64,000 nt of DNA, taken from assembly GCA_964573055.1 (NCBI GenBank), contig CAZNIG010000007.1, forward strand, positions 11,545 to 75,544, read 5' to 3'. The notes below the pieces were generated by a model that did not search any database, was not told the origin of the DNA, and was given only the letters and a program-made list of their open reading frames with translations. This DNA is from an uncultured Dehalococcoidia bacterium. Lineage in GTDB: Bacteria > Chloroflexota > Dehalococcoidia > Lucifugimonadales > UBA2985. Made by a program: the position numbers and the translations under genes. Shown one piece after another: positions 1 through 64,000 of the stretch. Every line of letters starts with the position of its first letter. The first letter of the stretch is position 1.

Positions 1-654
1 TTCAAGATAAGTCTTCGTACCATAGCAATCTCAGTTGGCCAAATCCGCCAAACATTCAAAAAGACCGAAGATTTTCCTGGCTTACGCCGATTCCTCGTTG
101 GACGAATTTTCTACGCGGACACGGTAAACACCCTGATTATATTCATGGGTATCTACGTAACAAACGAGCTTGGATTCACCGATGACCAAGTCTTTATTAT
201 ATTAGCTGCCTCGATAATAGCAGCAATAGCAGGGGCTCCAATATGGGGAATTATCGTAGACTCAATCGGGCCTAAGCGCTCCCTAAACCTAGTTTTATAC
301 CTCTGGATTATTGTACTTGCCGGAGTAGCAGCAATACCCTTGCTTAACCTGCCGAGCAACGCTATATGGCTGGTAGCTCCACTTTCAGGTGTTGCGCTAG
401 GTGGAACATGGTGTGCGGATCGCCCATACCTAATCCGCCTCGTACCACCTCAGTATATTGGTGAGTTTTTTGGTGTCTATAGCATGATTGGACGCTTCGC
501 AAGCGTCATTGGACCTATTTTGTGGGTTTTCGTAGCGGACACCCTTGGATTAGGTAGACCAGTAGCAGTGTTAAGTCTACTCGTTCTGGTAGTTATAGCT
601 TATTGGATATTAAGAGGAGTTGATGATGAGCGACGCCAATGGAGTTCTATCTGA
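1..654 (+). CDS. MFS transporter, C-terminal part (5'-truncated by window edge)
   Basis: Frame 1 is open from nt 1 (FKISLRTIAISVGQIRQTFKKTEDFPGLRRFLVGRIFYADTVN...) and runs into the listed 145..654 ORF. It has several hydrophobic helices and looks like a UMF1-like MFS C-terminal half. TGA stop at 652-654. Confidence 0.7.
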   Translation, partial: FKISLRTIAISVGQIRQTFKKTEDFPGLRRFLVGRIFYADTVNTLIIFMGIYVTNELGFTDDQVFIILAASIIAAIAGAPIWGIIVDSIGPKRSLNLVLYLWIIVLAGVAAIPLLNLPSNAIWLVAPLSGVALGGTWCADRPYLIRLVPPQYIGEFFGVYSMIGRFASVIGPILWVFVADTLGLGRPVAVLSLLVLVVIAYWILRGVDDERRQWSSI

Positions 655-733
655 TTCTCTGAGATTAAGCTCATCAAAGCTCAGATATACTGGCAATTGA
701 CCACCCCTTATCGAACTCGCACAAAACAAATCG

Positions 734-1303
734 TTAACCTGAAATGATCCTGATCCAGCCAGAAAAAGCCTGAAGATTCAACTCAACCTGTTCTCTAGCT
801 GCGTAATCAACCAGATTACCCGTCTCATCGAAGTTACTAAGGCCACCAGATATACCGACATCTCCTGAAGGCATAGGAACAGCCCTAGGATAAACAATCA
901 CATCCCTTACTTGGCGTCTGGCCAGTGCTCCGATGCCTCTCGGCCCACTGGCTATAGACATAATGGAAACAGGTTTATTTAGAAGAACGTTACCAGGAGG
1001 AGTGTTTCTGCGAGATGCCCAGTCAATCAAATTCTTCGTTACGGCCGGTATCCCCCAATTGTACTCAGGAGTGACGATCAATAATCCATCTGCGGATTCT
1101 ATTTCCTGCTTGAAATCAATTACTGACTGTGGCGGATCTTCATCCTCCATGTCTTGATCAAATAGAGGGATATCATGAATATCCAATTCATGAATCGACA
1201 TTCCAGCTGGCGCCAGAGATATGGCTGATCGAAGCAGAAGTCTATTAATAGACCCTTTTCTTAAACTACCGGCGAAAGCTACAACTTTATATGATTGAGC
1301 CAT
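734..1303 (-). CDS. NADPH-dependent FMN reductase family oxidoreductase
   Basis: KVVAFAGSLRKGSINRLLL...LLIVTPEYNWGIPAVTKNLIDWASR is typical of the FMN_red family. Start moved to ATG 1303 (MAQSYK) because GGAGGA lies 9 nt upstream. TAA stop. Confidence 0.85.
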   Translation of the reverse strand: MAQSYKVVAFAGSLRKGSINRLLLRSAISLAPAGMSIHELDIHDIPLFDQDMEDEDPPQSVIDFKQEIESADGLLIVTPEYNWGIPAVTKNLIDWASRRNTPPGNVLLNKPVSIMSIASGPRGIGALARRQVRDVIVYPRAVPMPSGDVGISGGLSNFDETGNLVDYAAREQVELNLQAFSGWIRIISG

Positions 1304-1413
1304 TAGCATCGTCCTCCAAGCACATGGACTCTTAACCGGCTTATAACCCAACGAAACCAGCACATATCGCCAACCTCAGGTAGCATATCTGTAAACCGAG
1401 CCGGGTACTACAA

Positions 1414-1451
1414 CTGGCAAGGCAGCATTTATCACTGCCTTGCCAGTTTTT
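1414..1451. terminator. Intrinsic-terminator-like hairpin between two minus-strand genes
   Basis: Perfect 12-bp stem CTGGCAAGGCAG/CTGCCTTGCCAG (1414-1425 / 1435-1446) with a 9-nt loop. On the + strand it is followed by TTTTT (1447-1451). On the - strand it is preceded by AAAAA and followed by TTGTAGT. Confidence 0.6.
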
Positions 1452-1477
1452 ACTAATCCTTCTATTTAACTAATCTA

Positions 1478-1945
1478 CTAAAGATTCTTAACTGCCGCTT
1501 TAATCTCGTCGAAATCAGGTTGTTCTGGAGGAGCAACCGCGGTGCTATACCGAACCACTCCGTCTTTGTCTAACAAGAACACAGCTCTCTTCGAGGTTGT
1601 GTAGCCTGGCATTCCAGCAAAATTCTCGACTGGTATTCCAAAATCTTCGATGGTCTTCCGACTGTAATCACTAAGAAATGGGAAGTTAAGCTCGTTCTCT
1701 TTCACAAATGCATTCTGAACAAAGAAAGAATCCACGCTTATCCCATAAACTTGTACACCTAGATCGTTATATTCGCTCATGGCGTCTCTGAATGTGCAGG
1801 CTTCCTGCTGGCAGCCACCAGTAAAAGCACCCGGAAAGAATACGAGTACTGCCGGAGTTCCTTTTAGGTCTGCTAATGTAACTGGCTGACGTTGGTTATT
1901 AATTAATGTCAGCTCTGGTGCCTCGTGACCTACTTCTGCTGGCAT
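1478..1945 (-). CDS. Peroxiredoxin (AhpC/TSA, redoxin family)
   Basis: MPAEVGHEAPELTL...VLVFFPGAFTGGCQQEAC...AVFLLDKDGVVRY shows a Prx fold with its peroxidatic Cys. Start set at ATG 1945 with GGAGG upstream. TAG stop. Confidence 0.85.
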   Translation of the reverse strand: MPAEVGHEAPELTLINNQRQPVTLADLKGTPAVLVFFPGAFTGGCQQEACTFRDAMSEYNDLGVQVYGISVDSFFVQNAFVKENELNFPFLSDYSRKTIEDFGIPVENFAGMPGYTTSKRAVFLLDKDGVVRYSTAVAPPEQPDFDEIKAAVKNL

Positions 1946-2153
1946 ATTGCCTCCTCTCAGTTCACCCAATTTTCGTTATAGTACCACCCCGAGGACACCA
2001 CCGTAAATCCGAGAATCAAAGTGGCATTTTGTTTAAACAGCCAGGCCTTAACAAGTGATAAGCTATCACTACAAAAAAATTGTAAGATTCAACGCTAGCT
2101 ATTCTTGGAAAGTATTCCACCAGCGATGGCAAACTACAAGAGAAGGTGAAATA

Positions 2154-2351
2154 ATGACGACCCTACACAGTACCTCCAGAAATACCAAGACCATAGAGAT
2201 TGAGAGCACTTCAAGAGAAGACACACCTTTCCGACTGGTTCTAACTCTTAAGAAACTCGGAGTAATTACTATGCTGGATTATTTCTTAAGCGAAGAAGAG
2301 GCCACTCAGATTTCAGCTATACTTAACATCAAGACTGTCACCCAACCTTAG
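2154..2351 (+). CDS. Hypothetical protein (65 aa)
   Basis: Internal ATG of the 2055..2351 ORF, preceded by AAGGTGA. No recognisable motif. Sits 16 nt upstream of the next ORF. Confidence 0.35.
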   Translation: MTTLHSTSRNTKTIEIESTSREDTPFRLVLTLKKLGVITMLDYFLSEEEATQISAILNIKTVTQP

Positions 2352-2367
2352 AACTGAGGTATTAACG

Positions 2368-2952
2368 TTGTTCTGGACCCAAATAACCGTACCTGGCAGC
2401 CCAAAACTTCTAGTAATAGATATCCAATCTGGCCATACCAGACCCGATGAAAATCTCTGTGACAAAATCTTCAATGTTCTGTCCAGAAAAGGGGTCCAAC
2501 TATCAAGTAAAGAACCCTCCCGTGTTTCAGAGCCAGATCAACTAGCTGAAACTATAAATACTAACTTGGATTTCAATTCTATACTGCTCGTTTGCGAATC
2601 CGACCCCCAAGACACACACCTCACGTATACTCCCAAAGACTACTGGAATTGGCTCTCTGCCTGCCGTGGTCTTCCGGAAGTCCTACTGGCAATATGCACG
2701 CCCAATGCTTATGACGAACAAATGAGCAATGCCGTTCTAGCTGGACAGGAGAGTTTCGCTCAAATAGCCGTCGCCCCCAAGTCAATTTTGAATGTACGAG
2801 CCTCAGGATTGTTTTACATGAAATTCTTCACAGAACTTGATCTGCACGCGCATGACTCTATCACTGGGAAAATGGTGTGGTTTTCTCACTCAAAAGCCAG
2901 AGAAATTCTGAGAAGGAGAAAACTAGAAGGACAAGTTGGAATAAGGTGCTAG
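2368..2952 (+). CDS. Hypothetical protein (194 aa)
   Basis: TTG start with GAGGT 8 nt upstream. No family recognised by eye. Cys/His-containing segments (IQSGHT, LLVCESD, LAICTPN). Confidence 0.5.
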   Translation: MFWTQITVPGSPKLLVIDIQSGHTRPDENLCDKIFNVLSRKGVQLSSKEPSRVSEPDQLAETINTNLDFNSILLVCESDPQDTHLTYTPKDYWNWLSACRGLPEVLLAICTPNAYDEQMSNAVLAGQESFAQIAVAPKSILNVRASGLFYMKFFTELDLHAHDSITGKMVWFSHSKAREILRRRKLEGQVGIRC

Positions 2953-3234
2953 CCGAATAGCCGTTTCTAATGTTCGACATTTCAACCATCTTGAAAAACC
3001 CAAATGCGACTGACCTCTTCAGTGACAGCGCCGTAGTTACTTTTCGTAGTTAATGACAATAGACAGCGATCCTCAGGTCAGATAAACTATGTTGGCCTGA
3101 TACGATACGGATTGCCACACACAAAAGGCCGGTCAGGCCTGCAAAAGTAGAAATCCAAATTCTATATTGATGCGGGGCTTGAATATTTAATATATTCGCC
3201 ACCAGACCAAATCAAATCAGGGGAAGAGGTGAAC

Positions 3235-3423
3235 ATGCTTTGCCCAGTCTGTAATGAAGACCACACAACAAGGCCGCGCCAATGCTTACAGGAAGCAATG
3301 CTTAACCACGTCGGGAGATGCGGCATAGGCACCGATCATCTAGCAGATTGCCTACTAAAACAACTCAATGAGTACGTTGACGCGCACCCTCTATTTGGTC
3401 GTGGTAACAAACCACAATCATGA
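3235..3423 (+). CDS. Small Cys-rich hypothetical protein (62 aa)
   Basis: ATG 3235 preceded by GGGGAAGAGG. N-terminal CPVC motif plus three further Cys. No family recognised. Confidence 0.3.
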   Translation: MLCPVCNEDHTTRPRQCLQEAMLNHVGRCGIGTDHLADCLLKQLNEYVDAHPLFGRGNKPQS

Positions 3424-3461
3424 ATATGACCGCTTTGAATGCTGGACAACATTAAAGCGTA

Positions 3462-4457
3462 TCAGCTACTTATAGCTTGTTCCAGAAACTCCAGCCTTTC
3501 GTCTAGCGACCCTTGAGGGACATCTAGTATCTGGATGTCAGCTCCAGCAAGTGCTCTCTGCTTTAGCTGATGACGCGCCTCGGACCAGTCCCCTATTACT
3601 TGGACAGAACGTATCATCCTTTCAGATATCGCATTGACAGCCCCATCAAGGTTTCTATCGGCCCAGGCGGACCTAGAGGCAGAAACTTCATCTTCGAATC
3701 CGTTTCTTTCCAACATTTCCCAGTAGAATTTACCCATTCTGTTTATGTAGTGATGTAAGGGTTGCCTAGCGCTTTTCCATTTTAGGTCGTCTCCATTACC
3801 ACTTAGAATCGTCACTTTGGTTCTTGGGGCAATGGTCAGATCCAAATTTTCTCGAGAAGCGGAGGCTGCTCCCTCTTTTAGTTGATTTCTGAGTTCAGAG
3901 AATTTCTCTATTGGCCAGTGTATAGGATATATCCCATCTGCTATTTCTCCTGTTTGGCGAATAGAAAGTGGAGTAATGGCCGCAATAAAAACCGGAACAT
4001 GGTTCCTAGGACGTTCATAGTTAAGCTCAAAGCCACGCTCCATTTGGAATATTTTCCCTTGATAATGTAACTTATCCCCATGTATGAGCATATTGAATAT
4101 CTTCACATATTCTCTGAGGCGTCTTAAAGGCATTGAGTACGGATAACCGTGAAAATGTTCGATAACATTGACAGCAGATGTACCTAGCCCTAGTACCATC
4201 CTCCCACCAGAGAGCACTTCCAATGTAGCGAATTCCTGGGCTATCGCCGACGGACTCCGAGAATAGCAGTTCAATATCGAAGGAGCTATATTGATTTTAG
4301 ATGTGTTCACTGCAATCGCTGCAAGCCATGGGATAACCGATGGACCCCACGCCTCTCCATCTATGACCAATTCATATCCTAGCTCTTCGGCTCTTTTTAC
4401 AATTTCAATAGATTCTCTCCAATTGTTGCCCATTCCCAGACTCAAGCCAAGTTTCAT
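3462..4457 (-). CDS. LLM-class (luciferase-like) flavin/F420-dependent oxidoreductase
   Basis: MKLGLSLGMGNNWRESIEIVKRAEELGYELV...LSGGRMVLGLGTS is the typical luciferase-like monooxygenase N-terminus and core. GGAGG precedes ATG 4457. TGA stop. Confidence 0.85.
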   Translation of the reverse strand: MKLGLSLGMGNNWRESIEIVKRAEELGYELVIDGEAWGPSVIPWLAAIAVNTSKINIAPSILNCYSRSPSAIAQEFATLEVLSGGRMVLGLGTSAVNVIEHFHGYPYSMPLRRLREYVKIFNMLIHGDKLHYQGKIFQMERGFELNYERPRNHVPVFIAAITPLSIRQTGEIADGIYPIHWPIEKFSELRNQLKEGAASASRENLDLTIAPRTKVTILSGNGDDLKWKSARQPLHHYINRMGKFYWEMLERNGFEDEVSASRSAWADRNLDGAVNAISERMIRSVQVIGDWSEARHQLKQRALAGADIQILDVPQGSLDERLEFLEQAISS

Positions 4458-4931
4458 TGACTAAACCTCCTTGCCATTCGTAAACATGATCGCAGTAATA
4501 ACCCGCATATTCGATATCTCAAACTTAAGGTCACATCGAGCATTCTAGCCTTGATCGTTTATAAAATCCATTATGGTATATCTACCTGCAGCTAGATATA
4601 CCAGTGTACAATCGGTTGGTCATCGTGTTTTCCGATTAATCAAAGGCGCTAAGCCTGTAATCGAAATTTCCTCTTGGCAGAATCGGCCAGTATACGCTAT
4701 TATTGACGGCGTATCTTGGCCTGCAAGACCAGTACATGAGTCCCCGAATAGCAGATTAAGGCATAAATCTCTTGGCTCTATGAAACAAACGATCCCAGAT
4801 GATTGTAACCGCAAGGACTAAGCGAGGAAGTCGGCGCACATCCAGCTAGGACCACAAGAGACCATGTGTTGGTCATAGCCTAGACAGTTTCAGGGACAGT
4901 GGACTCTACCCAAGGTACACGAAAAACCCTA

Positions 4932-5007
4932 GCCCCTGTAGCTCAGTCGGACAGAGCAGCGGTTTCCTAAACCGCAGGCCCCGGTTCGAGTCCGGGCAGG
5001 GGTACCA
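4932..5007 (+). tRNA. tRNA-Arg (anticodon CCT)
   Basis: Cloverleaf folded by hand. Acceptor GCCCCTG/CAGGGGT, anticodon arm GCGGT-TTCCTAA-ACCGC, T arm CCCGG-TTCGAGT-CCGGG, encoded CCA. 76 nt. Confidence 0.9.
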
Positions 5008-5071
5008 CAAAGCATCGCAAGATACAACGGGTTGAGTATTCTAACGTAGTACGGGATACTAGTACAAACGG

Positions 5072-5148
5072 AGGAGTGTAGCTCAGTTGGCTAGAGCAGC
5101 GGGCTCCAAAACCGCAGGCCGGGGGTTCGAGTCCTCCCACTCCTGCCA
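5072..5148 (+). tRNA. tRNA-Trp (anticodon CCA)
   Basis: Acceptor AGGAGTG/CACTCCT, D arm GCTC-AGTTGGCTA-GAGC, anticodon arm GCGGG-CTCCAAA-ACCGC (G31-A39 mismatch), T loop TTCGAGT, discriminator G, encoded CCA. Confidence 0.9.
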
Positions 5149-5191
5149 TAAATACTGTACAAGACTGAGATAGGAAAACAGGAATAGATAT

Positions 5192-5278
5192 GCCGAGGTG
5201 GTGGAATCGGTAGACACGCTGTCTTGAGGGGGCAGTGGGCGTAAGCTCGTAGGAGTTCAAATCTCCTCCTCGGCACCA
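5192..5278 (+). tRNA. tRNA-Leu (anticodon GAG)
   Basis: Acceptor GCCGAGG/CCTCGGC, anticodon loop TTGAGGG, long variable arm, T arm AGGAG-TTCAAAT-CTCCT, encoded CCA. 87 nt. Confidence 0.9.
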
Positions 5279-5302
5279 TAAATGTGATAATATAGTCGGC
5301 GT

Positions 5303-5378
5303 GGCGACGTAGCCAAGTGGTTAAGGCGGAGCTCTGCAAAAGCTCTATTCGGCGGTTCGAATCCGCCCGTCGCCTCCA
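5303..5378 (+). tRNA. tRNA-Cys (anticodon GCA)
   Basis: Acceptor GGCGACG/CGTCGCC, anticodon arm GAGCT-CTGCAAA-AGCTC, T arm GGCGG-TTCGAAT-CCGCC, discriminator T, encoded CCA. Confidence 0.9.
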
Positions 5379-5447
5379 TCCTACCCCCCAAGAGTAAGTA
5401 GTGGAGCGGACCTATATACCGCCTCACCATACTCAAAGTTTCCATGA

Positions 5448-5533
5448 GCCCAGGTGGCGGAAAGGTAGACGCGGCGGACTTAAAATCCGCTGCCAGCAAT
5501 GGCGTGGGGGTTCGATTCCCTCCCTGGGCACCA
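5448..5533 (+). tRNA. tRNA-Leu (anticodon TAA)
   Basis: Acceptor GCCCAGG/CCTGGGC, anticodon arm GCGGA-CTTAAAA-TCCGC, long variable arm, T loop TTCGATT, encoded CCA. 86 nt. Confidence 0.9.
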
Positions 5534-5607
5534 AACTTTCTAACGCACCTTAGGTCTGATATAGTGATAATCCTGAAATGCATATTAAGCTGCGTTAATG
5601 ATGATTT

Positions 5608-5835
5608 ATGACCCACTATGTAGAAATCTCATACATAACCTCTAATTTCCCAGAGGAAACGAATAGCGATATCAAAGCCCTAGCACAAAAATATCAGGGA
5701 ATACAAACCGATAAGATTTATTTTAGTGAAAAGCTTAAGCTTGAATACCTGTTCCAGCACTTCGAACAAGTATCCTGGTTTACAGCCGACATACAGAGAT
5801 ACTATCCAGAAGTATCTCTGGGAACGCTATCCTAA
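5608..5835 (+). CDS. Hypothetical protein (75 aa)
   Basis: ORF only. No clear RBS and no recognised motif. The composition is protein-like. Confidence 0.3.
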   Translation: MTHYVEISYITSNFPEETNSDIKALAQKYQGIQTDKIYFSEKLKLEYLFQHFEQVSWFTADIQRYYPEVSLGTLS

Positions 5836-5890
5836 ATGATAAGTACAAAAACTGTACTAATGACCATTGGATAACCACCTCTTAGAACTA

Positions 5891-6535
5891 TCATAGTGCC
5901 TTATAAACATACACACGAACATGAGCATCAGGCTCTCCCTTAGGTAGAGACTGAAAATCCTCTGTAACCAGCACCTGTTCCCAGTATTTCAAGGCCTCTA
6001 AAGTAGACTGCTTTTCCTTGAAACCCTCATCTTCGTAAACATCCGGACGTATGGTAAAGAATATATATCCGCCAGGCTTAGTTATTCTGATAAATTCATC
6101 TAGAGATTCTGCAGGAGCGTGACCAAGGGTGAAAGCACCAACGCATACCACGCTGTCGAAAAAATCCGTTTCAAAAGATAGAGGCTTACCAAGAATCATT
6201 TTAAGGACATCTCGGTAAACACCCTTATTACGTGCTTCTTCAAGCATGCCTTCGGACAGGTCAATAGCCATAAGATCAGTAAAACCTAGCGCGTACAAGG
6301 ACTGACCCACCAATCCGGTACCTGCTCCTGCATCTAGTATTTGCACTGCTTTTCCAGGCAGCCAGTTAGCGACTATCTCAGAAACTCTATCTGGCAAGGT
6401 GTATCCAAAATGTTCATTAATATCTTCATCATATAACCCCGCCCACTGATCGTACCGCTTTTCCAATTCACTATCATCGCCTCCAGATGAATAAACCCAC
6501 TTAACGCGATTCCATCTATCTTCCAGCATAGCCAC
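5891..6535 (-). CDS. Class I SAM-dependent methyltransferase
   Basis: SAM-binding motif I ILDAGAGTGLVG, then acidic residue and motif II (FDSVVCVGAF). GAGGTGG precedes the ATG. TGA stop. Confidence 0.8.
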   Translation of the reverse strand: MAMLEDRWNRVKWVYSSGGDDSELEKRYDQWAGLYDEDINEHFGYTLPDRVSEIVANWLPGKAVQILDAGAGTGLVGQSLYALGFTDLMAIDLSEGMLEEARNKGVYRDVLKMILGKPLSFETDFFDSVVCVGAFTLGHAPAESLDEFIRITKPGGYIFFTIRPDVYEDEGFKEKQSTLEALKYWEQVLVTEDFQSLPKGEPDAHVRVYVYKAL

Positions 6536-6618
6536 CTCATTTCCAACAACGATACCAATTTGAAGCCTGCTTTAGTAAATTAAAAAACACTCAACCATAT
6601 TATTTACCATGATTGGTT

Positions 6619-6646
6619 TTGACATATACCGATTGTATGTTAGTAT
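6619..6646 (+). promoter_or_regulatory. Sigma-70-like promoter candidate for the DUF4395 gene
   Basis: TTGACA (6619-6624), 16-nt spacer, TAGTAT (6641-6646), about 60 nt upstream of ATG 6708. Confidence 0.25.
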
Positions 6647-6707
6647 GATCCACCAGAATCACAATATACTCGGAGTAAGCTGAATAGACGGACCAACCAT
6701 AGAGATT

Positions 6708-7199
6708 ATGGAAAAACTACGCAACATAATATCGTTTCCACACCCTGTGAATGAAATAGCCGCCAGATGGGTGGCCTTCATGGTATTCTCGCTGTCAATA
6801 GCGATAGTAGTGAGCGATTTGTACTGGATGATCTGGGTTCTGGCTTATGGATTCTTGGCCAGAGTCTTAACCGGCCCCAAACTAAGCCCAATGGGTTTAT
6901 TAGCCACCCGTGTTATAGTACCCAAACTCGGCAACAAGAGGAAAATGGTAGCTGGCCCTCCCAAGCGATTTGCCCAAACAATTGGATTGGTATTCTCCAT
7001 TACCGCTTTGGTTTTGGTCTACGGGGCTGGTATGGCATCGACAGCGGAGGCGGTACTGATCGTGCTAACCGTATTCGCTGCCATGGAATCTTTCGCCGGG
7101 TTTTGTGCAGGATGTTTTGTATTCGGCATATTGATGAAAATAGGATTAATACCCGAAGAAACCTGCCTAAAATGCGCAGACATCTGGGCAACAGACTAG
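6708..7199 (+). CDS. DUF4395 family membrane protein
   Basis: Four hydrophobic helices plus the family-typical ...ESFAGFCAGCFVF... segment and a C-terminal CLKC. TAG stop. Confidence 0.7.
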   Translation: MEKLRNIISFPHPVNEIAARWVAFMVFSLSIAIVVSDLYWMIWVLAYGFLARVLTGPKLSPMGLLATRVIVPKLGNKRKMVAGPPKRFAQTIGLVFSITALVLVYGAGMASTAEAVLIVLTVFAAMESFAGFCAGCFVFGILMKIGLIPEETCLKCADIWATD

Positions 7200-7419
7200 T
7201 AATTCATTCCACCCATCTAACTTCAGCCATTTAGATAAGGTTTAGTCCTTCTCAGATAGCCAGACCACGGCACACTACCTAATGCGATGCGGGAACCCTC
7301 AGCCTCTACCCGTACGACCACGACGAACAGTCTTCTAAGACACCGAAACATCTGTTAATTCTAGTGTCCAAAGCTAGTCAACAGCCCTATTAATCGCCTA
7401 ATATTATATGGAGGTTACA

Positions 7420-8643
7420 ATGGAAATTATTGCTATCGCCCTAGCAATCGTAGTCGTATTACTTACGTCTCTTCTGATACTGAATAGAAAACCAGCTTCA
7501 GACGGCTCCTTAAGTCAAGCTGCCAAATCAGATTTTCAAAAGGTGGTGCAAGATTCGCTTTCGCAAACATCAGAGGGATTCCTGAGACTAGCAGAAGAGC
7601 GGTATGCAAGACTCTCGGATAGCGGCACCAAGGATCTTGAAGGAAAAAAAGAGCTTATAGACCAGCAGCTCGCCACCATGAAATCGGAACTCTTAAAGGT
7701 CTCAGATTTAGTACAACAGTTTGAGAAAGACAGAGAGGCAAAATTTGGACAGCTCACCTCCCTGATCAAATTCCACAGCGAGCAAACTGCGACTCTAAAT
7801 TCAACCGCCTCATCCCTAAAAGAGGTTCTATCCAATTCACGGGCAAGAGGACAGTGGGGGGAACGGATGGTCGACGATGTCTTGCGAACTGTTGGATTTA
7901 GGGAACACATAAATTACGAGAAGAACAAGACTATAGATGGACCAAACACGCGACCAGATTTCATATTCACTCTTCCAGACGGGCTAAAGCTGAACATGGA
8001 CGTTAAATTCCCCTTAGATAACTATCAGAGCTTTATAGAAGTAGACTCTGAGATAGAGAAGATAAAACACCGTACAGCATTCATAAGTGACGTTAAGAGC
8101 AGAATAAGAGAAGTAACCACCCGAGAATACATAGATCCGGAACAAGGTACACTTGACTATATGTTACTGTTTATCCCAATGGAGAGTATTTACGCTTTCA
8201 TACACGAAGAGGACCCAAGCCTAATAGATTTCAGCATGCAAAACAGAGTTGTTATGTGTTCCCCTCTTAGCCTCTTCGCTATACTATCCATGATACGTCA
8301 GGCTGCTGACAACTTCGCCCTTCAAAGAAGCTCTGAACAGGTCATATCCTTATTCGGACGGTTCACAGAGGAGTGGAGGAAATTTAACGGTTCTATTGCC
8401 ACGTTGGGCAAGCAAATGGAAACTACGCGGAAAACTTTTGAGCAGATGTCCACAACAAGAGTCCGCGCACTAGAGCGCCCTCTAAAACAGATAGAGGCCA
8501 TCCGCCAAGAACGCGGGATAAAATCCGCAGACCGTACAGAAATCCTACCAGTCCTCTTCGCTTCATCCGAAGAGGACAATAGCTCGACATTTTCGGACAT
8601 AGATCTAGACCAGGAAGACGAAACAGAAGAGGCCAGACCTTAA
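7420..8643 (+). CDS. rmuC: DNA recombination protein RmuC
   Basis: N-terminal TM, coiled coil, then RGQWGERMVDDVLRTVGF...RPDFIFTLPDGLKLNMDVKFPLDNY, typical of RmuC. The second ATG (7420) has GGAGG 7 nt upstream. The ORF is open from 7408. Confidence 0.85.
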   Translation: MEIIAIALAIVVVLLTSLLILNRKPASDGSLSQAAKSDFQKVVQDSLSQTSEGFLRLAEERYARLSDSGTKDLEGKKELIDQQLATMKSELLKVSDLVQQFEKDREAKFGQLTSLIKFHSEQTATLNSTASSLKEVLSNSRARGQWGERMVDDVLRTVGFREHINYEKNKTIDGPNTRPDFIFTLPDGLKLNMDVKFPLDNYQSFIEVDSEIEKIKHRTAFISDVKSRIREVTTREYIDPEQGTLDYMLLFIPMESIYAFIHEEDPSLIDFSMQNRVVMCSPLSLFAILSMIRQAADNFALQRSSEQVISLFGRFTEEWRKFNGSIATLGKQMETTRKTFEQMSTTRVRALERPLKQIEAIRQERGIKSADRTEILPVLFASSEEDNSSTFSDIDLDQEDETEEARP

Positions 8644-8688
8644 GTCCGCCCAATATTCTATACATCCCCGCGATAGGAATCTACTTCA

Positions 8689-10143
8689 ATGGAATTCGTC
8701 TCATCCGAAACAGCATATATAGCACCAAATTTCCCACCAAACCTAGATTGGATAAATGCCGATTCCCCAATAAGCCTAAATGACCTCCGCGGGAAGATAG
8801 TCTTGTTAGACTTCTGGACATACTGCTGAGTGAATTGCATGCACCTACTTCCGCAGTTGCGGAAGCTAGAACAAAAATATAGCCGGGAAATGGTCATCAT
8901 AGGTGTTCACACACCAAAGTTCACATCTGAAATGAACACCGAGAATATTCGGTCGGCCGTAATCAGGTACCGACTGAATCACCCAGTAATAAATGACAGC
9001 GCATATGGTATATGGCGGGATTATGACATACATGCCTGGCCGACGTTGATATTTATAGATCCAGTTGGACAGATCATGGGGAAGATAGAGGGAGAGGTTA
9101 CTTTTGACAGCATGGACTCCCTGTTGGGTAAGATGGTAAGACATTTCGATGAAGCCGAGCTTTTAAAACGCTCAACATTGGCAAGTAATCCGCACGAAAA
9201 ACACAACAACAAAAATCCAAAACTTTCGTTCCCTGGCAATATTACTGCGGATAAACTAAAGCGCCGTTTGTTTATATCTGATTCGAACAACGATAGGATA
9301 ATTATGGCCACACCTGATGGCCGTGTCACTGATATCATAGGCTCAGGGACTCCCGGCAACCGAGATGGTAATTTCTCAACAGCTCAATTCTCCTCACCAC
9401 AGGGTATGTCGGTACTAAAGAGCAACTTATACGTGTGTGACACAGATAACCATGCTATCCGTAGAGTAGATCTAACTACTAACGAGGTAGATACAATTAT
9501 TGATACCGCTAATTACACGTTGAGTTCGCCTTGGGACGTAGCTTGTTCAAATAACTATCTCTACTTCGCGATGGCAGGTATTCATCAATTATGGGACACA
9601 AATTTAACCACAGGCGAAACTTTACCTTTAGTTGGAACAGGGTACGAAGGACTTAAGGATGGCCCAACCACACAAGCTTGGCTGGCCCAGCCAAGTGGTA
9701 TAGCCATTCAAGATAATGTCATTTATTTTGCCGATAGCGAAACCAGTTCGATCAGGCAAATCGACCTAATGGGTGACCAATCAGTAGAAACATTAGTAGG
9801 AATTGGGCTATTCGAATTTGGAGATACCGATGGGATAGGAAACCAAGTAAGACTTCAACACCCTCTAGGCTTAACTCTCAACAATGGCTACATATTCTTG
9901 GCAGACACTTATAACAATAAAATAAAGAAACTGAACCCATATAGCCGAAAGATAGTAACCCTGGCAGGCACAGGGGAGTCCGGATTTACTGACGGAAAAT
10001 CGACCAACGCAACTTTTAACGAGCCAAGTGGCCTGACAATATTGGATAACACCATCTACATCGCAGATACCAACAACAATGCTATTCGGACCATAGATAT
10101 ATCTACTCTAGAGGTAAGAACGTTGGAGGTTACAGGTCTATAA
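8689..10143 (+). CDS. Thioredoxin-like domain + NHL-repeat beta-propeller protein, probable selenoprotein (TGA 8827-8829 read as Sec in a C-U-V-N-C redox motif)
   Basis: The frame is open from ATG 8689 to 10143 except for one TGA: ...[12 protein letters not shown][TGA][14 protein letters not shown]... Five NHL-type repeats follow (e.g. [59 protein letters not shown]). The ORF track only reports the part from GTG 8830. Confidence 0.7.
8845..8869 (+). promoter_or_regulatory. SECIS-like stem-loop downstream of in-frame UGA
   Basis: Perfect 7-bp stem CTTCCGC/GCGGAAG (8848-8854 / 8859-8865) with loop AGTT. A lower 3-bp extension CTA/TAG has a bulged C8866. The loop begins 25 nt after the UGA. Confidence 0.5.
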
Positions 10144-10148
10144 TAACT

Positions 10149-10595
10149 ATGATTGAAAACAACGAAAACCTTATTAACAATATCGCACAACCTACTATAT
10201 CGAATAATATTGTCCCAGATTGCACATTCTGCAATCTAGACAAGAGTAAATTCGAAGTTGAAAACCAATTTAGCTATGTGGTAAGCGACCTACACCCCGT
10301 AACAAAACTTCACACGTTGGTCATTCCGAAAAGACACATAGCTGATTTTTTTGGCCTTGAGCAAATCGAATTGATTTCCATTTACGAATTGCTCCAAGAA
10401 ACAAGGGCTAAGATTCAAGCAATAGACCCTACTGTTACCGGCTTCAATATCGGAACTAACGCTGGCACAGACGCCGGCCAATCTGTAGCGCATGCCCACA
10501 TCCACCTCATACCCCGCAGGAATGGAGATACAAGCCTAACGATCAATAACCCTAACGGCGGTGTCAGGTGGTCGGTTCCTAACCGCCACACTTGA
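10149..10595 (+). CDS. HIT family (histidine triad) protein
   Basis: Histidine triad HAHIHLIPR and HTLVIPKRH. TGA stop. Confidence 0.85.
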   Translation: MIENNENLINNIAQPTISNNIVPDCTFCNLDKSKFEVENQFSYVVSDLHPVTKLHTLVIPKRHIADFFGLEQIELISIYELLQETRAKIQAIDPTVTGFNIGTNAGTDAGQSVAHAHIHLIPRRNGDTSLTINNPNGGVRWSVPNRHT

Positions 10596-10620
10596 TTGGA
10601 ATACGCTAGACACAATGTAC

Positions 10621-11832
10621 CTACTTCTGCGCAATTACGATTCGGCTTGGGTTTGTCTCTGGCAGAAGTACCCCAATTAATGCCATGAAAAATGGCATTG
10701 GCACAACCACATAGAGAGCTAAAAGAAGCGATCCGGATATTTGATATATTATCCCAACCAACAATGGCCCCGCCGTTGCTGCAAGAGGCGTAAACGTCCG
10801 TGAAAGGCCCATCGCAACTGCAATCTCTCGAGGATTCAGCCGCATGTCAAACGGTATTGTCATCACGATAGGAATTACCATAAAGGCAAAGAATCCCGCG
10901 AAAAACAGAGCCCCTGCAAGTGCCATCTCGTTATCTGTAGTAATAAGAACCGTATAAAGGAAGGGTAGAAACAACCCTGAAACCCATACTATAGGTTTTC
11001 TCCTTCGAATACGCTCAGATACGATTCCAGCTATAGATGTTCCTATAAATCCCCCTATAGGATAAAGACTAAACAACGGACCAATTCTTTCTATCGTCAT
11101 ATCCCGAGTATCTATCATGAAACTAGGCCAGAACGTCATAAATGACGCGAATGTTATCGAAGCCCCAACTTGACACAGCGCAACCAGCCAGAGAGCCCTG
11201 TGCTCGCGCAAAACCTTCAGTGGGACCATTAACCCACGATCACCCTCTTCCATATGCGAGTCTGGATGTTCTTTGCCGAACAGGTACCAAACCAGAGTAG
11301 CGCAAAGCATCCCACAACCAAATAGGTAATAAACATTGTGCCAATTCCCAAGAGCGTTAAGCAGTGTAGGACCCAACGCCAAGCTTATCGTTTGGCCGAT
11401 ACCTAATGCACTAAAGTTAATACTAAGAACCCGTGCAACCTTGTGAGGTTCAAACCACTGGTGTATAAGCATAACTTCTGGCGTAGCACGGCCAACTGAT
11501 AATGCCACAAACAGAAACCGACCAGCGAGAAGCACCCAAAACACTGGAGCCCATCCCTGAATAAATAGAAAGATACTACTCCCACCAGTAAGCAATAAAG
11601 TCACTAGCCTAGGGTTATATCTAGACAACCACAGACTAGATGGCAGAGAGAAGCTAGCAAAGCCCAGAAAAAAAGCTGACCCTAGAAGCCCTGATTCTAC
11701 CGGATTTAGCTCGAATTCAGCTTGAATATCTGGAAGCAATATACCTAGGGTGAACCCTGTAAGTACGACAAAGATATTTGCGCACCACAAAGAAGCGATT
11801 ACCACCCAACCGTATCCGATGCTCAGAGTCAT
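10621..11832 (-). CDS. MFS transporter
   Basis: About 12 predicted TM helices in a two-times-six arrangement with a central loop (GKEHPDSHMEEGDRG). Confidence 0.8.
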   Translation of the reverse strand: MTLSIGYGWVVIASLWCANIFVVLTGFTLGILLPDIQAEFELNPVESGLLGSAFFLGFASFSLPSSLWLSRYNPRLVTLLLTGGSSIFLFIQGWAPVFWVLLAGRFLFVALSVGRATPEVMLIHQWFEPHKVARVLSINFSALGIGQTISLALGPTLLNALGNWHNVYYLFGCGMLCATLVWYLFGKEHPDSHMEEGDRGLMVPLKVLREHRALWLVALCQVGASITFASFMTFWPSFMIDTRDMTIERIGPLFSLYPIGGFIGTSIAGIVSERIRRRKPIVWVSGLFLPFLYTVLITTDNEMALAGALFFAGFFAFMVIPIVMTIPFDMRLNPREIAVAMGLSRTFTPLAATAGPLLVGIIYQISGSLLLALYVVVPMPFFMALIGVLLPETNPSRIVIAQK

Positions 11833-11907
11833 AACAGACTACAACCTCGCTTCTTGCAACCATTCACCGTTTAGCGTTGTAAACGGACAATGGTCTCCAC
11901 TCCATAT

Positions 11908-12324
11908 TTACCTGAGAGAAGCAGATATATTGCCACCGTCGACCGTGGTCACGTCCGCAGTAGTCTTAGTTTGCAAAGCTTGATGCAAAAAAGCCTTAGC
12001 TACGTCTTCGGGGGTGACTTCCGCTCCAAGAAGGTTGCCCTTCATATAATCTTGTTCACTAACTCCTCTAGCTTTAGATCTATCAGAAATCAATTGAGGC
12101 GTTAGGATACCACTCCGAATTCTATCGGCATTCACCGCATTTGCCCTTATACCATAACGACCATTCTCCAACGCATATTGCCGAACCAAAAACAGTGCTG
12201 CAGCCTTGGGTAATCCATAAGCTCCGAAGGATTCCCCGGGATTAACAGCTTGTTTGGAAACATTGAATAATAAGACCCCTCCAATGTCTTGCAAACGCAT
12301 GACTCTTATAGCATTTTGTGCCAC
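11908..12324 (-). CDS. C-terminal part of the SDR domain of the upstream aldolase/SDR gene (fragment). The frame stays open up to 12393 and is contiguous with 12394..13968 across one TGA.
   Basis: Contains the SDR catalytic Ser and YxxxK (NVSKQAV...AYGLPKAAA) and the typical C-terminus (TGNxxxVDGG-like TTVDGGNISASLR). It lacks its own Rossmann GxxxGxG, which lies in the upstream ORF. Confidence 0.7.
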   Translation of the reverse strand: MAQNAIRVMRLQDIGGVLLFNVSKQAVNPGESFGAYGLPKAAALFLVRQYALENGRYGIRANAVNADRIRSGILTPQLISDRSKARGVSEQDYMKGNLLGAEVTPEDVAKAFLHQALQTKTTADVTTVDGGNISASLR

Positions 12325-12393
12325 AGACTGATGGGAGAAGAAATTGAGATCAAAGCTGTCCCGTAATGAGCGATCTGGGATTTCGGCAATTTG

Positions 12394-13968
12394 TCACTGC
12401 CATGATGCTCCAGCAATAGAAACCACAATATCAACACCACCAAAACGTTTACAGACAGTATCGAATGCATTTTCCACTGAAGCTCTATCCGTTACATCAC
12501 ATTCCACGGGAAGCGCGTATCGCCCAATTTCTCCAGAAATTTGGTCAGCCCTTGTGTAATCTATGTCAAGAAGAGCTACTTCCGCTCCTTGGTAAGCGAA
12601 TTCCTTGGCAACCGCCCTGCCTATCGCACCGGCACCACCCGTAACTACCACAACGCATCCTGAGAATTGTTTTGTGTACGAACGCCCTAATTTTGCCTGC
12701 TCTAAGGACCAATATTCTACCTCGAACAAATCTGATTCACTAAAAGGCTGGAATACACCAATACCACTTGCATCAGTTATTGTGTCAATCGTGCTTTCGG
12801 CTATGTCCGCTGCTATCGAAGCGTCCCTCGCATTTCTACCAACACCAAACAGTCCTATTCCAGGAACCAACACCACTCGAGGAAATGGATCCAATTCAAT
12901 CTTTGAATTTTCCTGATTAGTTTGATGACGATCAAAATAGGCATGATATTCCTCTACAAATCCATCCACGGCCTCTATTACTCTACCCCGATAGGATTCG
13001 AGATCATAACCGTTTGACGAAGGAAGCAGGAGTGGCCAATTCTTTGTCCTAATAGTGTGATCTGGTGTAACTATCCAGGGCTCTCTGTCCCCTGATTCCG
13101 TAGCTAAAGCTGCGTGATTGAGTATAATATCACTAGTCCTGAACTCAAGGATAAACCTCGAGTTCCCATCAAAGGACAGTTTGTCCTTCATTCTGAAAGC
13201 GCCTCTAATCAAAGGGCCTAAATCCGAATGTCCAAGATTGCCATGGTTGAAAGATGCACCCTGAAATACTTGCTTTTTACCTTTTGCCAAATAGCTCTCA
13301 ACTAGAGTAACTAGGTCAATCATCATCTGGTAAGACTCCTGTGCTGAATCACCAAACGTAAAAATCCCGTGTTTTAAAAGTATCAGACCATCTATACCAG
13401 AGGATTCCTCGTATACCTTGTAACCTACCTTAGCCAATTCAAAACCAGGTCTTATGTAAGGCACGATTCCAACACGACCCCCGAAAATTTCCTCACACAG
13501 ATCCACAGCATTACTTTGATTTGTAAGACTCAATATCGCATTGGCATGGGTATGATCAACGAATTTATGAGATATATACGCATGAAGCAACGTCTCTATT
13601 GACGGGGTGGAAGCCATACTATCCATCAGATTAGATCGTTCGAAATTTACTAATTGGTCGTCTGAAAGAGAATTCAGTTCCTTCAATTTTAGCAATGGCT
13701 CCAATCTCACGGCCGGCAATTCATCCGGTTGAATATATGCCATATCGGATCCGCTGCCCTTAACGCAAATAATATCTTGATATTTGCCGAAAACGTCAGT
13801 TGCCACGGTTTTCACTGAGGTATTGCCTCCCCCGTGCAAAACCAGCTTAGGGTTAACTCCAAGTAGCCGCGTTGTATAAACCCGCCAGGCAAGGTCTTCG
13901 GGAACACCATTGTCCTTTAGGCCATTCACAAGTTTTATGGCTTCGGAATCTGACCACAAGTTTTCCAT
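12394..13968 (-). CDS. Bifunctional class II aldolase/adducin-domain + short-chain dehydrogenase protein, N-terminal 524 aa ending at an in-frame TGA
   Basis: N-terminal aldolase-like half, then SDR Rossmann start VVVVTGGAGAIGRAVAKEF...DIVVSIAGASWQ[TGA]. GAGGT precedes ATG 13968. Confidence 0.8.
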   Translation of the reverse strand: MENLWSDSEAIKLVNGLKDNGVPEDLAWRVYTTRLLGVNPKLVLHGGGNTSVKTVATDVFGKYQDIICVKGSGSDMAYIQPDELPAVRLEPLLKLKELNSLSDDQLVNFERSNLMDSMASTPSIETLLHAYISHKFVDHTHANAILSLTNQSNAVDLCEEIFGGRVGIVPYIRPGFELAKVGYKVYEESSGIDGLILLKHGIFTFGDSAQESYQMMIDLVTLVESYLAKGKKQVFQGASFNHGNLGHSDLGPLIRGAFRMKDKLSFDGNSRFILEFRTSDIILNHAALATESGDREPWIVTPDHTIRTKNWPLLLPSSNGYDLESYRGRVIEAVDGFVEEYHAYFDRHQTNQENSKIELDPFPRVVLVPGIGLFGVGRNARDASIAADIAESTIDTITDASGIGVFQPFSESDLFEVEYWSLEQAKLGRSYTKQFSGCVVVVTGGAGAIGRAVAKEFAYQGAEVALLDIDYTRADQISGEIGRYALPVECDVTDRASVENAFDTVCKRFGGVDIVVSIAGASWQ

Positions 13969-14142
13969 AATACCTCATAGTGCACCTAATACAGGTCGCT
14001 TTTTAGTTATTCCAAATTTGCTGGTCGATCCTGATTCTATGCCTGTTATTGGCAGCGCGCAATACAAGATCATATTCTCCCAATTACTAGTACATTACTA
14101 CGTGGTAAACTAGCACGAGTTAAAGCATCACAGGGGGAGTCA

Positions 14143-14967
14143 TTGACTAAGTTTCATGAGAAGATATCTGAGGCCTCCAAAAGAAACAACTCTCTACTCT
14201 GCATAGGCCTTGCCCCAGATCCTAGCTTGATGCCAATTAAGAATGTTTTTGACTTTAATAAATCTATAATAGATGCTACCTCTGATCTTATATGCTGTTA
14301 CAAGCCAAACTTGGCATTTTACGAAGCTCTAGGAATGCCAGGGTTAGAATCGCTCCAAAAAACCATCGAATATATTCCATCCCACATTCCAGTAATAGGA
14401 GATGCTAAAAGAGGAGATATCGGATCGACAGCTAAGGCGTACGCACAAGCTCTTTTTGAGAGATGGAGTTTCGACGCCGCCACAATTAACCCATATCTTG
14501 GGAAAGACTCTTTAGACCCATTTCTAGAGTACCAGGATAGAGGAATTCTAATCCTATGCCACACATCCAATCCAAGTGCACAAGATTTTCAAGAACTTAA
14601 AACCACAGATGAATCTGGCCAGTACCTGCTCTACGAGAAAATAGCAATCAAGGCCAATGAATGGAATGCCAACGACAACATAGGACTGGTTGTCGGAGCG
14701 ACTTATCCAAGTCAGATGAAGACAGTCAGAGAAATATGCCCGGATATGCTGATACTAGCACCCGGCGTAGGAACCCAAGGTGGCGAACTTGATGACACAA
14801 TAAAATTCGGGATGAGCCCAAATGGCGGAGGCATAATAATAAACGTATCTAGGGCTGTTCTATACGCATCTGCAGACAGTGGCTCGTTTTCGCAGTCAGC
14901 CAGAGCCGCTGCAAGCAGTTTAAAAGACAAGATCAACCTAGCTTGTTCCAAGGCGATGGGCTATTGA
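14143..14967 (+). CDS. pyrF: Orotidine 5'-phosphate decarboxylase (type 2)
   Basis: NSLLCIGLAPD...IPVIGDAKRGDIGSTAKAYA...LAPGVGTQGG motifs. TTG start with GGGGAG upstream. TGA stop. Confidence 0.85.
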   Translation: MTKFHEKISEASKRNNSLLCIGLAPDPSLMPIKNVFDFNKSIIDATSDLICCYKPNLAFYEALGMPGLESLQKTIEYIPSHIPVIGDAKRGDIGSTAKAYAQALFERWSFDAATINPYLGKDSLDPFLEYQDRGILILCHTSNPSAQDFQELKTTDESGQYLLYEKIAIKANEWNANDNIGLVVGATYPSQMKTVREICPDMLILAPGVGTQGGELDDTIKFGMSPNGGGIIINVSRAVLYASADSGSFSQSARAAASSLKDKINLACSKAMGY

Positions 14968-15218
14968 GAAACCTTGCTGTCGGCGATCTGATCTACCTAC
15001 GTAAGATACACCATTGCGGCAATTCAATCTGGAATATATACAGAGTAGGTACAGGCATCGGAATAAAATGCACCAAATGCAACAAGCGTACATTGATGGC
15101 AAGAAGAGATTTGCTGAAGCAAATTAAGCCAAATAAATGGCTAAAGGAATACTCCGGACAAGACAATTCGGGCTTGCCTCCAGTACCAATGACAACTATA
15201 ATTGACCTTAATCTCTGA
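14964..15218 (+). CDS. DUF951 family protein
   Basis: VGDLIYLRKIHHCGNSIWNIYRVGTGIGIKCTKCNKRTLMARRDL matches the DUF951 pattern (HPCG...W.I.RVGADI.IKC..C). The likely TTG start at 14964 overlaps the pyrF stop (TTGA). The ORF is open from TTG 14943. Confidence 0.6.
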   Translation: MRNLAVGDLIYLRKIHHCGNSIWNIYRVGTGIGIKCTKCNKRTLMARRDLLKQIKPNKWLKEYSGQDNSGLPPVPMTTIIDLNL

Positions 15219-15250
15219 TATCTACACGCCTTCCCAAGTGGAGCTCCTAG

Positions 15251-15928
15251 TTGTCACCTAAACCTTCAGTAATCGCGATAGACGGCCCGGTTGCCGCAGG
15301 AAAAACCGCTGTAAGTGCCCTACTAGCCGTGAAGATGGGGTACCGATTCATAGATACGGGCGTAATGTATCGAGCCATTACATGGGCTGTCCTGAGGGCC
15401 GGATTGGATCCAGACGACCAAGACCAAGTTTCCAACTTGGCTAGAGCCACCAGAATCGAGGTAACAGGGAACAATTCCGATGGAGGAGAGCGCATTACAG
15501 TAGACGGAGAAGATGTTACAAGCCAACTAAGAACCCAACAGGTTGAGAGTAACGTCGCCCGTGTATCTAAGATTAAAGGAGTCAGAGTTGCGATGGTCAG
15601 TCTGCAAAGGGCATTTGCAGAAAGTGGGAAGATAGTCATGGCCGGCAGAGACATCGGAACAGTAGTGCTGCCAAACGCTCCATTAAAGATATTCATTACA
15701 GCATCTGCAAAGGTAAGAGCACAAAGGCGATACTTAGAACTCACAGATTCAGGTCAATCACCAGAATTTCAGCAGGTCCTGAATAATCTCCTAGATAGGG
15801 ATAAATTAGACACAGAAAGGGCAACGTCTCCCCTCAGACCAGATAAAGACGCCCATATACTAAACACGGACGACATCCAACTAGATGAAGTTGTAGGTCA
15901 TATTATATCCCTCGCAGAGGCCATTTGA
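15251..15928 (+). CDS. cmk: Cytidylate kinase
   Basis: VIAIDGPVAAGKTAVSALLAVKMGYRFIDTGVMYRA (P-loop plus CMP-binding region). TTG start. Confidence 0.9.
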   Translation: MSPKPSVIAIDGPVAAGKTAVSALLAVKMGYRFIDTGVMYRAITWAVLRAGLDPDDQDQVSNLARATRIEVTGNNSDGGERITVDGEDVTSQLRTQQVESNVARVSKIKGVRVAMVSLQRAFAESGKIVMAGRDIGTVVLPNAPLKIFITASAKVRAQRRYLELTDSGQSPEFQQVLNNLLDRDKLDTERATSPLRPDKDAHILNTDDIQLDEVVGHIISLAEAI

Positions 15929-16569
15929 TGGGAGCGGTGTTTTCTACCTCAAACGTACTGATGAAATGGGCCTTAAGGTTTTGGGGGGACTGGCAGATTG
16001 AAGGCCGAGAAAATGTGCCTCAAGATGGCCCATTAATAGTAGTATCCAACCACCTCAGTAATTTAGACCCCCCACTGCTGGCTGCAAGCATACCAAGACG
16101 ACTGTATTTCATGGCTAAACGTGGAATTTTCCACGACCCACTGGTGTCTGCCTTTCTAAAGTCATGGGGAGCCTTCCCGTTAAACCGAGATGGGGCAGAT
16201 ATCTCAGCAATTAGATGGAGCTTGGATACGCTTGAGCGCGGAGGAGGGCTAGCGATTTTCCCGGAGGGAACAAGGAGCCCAAAGGGTATAAAGAATCCAA
16301 TCTCTGGAGTGGCTTTGATCGCCCGAAAATCTGGTGCTCCAATATTACCTGTAGGCATAACTGGAACTGAGAGTGTCGGGCCGCCATGGCAGATAGCTTT
16401 CCCAAAGGGTGAATTCAAAGTCAACATAGGCACACCATTTACGGTGGGCGAAGGTTACGGATCTAAAACAAGCAGAGAAGATCTCGAGGCCACTACAAAT
16501 GATATTATGGAAAAGGTAGCCTCGCTTCTCCCAAAGAACTACAGAGGCATATTCCCGCTAGATAGTTAA
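15928..16569 (+). CDS. plsC: 1-acyl-sn-glycerol-3-phosphate acyltransferase
   Basis: Acyltransferase motifs SNHLSNLDP and FPEGTRS. ATG 15928 overlaps the cmk TGA by 1 nt (TGATG). Confidence 0.85.
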   Translation: MGAVFSTSNVLMKWALRFWGDWQIEGRENVPQDGPLIVVSNHLSNLDPPLLAASIPRRLYFMAKRGIFHDPLVSAFLKSWGAFPLNRDGADISAIRWSLDTLERGGGLAIFPEGTRSPKGIKNPISGVALIARKSGAPILPVGITGTESVGPPWQIAFPKGEFKVNIGTPFTVGEGYGSKTSREDLEATTNDIMEKVASLLPKNYRGIFPLDS

Positions 16570-16624
16570 TACACAGTTCATTAAACCAAATTGTAGATAC
16601 AGGAAAAAAGCGAGGGTATCTGGG

Positions 16625-18469
16625 TTGTGTGGAATCATAGGCTATACGGGTAAGAAAAGTGCAGCACAAATATTGCTGGATGGTTTGACAAGCCTAGAAT
16701 ACAGAGGCTATGACAGCGCCGGAATCGCCGTGATAGACCCCTCAGGTAAGTTGGTAATCGACAAGAAGTCAGGCAAATTGGATCGCCTAAGACAGTCTAT
16801 AAGTGAATCCCTCCCAAACGGGACTCTAGGGATTGGACACACGAGGTGGGCGACACATGGAGAACCCAATGAAGCGAATGCCCATCCCCACGTAGATTGC
16901 ACCGGACAGATTGTTGTTGTTCACAATGGGATAGTAGAAAATTACCTCGATCTCAAAGCCAATCTTATTCAGCAGGGGCATACTTTCAAATCTGAAACTG
17001 ACAGCGAGGTAATCGCCCATCTCATCGAAAGCCTAGTAAAGACCGGGATGAACCTTGAAGAGGCAGCAAGACGTACTGCAACCAGATTGATGGGCTCCCA
17101 TGCAGTTGTAGTAATCGACAGTAACGCACCGAATATCTTAGTCGCGTTCAGGGTGGGACATGCTGGAGGCCTATTCATAGGAAACTGCGATGGAGAAACA
17201 TTTGTAGCCAGTGACTTGCCTGCTATCCTCCCACACACCCAAACCGTAACCTCGCTTGCAGCAGGGGAAGTTGCACTTATTTCACCCGGAGACGCGTCGT
17301 ACTCTGATTTCGATGGCGTACCAGTAACCAAAACGCCAGAGGTTGTACCATACGACACGGTGTCTGTGGCGCGTGGAGGGTACAAACACTTCATGCTAAA
17401 GGAAATCGCAGAGCAACCTCAAGCGATAGTGGCCACACTAAGAGGCCGTGTTTCGTTTAAGCCATGGTCTGTGGCCCTAGAAAACGTACCCTTCTCAAAA
17501 ACCGAGATAATGAATATCAACCGAGTTATATTTATTGGAATGGGCACTAGCCTTCACGCCTGCCTAATCGCCAGTAGAATGATGGAAGAACTGAGTGGAA
17601 TACCATCATCAGCAGAGAACGCATCAGAATTCAGATATAGAGACCCAATTATTGACAGCCGTACCCTTGTGGTTTCGGTTGGACAATCCGGTGAGACAGC
17701 AGACACACTCTCCGGGATGGAAGAAGCATCTAAAAAAGGAGCGCACACTATAACCGTGTGCAATGCAGAAGGCAGTCAAGCTACCAGAATGGCAGATGGG
17801 ATTATCTATCTTAAGGCAGGACCAGAGATAGGAGTGGCCTCAACTAAAACATTCATCTGTTCCCTAGAAGCACTTTACATTCTATCGTTATACATTGGAT
17901 CAACCAGAGGGCACCTATCAGATAATGAACTAGGGTCAAGGATAACCGATCTTACCCGTATTCCTGATCTGCTTGGGGGACTGATACACAACCAAGAACC
18001 TTATTCATACCTGTCCGAGTTGTATCATAATAAATCACATTTTCTTTACCTGGGGCGCGGCATTACCTACCCAGTTGCGCTTGAAGGAGCTTTGAAACTC
18101 AAAGAGATTTCATATATACACGCTGAAGGCAGTCCAGCTGGGGAAATAAAACACGGACCAATAGCGCTCATAGACGAAAGAATGCCCGTAGTGGCCATAG
18201 CCCCTCAAGATAACCTACAAGATAAAATGGCCAACAACATATCTGAAGTTAAAACCAGAGGCGGTACAGTCATCGCAGTTGCTACAGAAGGAGATACTTA
18301 CATCCCATCTTTAGTGGATCACACGCTTTATATTCCGAAAACGTCATTACTGCTCACTCCTATAGTGGCATCTGTGCCACTACAACTACTCGCGTATCAT
18401 CTGGCTGTTAGACTTGGACGTGATGTAGATCAACCTAGAAATCTAGCTAAAACCGTCACGGTAGAATAG
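16625..18469 (+). CDS. glmS: Glutamine--fructose-6-phosphate aminotransferase
   Basis: N-terminal MCGIIGY (Ntn Cys), two SIS domains, C-terminal ...LAKTVTVE. TTG start. Confidence 0.95.
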   Translation: MCGIIGYTGKKSAAQILLDGLTSLEYRGYDSAGIAVIDPSGKLVIDKKSGKLDRLRQSISESLPNGTLGIGHTRWATHGEPNEANAHPHVDCTGQIVVVHNGIVENYLDLKANLIQQGHTFKSETDSEVIAHLIESLVKTGMNLEEAARRTATRLMGSHAVVVIDSNAPNILVAFRVGHAGGLFIGNCDGETFVASDLPAILPHTQTVTSLAAGEVALISPGDASYSDFDGVPVTKTPEVVPYDTVSVARGGYKHFMLKEIAEQPQAIVATLRGRVSFKPWSVALENVPFSKTEIMNINRVIFIGMGTSLHACLIASRMMEELSGIPSSAENASEFRYRDPIIDSRTLVVSVGQSGETADTLSGMEEASKKGAHTITVCNAEGSQATRMADGIIYLKAGPEIGVASTKTFICSLEALYILSLYIGSTRGHLSDNELGSRITDLTRIPDLLGGLIHNQEPYSYLSELYHNKSHFLYLGRGITYPVALEGALKLKEISYIHAEGSPAGEIKHGPIALIDERMPVVAIAPQDNLQDKMANNISEVKTRGGTVIAVATEGDTYIPSLVDHTLYIPKTSLLLTPIVASVPLQLLAYHLAVRLGRDVDQPRNLAKTVTVE

Positions 18470-18548
18470 ATTCATGCGCTATCTAAGGATAAAATATTAG
18501 CTAGTTTCCATGTTAACAAACAAAATCTTATAACATTTGGAAGCGAAA

Positions 18549-19622
18549 ATGGAAAGTAACATTCGTCGAAGAATTGAAAAAAATGAACACAACCTGTCTC
18601 ACCTAGCATCCAAATCGGATCAGTCCAAGGGCAGAGATGTCCCTGATGAACCACATCCATTTAGAACTGAATACCAAAGAGACAGAGACAGAATCATCCA
18701 TAGCAACGCTTTCCGCAGAATGAAACACAAGACCCAGGTTTTTATTGCTCCAACTGGAGATCATTACGTAACCCGACTCACCCATACTCTTGAGGTTACA
18801 CAGATAAGTCGGACAATAGCTAGAGCGTTAAACCTTAACGAAGACTTGGTTGAAGCCATTGGACTCGGACATGACATAGGTCACACGCCATTCGGACATC
18901 TAGGCGAAGAAGAATTAGCTAAACTTAGCCCTAGGGGATTTGAACACGCAAGACAGAGCGTTCGCATCGTTGAGCACTTAGAAAAAAACGGCAAAGGTCT
19001 CAACCTAACTCGAGAGGTAAGGGACGGCATGGCCTCCCATTCCAAGCCTCGTGGGGACATTGCCGGAGGACTTCACACCTCCGATCTGACTCTTGAAGCC
19101 CAGATATGCCGAATATCTGATGCTGTAGCCTACTTGAATCACGATATAGGAGATGCCGTAAGGGCTGGCATAATTTCTGAAGACCAGCTACCCAAAGAAT
19201 GTAAACAAATTCTAGGGGAGCGCCACTCAGAACGTATAGACACTATGGTAAGGGATATTGTTGATACTTCGTGGCAAGTAACCACAGCTACTCCAGCCGA
19301 AATATCTAAAAACACTGGTATCTCAATGAGTCAACCGGTACGTGATTCTGCTAACGCTCTTAGGGAATTCATGTTCCAAAACGTCTATCTACCGGCAGGT
19401 GGAGGAGAAATTGGCAACATAGCAAGATCGGCTGTTAATCTGCTTTTTAACCATTTTTCAGCCCACCCAAACGAGATTCCAGATGAATACCATATAAGAA
19501 GAGAATCCCCATCTCAGATGGCAGTGGATTTTGTATCTGGTATGACCGATTATTACGCTCTCAGTACTGCCGAGAGATTAGACCCTAAAAATAATTACAA
19601 ACTTTTGTTCTGGCCTGATTAA
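18549..19622 (+). CDS. dgt: dGTPase-like HD-domain triphosphohydrolase
   Basis: RTEYQRDRDRIIHSNAFRRMKHKTQVF...RLTHTLEVTQISR...GHDIGHTPFGH. ATG 18549 is preceded by GGAAG. The ORF is open from TTG 18537. Confidence 0.85.
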   Translation: MESNIRRRIEKNEHNLSHLASKSDQSKGRDVPDEPHPFRTEYQRDRDRIIHSNAFRRMKHKTQVFIAPTGDHYVTRLTHTLEVTQISRTIARALNLNEDLVEAIGLGHDIGHTPFGHLGEEELAKLSPRGFEHARQSVRIVEHLEKNGKGLNLTREVRDGMASHSKPRGDIAGGLHTSDLTLEAQICRISDAVAYLNHDIGDAVRAGIISEDQLPKECKQILGERHSERIDTMVRDIVDTSWQVTTATPAEISKNTGISMSQPVRDSANALREFMFQNVYLPAGGGEIGNIARSAVNLLFNHFSAHPNEIPDEYHIRRESPSQMAVDFVSGMTDYYALSTAERLDPKNNYKLLFWPD

Positions 19623-19741
19623 CAACACTTCCAAATCTCTTGTAAAACAAAGAGCTAAAGCCCTGTCTTCTAGTATTAGTACTCTGCTACAATCATCTTT
19701 GGAACCATGGACAAATAATCGTAACAGGTGAAACTCACTTC

Positions 19742-21565
19742 ATGAGCTTGGTTCAGGATGTAAAGACTCGTATAGATATAGTTGATCTTATATCAGACTA
19801 CGTCCCGCTACAAAAATCAGGTCGCAATCTGAAGGCCAATTGCCCATTCCATGGTGAACGCACCCCTTCTTTCATAGTTTTCCCAGACAGACAAACCTGG
19901 CGTTGCTTTGGAGCTTGCGCTACAGGTGGAGATGTTATCGCTTTTCTAATGCGAGTAGAGAATCAAGATTTCGTTGAGGCCTTGAACACACTGGCACAGC
20001 GTGTCGGTGTAGAGATTCCAAGCAGACAGCCTATCGATCAGGAAAACACCATCCATCGCGTCAACAATGACGCAAGAGCATTTTTCGTTGCACAGATGAA
20101 TTCCGGAATTGGAGACGAGGCCTTAAATTATACAAGCGGCCGCGGTATAGACAAAAGCACTCGCGAACAATTCCATCTCGGCTTCAGTCCAAATAGACAA
20201 GACGCGCTTATAAGACACCTTACTCAGATTGGATATAGCGAAGATCAGATGCTGGAATCCGGCCTAGCAATCAGGAGCGGTTCTGGTAAGATGAGAGATC
20301 TATTCCGTAATCGTCTTATGTTCCCAATAATGGATACGTCCTCACAATGCGTCGGATTCGGTGCACGATCATTGGATGACTCCACGCCCAAATATATAAA
20401 CACTCCAAGGACGCCTGTATTCGACAAAAGCAGATTGTTATATGGGCTATCACTTTCACGAGAATCTATCAAAACCACCAGCACAGTAATAGTAGTCGAA
20501 GGATATATGGATGTCATCGCGGCACATCAGCACGGATTTCAGAATGTCGTTGCTTCAATGGGGACCGCTCTTACTGAACAACAAGTCGCCTCCATGAAAT
20601 CCGTAGCCTCCAATTTCATCTTGGCGCTCGACCCAGATAACGCAGGACGTGAGGCCACCATCAGAAGCCTAGAATCATCATGGAAAGTTTTCGAGCGCCG
20701 TGCCATAAGATCTGGAGGAAGAAACAGTGTACTTTTCTACGAGCGTCAGCCTCATAACTCTCTCATGGTTGCAACTTTACCCCAAGGTAAAGATCCTGAT
20801 TCCTTAATCCGACACGACTTAAAAGCTTGGCAGGACATAATTTCTGAAGCGCGTCCGCTTATGGATTATCTCCTGGAAATTGTTTCATCACGCTTCAACC
20901 TGTCTAGCCCACAAGGAAAGCTAGAAGCTACAGAGGCTCTGGCTCCATTTGTTACTGCCATGGAAAACCCATATGACAGAGAACACTATTTTCACCTATT
21001 AGCCAAAGTACTCGGAGTTAGCCAATCGGCACTAGAAGCAACCATCGGAAGGCCACAGGCAAGACGACCACAAAATAGAATCAGAAATCAACCGAAGCAA
21101 CAGATTTATCAGGCCGCCATAGATGTTAATCACCGAGATTTGCTCGAGGAATATTGCATATCATTACTGTTAGAATACCCCGACCTAGTGGACCATGGAC
21201 GCCAGATCCCATCAACTTATTTCGGGCTATCCGAAAACAGGGATATATTTACAAAATGGTCCAGCTGTGATACAATAGACGCCCTCGTGGAGGCGCTGCC
21301 TCCAGCCCTTAAAGAGCACGTGAGTCTGATTACATCAATGGAACAGCCGCCACTTGACAAAAAAGAGCGGCAAAATGCCCTTAGTGGAGTCGTAGGGCGA
21401 CTTAAGGAAAGACTCTTCAAAGAGCAAAATGAAGCCGCTATGGAGAAACTTCAAGAAGCTGACTGGACCGACATGAATAGCCTAGCTTCCTCGCTAGAAG
21501 AAGTACAAGAAATAGGAAGTAGCCTGAGGAAACTGTTCTCTGACTCAGAAGTTAACAGCCAATGA
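19742..21565 (+). CDS. dnaG: DNA primase
   Basis: Zinc-ribbon [25 protein letters not shown], TOPRIM region VVEGYMDVI...[11 protein letters not shown]. Confidence 0.95.
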   Translation: [607 protein letters not shown]

Positions 21566-21661
21566 ACTGCCAGGAAATTCTTACAATAGAAACCCAACCA
21601 CACCACAAAGCTAAACGCCTCCACCGACCATAAACCATGACACTCTGCCAAGGATGTTGAG

Positions 21662-23383
21662 ATGACACTAGAAGATACCAATGGACAAGTAGATTCGATC
21701 GAAGTAGTCCCAGGGGCAGAAATTGACACCCCTAAAAGGCCTTCCACAAGAAAGCGACACCCTAAAACAGCCGAAATACCTACCCCAGCAGAAACAGCCC
21801 CACCTAAACGGCCTTCCAACAGGAAGCGAAACGCCGAGATAGACGAAATAATTGCCACTGCATCTGAAACAGTTGGTTCGGATACCATATCACTACCAGC
21901 AGATGAACTCACAATGGTGGCAGCTGAAGCTGGAGAAGAAGCAAAACGGATGGTCACAGCCATGTCCGGGCTACAATCTGGAGAAATTGAGGAAAACGGT
22001 TCTCAAGCCGTAGTAGACATGAGCTCGAGCAATAGCCTTGATGATTCCGCCTCCGAGGCAGATCCCGAGCCCGAGCCAGAAGCAGAACTGGATATACCGG
22101 ACATGATAGATGATCCAGTTAGAATGTACCTCCGAGAAATAGGTAGAGTTCACCTTCTAACCGCCAAGGATGAAAGGCGATTGGCTAGAAACATGGAAGT
22201 CGGAATACACATTAAGAAGATCCAAGCCGAAATATCAGGCCCTGACGATAGAGGGAGGCCGGGATCCCAATCTGTATTGATACAGATTTTGAGACACATC
22301 TGGGAAGCTAACTCACTTGTTGAGGCCATAGGAATATACCTAGAACTAGGCAGCCAACTTACCCTCTCTCAAATCAGATCTCACCCCGATGTTCTGGCTG
22401 CAATAGATTTAGGACTTAAACCAGAAATGCTGGAAGAATTAGCAATCAAGCTAGATACAACACCAGAGGACATAGCAAAGCAGATTCAATATCTATCTGC
22501 CTACACACGACTCATCCCTCCACAAATCTCGGAAATATTGGATGAAGATACTCCGGTACTCAGACTGACAGACAATATTGGGGACCCGACATTTGCCTTG
22601 CTGGCTGAGGCAAACGAAGTGGAAATGCAGGAACATTTCGACGACCTTCTGGGCGAGGGTTCAAGAGCTCAACGCCATTTGGCAGAAGCGAACCTAAGAT
22701 TAGTAGTTTCGGTATCAAAGAAATACATAGGTCGGGGTATGTCACTTCTAGACCTAGTCCAAGAAGGAAACATAGGGCTCATAAGAGCAGTTGAAAAATT
22801 TGACTACCGAAAAGGATACAAATTTAGCACTTACGCCACCTGGTGGATAAGACAAGCAATAACACGCGCTATTGCTGATCAAGCACGAACCATACGCATA
22901 CCGGTTCATATGGTTGAAACTATAAACAAGCTTATGAGAACAAGCCGAAGGCTAGTACAAGAATTTGGACGCGAACCGACAAGTGAAGAAATTGGCCAAG
23001 ATATGGAAGTCGCTCCCGAGAAAGTTCGCGAAATACTTAAAATCTCTCAGGAGCCAGTCTCACTGGAAACGCCTATAGGTGAAGAGGACGACAACCACCT
23101 AGGAGACTTTATCGAGGATAGAAGCGCTCTTGCACCCGCAGACGCAGCATCATATCAACTGCTAAAGGAACAAGTAGAGGACGTTCTTGAAACCCTTAAT
23201 CACAGAGAAAGACGCGTACTACAGCTTCGCTTCGGCCTAGACGATGGACGCAGTAGGACACTCGAGGAAGTCGGCAGGGAATTCGGAGTTACTCGGGAGC
23301 GCATAAGACAGATTGAAGCTAAGGCCTTAAGAAAGCTGCGACACCCGTCAAGGTCCAGAAAATTAAGAGATTTTCTAGAGTAG
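21662..23383 (+). CDS. rpoD: Primary RNA polymerase sigma factor (sigma-70 family) with a long N-terminal extension
   Basis: Regions 1.2-4.2 are present: [100 protein letters not shown]. Confidence 0.95.
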
Positions 23384-23415
23384 GCACCGTCCTATTGATA
23401 CTATAATCTCCGACC

Positions 23416-23820
23416 CTACTCCAACGCCGTAGCCAGTCTTGAACTGTAATTTGACTTTGTGTTGATCACATGCTCAAGGACCTGACGGATTGACCATTCT
23501 CCATCTACAGACCTATCGATATCCTCATCAGACAGCCCAACTAATAAGGCCTCTAGACGGCCCTCTGCCTCTTGCAGTAACCCAAGGATCAACCTGGCTT
23601 CAGTGGACGATTTTCCGATATCCCTAAGTGTTTTTGCCGCATGAACAGTATGCTCAACGTCATGGGCCACTAGCTGATAGAACATTGCCCTTATAGGCAT
23701 CTCCCGCTGTCCAAAAAGAGCCGTTTCTCCCATACGACTCTCTGGAACTGCATTCACCTGCTGTATCAAGGCATCTTGTTTCTCACGGAGTTCTTTAATT
23801 ATATTCTGTAAGTCCGACAT
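23416..23820 (-). CDS. DinB-superfamily protein
   Basis: Predicted four-helix protein with spaced His residues (LVAHDVEHTVH ... VLEHVI) as in DinB/DinB_2. GAGGTGG precedes the ATG. Confidence 0.55.
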   Translation of the reverse strand: MSDLQNIIKELREKQDALIQQVNAVPESRMGETALFGQREMPIRAMFYQLVAHDVEHTVHAAKTLRDIGKSSTEARLILGLLQEAEGRLEALLVGLSDEDIDRSVDGEWSIRQVLEHVINTKSNYSSRLATALE

Positions 23821-23973
23821 ATAGCCACCTCACCAAAAACTTGTAATTCAACTAACTAACTTATAACTATTTCACGCTCATTCTAGATCAGTTGTTTTGA
23901 TACTGCAATAAACAGTACATAGCCGACTTTAAACACCTCATTTTCTAACCAATATGCTCCTAATCAGGGCTCA

Positions 23974-24363
23974 TCATAGGCGCTCAAGCAAATCTGCCAC
24001 TTTGGAACTAATCTCATCTCTTATCCGCCTAACTTCTCCAATGTGCTGACCTTTTGGATCAGCGAGGCCCCAATCTTCCGAGACTATGAACTTAGCCGGG
24101 CAAGCTTCATCAATTGAACAACCCATGGTAATGACTTTGTCGCATTCATCTACGATATCTTGAGAAATTAATCTTGGTCGATTTTCCGAAATATCGATAC
24201 CCACTTCTTTCATGACTTCTACCACAACGGGGTCTATCTCGCTCCCTGGCATGGTCCCCGCAGAATCAGCTTCAATTAGCCGGTTTCCTGAGTGTTCAAG
24301 GAACGCCTTAGCCATTTGACTCCGCCCGGAATTATGCACACATACAAATAGTACTTTCTTCAT
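23974..24363 (-). CDS. arsC: Arsenate reductase, LMW-PTP/thioredoxin-coupled type
   Basis: KKVLFVCVHNSGRSQMA P-loop (CX5R) plus downstream Cys (TMGCSIDEACP). ATG 24363 has GAGGTGG 7 nt upstream. The ORF is open from GTG 24372. Confidence 0.85.
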   Translation of the reverse strand: MKKVLFVCVHNSGRSQMAKAFLEHSGNRLIEADSAGTMPGSEIDPVVVEVMKEVGIDISENRPRLISQDIVDECDKVITMGCSIDEACPAKFIVSEDWGLADPKGQHIGEVRRIRDEISSKVADLLERL

Positions 24364-24702
24364 CAGTTCCACCTCTTAACCAAGGATGAGAATTTCAGCC
24401 TGCCAAAGCATAGCCGTATGACATTATTACGGAAACTGACTTTTGTGACAAGTTATCTACGAGACGGGGTTTTTACCAACTTGAGATATATTAAAAGTTC
24501 CTGCCCGTCCATTAGTAATATTAGTAATGTGCCATTAGTTTTATGTAATCTTTTCTCAACATTATTGATGACGCATATCACACAACTGACATTCAGAACG
24601 AATATATGATATAGTTATAGGGCGGAGGCAGGGAATCAGCCCAAAAGGCGTAGCTAAACAACTCACTCATCCATCGCCCCGCACAGGAGAGAACTAAACC
24701 AA

Positions 24703-26058
24703 GTGGACCCAGACCCTCCTAGCGAACAAAGGGGATCTAAACCGAACGCTGGCCCTGGCCCCGAGACAACTGAACAAGGGCAGCGAATATTCTACGGCTG
24801 GTGGGTGCTCGCCGCTGCCACACTAGCTAGTACGATTCAGTCGGCTTTGTTCAACGTGGGCGCTCAAGCCCTAGTGCTTCCTCTCATCAGAGAATTCGAC
24901 TCCACTCGCACTGCAGTTTCAGTCGCGTTCTCTCTCAGGCGCCTAGAAGGCGGCCTTACTGGTCCAATTGAAGGCTACTTGATACACTGGATCGGACCCA
25001 GACCATACATGATAGCCGGATGGGTCATATTTGGGTTAGGCCTAGTGGCCATAGGGTTATGCCAAAACATATATCAATTTTACGCTGCATTTCTGCTGGT
25101 TACACTTGGCCAAAGCGTAGCCGGTTTCCTACCAATAGTGACAGTCCTCATAAATTGGTTCGATAAATGGCGTGGAAGGGCCATCGCTATCTACCAACTG
25201 GGTGGAAGTATTGGAGCCTTGCTGGTTCCAGTCCTATCCTGGTTCATACTCAACGTCGGATGGCGCCAGACAATGATTGTTGTCGGATGCGCCGTTATAG
25301 TAATGGGCGTCCCGTTAGCCGCAGCTATGAGGCCGCGACCTGAAGATTACGGGTATCTGCCGGATGGCGCATTACCAAGTCGTCCAATAACCGACGACAC
25401 CTTAGACAATCCGAACAGTGAAAACAAACCTCAAGACGGAACCCACGCGACCCTAGGTGAAGCACTTAGGAGCAGAAGCTTTTGGTTTCTTGGACTATCT
25501 CACTCAGCCGGTATAACCGCTTGGGGCGCACTACAAGTACACCAGATTCCGGCGATGGTAGATATCGGAATAGAGGAGCTTGCGGCAGCTGGCATTCTGT
25601 CTTACACACTAGTTATTTCGGCGCTTGGAAGACTAATTGGTGGCTTTCTTGGAGATATTGCAGGCCCCAAAAAGATCACTGCCTTGGCATTCATATGCCA
25701 AGGGTTCTCGGTCGTGATACTTGCCTTCGCAACTTCGCTCACACATGTGCTGATTTTCGCCACAATCTTCGGTATAGCGTTCGGCACACGCGGCACACTT
25801 ATGACAGTGCTCCGCGCCGAAGTTTTTGGAAGAGAGAATTTCTCAAGACTTGCAGGGCTCATGGACCCTCTCAGCAGTGTAACTGTACTTATAAGTCCGA
25901 TTTTCGCGGGGTTCGTGTTTGATACGGCTGGTTCCTATCAAACAGCCTTCATAGTTTTGGCAGTGGTAAACGCATCCGGAGCTATGTTACTGGCCGGGGT
26001 TAAGCTCCCGAATCGCGCAAGTAGCACAGCTGCTTTACCTGATAACTCTAATCAATAG
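24703..26058 (+). CDS. MFS transporter (oxalate/formate-antiporter-like)
   Basis: 12 predicted TM helices, FYGWWVLAAA start typical of the OFA-like subfamily. GTG start with AGGAGAG upstream. Confidence 0.8.
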   Translation: MDPDPPSEQRGSKPNAGPGPETTEQGQRIFYGWWVLAAATLASTIQSALFNVGAQALVLPLIREFDSTRTAVSVAFSLRRLEGGLTGPIEGYLIHWIGPRPYMIAGWVIFGLGLVAIGLCQNIYQFYAAFLLVTLGQSVAGFLPIVTVLINWFDKWRGRAIAIYQLGGSIGALLVPVLSWFILNVGWRQTMIVVGCAVIVMGVPLAAAMRPRPEDYGYLPDGALPSRPITDDTLDNPNSENKPQDGTHATLGEALRSRSFWFLGLSHSAGITAWGALQVHQIPAMVDIGIEELAAAGILSYTLVISALGRLIGGFLGDIAGPKKITALAFICQGFSVVILAFATSLTHVLIFATIFGIAFGTRGTLMTVLRAEVFGRENFSRLAGLMDPLSSVTVLISPIFAGFVFDTAGSYQTAFIVLAVVNASGAMLLAGVKLPNRASSTAALPDNSNQ

Positions 26059-26236
26059 CATGCTTAGCAGGCCCACTCCATTTATGTTTACCGGACATAC
26101 AGCAAACAGAATTACGGCCTGATATTGTTTAACAGGTCATAAAAATTACCATGCAATGCCTAGATTTATATATGTTGTACCGTGGTAAAACAAAATCTAC
26201 AAAGCCTAGTTACAAACCAACCAGCAGGTAGAGTAA

Positions 26237-27028
26237 ATGAACGAAAATAACTTTGTGGAACTCAATGGGATACGTATGCACTACAGAGAATGGGGAAACA
26301 GTAGTGATCCAGATGTATTACTGATACACGGCTGGACCAGCAACTCGGAGAGTTGGAGTTACATCGCGGAACAAATTCAAGATAAATATCACGTGGTCGC
26401 CCCAGATCATCGCGGTCACGGAGCATCCGACAAACCAGTCACCGGGTATAGGTTGAGAGATTTCGTATCAGATATGTGTCAACTCATAGACATACTAGGC
26501 CTTAGTAGACCACTAATAGCCGGTAACTCATGGGGTGGATGCATCGGAACCATAATGGCTTCGGATTACCCAAATTCAATATCGAAAGCTGTCCTTGGAG
26601 ACCCAGTATATTGGAAAATGCTCAACGCATTTGTAACAAGGCTCCCTGGCATATTAGAGAGGCGGCAATCCGCCGATGAGCAATTAGCCCAGGATTTGAA
26701 CCAGCAGGGAATGCCCAAAGAACAAATTCTAGCTAAAATATCTGGCAGTAACAATTTCTCTCTGGACGCAATAACTCGGCTCCTTTCTGACAACAGAGAT
26801 TTTGCTTTTACATGCGAGGACTACCTGAAACGAATCCGCATACCAACCCTTATAATAGCAGGAGATGCCGAAGCTGGTGGATATATTCTGCCTGAAGAAT
26901 TAGACCACTACAGGCGTATAGTTCCTGAGATGGTTAGAATCACTCAATGGCCTGGAATAGGTCATGGAGTGGCATCACAAGAACCGGACAAATACGTCAA
27001 AGAGATGCTAAGCTTCTTCCAAGAATGA
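26237..27028 (+). CDS. Alpha/beta hydrolase
   Basis: HG oxyanion motif LLIHGW, nucleophile elbow GNSWGG, C-terminal GHGV. Confidence 0.8.
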   Translation: MNENNFVELNGIRMHYREWGNSSDPDVLLIHGWTSNSESWSYIAEQIQDKYHVVAPDHRGHGASDKPVTGYRLRDFVSDMCQLIDILGLSRPLIAGNSWGGCIGTIMASDYPNSISKAVLGDPVYWKMLNAFVTRLPGILERRQSADEQLAQDLNQQGMPKEQILAKISGSNNFSLDAITRLLSDNRDFAFTCEDYLKRIRIPTLIIAGDAEAGGYILPEELDHYRRIVPEMVRITQWPGIGHGVASQEPDKYVKEMLSFFQE

Positions 27029-27110
27029 ATTTGTTAGATGGCTTATATTCACTGTAAATTTGAATTATGAAATACGAAATCATATTAAGTATCCACACTA
27101 GGGGGTTGAG

Positions 27111-28379
27111 ATGTCAGGACCATTAAGCGGTGTCAAAATCCTGGAATTTAGCCAGATTATCGCGGCTCCATTTTCTGGCATGCTTCTAGCAGATATGGGA
27201 GCTGACGTAATTAAGGTAGAACATCCTGATGGTGAACCATGGAGACTTAATCAACAGATAGTGCCTAAAGAAAGCAAATCTTTTATCTCTTTGAATCGTG
27301 GGAAAAGAAGCCTTCCATTGGATATGACCCAACCACAAGCCTTGGAGATAGTTCATAAATTACTCCCTGAAATAGACGTTGTCCTAATCAATTACAGGCC
27401 TGACGTACCAGAAAAGTTGGGTATAGATTACGAATCCTTAGCTAGTATAAATCCCAAGATAATCTACTGTGAAAACACAGCATATGGCAGACGAGGACCA
27501 GAAAGCTTACGCCCTGGATATGACATTATTATCCAAGCTATGAGCGGGCTTATGGCAGCGGACGGCAAGATACAAGACGGCGTACCTCAACAAGTAACAG
27601 CAACCGCAGTCGCCGATTTCTCTGCTGGTATGTCAATGGTTTGGGCTATATGCGCAGCACTTTATCACCGCGAGAGGGAAGGTGTAGGCCAAAAGATTGA
27701 GGCATCTTTACTCGCCAGTGCGCTAGCAATACAAACAGGTAGGTTCACGGTAGTAGATATGACTGAAGGTGAAACCAGGCAGGAGTTCATAGAAAACATT
27801 GGTCATCTCAGGAACGCCGGAGCACCATATGAAGAAACTCATGGACTCCTTGAAGGAATCCGAGCCAGGCCACCTGGAAATATATACTACAACACGTTCC
27901 AAACAGCCGATAGTGTGATAGCTGTGGCTTGCTTAAGCAATACACTTAGAAAAAAGATGGCAGATGCACTTGATCTTTACGATATAAGATTCGAGCCAGA
28001 TTACGACCCACAAAGTGATAAAGCTAAAGAATTCGGTGAAGCGCTGTCTAACAAAGCTAAAGAACTATTCACCTCAAAGACCACCGACGAATGGATTCAA
28101 ATACTTGATCGCGCCGGAGTGCCATGCGGCCCCGTTAAATTCACAGAAGAGTTGATTCGAGACGAGCAGGTTAAAGCAAATGACCTCGTCGTAGATTTAG
28201 ACCATCCTAAAGTAGGAAAGATAACAATGGTTGGACCGGCTGTTAGGATGAGCGAAACTCCGCTAGAGGCCAAAAACGCGTCTCCCACCCTTGGCCAGCA
28301 CACCTCTGAAATTCTTTGCAGCCTAGGTTACGACAATGAGGCCATAAAGCAACTTATCGAAAATGGAATAACGGCATAG
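27111..28379 (+). CDS. Family III CoA-transferase (CaiB/BaiF family)
   Basis: PLSGVKILEFSQIIAAPFSGMLLADMGADVIKVEHP is the hallmark N-terminus. Length is about 420 aa. Confidence 0.85.
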   Translation: MSGPLSGVKILEFSQIIAAPFSGMLLADMGADVIKVEHPDGEPWRLNQQIVPKESKSFISLNRGKRSLPLDMTQPQALEIVHKLLPEIDVVLINYRPDVPEKLGIDYESLASINPKIIYCENTAYGRRGPESLRPGYDIIIQAMSGLMAADGKIQDGVPQQVTATAVADFSAGMSMVWAICAALYHREREGVGQKIEASLLASALAIQTGRFTVVDMTEGETRQEFIENIGHLRNAGAPYEETHGLLEGIRARPPGNIYYNTFQTADSVIAVACLSNTLRKKMADALDLYDIRFEPDYDPQSDKAKEFGEALSNKAKELFTSKTTDEWIQILDRAGVPCGPVKFTEELIRDEQVKANDLVVDLDHPKVGKITMVGPAVRMSETPLEAKNASPTLGQHTSEILCSLGYDNEAIKQLIENGITA

Positions 28380-28743
28380 CAGTAACCAAACTACAGTCGT
28401 TTGACAATCAAGAGTTAAATATATTAACGTGTTCACGATTCAAGCCAACGTAAGCTGGGTTTACTACCAAGACTTACTAAAGGTAACCAAATGAAACATA
28501 AGATGATAAGATTCGACTGCCTAAGGTCAGCTTGCGAGCCCTAGCATAACACTACAAACTAAACACCCCACATTTCATTTCCCAGCCCACGGCTGTTAAG
28601 CAAGAACTACGAAACCCGTCATCCATTAGAAGCAGCCCCCTAGTACAGTTACACCGACATCTCCCCCGAGATCTCAATCCCGGTTTCATTGATCTAGCAC
28701 CGTTAAGGTACTCCAATTTCCTATCAGCCATCAGCAAACTGTT

Positions 28744-29952
28744 ATGACAAATATAACCAAAAAAGAAAATAGTATAGTTTGCCAGAACCTCTATAAGGTA
28801 TTCGGGCAAAATCCTATTCATCTATTGAATTCTCTATCCGATACCGAATCAAGTGGTGAATTTCTTGCCAGGACTGGCGCAGTCATAGCAGTTCGCAATG
28901 TCTCGTTCGAGGTCGCGGTTGGCGAGACGTTTGTCATAATGGGCCTCTCTGGCAGCGGCAAATCCACATTGGTGCGCTGCATTAGCCGTCTAATAGAGGC
29001 AACAAGTGGAGAGATATGGGTAGACGGTGACCAGGTGAACAGGATGGACCGCAGGGATTTGCAAAATTTCCGGCGACATAAAGTAGCCATGGTGTTCCAA
29101 CACTTTGGGAATTTGCCCCATAAAAATGTATTAGACAACGTAGCATACGGATTAGAAATCCAGGGACTCGATCGTTCTGTGAGAACAAAGAGAGCCATGG
29201 AGACAATAGAGCTTGTTGGACTTGCAGGGCGAGAACATAACTACCCACATGAGCTAAGCGGTGGGATGCAACAAAGAGTTGGCCTAGCGCGTGCGCTTGT
29301 AGTGGATCCAGACATTTTATTATTCGATGAACCATTTAGCGCACTGGACCCCCTAATAAGACGCGAGATGCAAGACGAATTGTTGAATCTACAAAAACAG
29401 GTTAAAAAAACCATAGTCTTCATTACACACGACATTATAGAGGCGGTTAAACTCGGAGATAGGATAGCTATAATGAAGGATGGAGAGTTCATACAGGTCG
29501 GCACTCCATCAGCGGTGATTATGAATCCATCCGATAGTTATGTGAGAGATTTCGTCGAAGATGTGCCCAGATCAAAAGTGCTTAAAGCTTCATCTATAAC
29601 TACTCCTATAGACACACTCAAGCTCGACCAAATTGATGAATTTAACACATCTAGAGACTTTCGCGAGGACCAATCTCTCATCTGTTTGGTGGACACCAAC
29701 CACAGACTAGTCGGGGTAACCAGCCGTGATAAGATAGCTATAGCCTCCCAACAAATTAAAAAAGACAGCCTATCTCAGCTAATACTTAATCCAGACTCTT
29801 TTTGCCATATTGACGATTCTTTGGAAACGGTGCTACAGAGACTCAGTCGAAACAATGACCAGATTATCGTAGTTGACAATGAAAGACGCGTTGTAGGGAA
29901 AATAACAACACGTGACGCGGTGGCGTCTATTGTTCCAAATGCATCCAGTTAG
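28744..29952 (+). CDS. proV: Glycine betaine/proline-type ABC transporter ATP-binding protein with C-terminal CBS pair
   Basis: Walker A GLSGSGKST, signature LSGGMQQRV, Walker B LLFDEPFSALD, then a CBS-like tail. Confidence 0.9.
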   Translation: MTNITKKENSIVCQNLYKVFGQNPIHLLNSLSDTESSGEFLARTGAVIAVRNVSFEVAVGETFVIMGLSGSGKSTLVRCISRLIEATSGEIWVDGDQVNRMDRRDLQNFRRHKVAMVFQHFGNLPHKNVLDNVAYGLEIQGLDRSVRTKRAMETIELVGLAGREHNYPHELSGGMQQRVGLARALVVDPDILLFDEPFSALDPLIRREMQDELLNLQKQVKKTIVFITHDIIEAVKLGDRIAIMKDGEFIQVGTPSAVIMNPSDSYVRDFVEDVPRSKVLKASSITTPIDTLKLDQIDEFNTSRDFREDQSLICLVDTNHRLVGVTSRDKIAIASQQIKKDSLSQLILNPDSFCHIDDSLETVLQRLSRNNDQIIVVDNERRVVGKITTRDAVASIVPNASS

Positions 29953-29964
29953 AAACTCGCAGGT

Positions 29965-31962
29965 ATGACTTATAGAATGATTATCCTGAACCTAAGGTCA
30001 AATACCAATGCATTGAAAGCAATTATGTCATTCGTGGTCCTTGTTGCAGTGTATGGTGTAGGCTATGTCTTGTTCAAGAAAGATGCTGATTACCAAGTGT
30101 CTGAGTTCCCGTATCAAATCGACAAGGAAATTATTGACAAGGCGGGCGACTGGTTGAAAGAAACCGGAGAAAACGCGTCATGGATATTCGACCCGATATC
30201 AAACTTCATCAACCTTACGGTATCGGCTATAGAAAACGGACTCACATCATTGCCATGGGTAACAATTATTTTCGTAATTGCCGCTGTAGCACTCAGGTTT
30301 TCTGGAGTCAGATTAGCGTTGTTCTGTTCAGCCAGCCTAACTTTTGTCAATCTCATTGGGCTATGGGAGTCACTTCTCATTACCTCCAGTCTTATCATTA
30401 CATCCGTAACCATATCACTGGGTTTCGGCATTCCCCTTGGTATAGCTGCCGCTTTGAGCAACAGGTTCGAAAGAATCATTAGACCCATTTTGGACGTAAT
30501 GCAAGTCATGCCATCATTCGTATATTTAATACCCGCATTAATACTATTTGGTGTTGGAAGCGCAGTTTCAGTAGCCCTTACTGTAGTATACTCTGTCCCT
30601 CCTGCTATACGGCTTACAAATCTTGGCATACGAGAAGTGCCATATGAAATACTGGAAACCGCCAAATCCTACGGATCTACTCATATTCAAACGTTGCGCC
30701 AAATACAAATTCCTTTAGCCAAACCATCGATAATGATGGGCGTAAATCAAACAATCATGATGGCATTAGCTATGGTGATCATAACAGCAGTTGTAGGTTC
30801 TAGTGGACTTGGTAAGGACGTATGGTACGCCCTACGTACCATAAACACTGGAAATGGGTTAGAGGCAGGAATAGCGATAGTAATCATTGCAATGGTGCTT
30901 GATAGAATAAGCTATGCCCTGACAATCAATAAGCGACTTTCTCAAAGCAGTTCGCCAATTAATTTTCCTTTTGTTAGTTATCTTGGATCATTTTGGGAGA
31001 GAGCTATAGGCACAATCCCCAGTAATATTAAGTTTGTAAATAACAGACGGATTGTCTTTTTCTTGTTAACAATCACCATAACCATCGCAGCCAAAGCGTT
31101 CCATTTCAGCGAATTTCCGAGTTCTCTGCATTTCAGCTTTGCAGGCCCGGTTAACAGTTTGGTTGATTGGGCTACAGTAAACTTATATTTCATAACCAGC
31201 TGGTTACGCGACAGCGTCATAAGAGAGTTCGCACTTGGGCCTATTGATAGTATCTTAACGTCCACTCCCTGGTGGATATTCTTGACCTTCATAGTCGTCT
31301 GTGCTTATCTTCGGGGCGGAATCAGTGTTGCAATTTTATCCATCACAGGAACAATCTTCCTTGCCTCTACAGGAATATGGGAAGAAGCAATGGAGACCCT
31401 GAGCCAAGTATTGGCCTCAGTCGCAATTGCAGCAATTCTTGGAATATCTATAGGCATGATTGCTTCTCAAAGTAATGCAGTGGCTTCCTCTCTTAGGCCA
31501 ATACTTGATACAATGCAGACCATGCCGGTATTCGTGTACTTGATACCGGTCATAATGCTTTGGAGCGCGGGACCGATCGCGAGTGTTATAGCCACTGTAA
31601 TCTATGCAATGCCGCCAGCTATTAGAATGACTGATCTAGGGATCCGCTTGGTTTCGGGTGAATTTATTGAGACAGGTGAGTCTTACGGAGCCAATCGTTG
31701 GCAGATACTAAAGGGAATCCAACTCCCTCTAGCAGCACCAACTATAATGCTTGGGGTAAATCAATCAGTAATGATGACCCTTGCGATGGTTATAGTAGGG
31801 GGACTTGTAGGCGGTGGGGGCTTGGGTCAAGAGGTTTATGTGGCGACACTATATCTAAGAATGGGCGATGGACTAGTAAGCGGATTCGGGATCGTCTTCA
31901 TGGCTATGATTCTCGATAGAATCACTCAACCAAAAGGCGCTTATAAGATGGCCTCGGTATGA
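29965..31962 (+). CDS. proW: Betaine-type ABC transporter permease, tandem fusion of two ProW-like domains
   Basis: Two homologous halves each carry the EAA-type region (RPILDVMQVMPSFVYLIPALILFG...YSVPPAIRLTNLGIREVP...AKSYGST and RPILDTMQTMPVFVYLIPVIMLWS...YAMPPAIRMTDLGIRLVS...GESYGAN). Confidence 0.85.
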   Translation: MTYRMIILNLRSNTNALKAIMSFVVLVAVYGVGYVLFKKDADYQVSEFPYQIDKEIIDKAGDWLKETGENASWIFDPISNFINLTVSAIENGLTSLPWVTIIFVIAAVALRFSGVRLALFCSASLTFVNLIGLWESLLITSSLIITSVTISLGFGIPLGIAAALSNRFERIIRPILDVMQVMPSFVYLIPALILFGVGSAVSVALTVVYSVPPAIRLTNLGIREVPYEILETAKSYGSTHIQTLRQIQIPLAKPSIMMGVNQTIMMALAMVIITAVVGSSGLGKDVWYALRTINTGNGLEAGIAIVIIAMVLDRISYALTINKRLSQSSSPINFPFVSYLGSFWERAIGTIPSNIKFVNNRRIVFFLLTITITIAAKAFHFSEFPSSLHFSFAGPVNSLVDWATVNLYFITSWLRDSVIREFALGPIDSILTSTPWWIFLTFIVVCAYLRGGISVAILSITGTIFLASTGIWEEAMETLSQVLASVAIAAILGISIGMIASQSNAVASSLRPILDTMQTMPVFVYLIPVIMLWSAGPIASVIATVIYAMPPAIRMTDLGIRLVSGEFIETGESYGANRWQILKGIQLPLAAPTIMLGVNQSVMMTLAMVIVGGLVGGGGLGQEVYVATLYLRMGDGLVSGFGIVFMAMILDRITQPKGAYKMASV

Positions 31963-32047
31963 AACAGAAGGTCGAGTTCGGCTACAGGTTCTACACATAT
32001 GCTGCAGGTCATGTAGAAACACATACTGCCAAAATAGGAGGTTAGAT

Positions 32048-33028
32048 TTGAGCAGAATATTTGGAATCAGGTATATCTTAGTTTTGGGATTGATCGGCAT
32101 TCTCACTGCTGCTATTAACATCGGATGTAGCACATTAACCGGTGGTGAAAGTAAAGGCCCGGTAATCTTAGTTGAGCAAGACTGGGATGGGAACCTAGTC
32201 ACTACTGCCCTAGCAAAGTTGATCTTAGAAGAAGAGATGGATTACACGGTGGAAACTAAATTTGCACCCGCAGATTCTGCGCAGCTATTCGAAGGATTAG
32301 CATCTGGGGAAATGCATTGGGTTTGTTGCAATTGGCCAAGCTTCAGTGGGGCTTTACTAGAAGAATATGCAGATACAGGAAAAGTTTCCAGATCTGGACA
32401 AACAGGTATCAAAGGTACTAGCCATGTATATGTTCCAAGATATGTTATTGAAGGAGATTCCGAGCGAGGTATCGCTCCAATGGCCCCGGATCTCAAGACT
32501 CACAATGATCTAAACAAATACAAGGAATTGTTTGCAACTGCTGATACAAGTCCAAAGGGCAGATTCGTTGACTTTACGCCTGGATGGGATTACAGAAACG
32601 AAGAACGCCTTGCAGCACTAGGCATAGACTATGAAGTGGTATTCACTGGATCAGAAGCAGCTAGTTTTGCGGAGCTTGATGCCGCACATAAAAGAGGTGA
32701 GCCTATATTACTCGTGATCTGGACACCTCATTGGGCTCCTGTAAAATACGATTTAGTTCCAATCGAATTCCCGCTTCACCCTGATTGTTACCCAGTAACC
32801 GAGAAGTTTGACTGCGGATACAATGTTGATGACGTGTACAAGCTGACATGGCCAGGACTTGAAGAAGATATGCCAACGGCTTACCAATTCCTAAAGAACT
32901 TCCAGATAACAAATAATCAGCAAACTGCGATGGTCATTGGCAAGACAGATGAAGGCCAGACTGACATAGAGGCAGCGCGGGCATGGAAAGATGCCAACCA
33001 GGACGTTTGGAAGGCTTGGATCCCATAA
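32048..33028 (+). CDS. proX: Glycine betaine-type ABC transporter substrate-binding lipoprotein
   Basis: Signal peptide with lipobox (AINIGC). OpuAC-type features (WDGNLVTTALAKLILEE, VIWTPHWAP). TTG start with AGGAGGT upstream. Confidence 0.85.
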   Translation: MSRIFGIRYILVLGLIGILTAAINIGCSTLTGGESKGPVILVEQDWDGNLVTTALAKLILEEEMDYTVETKFAPADSAQLFEGLASGEMHWVCCNWPSFSGALLEEYADTGKVSRSGQTGIKGTSHVYVPRYVIEGDSERGIAPMAPDLKTHNDLNKYKELFATADTSPKGRFVDFTPGWDYRNEERLAALGIDYEVVFTGSEAASFAELDAAHKRGEPILLVIWTPHWAPVKYDLVPIEFPLHPDCYPVTEKFDCGYNVDDVYKLTWPGLEEDMPTAYQFLKNFQITNNQQTAMVIGKTDEGQTDIEAARAWKDANQDVWKAWIP

Positions 33029-33053
33029 CTAAATACAGCAGCTAATACTAGCG

Positions 33054-33099
33054 CCTACCCGGATCGTATTTGGATGTCTGACACTAGGATTCGGGTAGG
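33054..33099 (+). terminator. Long hairpin after proX (possible terminator or attenuator, no U-tract)
   Basis: 12-bp stem CCTACCCGGATC / GATTCGGGTAGG (one G-U) with a 22-nt loop, between the proX stop (33028) and the next start (33111). Confidence 0.3.
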
Positions 33100-33110
33100 T
33101 CATAACAAGT

Positions 33111-33815
33111 ATGAATTTGGGGGGTGTTGACGTGCAAAATGCTTCGGATGCTTTCTACAGTAAAAATGCTCAGCGCTATTCGGAAGTCGTGCATGAATAT
33201 ATACAATCTGTATACTCTAACGTCTCCCATCCAGGACTAACAGGCGATCCGGCCGTGCGAGAAAGAATGAAAGAACTCATTCCACCACAATCCACTGGAC
33301 TAGACGCTGGCTGTGGAGCAGGTGCCCGTGATGTATTCTTGTATTGGCAAGATGGTTACGATATCCGGGGATTCGACGCAGTCCCTGAAAATATTCAGCT
33401 AGCCAAGGACATACACCCGGAAATCGCAGATAACCTATGGGTTGGCGACCTTAGCAAGCCTATCAAATATCCAGATGGCCACTTCGATTTCGTCACCTGC
33501 AACGCAGTCATCCAACATATACCACCAGAGTTAGTAAAGAGCACAACCATACCAGAATTAACAAGAGTACTTAAACCTGCTGGCATCCTTCAATTGATGT
33601 TCAAGGTTGGCGAAGGAATGAAAGAAGTATATGACAAAGATTACGACGCGGCCAGGAGCTTTCAGCTATACAGTGCCACTGATATAGTCCACTTACTGTC
33701 CGAATTGAGCATGACTATCATAGAAGAGAAGAATGGCAAGCTTGGAGGGGTAATGTACTTCACAGACACAAAACCGGTCGAGCATTGTCTAATATACGCA
33801 CAAAAGACAGGTTAA
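33111..33815 (+). CDS. Class I SAM-dependent methyltransferase
   Basis: Motif I GLDAGCGAGARD, motif II FDFVTCNAVIQH, LKPAGIL. Confidence 0.75.
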   Translation: MNLGGVDVQNASDAFYSKNAQRYSEVVHEYIQSVYSNVSHPGLTGDPAVRERMKELIPPQSTGLDAGCGAGARDVFLYWQDGYDIRGFDAVPENIQLAKDIHPEIADNLWVGDLSKPIKYPDGHFDFVTCNAVIQHIPPELVKSTTIPELTRVLKPAGILQLMFKVGEGMKEVYDKDYDAARSFQLYSATDIVHLLSELSMTIIEEKNGKLGGVMYFTDTKPVEHCLIYAQKTG

Positions 33816-33875
33816 CATCCAAGCACGCGGAATAAAGCCAGCAGGTTACAATCGTTCATAGCACCATATCAGGAC

Positions 33876-35000
33876 TTGCCTAACCTATCTATAAGAATTG
33901 TAATGACAAATATCCAACAACCCCGCAAGTTAATGGACGTAGATCTCTCGTGGTTAAACTATGTCCTAAATCCAAATCGCCTTCCGCACGTACCGGTCGC
34001 GATCAACTACTCAACAGCGATAATTGGAGAAGGCAAAGGTTTTATGAACCAGATTGCCCGCGTTAACATTAAATACGATGTTCAGAACACAACCCTTCCA
34101 GCATCTGTGATAATTAAGTTTGCCTCAGAAGACGAATACTTGAAACATATTACTCACACATTTCAAACAGACCAAAGAGAAATCAAGTTCTACGAGACCA
34201 TTGCGCCCACTGCTATCCTCGACACCCCTCAGGTTTACTTCAGCGATATCGACCAACAAACTGGAACTACCTTGCTTGTCATAGAAGACCTCATAAACTC
34301 AAGGCAGGGGGATAGCGTCCAAGGGTGCTCACTGACTGATGCGAGCGTAGCGATTAACCAAATAGCTAGATTCCATTCGTCATGGTGGCAAAATCCGGCA
34401 TTAATGGAGTTGGATTGGCTACCGCTAAGATGCAACGAAACTGAGCCTTATCACGATATTTATCCCGACGCCTGGGAAGCATTGAAAGTCAAGGCCGGGC
34501 AATTTATGACCACACGATTACTCGACTTAGGCCAACTACTAAGAGGCCATATAGAAGAGATAAAGACTCGTCTCACTCAACGCCCGAGGACTATAACGCA
34601 TGGGGATTATAGGTTAGACAATTTGTTCTTTAGAGATACCGTAAATGAACGACCCTTAGTAGTGTTCGATTGGGAGTACTGTAGTATCGGCAGGGGCACC
34701 TTCGACGTCGCGACCTTCATAAACGAGGCTTTTACTCCCAAACTCCGCAGAAACCACGAAATGGAACTGCTAACCATGTATCACGAGCTCCTCATGAAGA
34801 ACGGGGTTGATGATTACACATTCGAAGAATGCTTGATAGACTATCGAATTTCCATACTAGAAATATTCATATTCTGGGTAGTAGTTGGCGGATACTGCGA
34901 TTATGAAGACGCCAGAGGAAGCGCCTACCTAGCCAATGCATGTGAAAAATTTAATGCTTCCGTTCATGACCTAGACTGTACCTCACTGCTTTCAACCTAG
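33876..35000 (+). CDS. Phosphotransferase (APH/choline-kinase/EcKinase-like) family protein
   Basis: Catalytic loop ITHGDYRLDNLFF and metal-binding VVFDWEY. The start is uncertain: TTG 33876, ATG 33903 or ATG 33933. Confidence 0.7.
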   Translation: MPNLSIRIVMTNIQQPRKLMDVDLSWLNYVLNPNRLPHVPVAINYSTAIIGEGKGFMNQIARVNIKYDVQNTTLPASVIIKFASEDEYLKHITHTFQTDQREIKFYETIAPTAILDTPQVYFSDIDQQTGTTLLVIEDLINSRQGDSVQGCSLTDASVAINQIARFHSSWWQNPALMELDWLPLRCNETEPYHDIYPDAWEALKVKAGQFMTTRLLDLGQLLRGHIEEIKTRLTQRPRTITHGDYRLDNLFFRDTVNERPLVVFDWEYCSIGRGTFDVATFINEAFTPKLRRNHEMELLTMYHELLMKNGVDDYTFEECLIDYRISILEIFIFWVVVGGYCDYEDARGSAYLANACEKFNASVHDLDCTSLLST

Positions 35001-35042
35001 CCACAACAACACCATTTGTGCATTAATAGCTAGATTGATTAC

Positions 35043-37223
35043 CTAAGATGATTTTGTCCATAATCGACGCGGATTCAGATTAGGACACCACCAATTCAAA
35101 TCCCCCATTACCCTCATAATGGCTGGGACCATCAGGGCCCTTACCAAAGTAGCATCAATCAATATCGCCAACCCAAGTCCAACTCCGAACATTTTTACTA
35201 TCACGATATCAGCCAGAGCAAAAGAACCGCACACCAAAATCATTACTAAGGCTGCACTGGTAATAATTCTCCCAGTCCTTTCTAAACCTAATGCAACACT
35301 AGCCGTATTGTTTCCGTTTTCGTCATACAGTTCTTTGACCCTGCTGAGTAGGAATACTTCGTAATCCATGCTGATGCCAAAAGTAATACAGAAGAGCACA
35401 ATTGGCATGATCGCATCTGTGTAGCCCATTGATTCGAAGCCCAGTACACCTTGTAGGTTCCCCTCCTGGAATATGAATACCAAGGCACCATATGTTGCAA
35501 AAATACTCAGGCCATTCATAATTACGGCTTTTAACGGCAGTACAATGGACCTAAACAGGCTAAACAGGGCAATATATATAGTGACTAAGACGTATATTAT
35601 AGCTACAGGGAAAGATCCATAAATTACATCTATGCTATCCATCAAATCAGCGGTCCCACCTGTTACATACATCTTCAGATCGCCCCCAACCGACATTGAC
35701 CGTATGGACTGGACCAACTCCTTGGTATCATCATGCATGATTTCCTCAGACGGAACCACCTTGATGAAAGTCGCCTTCTCTGAGGAGATTTGCCCTACTG
35801 CTCGAGACATTTCAAGGTTTGCTGAATATAGGTTCCCAGAGAAAAGTTCTTGATATTCTTCTAGACTCAAATTTGGAGCTATCGATAATATGCTCTCAGT
35901 TCTAATAACCGACGGATGATTTTTTAGCTGCTCAACCAGGTCATAAATTACAGCGATATTCTTTTCCGCCAAAACTCTGGTTTGAGATTTGTATACCACC
36001 AATATAGGCGAAGTTTCGCCTGGGCCGATCTCTCGATTGAGTATATCGAACCCTTCTCTCGATTCCACCTCTGGTGGTAGTATGCTAGCCCATGGGGCTC
36101 CCAATTTCACCCCAAGAAATGGCACCGCAAGCAGAATCAACAAAGTAGTCAAAGGCACAATCACGCGTATCGGGTTACGCATCACCCAGTTCGCCAAACC
36201 ACTCCAAAATCCGTGTATACCTACTGATATTTTGACCAATCTCAAAGAATTAACACGATTACCCAGTGTTGCGATAATTGCAGGAAGCAGGCTCATGGCT
36301 GCACACAAGGAAAGGACCATAACCGTAACACCGCCAATACCTAGTGACCTTAACATCATAAAATCGAATAAAAGAAGTCCTGACAGGCCCAGAATGGACG
36401 TTACAGCTGAAAACAATACCGACTTGCCGGCGGTTGCCATGGTTCTTGCCAGAGCTTCATCTACCGCGTGACCGGAAAATTCCTCTCGAAACCTACTAAC
36501 AACCAAGAGTGAATAATCCACGGCAACCCCTAGCCCAAGCAAGGTGGCAATGTTCAACACAAAAATAGATATGTCCGTCACCTGAGCAAGTAAATACACT
36601 AATGAGGAGGTGATAACAATACTCACAACACCTATAATTACCGGCAATCCTGCTGCTACTACACTTCCGAATACCACAATCAATACAATCAAAATAACAG
36701 GGAAAGCTACTGATTCTGCCCGCCTAAGGTCATGTTCACTCACGACGTTCATATCGTAGAATATTGGTATACCACCAGTGGTCCATAGCCCCAGAATATC
36801 GGATGTTATTCCTTCTCTTAAACGGGAAACCATATTCATCGCATCGTCTACAGAGACATCCATGTAAACGATTGCATAGATCGTCTGCCCGTCTTCTGAA
36901 ACCATGAATTGGTCACCTGAGTTATATGGAGTTATGGACATTGTGATAGTCGCCTCTGAATGCATTAGACTGCTCAACACCCGCTCGACCTCGTTCTGGA
37001 ATACTGGGTCTGAATAAACCAGATCTGGACTATTGAACACCAATGTGATGGAAGACTTAGCGAAACCCAGATCCTGATCCAGGATATCGACTCCTAATTG
37101 TGACTCCGTATTTGTCTCACCAAACCCACTGCTTAATTCCGAGGAAACCAACCTACCGAAAGGCAATGATAAGGCCAGTAGTAATATCCATAGGGATATT
37201 ACCCACCACTTCCACCGGAACAT
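35043..37223 (-). CDS. MMPL-family (RND superfamily) membrane transporter
   Basis: Two 6-TM bundles, each followed by a soluble loop, about 730 aa. MMPL-like segments (AGKSVLFSAVTSILGL..., TGRIITSAALVMI...). ATG 37223 is preferred. The ORF is open from TTG 37247. Confidence 0.85.
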   Translation of the reverse strand: MFRWKWWVISLWILLLALSLPFGRLVSSELSSGFGETNTESQLGVDILDQDLGFAKSSITLVFNSPDLVYSDPVFQNEVERVLSSLMHSEATITMSITPYNSGDQFMVSEDGQTIYAIVYMDVSVDDAMNMVSRLREGITSDILGLWTTGGIPIFYDMNVVSEHDLRRAESVAFPVILIVLIVVFGSVVAAGLPVIIGVVSIVITSSLVYLLAQVTDISIFVLNIATLLGLGVAVDYSLLVVSRFREEFSGHAVDEALARTMATAGKSVLFSAVTSILGLSGLLLFDFMMLRSLGIGGVTVMVLSLCAAMSLLPAIIATLGNRVNSLRLVKISVGIHGFWSGLANWVMRNPIRVIVPLTTLLILLAVPFLGVKLGAPWASILPPEVESREGFDILNREIGPGETSPILVVYKSQTRVLAEKNIAVIYDLVEQLKNHPSVIRTESILSIAPNLSLEEYQELFSGNLYSANLEMSRAVGQISSEKATFIKVVPSEEIMHDDTKELVQSIRSMSVGGDLKMYVTGGTADLMDSIDVIYGSFPVAIIYVLVTIYIALFSLFRSIVLPLKAVIMNGLSIFATYGALVFIFQEGNLQGVLGFESMGYTDAIMPIVLFCITFGISMDYEVFLLSRVKELYDENGNNTASVALGLERTGRIITSAALVMILVCGSFALADIVIVKMFGVGLGLAILIDATLVRALMVPAIMRVMGDLNWWCPNLNPRRLWTKSS

Positions 37224-37386
37224 CAATATACCCCAACTATATAGCAATCTTTGATTCTCTCTTAGGAAATGTCATTTCTGTAACTGCTTACCAGCCCCCC
37301 GAGACCATGTAGATTCGTTACCAAACCGACATGATGCCGCTATATTAACGCCGGGGGATATGCCGCACAAATTTCGCTCTGAGTGG

Positions 37387-38184
37387 TTAATACCAAAGAA
37401 TCCCTGTAAAGTTTGTACCCAAGGACAGATCTGATCCTAGAGCTAATCCTAGGGCAATGCTAAGCAAACCAGCGATTGCAATTACAGTATTACCCACGCT
37501 ATTTGACCTTGAGGATAAAACAAACGGGATCGACAACAATATCGTCATTATCGCCATGCTAATCATAGTGCCTATAGAGAAAAATACTAGAAATGCTATC
37601 CCCGTAGAAAAATCTGGGGTGGCAGCCAATATCCCTACAAGAACAGCCGCACTGCCAGCTAACCCATGTACGACCCCAATCGCATAAGACTTTAGTCTAA
37701 AAAATGGAATCAATTCAGGAAATGGACCATGTTTACGGGCTTCGTGCGGACTTTCCTGATTGCCATCATGTCCGTGAGAGCCATGTATATGCTTGTGCAG
37801 ATCTCTATCATGTTGGTGCTGATGCACATGAAATTCGCCTTTATACATCTTCCAAAACACTTGTAGCCCCAAAAAGACCAACATCAGTGCTACACCAAAT
37901 TCGAATACCGGTGCTATAGACTCATATAAATCAATTAGGGATTCACGCGCTATTAGTATGAGAATACCCAGTACAAGTAAGGGTGTAGAATGGCCTAATC
38001 CCCAAGATACCCCTATCCACAGCCCTTTAAGAACACTGTTGTAATCGCGAGCCATCGTAGATACAGCGACCACATGATCACCGTCAGTAGAATGTCTAAG
38101 TCCAATAATCATACCCACAATAATTGCGGATAGCATCCCAGAAAAATGTACCGCTTCATGCTCCATGTAGCACATCCGCCACAA
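37387..38184 (-). CDS. NiCoT/NicO-family nickel/cobalt transporter with His-rich loop
   Basis: HX4DH signature (RHSTDGDHVVAV), LGHSTP, GLAGSAAV, and a central loop HVHQHQHDRDLHKHIHGSHGHD. The start is uncertain (TTG 38184, ATG 38175 or ATG 38166). Confidence 0.75.
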   Translation of the reverse strand: MWRMCYMEHEAVHFSGMLSAIIVGMIIGLRHSTDGDHVVAVSTMARDYNSVLKGLWIGVSWGLGHSTPLLVLGILILIARESLIDLYESIAPVFEFGVALMLVFLGLQVFWKMYKGEFHVHQHQHDRDLHKHIHGSHGHDGNQESPHEARKHGPFPELIPFFRLKSYAIGVVHGLAGSAAVLVGILAATPDFSTGIAFLVFFSIGTMISMAIMTILLSIPFVLSSRSNSVGNTVIAIAGLLSIALGLALGSDLSLGTNFTGILWY

Positions 38185-38214
38185 TGAAATTACATGGAAA
38201 ACTATTTATCCTAA

Positions 38215-38676
38215 TCATGTATCCCTTTCAAACACGCCAAAATAAGGGCTTTTTGGATTATGGCATTCCTGACAAACACCGCCTATGGTAAAGTGCTCTA
38301 AGTCTGGCTGAAAACCAAAGTTTTCAACTAAACTAGCCCTGAAAACATCAAGATATATCGGGCTTAAATCTGAGGCAGAACCGCACATGCGGCATACCAT
38401 ATGGTGGTGTACTCCAGTTGGATCAGCTAACTCGTAATGCTGTTTATCCCCTATTGAAAGTTCAGTGAGAATGCCCAGTGTCTTAAACAGTCTCACAGTA
38501 CGGTACACTGTTGCCAAATCAAGGTACGGATATGATCGCTGGGCTTGCCGGAAGATATAATCAACTCCCATATGGGCTTTGCTACCAGCGATAATAGACA
38601 GAATCAGGGTCCTCTGTGGAGTCAAGCGATAGCCTCTACTCCTTACCGCTTCAAGTATCTCTACATTTTTTGGCAC
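38215..38676 (-). CDS. Fur-family metal-responsive transcriptional regulator
   Basis: Winged-helix RLTPQRTLILSII, metal sites HHHMVCRMCG ... CQEC. GTG start with AGAGGTG upstream. Confidence 0.85.
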   Translation of the reverse strand: MPKNVEILEAVRSRGYRLTPQRTLILSIIAGSKAHMGVDYIFRQAQRSYPYLDLATVYRTVRLFKTLGILTELSIGDKQHYELADPTGVHHHMVCRMCGSASDLSPIYLDVFRASLVENFGFQPDLEHFTIGGVCQECHNPKSPYFGVFERDT

Positions 38677-38686
38677 ATCACACCTC

Positions 38687-38725
38687 TTGCAACCATTTGC
38701 AATAACAACTGTATATGAATTGCAA
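38687..38725 (-). promoter_or_regulatory. Three TTGCAA hexamers (candidate Fur-family/Nur-like operator)
   Basis: TTGCAA at 38687-38692, 38697-38702 and 38720-38725, directly upstream of the Fur-family gene start. The first two are spaced 10 bp centre to centre. Confidence 0.4.
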
Positions 38726-38818
38726 GTATTAGTCTATATATAAATGCACAGACGCCTCAGAAGTTCAAGCACAAGTTCAGAATTAAATGAGCTACAAGTC
38801 ATTACTTATGCCCTAGAT

Positions 38819-39520
38819 CTATATTGGCTCTATATAAAGCTCCCTTCTAGCAACCATTAATCCTTCCTCTTCAGACACAATTACGGCAAAAGGGATAGTA
38901 TCTATAAGTAATGCATATTCTTTATCTTTCGGATGAAAATGAGGAAGTGCTGGATCGTCAAATTTCTGGGATTCTCCGCCTGACAGCACCAAGCTTCGAA
39001 CAGATTCATGGTCTGGCTTACGGCCTTCAAGTCTATTGCGCAGATACAATGCACATTGCTCATCCTCATCTGCTCTAACTGTCCCAGCAACCCCCATGGC
39101 AACTATACTAACCAAATCTGGATCATCTCTAAGTATAGATTCTGCAGTTGCTTCAGCCGTCAGAAAAGAAGCGGCATATATCCTATCGGCATTACGCGCT
39201 GCGTTTACACCTACAGTGCCTGCTCGAGTTGATTGTATTAGAATTTTGCCGGCCAGATCTGCTTGGGATATTTCGTAAGGCGAATTACCAAAATCAAACC
39301 CATCAGGGCGCACCCCCCCAACCTCTCCCATACAAACTGAACCGATACCATCATTCTTAAGATCTAGAGCCTCTTCTATTTCAGAGACAAGGATTATAGC
39401 CTCAGCACCGTTGTGCAGGGCTATTGCAGCCGTTGTAAACGCCCTATATACATCTATAATCACGGCAGTTCCTCTAGCCGATGATGCTGCATCTAACAAG
39501 CTTCCTATATTTATATTCAA
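38819..39520 (-). CDS. 2-phosphosulfolactate phosphatase (ComB) family protein
   Basis: AVIIDVYRAFTTAAIAL...FDFGNSPYE resembles the ComB family core. TTG start. Confidence 0.65.
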   Translation of the reverse strand: MNINIGSLLDAASSARGTAVIIDVYRAFTTAAIALHNGAEAIILVSEIEEALDLKNDGIGSVCMGEVGGVRPDGFDFGNSPYEISQADLAGKILIQSTRAGTVGVNAARNADRIYAASFLTAEATAESILRDDPDLVSIVAMGVAGTVRADEDEQCALYLRNRLEGRKPDHESVRSLVLSGGESQKFDDPALPHFHPKDKEYALLIDTIPFAVIVSEEEGLMVARRELYIEPI

Positions 39521-40022
39521 CTAGTTACTCCGAGTTAAAATTTCAGTCAATCTAATTTACAACATACATCGCTATAACTCTAGCATGGGGCTCATAGCCA
39601 TCAAATACCTGCTACATGCCCGCTCGAAAAAACATTCCTACTTCCTACAATATACAATCTACACCCATAATCTCGCATCAGCTTGATATATAACAAATGC
39701 AAAAGATAATAACTTTCCTAAAGGAATAATGGTTTAATATGCAATCCGAAGTTAGTGTATGGCCAAGCATTGTATGAAAGCCAGAATATTACCAAGTCTT
39801 TCAACAATTACTACCTAAGGCTATAATCAAATGTATGATTCTCACACGCTAGGTGGCGCCTTGGTATAGATTTGCCGCTCTCTAGCGAGGTCGTAACAAT
39901 TATGTTATATATACATCTGCTTATAGCCTAGTACAACATATCCAGGTTCAAGTAGATACATCACAGAATGGCAAACACAGTAAGAGCCAAAATTCATATA
40001 TTTTCTACTCGGGAGGACAAAA

Positions 40023-40766
40023 ATGCAGGAATTGGAACCAGTTGAACGAGCTTTAGTTGTTACCCCACATCCGGACGACTCAGAGTTCGGATGCGCAGGA
40101 ACTACAGCAAGATTAGTGTCTGAAGGTAAAGAAGTGTTCTACGTGGTGGCCACAAGTGGAAACAAGGGTGGGCGCGATAGTAACATGACTGCAGACTATC
40201 TTCTATCTACCCGACAAGACGAGCAGAAAAAGGCAGCGGCACTTCTCGGAGTATCAGAGGTGATTTTCCTGGATTTCGGTGATGGTGAACTCGAAGATGA
40301 CCATGCTTTCAGACGCGAGTTGGTATACCATATACGGCGTCTGAAACCAACAATAGTATTTACAACAGACCCTTTTAGATCATCATTCTATATCCACAGA
40401 GATCATCGCATCACAGGCCTAGTGACTATAGACGCTGTCTTCCCGTACGCTAGAGATCGCCTTCATTACCCTGAACACATAGAGATGGGGCTGAGCGGAC
40501 ACAACGTGGATGAGGTATTCTTCTGGGGCTCCGAACAACCCGATATATTCATAGATATCAGCAGCGTAATTGATTTAAAAATCGAGTCGTTGTTGGCACA
40601 CCGTAGCCAGATACAAGATTGGGTAGATGAAGCCGGTGGTGATGAGGCTTTCGGGAAAAGAATGAAAGATATGGGCCAAAGAAGCAACAGGAAATTCGGT
40701 GTATCTTACGAGCATGCTGAAGCTTTCAGGCGATATGGAATGAGGAGAAATACAGAGGATACATAA
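40023..40766 (+). CDS. PIG-L/LmbE family deacetylase
   Basis: VVTPHPDDSEFGCAGT and HRDHR motifs. GGGAGG precedes the ATG. Confidence 0.85.
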   Translation: MQELEPVERALVVTPHPDDSEFGCAGTTARLVSEGKEVFYVVATSGNKGGRDSNMTADYLLSTRQDEQKKAAALLGVSEVIFLDFGDGELEDDHAFRRELVYHIRRLKPTIVFTTDPFRSSFYIHRDHRITGLVTIDAVFPYARDRLHYPEHIEMGLSGHNVDEVFFWGSEQPDIFIDISSVIDLKIESLLAHRSQIQDWVDEAGGDEAFGKRMKDMGQRSNRKFGVSYEHAEAFRRYGMRRNTEDT

Positions 40767-40878
40767 CCCAATGAACCTATATACTTCACGCTTAGTTAAA
40801 GACTAAATTACCAACCAACATTAGATATTGGTATAGCTTAAGGTATACACGTATTGTATTGAGGAATGTAAATGTCCT

Positions 40879-41772
40879 TTATTGTTGAAGTGGCTTCAGC
40901 CTGTCGCAAAATGACTTCAATGCCTCAACACTACCTGCCCAATTCATCACTCCGTGTCCGGCCCCACCCACCGTTACCAACTCCGAGTTTCTTATTAAAT
41001 CAGAAAGTTCCTTGCCCAAATAATAAGGTACCTGCCCGTCAGCATCACCATGAATCACCAAGGTCGGAATTTCTATTTCGTCTAAACGATCAGTTAAATC
41101 CGAGTCAATATACGCATATTGATTTCTCAATTCTCCTACCACATATTTGATCTTTGTTCTCTCGTCCAATTTCGAGATCAGAGATTGTACCAACTTGGCT
41201 CGTTCAATCATCGCCCCTGCGCGATCTGGGGGTCTCGGCCCAGGCCCACCAGGAGCCATAACTATTTTACCCGGGCCTCTTTGCTCTTGTTCTATCCACT
41301 GGTATGCATCTACCGGACCAAGTTCGTTCAAGATTTTCATGCGATTGCGGATCTTTTCTCTTGCTTGAATCCTAGCTTCATGCATCCACATTCGAGATGA
41401 CGTGTTAGCCAAAACCAGTCCATACAGCCTATCTTGATGGTTCAAGGCGTAGGTTAACGCTACTGGCCCGCCAGCCGAAGATCCTAATACAAATGCCTTA
41501 TCTATGTTCAAATGATCAAGTAACGATTCCAAATCTTTGGACAAATCATCCAGAGTATAATCAACTTGAGGATATTCTGACTTGCCAGATGACCGCCTGT
41601 CATAAGAAATCACTGAGTAGCGATCCGTTAGTGGATCAGCCCAATCTATCAAATCTCTCGTGTACACACTTGAGGAAGCCCCACCATATCCCCCGTGTAT
41701 GAAAACTATTGGAACACCATTACCTATCGTGTCATAGTGAGTGTTAAATCCGTTTATCTTAGCAACTGGCAT
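40879..41772 (-). CDS. Alpha/beta hydrolase
   Basis: VFIHGGYGG, nucleophile elbow GSSAGG, C-terminal GAGHGV. Confidence 0.8.
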   Translation of the reverse strand: MPVAKINGFNTHYDTIGNGVPIVFIHGGYGGASSSVYTRDLIDWADPLTDRYSVISYDRRSSGKSEYPQVDYTLDDLSKDLESLLDHLNIDKAFVLGSSAGGPVALTYALNHQDRLYGLVLANTSSRMWMHEARIQAREKIRNRMKILNELGPVDAYQWIEQEQRGPGKIVMAPGGPGPRPPDRAGAMIERAKLVQSLISKLDERTKIKYVVGELRNQYAYIDSDLTDRLDEIEIPTLVIHGDADGQVPYYLGKELSDLIRNSELVTVGGAGHGVMNWAGSVEALKSFCDRLKPLQQ

Positions 41773-41828
41773 AAGAACCTAAACCATACATAAAAGAATT
41801 GCAATTGAATGTAGCCACCAAATAACCT

Positions 41829-42500
41829 CTAATTTGTGATCCATGATATTCCATTCAAAATTACCTTTTGAAACTCAGGAGTTTGGAAACTAAGCCCGTT
41901 ATGACCCAATAGAATCACAAACACTTTGCCATCGCCATATTTCCTAGTCCACCCTAACGGGAACGTGGCACTTGGCATGTATGTTTCTTTACCTCTCCAA
42001 ACGTAAGTTCCCTCTTCAGAGGTAGCCGACATTAATACCTGGTTGCCTTTGAGGTATTCAATACCCATATATAGCTCGTCCTGAGTAACGAAATCTGATA
42101 CACCTTCAACCACAGGGTGGTCATCACCCTGAATGTTGACTGTAAATCCTCCAAATGGTGGATGAAAACTTTTTGTCATATCCCATCCACCTCCGGTAAT
42201 GTCTCGATATTCTGGCCAGGATTCTTGCCCGCATCCAGATATATGTATGCATATAAAGCCCTTCCCGCCAGAAATGAAACTTTCTATCACATCCCGCTCT
42301 GGAAGGGTGAAGGATGTCTCTCCTATTCGAAGAGTGTTGAAAATCAAAACATCAAAATTATCAATGATAGAATCCGCGGTTAGAATTTCTGTAGTCCAAT
42401 GAACACTCACATCATGGCCGGCGCGTTTCAAGAAACCATCCAATACGGGTGTAGATTCTTCATATGGATGCCGCCCCCCAGAAATAACAAGAAGCCTCAT
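41829..42500 (-). CDS. ThuA-domain protein
   Basis: Class-I glutamine-amidotransferase-like layout with FICIH..., FHPPFGGFTV, HPVVEGV, DELY, GKVFVILLGHN, as in ThuA. GAGGTG precedes the ATG. Confidence 0.7.
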   Translation of the reverse strand: MRLLVISGGRHPYEESTPVLDGFLKRAGHDVSVHWTTEILTADSIIDNFDVLIFNTLRIGETSFTLPERDVIESFISGGKGFICIHISGCGQESWPEYRDITGGGWDMTKSFHPPFGGFTVNIQGDDHPVVEGVSDFVTQDELYMGIEYLKGNQVLMSATSEEGTYVWRGKETYMPSATFPLGWTRKYGDGKVFVILLGHNGLSFQTPEFQKVILNGISWITN

Positions 42501-42722
42501 TGAAGCACCTCAGTAATTTGCTGTATAACAATTCATCGAAATATTTTAAGTTGGCCCTTTATCTATATCCACAGAACTTCGGATTCACTGTCTCGCCAGA
42601 CGAAAAGGCCCCTCCAGCCAAATCTGTCAACCCATCTATAGCGAATCAATTATCGAGTATTCTTCGTGGATTGCTTAAGATTTAGCTACATAGGACCCAA
42701 TTGACTCATTCACATTGCAAAT

Positions 42723-42799
42723 TGGTGGGCCGTCAGGGATTCGAACCCTGGACACCCTGATTAAAAGTCAGGTGCTCTGCCAAGCTGAGCTAACGGCCC
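42723..42799 (-). tRNA. tRNA-Lys (anticodon TTT)
   Basis: The reverse complement folds as GGGCCGT-TA-GCTC-AGCTTGGCA-GAGC-A-CCTGA-CTTTTAA-TCAGG-GTGTC-CAGGG-TTCGAAT-CCCTG-ACGGCCC-A-CCA. Confidence 0.9.
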
Positions 42800-42849
42800 A
42801 TGTAGGCAGGCCGATTCTATACTAGGTACAAATGATTTTCAACATAAGC

Positions 42850-43452
42850 TTATGTATTTTCATTCATATCGTCTGCCGTCTTTAAAGAGAATTCTGGGAA
42901 AGGCCAATACCGAAGCTTAACTTTCCCGACGATTTCATCGATACTAACATTCCCCCAATGCCTTGAATCGCTACTTCCGTCTCGGTTATCACCTAAAACG
43001 AAATAACTGTTGGGTTCTATAAGTGTCGGCTCCATATACGAATTACCGCGTATGCCCAAGTAAGGCTCATCCAGCTCTTCCCCATTAATGAAGACAAACC
43101 CGTTTTTGATGGTAAGCATTTCTCCAGGGAGACCTACTACTCTCTTTACAAAATCCCGACTGGGGTCAATCGGGTATTGAAAAACTATTATGTCACCACG
43201 ACGCGGAGGTTGAAATGGAAACAGAATGCGTTGCTCATCCCAAAAATTAATAAAAGGAACGAGCCTTTCAAGTTTTTTGTTGTCAATGTTAAAGTAAACC
43301 AGCTTGTTCACTACAAGCCTATCCTTAGGATACAAGGTACCTTCCATGCTAGATAATTCCACTCTGTAATTGCGAAAGCTAGACTGCAGAAGAAAGAATA
43401 TTACGAGCGCCAAAGCAATCGTCTCTAAAAGTTCTTTTAACAAATCCTTCAT
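42850..43452 (-). CDS. lepB: Signal peptidase I
   Basis: Catalytic Ser box SSMEGTL, Lys box (DFVKRVVGLPGE), GDNRDGSSDSRHWG. ATG 43452 (MKDLLKEL, GAGG upstream) is preferred. The ORF is open from GTG 43527. Confidence 0.85.
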   Translation of the reverse strand: MKDLLKELLETIALALVIFFLLQSSFRNYRVELSSMEGTLYPKDRLVVNKLVYFNIDNKKLERLVPFINFWDEQRILFPFQPPRRGDIIVFQYPIDPSRDFVKRVVGLPGEMLTIKNGFVFINGEELDEPYLGIRGNSYMEPTLIEPNSYFVLGDNRDGSSDSRHWGNVSIDEIVGKVKLRYWPFPEFSLKTADDMNENT

Positions 43453-43830
43453 CTTCGCCTCTAGCAAATCCTCGTACCTTAGATAATCAGGTGGGTCATT
43501 ATAGCGACATAAATGCCCAGTAGTCACCTAGACAGGCATAACTCCGGTCTCCAAAGAATTTTACTTTATATATCTAAATCACAAAACGTGAGGACCCACA
43601 TCACCAAGTCTATATTATCGAAAGGTCAAATTATGCCTATGCAGCTAGATTATTCGCAGGCATTTCATTATACTCAACGGTAGTCGTCCTAAATGCATGT
43701 AACATGCTCGACGGTACTAAGTTCCTGAATGTTCCTGTAGTTACTCTATCGGGAGATTACCGTCGGTCCATGGAACCAACTCAAGGCAATCCAAAAGATA
43801 AATACAACACTAGTTAGGAGTCGCTTAGTT

Positions 43831-44682
43831 ATGAGGAAGGTTAGCGGTATCTGCTTTCTTATATCATCCCTGGTCATAGTAACATCGATCGCTTGTACCT
43901 CTGTCCCACAAGAAACCTCCGCCCAAAGCGACTCCGTGGAACTTAATTCTGGTACTACATCGCAGACTCGGGTCAACTATTCCGGTTTATCTGGAATTAC
44001 CAATACCGGACAGTCACAGCAATCAGGAATATGGGTTACCGGTAAAGGTAAAGTCACCCTCGAACCTGACTTGGCTTTGCTAGATATGGGGATTGAAGCG
44101 AGGTCGAAGAGCGTTGAACAGGCACGTTATGACGCCGCAACCAGCATGAACAAAATAGTATCCAGCCTTAAAACATCCGGCATAGAAGATAAAGATATTC
44201 AAACCCGTTCCTTCAATATTTCACCCCAATATATCTGGGAAGAAGTAGTTGAAGATGGCAGAAGGCGTAGTAAGCAAGTACTGACAGGATACCAAGTAAC
44301 TCACAATTTGCAGATCAAGATCAGAGATTTAGACGAAGACAGACTTGGAATTGTAATAGACCAATCTGTAGTGGCTGGTGGAGACAATTCCAGGATAAAT
44401 AGCATTCAATTCACGATAGAGGATTCCTATGCAGCCCAAAATCAGGCTAGGGAATTGGCTATAGAAGATGGTTTGGCAAAGGCTCAGCTATTCGCGGATC
44501 GTACTGGGGTAATTAGAGGGACGCTGGTTTTTATAACAGAAAACAACACGACAGGCATAGAGCCAAGGACCAGCGTGGATTTCGCTAGAGCTAGCATGGC
44601 TTTAGAAAGCGATACGCACATTAACTCAGGCGAACTGGAAGTACAAGCAGCAGTCCAGATGATATTCAATATAGAAAACTAA
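43831..44682 (+). CDS. SIMPL/DUF541 domain lipoprotein
   Basis: Signal peptide with IAC lipobox. GKGKVTLEPDLALLDMGIEA...GYQVTHNLQIKIRDLD is typical of SIMPL. AGGAG precedes the ATG. Confidence 0.8.
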   Translation: MRKVSGICFLISSLVIVTSIACTSVPQETSAQSDSVELNSGTTSQTRVNYSGLSGITNTGQSQQSGIWVTGKGKVTLEPDLALLDMGIEARSKSVEQARYDAATSMNKIVSSLKTSGIEDKDIQTRSFNISPQYIWEEVVEDGRRRSKQVLTGYQVTHNLQIKIRDLDEDRLGIVIDQSVVAGGDNSRINSIQFTIEDSYAAQNQARELAIEDGLAKAQLFADRTGVIRGTLVFITENNTTGIEPRTSVDFARASMALESDTHINSGELEVQAAVQMIFNIEN

Positions 44683-44792
44683 GATATATATCGGCTCGTC
44701 TGAACACAAATCCGGCTGAACCTAAACAATTCAAGAATACCCAAAGATTGTTTTACAGCGACGTGGTGATTAATTCCAACAAAGCATCAGGA

Positions 44793-47700
44793 CTACGCTA
44801 ACCTAGCTTCCAATACCTGCTGATCTACACTATTTAGATTGAAGTATTTTGATTCGCTATGATGGAACACCAAGGCGCTTACAGAAGCCTCAGGATCCAT
44901 CATAAAACCCTCCGTAAGATCTACACCTATTCGCTTGTCCGGCTCTATAAGCCTCCACAACTGCTCTTGGTCTTCTAGCCTTGGACAAGCCGGGTAGCCG
45001 AACGAGAACCTTTTACCTTTATAATCCGCCCTAAACAAATCCTGATTTGTTATACCAACCGGATCACCAAATCCCCACATAGACCTGATCCGCTGATGTA
45101 TTATCTCAGCGAATGCTTCAGCGCCTTCCAAAGCTAGTACCTGCAGTATATGTGCGTTCAGATATTCACCTTCTGCCATCCATTTTTCAGAAAGTTTTCT
45201 TACCCCAGGGCCAACATTTGTGACAAAACAACATATATAATCCGGGTTAGTCGCAGAGGCATTCAGGACATAATCCGCCAGGCATAGCCCATCTCCAGAT
45301 TGCTGCCTGCCAAATTGAAAGCGTTCTATAACAGACTTACCATCAGGCGCAAGGATAACCACATCATCCCCGTCAGATGCGGCCCTGAAAAACTGATACA
45401 CCGCACTTGCCTTTATATCATTCCTTGCGATTACAACATTCTCAATTTCTTGAACACGATGCTTCAATTCGATTGCCCTAGGATCGCCCATCGCCAACGA
45501 TTCTTCGAATCTGCCTTTGTAACCAAGATGCCTAGTGTAAAGCATCACCGGGTTTACATACGAGAATATCTCTGATAGGTCATGATCACCTATGACGTGA
45601 GACCTAAGGTCTGGTGGTACTGGCGGATTGGAAACAGGCGAAACATTAGACTTGATAGCAAGTTTTTCAACTCTTGATTCAGAAGAGGAGGCCCTCTTTT
45701 CATCAGCCCTGGCAATTGATAAGCTCTCTTCCTCTACTCTAACTCTTAGGGACTCCCTAAGAGATGGATCACGGATCTGGTTAGCTAAGAAGAGCCCATC
45801 CATGGCGTCCTGAGCATAAGCCACCAAGCCGTCATACTCAGGTGCTATGCGAGTCCTTGTATACCTGTTACTTAGGGCTGCTCCACCAACAAGAATTGGG
45901 GCACTTATCCCAGCTATTTTCAAATCTCTAGCAGTTTCCAACATCATCTGTGCAGACTTAACTAATAGCCCAGACAACCCAATAATATCCGGACTATTCT
46001 TTCTAAACCCGTCTATTAAATCCTGTGGCGGGACCTTTATCCCAAGGTTAAGCACTTTATAACCGTTATTGGACAATATGATTTCGACAAGATTCTTGCC
46101 TATATCATGAACATCGCCTTTAACTGTGGCTAACATCACGGTCCCACGGCTACTCGTTTCACTTTTGTCCATATGCGGCTCAAGGTGCGATACCGCGGCC
46201 TTCATAGATTCTGCAGAACTAAGTACCTCAGCCACAATCAATTCATTGCTGGCAAAAAGGCGACCCACCTCATCCATTCCCTTAAGTAGAGGCCCATTTA
46301 TTATCTCGAGCGGGGTACGATCCTTCAAAGCTTCGTCCAAATCCTCGAGTAGCCCTTCTTTTGTACCCTCTATTACACAACTTGCGATTCTTTCATCCAA
46401 AGGCAATAATGCTCGGTCTTCCTGACTACGCTCGACCTTTTTACCTCTAAAGTGATCTGCGAACGCTCCTATTGGATCTTCGCCGCGCCACCATATTAAA
46501 TCCTCTGCCAGTTGCCTTTCTTCCTGCGATATAGATGCGTAACGTTGGACAAGTTGCGAATTCACTATCGCCATATCAAGCCCGGCCTGAACACAGTGAT
46601 AAAGAAACACTGAGTTCAAAACTTCACGTCCTAACGGAGGAAGCCCAAATGAAACGTTGGATATCCCCAAAACTGTTTTAGTCTTCGGCAGGTGTTGTTT
46701 TATCAGCCGTATTCCTTCTATGGTCTCTAATCCCGACCCTATGTAATTTTCATCCCCTGTAGCGATTGGAAATACAAGTGGATCGAAGATAATATCCTGT
46801 GGAAGGACACCATAATCCTCAGTAAGAATCCTGTAGGAACGCTGCGCTATTTCAAGTTTTCTTTCGCGAGTCACGGCTTGAGCTTGAGATTTATCCTCAT
46901 CTATACACCCCACCACTAATGCCGCCCCGAAACGTTTTGCCAGTGGCACAACAGAACGAAATCTTTCCTCTCCATCTTCCAGATTAATGGAATTTATAAT
47001 GCATTTACCAGGCGTCAACTTCAATGCTTCAGCTAACACTGCCGCATCAGTTGTATCCAACATTATGCTCACTTTGATTTTCTTGGTGAGGGCCTCAAGA
47101 AAACTTATTACATCGGATATCTCGTCTCTATCCGGATCTTGCAAGCATACATCTAATACTTGCGCTCCTCCACGAACCTGGTGCCTCCCAATTTCGGCCA
47201 TCTCTTCCCATTTGGCCTCCGCAACCAATCGCTTAAATTGTCTACTACCCAAAACATTAGTTCGCTCTCCAACCAATACAGGCCTGTTATCATCCTCAAT
47301 AGTCAAAGCCTCAAGACCTGACACAAAAGTTTCACTACCAAATACTGGCTGCCTTGGCCTCAATGCGGCAGTTGCCTCAACCAAATGCTTTATATGTTCA
47401 GGGGTTGTTCCACAGCATCCCCCAACGACGTTGGCCCATCCGGCTAAACAAAATTCTGTTACCGTAGACGAGAACGTCGAAGGAATTTCATTGTAGTTTC
47501 CGTCCTCATCTGGCAGTCCAGCATTAGGTATCACCGCTACTGGAAATCTTGACAGACTTGAAAGTGTTCTCAAGTGGTCCCTCATAAAGGAGGGGCCTGT
47601 GGCACAATTCATACCTATCCATAGTAAGTTACGGTGAGCCACGGTAGCGTAGAACGCCTCTATATCCTGCCCACCCAAAGTTGTTCCCATTGCCTCTATC

Positions 47701-48293
47701 GTACATTGGATCGCCAACGGGATCTCAAAACCAAGATCATCAGACAATCTATCGATCGCAGCAAAGCCTGCTTTTACATTCAAGGCATCTTGAGAGGTTT
47801 CCAAAAGAAGAACGTCTGCCCCACCATCTATAAGTCCTTTGGCCTGTACGTAGTAATGATCAGACAGTTCGTCCCAACTCACCCCACCCGTCACAGATAT
47901 CGACTTAGTAGTAGGACCCATGGAGCCTGCAACAAAAACTGCATCACCAGTGAGACCTTTTTCGTCTGCAACCTCGCGAGCCAACGAAGCGGCCATCTTA
48001 CTTATCTCGTAAGCCTTTTCGCTAAGCCCATATTCTGCCAACACTAATGGCGTACTCCCAAAAGAATTAGTTTCCAGAATATGGGCGCCCGCCTCCGCAT
48101 ATTGCTGGTGTATAAACCTAATTGCATCAGGATTAGTCAGGTTTAGATTCTCATTGCAGCCCTCGTACTCAGCGCCACCAAAGTCAGTAGCAGTAAGATC
48201 CAGCGATTGTATAAATGTACCCATGGCCCCATCAACCACAAGAATACCTTCGCTAATTCTTTGCTTCAGTTGTGATAATCTATCGATATTCAT
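44793..48293 (-). CDS. metH: Cobalamin-dependent methionine synthase
   Basis: All modules are present: Hcy (ILVVDGAMGT, GGCCGTTPEHI), pterin, B12 cap/binding (GDVHDIGKN), and the AdoMet activation domain. ATG 48293 is preferred. The ORF is open from GTG 48320. Confidence 0.95.
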   Translation of the reverse strand: MNIDRLSQLKQRISEGILVVDGAMGTFIQSLDLTATDFGGAEYEGCNENLNLTNPDAIRFIHQQYAEAGAHILETNSFGSTPLVLAEYGLSEKAYEISKMAASLAREVADEKGLTGDAVFVAGSMGPTTKSISVTGGVSWDELSDHYYVQAKGLIDGGADVLLLETSQDALNVKAGFAAIDRLSDDLGFEIPLAIQCTIEAMGTTLGGQDIEAFYATVAHRNLLWIGMNCATGPSFMRDHLRTLSSLSRFPVAVIPNAGLPDEDGNYNEIPSTFSSTVTEFCLAGWANVVGGCCGTTPEHIKHLVEATAALRPRQPVFGSETFVSGLEALTIEDDNRPVLVGERTNVLGSRQFKRLVAEAKWEEMAEIGRHQVRGGAQVLDVCLQDPDRDEISDVISFLEALTKKIKVSIMLDTTDAAVLAEALKLTPGKCIINSINLEDGEERFRSVVPLAKRFGAALVVGCIDEDKSQAQAVTRERKLEIAQRSYRILTEDYGVLPQDIIFDPLVFPIATGDENYIGSGLETIEGIRLIKQHLPKTKTVLGISNVSFGLPPLGREVLNSVFLYHCVQAGLDMAIVNSQLVQRYASISQEERQLAEDLIWWRGEDPIGAFADHFRGKKVERSQEDRALLPLDERIASCVIEGTKEGLLEDLDEALKDRTPLEIINGPLLKGMDEVGRLFASNELIVAEVLSSAESMKAAVSHLEPHMDKSETSSRGTVMLATVKGDVHDIGKNLVEIILSNNGYKVLNLGIKVPPQDLIDGFRKNSPDIIGLSGLLVKSAQMMLETARDLKIAGISAPILVGGAALSNRYTRTRIAPEYDGLVAYAQDAMDGLFLANQIRDPSLRESLRVRVEEESLSIARADEKRASSSESRVEKLAIKSNVSPVSNPPVPPDLRSHVIGDHDLSEIFSYVNPVMLYTRHLGYKGRFEESLAMGDPRAIELKHRVQEIENVVIARNDIKASAVYQFFRAASDGDDVVILAPDGKSVIERFQFGRQQSGDGLCLADYVLNASATNPDYICCFVTNVGPGVRKLSEKWMAEGEYLNAHILQVLALEGAEAFAEIIHQRIRSMWGFGDPVGITNQDLFRADYKGKRFSFGYPACPRLEDQEQLWRLIEPDKRIGVDLTEGFMMDPEASVSALVFHHSESKYFNLNSVDQQVLEARLA

Positions 48294-48435
48294 AAGTAAC
48301 TGCCCTGTAGAATAAGACACCGCAGCCAGCAGGCCAAATTACTTACCCTTCAGTTAGTGAATACTTAGGGCAAGCAAATAAGCCTTGTTATACTCATCGG
48401 ACATTGGAAGCGAGTGGAGCCTCAACCATGTCACA

Positions 48436-49230
48436 TTAAACAGGCTTCGTTGCGACCACTTTTACGCTGGCAACACTTGGACGTCTGCCCTCTTGGGGCT
48501 TGGCTTCGCCCTCCTGGGTTAAGGATATACCAGTGAATCCAGCCCTCGCGAGCCTATCTGTGTACACCCCTTGATCCTCAGCCCCAGCTATACAACAAGC
48601 CCATTCATACAGGTCTAGCTCGACTCCATCAGCGTTTTGGCCCAGCGCCATCATGTCAGATATATGTATCCTGCCTCCGGGCGTCAACACCCTGAAAGCT
48701 TCCGTAATAACCGCATCTTTATCCGGAGACAAGCAAATCACACAATTCGATATGACAACATCCACGCTCTTATCTGGTAAAGGAATCTTTTCCATTTCCG
48801 AATGTATAAATTCCACATTACGCGCGCCGAGGTTCTCAGCATTCTTTCGCGCCAAGGATATCATATCTGCTGTCATGTCTAATCCGATTACGTGACCATC
48901 TGCGCCAACCTGCCGGGCAGCAAGAAAGCAATCTATACCACCACCCGAGCCCAGGTCCAAAACTTTTTCACCTAGCTTTAGACCTGCTAAGGCAATCGGA
49001 TTTCCGCAGCCAGCAGAAGCCGCAATCGCCTCTACTGGTAAACCATCAAGCTCTTTCGAAAGATAAATGTTAGGGTACGGATCCCCACCAGCATCAAGGT
49101 CTATTTCACAAAACTCGTCTGTACAGATCGCGTTGTTGTCCTGAATTATTGGGAGTAGAGACGCACTACGAGCCCGCAAAGCATATACTTCTCTAACCTT
49201 ATTCCTGATGTCGTCATGGTCATTCTTCAT
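48436..49230 (-). CDS. arsM: ArsM-like SAM-dependent (arsenite) methyltransferase
   Basis: [20 protein letters not shown]...[16 protein letters not shown]...WACCIAGA closely follows the ArsM pattern, including the conserved Cys positions. AGGAG precedes the ATG. Confidence 0.7.
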
Positions 49231-49280
49231 GTTGTACTCCTAGGCCAATATTATCTTCTAAAGGTCAAGTATTGCCAATA

Positions 49281-50090
49281 TCACAAGAATTTATCCTTAA
49301 GCCATTCTAATGTAGCTTCGATTGCCGTATTTTCGCTTCGAAATCTGTGCCCCACACCTTTCAGGACACGCATCTCCTTAGGCTCGCCTGCTTCCCTGTA
49401 AAGGGAATACACATTTTCAAGTGGAACGACATCATCTGAGTCGCCATGCAATAGGAATATTGGCCTAGGTGATATCCGATCTATCCACTTTAGTGGGCTA
49501 ATCTGCTCCCCTTCCCGTGCCCAGGCATCAACAGATGGCGGAAATTCCTGTTCCCGTATTAAACCCATCAGACGAAGACGTTCTAAAGCTTCTACCGGAT
49601 TTGAACGCCTGACCATAGAGGCGGGGCTGGCGAATGCAACCAAGCCAGCCACGTCTTGGCTTATGGCAGCCACATAAATTGCTACTGCAGCCCCCAAACT
49701 TGATCCAAGCAGTATTATACGATTTCCATCCACTTCCGTTCTTTTGCTCATAACAGATATTACGGACTGAAGGTCGAGCGCCCATCCCAAGTGATGAAAG
49801 TTCCCACCGCTGTCACCTGTGCCACGAAAATTAAATATCATTGTGGCAAAGCCTTCCCAGGCACACCATTCTGCAACCTCAGGGTAAGTCAATCCATCTA
49901 TATCTTCATTCTCTGATTGCCCTTGAACAGATCTCCCGGCAGGCATACCATGACAGATCACCAGTCCAGGACTTACAATTCGCCCTTGAGGTGTGAACAG
50001 CGCTGCATCCAGGGATACCCCATTGCTATCTATACTTAATTTTTCATGAGAAACCATTAAGATTTTTGCCTCGTACATCTGTATAACCAT
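49281..50090 (-). CDS. Alpha/beta hydrolase (dienelactone-hydrolase/peptidase S9-like)
   Basis: Nucleophile elbow GSSLGA, then D (HGDSDDVVP) and H (GVGHRF). Confidence 0.75.
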   Translation of the reverse strand: MVIQMYEAKILMVSHEKLSIDSNGVSLDAALFTPQGRIVSPGLVICHGMPAGRSVQGQSENEDIDGLTYPEVAEWCAWEGFATMIFNFRGTGDSGGNFHHLGWALDLQSVISVMSKRTEVDGNRIILLGSSLGAAVAIYVAAISQDVAGLVAFASPASMVRRSNPVEALERLRLMGLIREQEFPPSVDAWAREGEQISPLKWIDRISPRPIFLLHGDSDDVVPLENVYSLYREAGEPKEMRVLKGVGHRFRSENTAIEATLEWLKDKFL

Positions 50091-50224
50091 CACGAAACTA
50101 AATAATCTTACAGGATTGTATCATTAGCTTCAAAGTACCAGGTCATTTAAATAACATTTCCTGGCTTAAGCCACGTGTCGTATAATCTAACATTGTCAGC
50201 GAATTTGATTTAAGGAGCAATACA

Positions 50225-52834
50225 GTGACCACTCAAAATGCTTATCGATTATCAGATAACATACTGCCTACAAGCTACGACATTAGATTAACCCCGAATT
50301 TGGATAACTTCACGTTCCTGGGAGAGGAGAGCATTGTGATTAATGTTTCCAAACCCACAGATCGGATCACTGTAAATGCCACTGAACTCGAAATATTGGG
50401 AGCACAACTCGCCACAGGAGATGGTGTTACAGTAACCCCTGAAACAATCAACTTAGATGATAACTACGAGACAGCCTCATTCGTGTTCAATCAGCCTATC
50501 GAACCAGGAACCATGACACTGAGTATACAGTTCACTGGAACCTTGAACGACCAGCTCCGGGGCTTTTATAGAAGCCATTACACTAACCCGGAAGGGGTAC
50601 AGCAAACACTTGCCACCACACAATTTGAAGCCACAGACGCTAGGAGGGCCTTCCCTTGCTGGGATGACCCAGCAGTAAAGGCTAAGTTCAAAGTTACATT
50701 GGTCATACCTGAAAACTTAGTAGCGATATCCAACACCCCAATCGAAAGCGAAACGCCTGAAGAAAATGGCACAAAGGCAATCCTGTTTGCTGAAACACCC
50801 AAAATGTCAACGTACCTCCTAGCCTTCATTGTTGGTGACTTTGCGTCCGTAGAACAAATCGCACCAAACGGCACACTGGTTCGAGTGTGGGCTACCAGGG
50901 GGAAAGAAGAACAGGGTCGGTTCGCGATGGAAAATGCAGTAGGACTGCTCAACTACTTCAATTCATATTTCGGAATTCCGTACCCTTTACCTAAGCTTGA
51001 TCATATTGCAATCCCAGATTTCGCAGCGGGAGCGATGGAAAACTGGGGTGCAATAACTTACAGAGAAACAGCCCTCCTCTACGACCCACAAAACTCGTCT
51101 GCAAGCACTCGCCAACGCATCATGGAAGTAGTTTCCCATGAAATGGCACATATGTGGTTCGGTGATCTTGTAACTATGGAATGGTGGGACGATCTTTGGC
51201 TAAACGAAAGTTTCGCTTCATGGATGGGCGACAAAGCAGTGGACCATCAGTACCCAGAATGGAATATGTGGACTCAGTTCGTTTTCCAGGACACTAATTC
51301 AGGTTTAAGTCTAGATGGCCTCAGGAATTCCCATCCAATAGAAGCTAAAGTTGAGGACCCAGCACAGATTCGCGAGCTTTTTGATGCCATCAGCTACAGC
51401 AAGGGTGGAGCCACATTAAGAATGCTTGAGGATTTTCTTGGAGCCGACCTATTCCAGAAAGGCCTTCAGCAATATATATCTGCCAACCAATATGGTAACG
51501 CACGCACAGAAGATCTTTGGAAAGCCCTAGACAATGTATCAGGTCAGCCCGTAACAGACATTATGAATACTTGGGTCAAACAAACAGGTTATCCCGTAAT
51601 TCAGTGCGAGTACCATCAGCACGGTGAACAGTTGCACGTAGAGTTGTCACAAAGTCGCTTTCTATACGATAACCTCCTAGATGAAGGGAATGACAATACT
51701 CTTTGGCAGATCCCATTTCGAGTTATTGCACCAGACGCGGCCGGAAGCGCTTCTGGCCTTATGTCATCTAAAGATGATGATTTAACCTTAACAAACCCCA
51801 GTGGCAGCAACAGTGATTATTGGATCAAACTAAACGCAGGCCAAACTGGGTTTTACAGAGTAAATTACAGCCCTGAAGGATGGAGCAATCTGCGATCCGC
51901 TATAGAGAACCACAAGCTTCCTGCAGTAGATAGGCTTGGGATTCAAAACGACGCCTATGCTCTTGTGCGAGGAGGCTATCTTCCTGCCACGGATTTTCTG
52001 TCAATTATAGAAGCCTACAAAAACGAAGTGGATTCGTCTGTCTGGAGCGATCTGGCCACTAATTTGAGAGGCATGGAAAATCTACTGTCTGATGAACCTT
52101 GGCTCACACAATTCCGGAACAGTGCAAGGCTTCTGTTCAGTAATATATCCAAAAAAGTTGGCTGGGATCCCTCCCAAAACGAAGGTCACCTAGATTCAAT
52201 ACTAAGGACAGTTGTATTAGGTCAAGCTGGCTCGTACGGCGACTCCGAAGTAATAGGTGAGGCCCAGAAAAAGTTCAGTGAATTTCTTAACGACCCGACG
52301 GCAGTACACCCTGACCTGAGAGGTGTCGTATACGGGCTGGTAGCCCAAGAAGGAGATCAAACTGCTTACGACACACTATGGGACCTTGAACGAAATGCAG
52401 CTTTACACGAGGAGAGAATGAGGATTTTGGGAGCCCTGACTCGCTTCCAAAACCCAGATTTACTCAGTGACCTACTACGCCGATCTATATCAGAGGACGT
52501 CCGGTCACAGGATTCGGTACTAGTTATAGTGTCAGTTGCAGGTAATAGATTAGGGAAATCCTTGGCATGGGATTTTATTAGAGATAACTGGGGAGAACTG
52601 GACCGTCGATACGGCCGCGGCGGATTCGCCATTATGCGCCTGGTGGGTATCACTGGCGCATTCACAACATTGGAACGAGCAGACGAGGTCGAATCATTTT
52701 TTAAGAATAACCCAGCCCCCTCGGCACAACGAACCATACAGCAGGCATTGGAGCGAATCAGGTTAAACTCTAGATGGCTGGAATTAAACCGCGACGGGCT
52801 GAAAGAATGGTTTGACAAGAACACGTACTCATAG
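50225..52834 (+). CDS. pepN: M1-family aminopeptidase N
   Basis: GAMENWG exopeptidase motif and HEMAHMWFGDLVTMEWWDDLWLNESFA zinc site, with an ERAP1-like C-terminal domain. GTG start with AAGGAG upstream. Confidence 0.9.
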   Translation: MTTQNAYRLSDNILPTSYDIRLTPNLDNFTFLGEESIVINVSKPTDRITVNATELEILGAQLATGDGVTVTPETINLDDNYETASFVFNQPIEPGTMTLSIQFTGTLNDQLRGFYRSHYTNPEGVQQTLATTQFEATDARRAFPCWDDPAVKAKFKVTLVIPENLVAISNTPIESETPEENGTKAILFAETPKMSTYLLAFIVGDFASVEQIAPNGTLVRVWATRGKEEQGRFAMENAVGLLNYFNSYFGIPYPLPKLDHIAIPDFAAGAMENWGAITYRETALLYDPQNSSASTRQRIMEVVSHEMAHMWFGDLVTMEWWDDLWLNESFASWMGDKAVDHQYPEWNMWTQFVFQDTNSGLSLDGLRNSHPIEAKVEDPAQIRELFDAISYSKGGATLRMLEDFLGADLFQKGLQQYISANQYGNARTEDLWKALDNVSGQPVTDIMNTWVKQTGYPVIQCEYHQHGEQLHVELSQSRFLYDNLLDEGNDNTLWQIPFRVIAPDAAGSASGLMSSKDDDLTLTNPSGSNSDYWIKLNAGQTGFYRVNYSPEGWSNLRSAIENHKLPAVDRLGIQNDAYALVRGGYLPATDFLSIIEAYKNEVDSSVWSDLATNLRGMENLLSDEPWLTQFRNSARLLFSNISKKVGWDPSQNEGHLDSILRTVVLGQAGSYGDSEVIGEAQKKFSEFLNDPTAVHPDLRGVVYGLVAQEGDQTAYDTLWDLERNAALHEERMRILGALTRFQNPDLLSDLLRRSISEDVRSQDSVLVIVSVAGNRLGKSLAWDFIRDNWGELDRRYGRGGFAIMRLVGITGAFTTLERADEVESFFKNNPAPSAQRTIQQALERIRLNSRWLELNRDGLKEWFDKNTYS

Positions 52835-52849
52835 GCTTTTCACTATAGT

Positions 52850-52866
52850 GCCCTTTGATAAAGGGC
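52850..52866 (+). terminator. Short hairpin after pepN
   Basis: GCCCTTT-GAT-AAAGGGC, 7-bp stem, 15 nt after the pepN stop. No U-tract. Confidence 0.3.
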
Positions 52867-52874
52867 TAAAGACA

Positions 52875-52883
52875 TGTTATAAT
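52875..52883 (+). promoter_or_regulatory. Extended -10 promoter element (TGtTATAAT) for the Mo-hydroxylase operon
   Basis: TGTTATAAT lies 27 nt upstream of ATG 52910, and an AGGA RBS follows it. Confidence 0.3.
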
Positions 52884-52909
52884 TTCTGCACCCTAAACAA
52901 GGACGAGCT

Positions 52910-53785
52910 ATGCAAGATTTTGAATATGTAGCACCCAATAACCTTAAGGACGCAGTCGGCCTGATGGCCGAAAAGGGAGACAAAGCCAAGGCGCTAGCAG
53001 GAGGAACCGACGTACTGGTTCAACTGCGCGGAGGCCGCTTTCAGATAGAACGCCTAGTAGACGTTAAGAACGTGCCGGAAATGAACGAGCTCTCGTTCTC
53101 TGAAACCGACGGACTTACACTGGGAGCTGCTGTTCCCTGTTACCGCGTCTACGAAGACGAATTGATACAGAAAAGGTACCCAATACTAGTGGATTCTTCC
53201 ACCCTCATAGGCGGCACGCAAATACAAGGACGCGCCGGACTTGGAGGAAACCTTTTCAACTCCTCCCCCAGCGCCGATGGGATACCATCCCTTATTGCAC
53301 TCGGTGCACAGGCGGTGGTGGCTGGACCAAACGGGCAACGAACAATACCCGTAGATGAGTTCTGCACAGCCCCGGGCAGAAATTCTGTGCAGCCCGGTGA
53401 GCTACTAGTGGCGATAAAATTCCCTGCCCCACCAGCCAACTCAGGGGCTAGATTCCTAAGGTTCATCCCCAGAAACGAGATGGACATAGCGGTCGTTAAC
53501 TGCGCTGCATCTGTTGTACTGGATGATAGTAAAAAAACCATCCAATCAGCCAGGATAGCGCTTGGAGCAGTAGCGCCAACGCCAGTCCTTGCCAAAGAGG
53601 CAGGTAACTTGCTAGCAGGTAAGGAAGCAAATGAAGCCTCTATCCTAGAGGCAGCTGAAGCAGCAAAAAGCTCCGCCAGTCCTATAGGAGACATGAGGGG
53701 TACCATAAAACAAAGAGTACACCTCGTAGGTATTCTCACTAAGCGAGCCTTGCAGACCGCGATATCAAGAGCGAGGGAAGGATAA
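52910..53785 (+). CDS. Molybdenum hydroxylase FAD-binding (medium) subunit, CoxM/XdhB-like
   Basis: FAD-binding PCMH-type fold: ALAGGTDVLVQLR..., C-terminal CO_deh_flav_C-like DMRGT. Confidence 0.85.
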   Translation: MQDFEYVAPNNLKDAVGLMAEKGDKAKALAGGTDVLVQLRGGRFQIERLVDVKNVPEMNELSFSETDGLTLGAAVPCYRVYEDELIQKRYPILVDSSTLIGGTQIQGRAGLGGNLFNSSPSADGIPSLIALGAQAVVAGPNGQRTIPVDEFCTAPGRNSVQPGELLVAIKFPAPPANSGARFLRFIPRNEMDIAVVNCAASVVLDDSKKTIQSARIALGAVAPTPVLAKEAGNLLAGKEANEASILEAAEAAKSSASPIGDMRGTIKQRVHLVGILTKRALQTAISRAREG

Positions 53786-53790
53786 CACTC

Positions 53791-54270
53791 ATGACAGATA
53801 AAGTTCACGTACGCACTACAATTAATGACTCAGATGTTGACTTCCTCTGCGAAAGCCGACAGAGCCTTCTGGAAGTACTCCGCGACGTCGTAGGAATGAC
53901 CGGTACTAAAGAAGGATGCAATGACGGAAACTGCGGCGCATGCACCGTGGAGTTGGACGGAAGAATAGTCGACTCATGCTGCGTGCTAGGTGTCGAGGCT
54001 AACGGCAAGACTATAACTACGATAGAAGGTGTCGCTACTCCAGAAGGACTCCACCCTCTACAACAAGCGTTCCTAGAAGAAGCCGCTCTCCAGTGCGGTA
54101 TCTGCACACCAGGATTTATCGTTGCCGCCAAGAGCCTGCTCGAAAAGGAGCCTGACGCAGATGAAGAGAGGATAAGGTTCTGGTTGGCCGGAAATCTGTG
54201 CCGCTGCACAGGATACGACAAGATAGTAAGAGCAGTACTCAAAGCCGGAGCAGAGCTAAGGAAGAAATAG
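53791..54270 (+). CDS. Molybdenum hydroxylase [2Fe-2S] (small) subunit, CoxS-like
   Basis: Cys clusters CNDGNCGACTV and CGICTPG ... CRCTGY. Confidence 0.9.
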   Translation: MTDKVHVRTTINDSDVDFLCESRQSLLEVLRDVVGMTGTKEGCNDGNCGACTVELDGRIVDSCCVLGVEANGKTITTIEGVATPEGLHPLQQAFLEEAALQCGICTPGFIVAAKSLLEKEPDADEERIRFWLAGNLCRCTGYDKIVRAVLKAGAELRKK

Positions 54271-54274
54271 AAAT

Positions 54275-56590
54275 ATGAGCACAACTTACACTAACAAACA
54301 ATCAGCAGAAACCAGCAAATACAATGTGGTCGGCACCAGACCGATAAGGCACGACGGATACGACAAGGTCACCGGTCGCGCTAGGTTCGGGGCAGATTTG
54401 GTCATGGCTGGTCAGTTACACGGCAGAATTCTACGCAGCCCACACGCCCATGCCCGCATACTGTCTATTGACACAAGCAAAGCCGAAGCCCTGGAAGGCG
54501 TTATGGCGGTCGCCACTGCCAAGGATTTCCCCGTGATACAAGACCGGATATTGGACTTTGCGGAATCCCAAAGCAGCGTTAGGATGCAGGCTGAAAACCT
54601 GCTAGCACACGACAAAGCGCTGTACCAAGGACATGCTATAGCGGCCGTGGCTGCAATCAACCCTCACATAGCAGAGGAAGCCCTTAAGTTAATCGATGTA
54701 GAATTCGAGGTATTGCCGTCGGTTATAACCGCGGATGAAGCTATGAAAGAAGATGCCCCTATTCTTCACGATAGTCTTACGACAATGTTCAAAGTAGACC
54801 GCTTTGGAGCAGGCGATAACACCGGAGTAAATAGTAATATCGCCTCCCACGTACAGATCACACGTGGAGACATACAACAGGGATTCAAGGAAGCGGATTT
54901 AGTAATTGAAAGATCATTCACAACTCAAACCGTGCACCAAGGATACATCGAGCCATTCGCATGTTCCGCACAGTGGTCCACCGATGGCCACCTCACTATA
55001 TGGTGCAGCACGCAGGCCATATTCGGTATAAGAGGGGCCACATCTGCAATACTGAATATTGCTGAATCCGACATCAAGGTAATACCAATGGAAATAGGCG
55101 GCGGATTCGGAGGTAAGTTGACTACCTACCTCGAACCAATCGCGGCAGTTCTAGCTAGAAAGAGCGGACACGCAGTAAAGATGGTCATGAATCGTAAAGA
55201 GGTATTCGAGGCAACTGGCCCGACTTCTGGTTCTACCATGAGATGCAAAATTGGAGCTGACAAGAGCGGCCAAATCACTGCTATAGAGCTCTGGATGGCA
55301 TACGAAGCCGGCGCTTACCCGGGCTCACCTATAGCTGGGGGAGTGTTCACTGCTACCGGACCATACAACATCGAGAACTTCGCGATCGACGGGTTGGACG
55401 TGGTAGTTAATAAGCCAAAATCTCAGGCATACCGAGCACCAGGTCAGCCAGCGGCTAACTACGCTGTGGAAACTGTACTGGATGAGATCGCTGAAAAGCT
55501 TGGGATCGATCCTCTCGAGTTGCGTATAAAGAATAAGGCTAGCGATGGGGACAGAGCGCCAGCAGGCGTACCTCACACGAGCCTCGGCCTGGATGATCTT
55601 CATCAAGCGATGAAGGACCACCCACAATACAAAACACCGTTAACTGGCCCCAACCAAGGCAGGGGCATAGCAATCGGTTACAGGCTGAACGGTGGCGGAA
55701 GCGGATCGTCAGCCACAATCAACGTGACCGCAAATGGGACCATACAGCTAATAACTGGGTCTATGGATATTGGAGGAACACGGGCAGCCGTATCAATGCA
55801 AGCTGCAGAAATACTCGGCATTTCTGCCGAAGACGTGACCCCCACCGTAGTAGATACAGACTCAGTAGGATGGACCGGTGGGACAGGAGGAAGCAGAATA
55901 GCTTTCGACACGGGGCTCGCCGCGATTCGAGCGGCAGAAGAAGTAATCAAGCAAATGAAGATCAGGGCATCCATGGTCTGGGAGGCCAAGCCAGAGGATG
56001 TGGAATTTGCTGACGGCGTCTTCACTAGGCTAAGCAACCCAGAGGATAAACTGACCTTCAAACAGCTGGCCGCCAAGAACATGGACACTGGTGGACCAGT
56101 AACGTGCTCTGCGTCAGATAGACAAGGCGGAGTAGGCCCTACATTCGCTGGGAATATTGTAGACGTAGAAGTTGATCCAGAAACCGGAAAGGTAGAGGTT
56201 CTTCGCGTAACAGCCTTCATGGACGCAGGAACCGCAGTTCACCCCTCGTACGTAGAAGGTCAAATGCAAGGATCAACCGTTCAGGGTATTGGGTGGGCGC
56301 TTAACGAGGAGTATTTCTACAATCCTGGCAACTCATTCGCCAACTCCACATTCTTGGATTACCGTATGCCAACCACCCTTGATCTACCCATGATAGACAC
56401 AGTAATCATTGAGAAACCTAATCCTAGACACCCATTCGGGCTGCGAGGAGTAGGAGAAATCCCGATAGTACCAATAGTGGCGGCGGTAGCAAACGCCGTG
56501 TATCACGCGACTGGCACTAGAATGACGGACTTGCCAATGTCACCTGGTAACATACTAGAGACAAAGTGGCAGAACGGATCTGACAAATAG
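54275..56590 (+). CDS. Xanthine dehydrogenase/aldehyde oxidase-family molybdopterin-binding (large) subunit
   Basis: GRARFGADL, EIGGGFGGK, QAYRAPGQP, GVGEIP motifs. It lacks the CODH form I AYxCSFR loop. Confidence 0.9.
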   Translation: MSTTYTNKQSAETSKYNVVGTRPIRHDGYDKVTGRARFGADLVMAGQLHGRILRSPHAHARILSIDTSKAEALEGVMAVATAKDFPVIQDRILDFAESQSSVRMQAENLLAHDKALYQGHAIAAVAAINPHIAEEALKLIDVEFEVLPSVITADEAMKEDAPILHDSLTTMFKVDRFGAGDNTGVNSNIASHVQITRGDIQQGFKEADLVIERSFTTQTVHQGYIEPFACSAQWSTDGHLTIWCSTQAIFGIRGATSAILNIAESDIKVIPMEIGGGFGGKLTTYLEPIAAVLARKSGHAVKMVMNRKEVFEATGPTSGSTMRCKIGADKSGQITAIELWMAYEAGAYPGSPIAGGVFTATGPYNIENFAIDGLDVVVNKPKSQAYRAPGQPAANYAVETVLDEIAEKLGIDPLELRIKNKASDGDRAPAGVPHTSLGLDDLHQAMKDHPQYKTPLTGPNQGRGIAIGYRLNGGGSGSSATINVTANGTIQLITGSMDIGGTRAAVSMQAAEILGISAEDVTPTVVDTDSVGWTGGTGGSRIAFDTGLAAIRAAEEVIKQMKIRASMVWEAKPEDVEFADGVFTRLSNPEDKLTFKQLAAKNMDTGGPVTCSASDRQGGVGPTFAGNIVDVEVDPETGKVEVLRVTAFMDAGTAVHPSYVEGQMQGSTVQGIGWALNEEYFYNPGNSFANSTFLDYRMPTTLDLPMIDTVIIEKPNPRHPFGLRGVGEIPIVPIVAAVANAVYHATGTRMTDLPMSPGNILETKWQNGSDK

Positions 56591-56597
56591 CCGTCGC

Positions 56598-56867
56598 ATG
56601 GCAACTGTCTGGATACTTCCAACACTACAGGTGTTTACTGCTGGAAAAGACAAAGTTCTGGCGCACGGCACAACCGTGCGCCAGATCATTGATAGCTTGG
56701 ATCAACAGCACCCCGGTATCAAGAAAGTTCTCCTTAACGAAGAGGGCAGCCGCGTAAATCCTGGAGTAGCCGTGGTTGTGGATGGCGAAACTAGTAGTCT
56801 CGGCCTACTGGAGCAAGTGAAGGAAAACTCCGAGATCCACTTTATACATGCTATAAGCGGAGGATGA
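56598..56867 (+). CDS. MoaD/ThiS-family beta-grasp sulfur-carrier-like protein (C-terminal GG)
   Basis: 89 aa, ends ...IHFIHAISGG. Internal VAVVVDGE... is typical of MoaD/ThiS. Starts 8 nt after the large-subunit stop. Confidence 0.75.
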   Translation: MATVWILPTLQVFTAGKDKVLAHGTTVRQIIDSLDQQHPGIKKVLLNEEGSRVNPGVAVVVDGETSSLGLLEQVKENSEIHFIHAISGG

Positions 56868-56968
56868 TCTAAGACTGCAAGTGGTCTAGTAGACTGACCT
56901 CCAATAATTGCACACCTCTCAGCCTTCTAGACGCGATAAGCAGAAACGCTAATCTAAAAGCATTCGGC

Positions 56969-57796
56969 CTATTCTGACTTCAATCTATAAGTAGCCGGCA
57001 CCTCTTCTACCAATTTGTCTTTAACCAGCTTAGAAAGGTGAGTTCGTACGTTTCCGGCAGCAGCACGGCGTAGTCCCTTCTTTAGATTGCGCGGATATAT
57101 ATCCCTCACCATATCATCCACATCTACTATCCCCTTCTGCAACGCAGCCAACACTTCAGATTCTCTTTGATTACGATGTTTTATATACCATGGTATAAGA
57201 CGCGAGCCTCTTGGCTTTGGAACAATTGGGCCATGCGCCGGACAAATAATTTCCACCCTAAACGCAGATAGTTTTTCCAAGGATTTCATATAACTGGACA
57301 GATCCCGAACCGTCGATGAAGATGCGCCCAGTATAGTATCCCCTGTAAACATGATCCGCTCTCGCGCTAAGTAATAGCAAACGTGATCCTCTTCGTGGCC
57401 TGGCGTAAATATTGATCGAAGGACCACGTTTCCTCCGGTGCGTAAACGTTCATTGGCTTTCAATTTGATAACGTTCTGCTCTCCGACCACAGCAGATAGT
57501 CGCTTCACAAGTTTCGGGTGACATCGAACCGGGGCATTAACAACCTCGAAAACCCGATCAAGGCCTCCTATATGATCCCCGTGGCCATGAGTGATAGCTA
57601 TTGCAGTGATTTTAGGACTACCCAATTCCCTGTAAGCATCCAGAATTTGTTTGGTCCAATCCTGATCGTGCTCACCTGTATCCAATATGATCATTTCTTG
57701 TGCCGGGTCGCCAACAAAATAAATATTGGAGCCCCCTGGATGCGAAACAGCCGTATCGGCGATGTGAACTGCATGTACACCGGTAGAAACCTCCAT
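56969..57796 (-). CDS. MBL-fold metallo-hydrolase
   Basis: HGHGDH metal motif, downstream TPGHEEDH and CPAHG. AGGAGGT precedes the ATG. Confidence 0.8.
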   Translation of the reverse strand: MEVSTGVHAVHIADTAVSHPGGSNIYFVGDPAQEMIILDTGEHDQDWTKQILDAYRELGSPKITAIAITHGHGDHIGGLDRVFEVVNAPVRCHPKLVKRLSAVVGEQNVIKLKANERLRTGGNVVLRSIFTPGHEEDHVCYYLARERIMFTGDTILGASSSTVRDLSSYMKSLEKLSAFRVEIICPAHGPIVPKPRGSRLIPWYIKHRNQRESEVLAALQKGIVDVDDMVRDIYPRNLKKGLRRAAAGNVRTHLSKLVKDKLVEEVPATYRLKSE

Positions 57797-58161
57797 GTCA
57801 GTACCTCCTAGAACTGCTGTCTATATTGTTATCAGAAACAGATAATTTGTCGATCATTAACTCAGTGGCGCAATATAAGGCGTCGGATTTGAAGCATAGG
57901 CGTATCAGGCCTCACCAACTAGCGCAGCAATATTATGATCGCACGCATTCTAGCACATAGCTCTTCTCTCGAATACACCGATATGATTCACGGCTACAAA
58001 GCTATATACAAATGCCAGACCTAAAACTGCGGTCATATTCCAGAGCTTCTGATATAATTTACATATCTGAACCTACCGATAACAGTCTGATATACTAGTA
58101 GTCGGTTTGGATAAAGTAATGCAAGTAAACCAAATACGCTATGGCTTAAGACATTCGAGGA

Positions 58162-58944
58162 ATGGACCCAAATAAATCCGGGCGCCTGATATGGTTAGTT
58201 TCAATACTTCTGGGCTGTTTGATCAGCCTTGCGGTTGGAATGGTTGCATCCAGTCTAATCCTCGGCTCCAGTAAGGATGATTTGCAAAATAAACTCGCGT
58301 TATCGCAGGATACTGCTAGTACATTGCAAGCAGATCTGCAAGAACAAACTTCATCTAACGTTGCCTTAACGGCACTTCTTGGTACAGCCGCCCAGAAAGA
58401 ATCACAACTTGAGGAAGAGATAAATAACTCTAATGATCAACTCGCAGCTACTCAAAATCAATTGGAGCAAATCAAAACTGCTCAAGCCCAACTTGAAGCT
58501 CTTCAGCTAGAGACTCAAGAAATCCGGGAACAATACGCGCTCGGATCCGATAAACTTGAAGATCTCAGAACAATAGGAAACCTGGTGGAATCCCATAGAC
58601 TCCTACTGGTTGAAATCCGAAAGGAACAGCCAAGATCACGAGAGGATGCCCTAAGCCACTGGAGTGCAGTAAGAAAAGTAGCCCTTAAAGCGGATCCTAA
58701 GCTGACTTCACCAGCGGACAAAATCATACTCAGAATTGACAATTTCTTCGATTGGACTGAAAGGGAACCAATCTATTCCATGAGCACCTCTGATGGCTAC
58801 GCAGATGCTTATGCCGAATGGCAAATCATTGACCGGTATACATCCGGCGCTGTAGCCTATGATGAAGCGGTAGCCGATTTCACTAATGAAGCCTTATTGT
58901 CAGTCATAAATCAGCTAGATTCCCTAATAGTAAATCTAGAATAA
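58162..58944 (+). CDS. Membrane-anchored coiled-coil protein, function unknown
   Basis: N-terminal TM (LIWLVSILLGCLISLAVGMVASSLIL), then a Q/E/L-rich heptad-like region of about 120 aa. Confidence 0.5.
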   Translation: MDPNKSGRLIWLVSILLGCLISLAVGMVASSLILGSSKDDLQNKLALSQDTASTLQADLQEQTSSNVALTALLGTAAQKESQLEEEINNSNDQLAATQNQLEQIKTAQAQLEALQLETQEIREQYALGSDKLEDLRTIGNLVESHRLLLVEIRKEQPRSREDALSHWSAVRKVALKADPKLTSPADKIILRIDNFFDWTEREPIYSMSTSDGYADAYAEWQIIDRYTSGAVAYDEAVADFTNEALLSVINQLDSLIVNLE

Positions 58945-58993
58945 CTACAACAATATCAAATGACCATCAATAATTTGGAGCCTGTTTACTAAA

Positions 58994-61321
58994 ATGTTGC
59001 AAAATTATCCTAGATTAGCTGCCCTAATTGCCCTCGTAATACTGCTAGTGGTAATGCCAGGGTCTGTGTCCGCAGGAAATGAGCGTCAAGCCGGATTGTC
59101 ATACCCACAGCCGCTAGGAGGTAGCATAGACGTTCCCTTTATGAAGTATTTATCAGGTTCATCATGGGTTGTAATGAAAGGATTTGATCCTCGCATTAAC
59201 GATAGTAAGGGACATCCTTTAGCAGACATTCATCCCAGTGAACAGGTCACAGTAAGAGGTATATCCCAACAACCCAGTTCAGCCGGTCAGGGGCCTCTTG
59301 TACCTTACAGAAGCCCATCACCTAAATTCAGTAGAAACATATTGGTGACACGAGATTTCAGCGGATACCCCTACCAAACTGAACCAAGCTTGGCAGTAAA
59401 CCCAAAAGATCCAGAGCAGATCATACTGGGGGTAATAGACTACAGCTTTCCAGGCATAACAACATATAACACAATAGACGGAGGAGCAACCTGGGAAGGA
59501 CCCTATCAAGTTAAGTATCCTCAGCAGGACTTGGGTGGCTCAGGGGATCCAGTTTTGGCTTTTGACAGACAAGGGACGGCTTACGCGGCATCAATATCTT
59601 TCGATGAAGAAGATTTCACCATAGGCAACGCAGTAGGAGCTGCTAGCGTTTCAGCTATACCTGTTTCTAAATCCCAAGATGGAGGAACATCGTGGAGCGA
59701 GCCGATAGCGTCAGCACGTAGCCATGTTACAGCAGAAGCCCTACCACAAAATGCTGATGGGGTAGTAACCTATGAACTAGGGCTACCTTTTCTAGATAAG
59801 CCTTGGCTTACTATTGGACCTACCATAAACAAGACTGAAGAAGATACAATCTATGTGACCTATACAAAATTCCTCACCCGCATACCAGTATTTTTTCTAT
59901 TCGGTGTAGAACCATTCCAGCAGGTTCCCGTTACAGAAACCAGTATTGAATTAGTAAGATCTGAAGATGGAGGAAAAACCTGGAGCGAGCCTGTTACAGT
60001 CAGTCCAATTGTTTTCAGCTCCCAAGGGGACGACGCCCCCTCAAGAGTAGTCCAAGGGTCTCAGCCTGCTGTGGCTGATGACGGCACACTTTATATTGCA
60101 TGGCTAGACAGCACGGATGACGATTCTTTTGAGGGAAGGGCTGAGATATATGTTGCAAAATCTGTGGATGGAGGACGAACATTCACAACTGAAAGAGCAG
60201 CTGATTTTAATGAACTCAGCTTCAGCCCCAGGAACACCCTTTTCAGGTACTGGGGATCAAGCTTCCCGCAGTTGGACACAGGTCCGAACGGCGAAGTTTA
60301 CGTGGCTTATACTACAAGGTCACCTGACAAGGCAACAGACGATGGTGACATATGGCTTTCTGCGTCAACAGATAACGGCACTACATGGTCTCGAAAACGC
60401 TTAAACGACGACACCACCACCAGACTGCAGTTTTTCCCTGCTATGTCTGTGGATCCCAACGGTGATATACACGTTATGTGGGGGGACATGAGGGATGACC
60501 CTGTCGAGGCAAGATACCATATATACTACACGAGTTCCGAAGACAAAGGCACCACATGGATAGAGAATGCAAGAGTCACTGACTTCCCCTCAAACCCAAA
60601 CTACGCTTTCCCGGGAGGGACTTTCATCGGTGACTATTTCACCATAGAAGCTACCGCAGATGACGTATACATGGCCTGGCCAGATGCTAGGCTCGGAGAG
60701 TATGGACCACTTAACCAAAAGATCGCCTTCGCACGCAAAGAACTGATGCCACTACCGTCGATTTTCCTTTCTCCCCCATCTGGACCTGGAGGGAAAGACA
60801 TTACTGTTCAGGGCTCTAATTTCCAGCCAGACCAAGACGTCTTCTTAGAGATAAGCGGCGCCGTGATTAGTACGGTTAGAAGTGACTCAGAAGGAAGATT
60901 CACCGCTAGGGTATTTATACCAATATCTGGAGAAGGGGCTCATGATTTTAGAGCCATAGACGCGTCAGGAAATATTGCGGCAGGATCTTTCTTCATGGAC
61001 TTCGGATTTGACAATATCCAAGACTCAGTCAACAACATAATCGGCGAGTTAGGCACGCTGACTCAGAGCATAAATGACTCCCCTAATTCGGCCTCAATGT
61101 CAGAGTTAAACACTCAATTTCAGGTGATACAAGAAAGACTTGCAGCTCTAGATATCTCCCAAAACAATTCGTCTACCCAATCACCCCTTACCAAATCGGA
61201 TCCACAGGGATCAAACTGGATGTTAAACACTGCGTTTGTAACCCTCATAGCTTTGATCGGATCCGCCGCTGGATTAATAGCAGGAATGCGAATCCGCAGG
61301 AAACAAGATAACCCACAATAA
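58994..61321 (+). CDS. Secreted BNR/Asp-box repeat (sialidase-fold-like) protein with Ig-like domain and C-terminal TM anchor
   Basis: Signal peptide (…VMPGSVSA). Six Asp-box-like motifs (IDGGATW, SQDGGTSW, SEDGGKTW, SVDGGRTF, STDNGTTW, SEDKGTTW). C-terminal hydrophobic helix followed by RIRRKQ. Confidence 0.75.
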   Translation: MLQNYPRLAALIALVILLVVMPGSVSAGNERQAGLSYPQPLGGSIDVPFMKYLSGSSWVVMKGFDPRINDSKGHPLADIHPSEQVTVRGISQQPSSAGQGPLVPYRSPSPKFSRNILVTRDFSGYPYQTEPSLAVNPKDPEQIILGVIDYSFPGITTYNTIDGGATWEGPYQVKYPQQDLGGSGDPVLAFDRQGTAYAASISFDEEDFTIGNAVGAASVSAIPVSKSQDGGTSWSEPIASARSHVTAEALPQNADGVVTYELGLPFLDKPWLTIGPTINKTEEDTIYVTYTKFLTRIPVFFLFGVEPFQQVPVTETSIELVRSEDGGKTWSEPVTVSPIVFSSQGDDAPSRVVQGSQPAVADDGTLYIAWLDSTDDDSFEGRAEIYVAKSVDGGRTFTTERAADFNELSFSPRNTLFRYWGSSFPQLDTGPNGEVYVAYTTRSPDKATDDGDIWLSASTDNGTTWSRKRLNDDTTTRLQFFPAMSVDPNGDIHVMWGDMRDDPVEARYHIYYTSSEDKGTTWIENARVTDFPSNPNYAFPGGTFIGDYFTIEATADDVYMAWPDARLGEYGPLNQKIAFARKELMPLPSIFLSPPSGPGGKDITVQGSNFQPDQDVFLEISGAVISTVRSDSEGRFTARVFIPISGEGAHDFRAIDASGNIAAGSFFMDFGFDNIQDSVNNIIGELGTLTQSINDSPNSASMSELNTQFQVIQERLAALDISQNNSSTQSPLTKSDPQGSNWMLNTAFVTLIALIGSAAGLIAGMRIRRKQDNPQ

Positions 61322-61375
61322 CATCTTGCAAGCGTAACAATCTATTACAGGAATACAGATATAGCACACAAGAAA

Positions 61376-63997
61376 ATGATAATACCATCCCCAAACATAT
61401 GCTTACGATTGTTGTTGGCTCCAGCGATGTTCATGCTTTTGGCAGCATCCTCCCATTCAGAATACAATCCTCCCCACAACCAACCAGGGCCAGCTACGGA
61501 CGTCATAAACTTCAACGCCTTCGATGTCGATATCGCCTCGAAGGAAATCGAGGCAGGAGCCATAGATTTATACAACTTTAGTCTTAAGACACCTGCCGCT
61601 GAAAAGCTTGCAACCAACAACGACATCACAATATACAAGGCACCGGCATCTACAGTATCGATTGTTCTTAACCCTGCACCTGCATTAGAAGGGGACCTAA
61701 ACCCTCTCGCTATAAAGGGCGTTAGGCAAGCCTTGCAAATCGTGGTCAACAGATCATTCATAGCACAGGAACTATACAAGGGATTCGCTGTGCCGATGAT
61801 GACGCATGTGAGTCATGCTGATTTTGATTATCTCACTCTATTCAGACTCCTTAAAGAATCCCATATCCGTCACGATCCAGAGCTGGCAAAAGATATGGTA
61901 TCCAAAGAAATGATTTCCGCAGGGGCTACACTAGAAAATGGCTTTTGGCATTTCAATGACAAGCGGATCGACCTGAAATTCATTGTCCGTACAGAAGATG
62001 AGAGATGGGACATCGGAAACACGATCAGATCATCGCTCCAAGACTTAGGATTCTCTGTAGTGATGGTACCTCAACAATTCGGGCCAGCAATCTATACTGT
62101 ATACGGCACTGATCCCAGGCTATTCCAGTGGCATCTTTACACCGAAGGTTGGGGTAGAGGATCGCCTGAACGATATGATTTCGCTACAATCAACCAGATG
62201 TGCGCACCATGGCTGGGCAACATGCCTGGGTGGCAAGAGGTGGGCTTCTGGCAATACGAATCCTCTGAACTGGATGAAATGGGACAACGCCTTTTTACCG
62301 GAGATTTCTCTGGCCTGGATGAAAGAAACCAGATCTACTTAGACGCAACAAAATTATGCCTAGATGAGTCGGTCAGAATATGGGTTGTTACCGCGGTTAA
62401 CAACATCCCCGCTATTTCAAATATGTCCGGCATTACTGAAGACCTAGTATCCGGACCAAAAAGCATTTGGACTCTACGGGAAGCTCATATACCTGGATCA
62501 ACAGAACAAATTGATGTCGGCAGCCTATGGGTGTGGACTAACAGAACCACCTGGAACCCTATTGGAGGTTTTGGTGATGTATACAGCAATGATATCTGGA
62601 ACAACCTCCACGATACACCTATAACAACACACCCTTTCACCGGCCTGCCGATGCCATTTAGGTCTAGCTATGAAGTAGAGACTGCAGGACCTACAGATAA
62701 GCTCGAGATACCCAATGATGCCTTCACATGGGACGCTGAGAACACCACATGGAAGACAGTGGACACCGGCACCAGATCAACAAGTAAGGTGACTTACGAC
62801 TATTCAAAATATTTCCAAACCAATTGGCATCACGACCAACCCATTTCCATGGCCGACGTGATATACCCCATCGCACAACTATTTGACATGGTTTACAACA
62901 CCGACAAATCACAAGTGGAGTTTTCCATTGCTACCACCAGCCAACCATTCACTGACACATTCAAAGCATTCCGCATCACATCCGACAACAAACTTGAGGT
63001 CTACGTAGATTTCTGGCATTTCGTAGATGACTATATAGCACAGTACTCTAATATCTCTCCAGTTAGCATGCCATGGGAGATCCTAGCCGCCATGGATGAC
63101 CTTGTATTCAAGCAAAGGAAGACCGCGTACAGCGATACCACTGCTGCGCGATTTAACGTGCCATGGTTAAGCCTTGTTATGGATAAAGATGCCAGATTGG
63201 TAAGGAACACACTTAGGAGCTTCGAAGAGGATGTATTCGTACCCACCAATATATTCAACGCAGGTGGACGAACCTTGGAGGATGCCAGCGGCGCAAGTAG
63301 CCGTTACTCTGCGGCCATTGACTGGTTTGCAGATAAGAAGCATATGGTGGTTAGCAACGGTCCATTCTACCTACAGACGTTCGATAGTAGCGCACAATTT
63401 GCCCAAATCAAAGCCTACAGAGAACCATCATATCCTTTCCACCCTGGTGATCTGTTTTACGGAGAACCGCAGCCAATAGATTTTGTGGATGTCATAGTAC
63501 CAACAATACAAGAAGGCTCCGATGTGAATGTATCCATCGAGGTCACTGGGCCTGGCAATCTATCCATCGAATATATACTACAAAATCCTTCGGACGGGCG
63601 AATAATTGCGTCTGGGCCTGCAGAGAAAGTATCTGAGGAATTATTCGAGGTATTGATAACATCTAATAAACTAGGCGATGTCACCAGTGACCTATATCAC
63701 CTGCACCTAGCCGCTTATAGTGATTCACTAGCAACCATGATAGAGCGCAAAGTAGATTTGGATATAACCGCTACAGCTCTTGTAACTCCGATAGATCAAA
63801 AACCCACACCAGCTAAACAAGCAAGCAACTTATCCGAACCTACCAAGACAGACACATTTACATTAGAAGAAACCAGTGTCACCACATCTACCTCCGGAAT
63901 TTTTGATATAGTGATAGTTCTTGTAATTCTAGCTGCCGGAGTAGTTGGGATAATCTTGATTGTAATAGTTATTCAGTCTCGTCGGCCAAAAACTTAG
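61376..63997 (+). CDS. Large extracellular solute-binding-protein-like (family 5-like) protein with C-terminal TM anchor
   Basis: Signal peptide, an SBP_bac_5-like core of about 550 aa (weak call, by eye), Thr/Ser/Pro-rich linker, C-terminal helix IVIVLVILAAGVVGIILIVIVI followed by QSRRPKT. Confidence 0.6.
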   Translation: MIIPSPNICLRLLLAPAMFMLLAASSHSEYNPPHNQPGPATDVINFNAFDVDIASKEIEAGAIDLYNFSLKTPAAEKLATNNDITIYKAPASTVSIVLNPAPALEGDLNPLAIKGVRQALQIVVNRSFIAQELYKGFAVPMMTHVSHADFDYLTLFRLLKESHIRHDPELAKDMVSKEMISAGATLENGFWHFNDKRIDLKFIVRTEDERWDIGNTIRSSLQDLGFSVVMVPQQFGPAIYTVYGTDPRLFQWHLYTEGWGRGSPERYDFATINQMCAPWLGNMPGWQEVGFWQYESSELDEMGQRLFTGDFSGLDERNQIYLDATKLCLDESVRIWVVTAVNNIPAISNMSGITEDLVSGPKSIWTLREAHIPGSTEQIDVGSLWVWTNRTTWNPIGGFGDVYSNDIWNNLHDTPITTHPFTGLPMPFRSSYEVETAGPTDKLEIPNDAFTWDAENTTWKTVDTGTRSTSKVTYDYSKYFQTNWHHDQPISMADVIYPIAQLFDMVYNTDKSQVEFSIATTSQPFTDTFKAFRITSDNKLEVYVDFWHFVDDYIAQYSNISPVSMPWEILAAMDDLVFKQRKTAYSDTTAARFNVPWLSLVMDKDARLVRNTLRSFEEDVFVPTNIFNAGGRTLEDASGASSRYSAAIDWFADKKHMVVSNGPFYLQTFDSSAQFAQIKAYREPSYPFHPGDLFYGEPQPIDFVDVIVPTIQEGSDVNVSIEVTGPGNLSIEYILQNPSDGRIIASGPAEKVSEELFEVLITSNKLGDVTSDLYHLHLAAYSDSLATMIERKVDLDITATALVTPIDQKPTPAKQASNLSEPTKTDTFTLEETSVTTSTSGIFDIVIVLVILAAGVVGIILIVIVIQSRRPKT

Positions 63998-64000
63998 GTA

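What the first reader, a model, noticed from the sequence alone, without database searches (positions are those of the whole stretch)
8689..10143. In-frame UGA at the first Cys of the CxxC of a thioredoxin-like/NHL-repeat protein: probable selenoprotein with a SECIS-like hairpin
The ORF track begins this gene at GTG 8830 (MNCMHLL...). The same frame is open upstream from ATG 8689, which has AGGAA 10 nt upstream. It reads [46 protein letters not shown]-[TGA 8827-8829][17 protein letters not shown].

This architecture (thioredoxin-like domain plus NHL beta-propeller, NHLRC2-type) has Cys-containing members. From memory, their redox motif is ...LDF(F/W)TYCCINC(I/M)H... On that alignment the TGA falls on the N-terminal nucleophilic Cys of the CxxC, giving C-U-V-N-C.

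A perfect 7-bp stem, CTTCCGC/GCGGAAG (8848-8865), starts 18 nt downstream of the TGA. It has an AGTT loop and can be extended by 3 bp with a bulged C (8845-8869). The loop lies 25 nt from the UGA and contains GU, which is within the geometry described for bacterial SECIS elements.

TGA is otherwise a normal stop in this window. Automated annotation would therefore lose the N-terminal 47 residues and the active site.
Basis: partly seen in the sequence, partly recalled or inferred. Interest (0 to 1): 0.75.

Follow-up and report, generated by a model that had tools for sequence, protein, structure and literature searches.

The report
Mis-annotated selenoprotein of the NHLRC2/SOQ1 family
This gene almost certainly encodes a selenocysteine-containing relative of human NHLRC2 and plant SOQ1, in which an in-frame UGA and a hairpin just after it replace the key active-site cysteine. 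Public annotation cuts off the start of the protein in this genome and in the relatives checked across more than 120 related species.

Summary
ATG 8689 opens a frame that runs through TGA 8827-8829 to TAA 10143, and a 7-bp hairpin with an AGUU loop lies 25 nt after the TGA.

- The same TGA, at the same codon (…LDFWTYC-U-[IV]NCMH…), occurs in at least 120 species-level genomes. Nearly all are Dehalococcoidia/Chloroflexota; a few are NC10, one Planctomycetales and one Nitrolancea.
- 114 of 120 unique Sec-type sequences meet all four published bacterial SECIS criteria, against 5 of 115 Cys-type homologues.
- The hairpin codons are frozen at synonymous sites only in the TGA forms.
- NC10 members carry a different hairpin at the same place.
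- One Cys form still carries the hairpin as a relic.

The TGA aligns with SOQ1 Cys431 and NHLRC2 Cys90, the N-terminal Cys of the redox pair in the CCINC motif. TGA ends 10 of 40 other genes in the window, so the genetic code is standard.

Sec-decoding genes are not in the window and could not be checked in the genome. Support for them is indirect: the literature reports Dehalococcoidia with 46-49 selenoproteins.

Gene callers truncate these genes throughout. I found no paper or family list that names this architecture as a selenoprotein. Verdict: a real, ordinary-mechanism selenoprotein that is a new member of a known kind.

The parts
8675..8679 (+). AGGAA Shine-Dalgarno-like motif, 9 nt upstream of the true start codon
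   Evidence: Read directly from the sequence. The upstream gene (RmuC family) ends at 8643.
8689..10143 (+). Full selenoprotein gene: 484 codons with Sec at codon 47. It encodes a Trx-like domain plus a six-bladed NHL beta-propeller, with no signal peptide and no C-terminal domain.
   Evidence: Translation, Pfam, PDB matches to SOQ1 and NHLRC2 over residues 7-483. The upstream frame is conserved in at least 120 genomes.
8824..8838 (+). Active-site motif C46-U47-V48-N49-C50 (TGC TGA GTG AAT TGC), equivalent to CC(I/V)NC of NHLRC2/SOQ1
   Evidence: Column-by-column comparison of 119 Sec and 114 Cys forms and the alignment to SOQ1.
8827..8829 (+). In-frame UGA, read as selenocysteine (inferred). 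It aligns with SOQ1 Cys431 and NHLRC2 Cys90.
   Evidence: In the Cys relic L248 the same codon is TGC, with the hairpin retained.
8845..8869 (+). SECIS-type hairpin. Upper stem is 8848-8854 with 8859-8865 (7 bp), apical loop AGUU is 8855-8858, and the lower extension is 8845-8847 with 8867-8869, with C8866 bulged.
   Evidence: Fold, bSECIS constraints met, family conservation and pair counts, and absence from Cys forms.
8689..9153 (+). Thioredoxin-like (TlpA/Thioredoxin_8-type) domain, residues about 1-155, including the conserved cis-Pro motif W117-P118-T119
   Evidence: Pfam Thioredoxin_8 on residues 35-129, invariant W117/P118, and domain limits from the AF2 model of the co-linear proxy P0025.
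9220..10140 (+). Six-bladed NHL-repeat beta-propeller, residues about 178-484
   Evidence: Pfam NHL/TEN_NHL, 24 strands in the model, Foldseek matches to 7DJK, 6GC1 and 6G7W.
8839..10143 (+). The truncated 434-aa product that public gene callers report for this gene. It starts at M51 and has no active site.
   Evidence: P0365 and P0001 and an exact look-up of window:8839-10143.

Best explanation
Positions 8689-10143 are one gene for a cytoplasmic selenoprotein of 484 residues. It is a bacterial orthologue of human NHLRC2 and plant SOQ1: a thioredoxin-like domain packed against a six-bladed NHL beta-propeller.

[quoted passage not shown] The hairpin has a 7-bp stem and an AGUU loop 25 nt downstream of the UGA. 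SelB delivers Sec-tRNA(Sec), so the UGA is decoded as selenocysteine rather than as stop.

This gives the active site C46-U47-V48-N49-C50. Sec occupies the N-terminal, nucleophilic position of the redox pair, equivalent to SOQ1 C431-C434.

Likely chemistry (inferred from the family): the selenolate attacks an oxidised substrate held at the propeller 'cup' that faces the active site. C50 then resolves the adduct as a selenenylsulfide.

The Sec-type proteins lack the C-terminal domain that receives electrons from the Trx-like domain in SOQ1. They therefore must act directly on a substrate or on a separate partner. One candidate is the DUF255/YyaL-type thioredoxin-domain protein encoded immediately downstream in about 40% of Sec-type loci. 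It is not present in this window.
For: Shown by tool results:

1. The frame is open and reads as a conserved Trx N-terminus across the TGA.

2. A 57%-identical orthologue in a GC-rich genome has the TGA at the same codon. Its hairpin is the same except for one U-A to U-G change.

My own estimate of chance matches is about 0.3. All hits have a conserved upstream frame and about 447-464 codons downstream.

4. Sec and Cys forms differ sharply downstream of the codon:
   - A stem of at least 7 bp is present in 113 of 119 Sec forms and 6 of 114 Cys forms.
   - MFE is -10.5 versus -5.5 kcal/mol (p = 1e-26).
   - All four bSECIS constraints from PMC13188914 are met by 114 of 120 Sec forms and 5 of 115 Cys forms.

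5. Sec forms fix the codons CCG-CAG-TTG-CGG, while Cys forms use all synonyms and mostly different residues.

6. In the formal pair count, 95.7% of cells are paired, against 67% or less in slid registers. The covariation score is 0.156 against 0.106 in shuffles, and 0 of 500 shuffles reach it.

7. NC10, Nitrolancea and Planctomycetales members have different hairpins at the same distance. The nearest relatives of the NC10 and Planctomycetales forms are Cys forms. At least 4 Sec/Cys switches are needed on a rough tree.

8. L248 is a Cys (TGC) form that keeps the intact hairpin and nests among the Sec forms.

9. TGA ends 10 of 40 other ORFs in the window.

10. Homology and fold match SOQ1 and NHLRC2.

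Literature support for the trait: Dehalococcoidia MAGs carry 46-49 selenoprotein genes (PMC13326102), and marine Dehalococcoidia single-cell genomes have Sec-containing formate dehydrogenases (PMC5736913).
Against: - No tRNA-Sec, selA, selB or selD is present in the 64-kb window or in about 1 Mb of flanks of the other Sec-type loci. The rest of this genome could not be read.
- No other selenoprotein gene was found in the window or in the flanks.
- Covariation is real but rests on few independent events. The C-G to U-A switch of the closing pair traces to one or two events, and four of the seven upper-stem pairs are invariant or nearly so.
- Three Sec-type genes have an AUUU loop with no G.
- There is no experimental evidence that selenium is inserted.
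- The biochemical activity is extrapolated from SOQ1 (a preprint), and NHLRC2 lacks activity in the classical insulin-reduction assay (PMC6107167).
Confidence: 0.87

Rival explanations
1. The UGA is recoded through the hairpin, but the residue inserted is not selenocysteine. It could be Cys delivered by a tRNA(Sec)-like tRNA or by SelB under selenium limitation, or Trp/Cys from near-cognate read-through.
For: No Sec machinery could be examined for this genome. Cys is functionally acceptable at this site, since thousands of homologues have it and L248 switched back to it.
Against: The hairpin matches the SelB-type bSECIS model, including the loop G-U and the spacing. The lineage is documented as selenoprotein-rich (PMC13326102). 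Keeping a UGA and a hairpin in more than 120 species to insert ordinary Cys would have no evident advantage over a TGC codon.
Confidence: 0.06
2. The annotated state is right. TGA 8827 is a true stop, the protein starts downstream at GTG 8830 or ATG 8839, and 8689-8829 is a separate small ORF or non-coding leader.
For: Every public gene caller reports the short product. ATG 8839 exists in all members because Met follows the CxxC in the family motif.
Against: The short product would begin in the middle of the Trx fold and lack strand beta-1 and the whole active site. The upstream 46 codons are conserved at the protein level, in frame, in at least 120 species, and align with the N-terminus of the Cys homologues and of SOQ1/NHLRC2. 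There is no Shine-Dalgarno motif before 8830 or 8839.
Confidence: 0.03
3. It is a pseudogene, a nonsense mutation or a sequencing error in an otherwise Cys-type gene.
For: The window does contain one such case elsewhere. The aldolase/short-chain-dehydrogenase gene has TGA at 12394-12396 where a near-identical strain has GGA.
Against: That case has no matching hairpin and is not shared by the sister strain. TGA 8827 is shared by near-identical strains, by a 57%-identical orthologue and by at least 120 species, with an intact frame and purifying selection on both sides.
Confidence: 0.01
4. The hairpin is not a SECIS. It is a by-product of the amino-acid sequence P-Q-L-R-K, or it has another role such as translational pausing or mRNA stability.
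For: The stem lies in a conserved helix of the Trx fold. Four of its seven pairs are invariant or nearly so, so they say nothing about pairing.
Against: Cys-type homologues have the same helix without the hairpin, with P-D/E-L-K and all synonymous codons. Synonymous sites are frozen only when the TGA is present. A non-synonymous Leu/Phe change at codon 7 is matched by a synonymous AAG/AAA change 15 nt away. NC10 members encode a different peptide (P-E-L-D-A-L) that forms a different 7-bp hairpin.
Confidence: 0.03

Closest known systems
Human NHLRC2 (PDB 6GC1) and Arabidopsis SOQ1 lumenal domains (PDB 7DJJ/7DJK)
   Same: Same two-domain architecture and the same relative domain orientation. Sequence E-values are 1e-103 and 1e-120, and TM scores are 0.92 and 0.95 for the proxy model. 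The atypical CC(I/V)NC motif sits in the cleft facing the propeller cup, and the cis-Pro is conserved.
   Different: The second Cys of the motif (NHLRC2 C90, SOQ1 C431) is encoded by UGA here. There is no C-terminal domain, which in SOQ1 holds the C1006/C1012 pair that accepts electrons and is needed for function. There is no HAD domain, membrane anchor or signal peptide, so the protein is cytoplasmic.
Bacterial thioredoxin-fold selenoproteins with a UxxC motif and an in-ORF SECIS (Sec-thioredoxin, Prx-like thiol:disulfide oxidoreductase, 'Redoxin family protein', 'Thiol-disulfide isomerase-like protein'; Table 1 of PMC13188914)
   Same: Sec replaces the N-terminal Cys of a CxxC in a Trx fold. 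A hairpin with a G in a small apical loop lies 16-37 nt after the UGA. Cys-containing homologues are widespread.
   Different: None of the 119 listed families is a Trx-NHL propeller fusion. The Sargasso 'thiol-disulfide isomerase-like' sequences have a different motif, DW-U-TWC. An extra Cys directly precedes the Sec here (C-U-x-N-C).
E. coli fdhF SECIS, the paradigm bacterial SECIS
   Same: A stem-loop immediately downstream of the UGA within the coding sequence, with G-U in the apical loop and a bulged nucleotide on the stem.
   Different: There is no sequence similarity. The loop is a tetraloop (AGUU) and the bulge is on the 3' side of the lower stem. SelB binding has not been tested.
NCBIfam NF041054 'ResA-like WAxxUGC motif-containing protein' and ResA/TlpA/StoA thiol-disulfide oxidoreductases
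   Same: The same TlpA-like Trx subfamily (Thioredoxin_8/AhpC-TSA hits).
   Different: Scores fall far below the family cut-offs: 18.7 against 300 for NF041054, and 59.6 against 170 for ResA. The motif differs and there is an added propeller domain.

Membership tests
Bacterial selenoprotein gene (Sec-UGA + bSECIS) | In-frame UGA aligned with Cys in homologues, with a conserved reading frame on both sides | tested here: met
   The column is U in 119 of 119 Sec forms and C in 114 of 114 Cys forms. The upstream 35-46 residues are conserved.
Bacterial selenoprotein gene (Sec-UGA + bSECIS) | bSECIS model (PMC13188914, Fig. 2): 3-9 nt apical loop on a 4-16 bp stem; G in the first two loop positions; 16-37 nt between UGA and loop; MFE <= -7.5 kcal/mol | tested here: met
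   The window element has a 7-bp stem, an AGUU loop, 25-nt spacing and -10.4 kcal/mol. 114 of 120 Sec forms pass, against 5 of 115 Cys forms.
Bacterial selenoprotein gene (Sec-UGA + bSECIS) | Hairpin conserved as a structure in orthologues (compensatory or compatible changes, or structural replacement) | tested here: met
   95.7% of cells are paired. Two pairs show two-sided changes, but these trace to few events. NC10 and Nitrolancea have different hairpins at the same site.
Bacterial selenoprotein gene (Sec-UGA + bSECIS) | Sec-decoding machinery (selA, selB, selC/tRNA-Sec, selD) in the same genome | not testable with these tools
   It is absent from the window and from the flanks of the other loci. 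The only support is from the literature on the lineage (PMC13326102, PMC5736913).
Bacterial selenoprotein gene (Sec-UGA + bSECIS) | Selenium actually incorporated at the UGA | not testable with these tools
   This needs 75Se labelling or mass spectrometry.
NHLRC2/SOQ1 family | [quoted passage not shown] | tested here: met
NHLRC2/SOQ1 family | CC(I/V)NC motif at the CxxC position, with a conserved cis-Pro | tested here: met
   The motif is C-U-V-N-C, with U at the second position. W117-P118 is invariant in the alignment.
NHLRC2/SOQ1 family | C-terminal beta-stranded domain with a conserved Cys pair (SOQ1 C1006/C1012; NHLRC2 C689/C696) | tested here: not met
   The window protein ends at the last propeller blade. 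101 of 103 complete Sec forms have only 425-475 residues after the Sec. 49 of 86 Cys forms carry the extra domain.
'Thiol-disulfide isomerase-like' selenoprotein family (Sargasso Sea, cd02966) | Same sequence family or motif as the published members | tested here: not met
   Published members read …DW-U-TWC…. The motif WTYCU/UINCMH is absent from the Sargasso and GOS supplements. The review's representative accession could not be fetched.
NCBIfam NF041054 WAxxUGC_long / ResA (NF002854) | Score at or above the curated cut-off | tested here: not met
   18.7 against 300 bits, and 59.6 against 170 bits.

The most novel reading that the evidence does not exclude
Natural selenocysteine at the position of NHLRC2 Cys90 and SOQ1 Cys431 has arisen at least three times independently. 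This marks that residue as the catalytic redox nucleophile of the whole NHLRC2/SOQ1 family, whose biochemistry in humans (FINCA disease) is unresolved. The short, cytoplasmic, CTD-less Sec forms, often in an apparent operon with a DUF255/YyaL (SPATA20-like) thioredoxin-domain protein, would then be a previously undescribed selenium-dependent two-protein redox or protein-repair module in Dehalococcoidia.
Probability: 0.3. Interest if true: 0.65.

Novelty: new member of a known kind. Interest (0 to 1): 0.5.

Why it matters
1. Annotation. In this genome and in the relatives sampled (about 95 of the top 120 hits to one Sec form), the gene is called without its first ~50 residues and without its active site. 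It is named 'alkyl hydroperoxide reductase', 'YncE', 'YvrE' or 'hypothetical'. A single model covering the motif and the hairpin would recover the Sec-type members across at least 120 species.

2. Inventory. The Trx-NHL (NHLRC2/SOQ1) architecture is not among the 119 prokaryotic selenoprotein families in the 2026 review. No paper in the searchable library links NHLRC2 or SOQ1 to selenocysteine.

3. Function. Sec/Cys pairs are an established indicator of catalytic redox cysteines. Here they point at the second Cys of CCINC as the nucleophile of a protein family that is essential in mammals, is mutated in FINCA disease, and has been questioned as an oxidoreductase. This gives a concrete target for mutagenesis and activity tests.

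4. Evolution. The data set contains independent gains with different hairpins and one relic after reversion to Cys. It is a clean natural example of Sec/Cys turnover.

Tried and rejected
- tRNA-Sec search with ARAGORN and Rfam on the window, and ARAGORN on all fetched loci: none found.
- Pfam annotation of 40 window ORFs to look for selA, selB and selD: none. The context is ordinary housekeeping: dnaG-rpoD, glmS, cmk, metH, pyrF.
- tblastn of E. coli SelA, SelB and SelD against about 1 Mb of Sec-type loci: no hits.
- Scan of the window for other TGA-interrupted genes: only this one is credible.
- The same scan on all Sec-type loci, requiring the TGA position to be conserved: only spurious alternative-frame ORFs between close relatives.
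- Attempt to name the window's source record: RpoD and the truncated product exist in an NCBI 84,027-bp contig, but its DNA is not indexed.
I used the co-linear Cys relic P0025 instead.
- A covariance model (R1) was built but not used. It includes the conserved coding positions, so it would not discriminate independently.
- I considered filing the gene under the Sargasso 'thiol-disulfide isomerase-like' family and rejected this because the motif differs.
- I considered treating the C-G/U-A covariation as many independent events and rejected this after the spanning-tree check.
Full report
**Observation.**
- ATG 8689 is preceded by AGGAA at 8675-8679. The spacing is 9 nt, not 10.
- That ATG opens a frame reading MEFVSS…LLDFWTYC, then TGA (8827-8829), then [12 protein letters not shown]…, ending at TAA 10141-10143.
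- The stem CTTCCGC (8848-8854) pairs with GCGGAAG (8859-8865) around an AGTT loop. It can be extended by 8845-8847 with 8867-8869, with C8866 bulged.
- RNAfold gives -13.9 kcal/mol for 8827-8880. None of 200 dinucleotide shuffles folds as well (z = -2.7).
- TGA is an ordinary stop in this genome, ending 10 of 40 Pfam-supported ORFs in the window.

**What the protein is.**
- With the TGA read through, Pfam finds a Thioredoxin_8/AhpC-TSA-type domain (residues 35-129) followed by NHL repeats.
- More than 7,900 homologues were found. Nearly all are full-length Cys forms reading …LDFWTYCCINCMH….
- The closest solved structures are the lumenal Trx-NHL domains of Arabidopsis SOQ1 (7DJJ, E = 1e-120) and human NHLRC2 (6GC1, E = 1e-103). 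Both align over residues 7-483.
- The TGA falls on the second Cys of their atypical CCINC motif. In SOQ1 this is C431, which forms the redox-active pair with C434 (bioRxiv 10.1101/2024.11.01.621559). In NHLRC2 it is C90 of residues 89-93 (PMC6107167).
- An AlphaFold model was made of P0025, a 48%-identical, co-linear Cys form that nests among the Sec forms. It is confident (pLDDT 92, pTM 0.89).
- The model superposes on SOQ1 (TM 0.95, 1.6 Å) and NHLRC2 (TM 0.92) over both domains.

**Comparative evidence that the TGA is decoded.**
- The two nearest database proteins are N-terminally truncated calls. One is 99% identical and the other 57% identical, in a much more GC-rich genome.
- The DNA upstream of both shows a TGA at exactly the same codon with an open, conserved frame before it.
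- I scanned one representative genome per GTDB species for TGG NNN TAY TGY TGA NNN AAY TGY ATGCA. By my own estimate, about 0.3 matches are expected by chance in 1.2e12 positions.
- Nearly all hits are Dehalococcoidia/Chloroflexota, including a SAR202 single-cell genome. There are also five NC10/Methylomirabilota, one Nitrolancea and one Planctomycetales.
- In every hit the upstream frame encodes the conserved N-terminus (…LxWxNxxxPxxLxDLRGKxVxLDFWTYC). About 447-464 codons follow the TGA.

**Evidence that the hairpin is a SECIS.** As a control I fetched 120 metagenomic loci with TGY instead of TGA in the same pattern.
- A stem of at least 7 bp lies within 12-51 nt after the codon in 113 of 119 unique Sec forms, but in only 6 of 114 Cys forms.
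- Mean MFE of the 33-nt segment is -10.5 versus -5.5 kcal/mol (Mann-Whitney p = 1e-26).
- Sec forms use CCG-CAG-TTG-CGG almost exclusively for P-Q-L-R. Cys forms use every synonym and mostly encode P-D/E-L-K.
- The review PMC13188914 (Fig. 2 legend) gives four bSECIS constraints: a 3-9 nt loop on a 4-16 bp stem, a G in the first two loop positions, 16-37 nt spacing, and MFE of -7.5 kcal/mol or lower.
- 114 of 120 Sec forms satisfy all four, against 5 of 115 Cys forms. The window element scores 7 bp, AGUU, 25 nt and -10.4 kcal/mol.
- On an ungapped alignment of 92 distinct canonical sequences, 95.7% of cells pair, against 67% or less in slid registers. The covariation score exceeds all 500 shuffles.
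- The closing pair is U-A in 53, C-G in 29 and U-G in 7. It couples a Leu/Phe change with a synonymous Lys change 15 nt away.
- A spanning-tree check shows that this switch traces to only one or two events, with U-G intermediates. I therefore weight covariation less than the Sec-versus-Cys contrast and the evidence in the next section.

**Independent origins and a relic.**
- NC10 members encode a different peptide after the motif (P-E-L-D-A-L). It forms a different 7-bp hairpin, CCAGAGC-UGGAY-GCUCUGG, 28 nt from the UGA.
- Nitrolancea has an 8-bp variant with a 5-nt loop. The Planctomycetales member has a longer, interrupted stem.
- On a rough NJ tree of 98 Sec and 76 Cys forms, the nearest relatives of the NC10 and Planctomycetales Sec forms are Cys forms. 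At least four Sec/Cys switches are needed.
- Conversely, L248 (P0025) has TGC at the site and still carries the intact hairpin TTTCCGC-AGTT-GCGGAAA. Its nearest relatives are Sec forms. This is what a recent Sec-to-Cys reversion should look like.

**What could not be shown.**
- The window has no tRNA-Sec and no selA, selB or selD among 40 annotated ORFs.
- The flanks of the other Sec-type loci have none either. No second selenoprotein gene was found.
- The window's RpoD places it among Dehalococcoidia/Chloroflexi, at 59-68% identity to named relatives.
- The window matches an NCBI contig of 84,027 bp, but I could not read the rest of that genome.
- Support for the Sec trait is therefore indirect. 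BSepDB lists Dehalococcoidia MAGs with 46 and 49 selenoprotein genes among its top ten (PMC13326102). Marine Dehalococcoidia single-cell genomes carry Sec-containing formate dehydrogenases (PMC5736913).
- That the inserted residue is selenocysteine, and that SelB binds the hairpin, are inferences from the canonical bacterial mechanism.

**Distinctive features of the Sec forms.**
- 101 of 103 complete Sec-type genes stop 425-475 residues after the Sec. They therefore lack the C-terminal domain that 49 of 86 Cys forms carry. In SOQ1 that domain accepts electrons from the Trx-like domain.
- Only one of 113 Sec forms (the Planctomycetales member) has a signal-peptide-like N-terminus. Among Cys forms the figure is 64 of 110.
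- In 36 of 92 evaluable Sec-type loci, a DUF255/Thioredox_DsbH (YyaL/SPATA20-like) gene with a CHWC motif starts 2-140 nt downstream on the same strand. None of 56 Cys-type metagenome loci has this, but the Cys relic does. The link may therefore reflect lineage rather than Sec itself.
- The window lacks this neighbour. Its downstream gene is a HIT-family protein.

**Mechanism proposed.** SelB-dependent decoding of UGA 8827 yields C46-U47-V48-N49-C50. U47 is the attacking selenolate and C50 the resolving thiol. The active site lies in the cleft that faces the propeller cup, where a substrate or partner would bind. The recoding step is strongly supported. The chemistry is inferred from the family: SOQ1 has disulfide-exchange and methionine-sulfoxide-reductase activity (preprint), while NHLRC2 has no activity in the insulin assay.

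**Known or new.**
- Trx-fold UxxC selenoproteins with an in-ORF SECIS are a well-known kind, and Dehalococcoidia are known to be rich in them.
- This architecture is not among the 119 families tabulated in PMC13188914.
- The Sargasso 'thiol-disulfide isomerase-like' selenoproteins have a different motif, DW-U-TWC. The motif is absent from the GOS supplements.
- No paper in the library pairs NHLRC2 or SOQ1 with selenocysteine.
- Public sources consistently truncate these genes. About 95 of the top 120 relatives of one Sec form are 441-463-aa calls at 90% coverage. They are named alkyl hydroperoxide reductase (e.g. NQW20434.1), thioredoxin-like domain-containing protein, YncE, YvrE or hypothetical.
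- It remains possible that BSepDB holds them under a generic Trx-fold label. I could not query that database.

**Verdict.** This is a genuine, conventionally decoded selenoprotein gene that is systematically mis-annotated. It is a new member of a known kind. Its added value is as Sec/Cys evidence for the catalytic residue of the NHLRC2/SOQ1 family.

Noticed in passing
window 11908-13968 (- strand); TGA at 12394-12396: An aldolase_II/short-chain-dehydrogenase fusion gene is split by an in-frame TGA (…AGASWQ-TGA-QIAEIP…). A near-identical strain (L244) has GGA (Gly) there and a single 686-aa product. The window copy also has Ile where L244 has the SDR-motif Asn (SIAG versus SNAG). There is no SECIS-like hairpin. 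It is probably a nonsense polymorphism, a decaying copy or a sequencing error.
   Followed up: partly
L004, L009, L010, L036, L118 and 31 other Sec-type loci, directly downstream of the Trx-NHL gene: A DUF255/Thioredox_DsbH (YyaL/SPATA20-like, about 700 aa, CHWC motif) gene follows the selenoprotein gene on the same strand, 2-140 nt after its stop, in 36 of 92 evaluable Sec-type loci. None of 56 Cys-type metagenome loci has it, and it is absent from this window. It is a possible redox partner or a lineage-specific operon.
   Followed up: partly
L248 positions 510-570 (gene 383-1876): A Cys-type orthologue (TGC at the Sec position) still carries the intact SECIS hairpin TTTCCGC-AGTT-GCGGAAA and nests among the Sec forms. 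It is an apparent recent Sec-to-Cys reversion.
   Followed up: yes
L005, L016, L051, L077, L116 (NC10/Methylomirabilota); L034 (Planctomycetales); L060 (Nitrolancea): Sec forms outside Dehalococcoidia use different hairpins at the same site. NC10 has CCAGAGC-UGGAY-GCUCUGG with 28-nt spacing. The Planctomycetales member has a long interrupted stem and is the only Sec form with a signal peptide. The nearest relatives of the NC10 and Planctomycetales forms are Cys forms, which suggests independent gains of Sec.
   Followed up: partly
L014, L056, L076: Three Sec-type genes have a perfect stem (CUCCCGC/GCGGGAG or CUUCCGC/GCGGGAG) but an AUUU loop with no G. They fail the published bSECIS rule. This may be a tolerated variant or a lineage with different SelB specificity.
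   Followed up: no
codon immediately 5' of the Sec codon (window 8824-8826) across all loci: The Cys codon before the UGA is TGT in 69 and TGC in 50 Sec forms. In Cys forms it is TGC in 102 and TGT in 12. This may be a context effect on UGA decoding, or only lineage codon usage.
   Followed up: no
window 4932-5533: A tight cluster of five tRNA genes (Arg-CCT, Trp-CCA, Leu-GAG, Cys-GCA, Leu-TAA) lies on the + strand. tRNA-Lys-TTT is at 42723-42799 on the - strand. There is no tRNA-Sec.
   Followed up: no
window 1478-1969 (-) and 734-1363 (-): A Cys-type AhpC/TSA peroxiredoxin and an NADPH-dependent FMN reductase lie about 7 kb upstream of the selenoprotein gene. Neither shows an in-frame TGA.
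   Followed up: no
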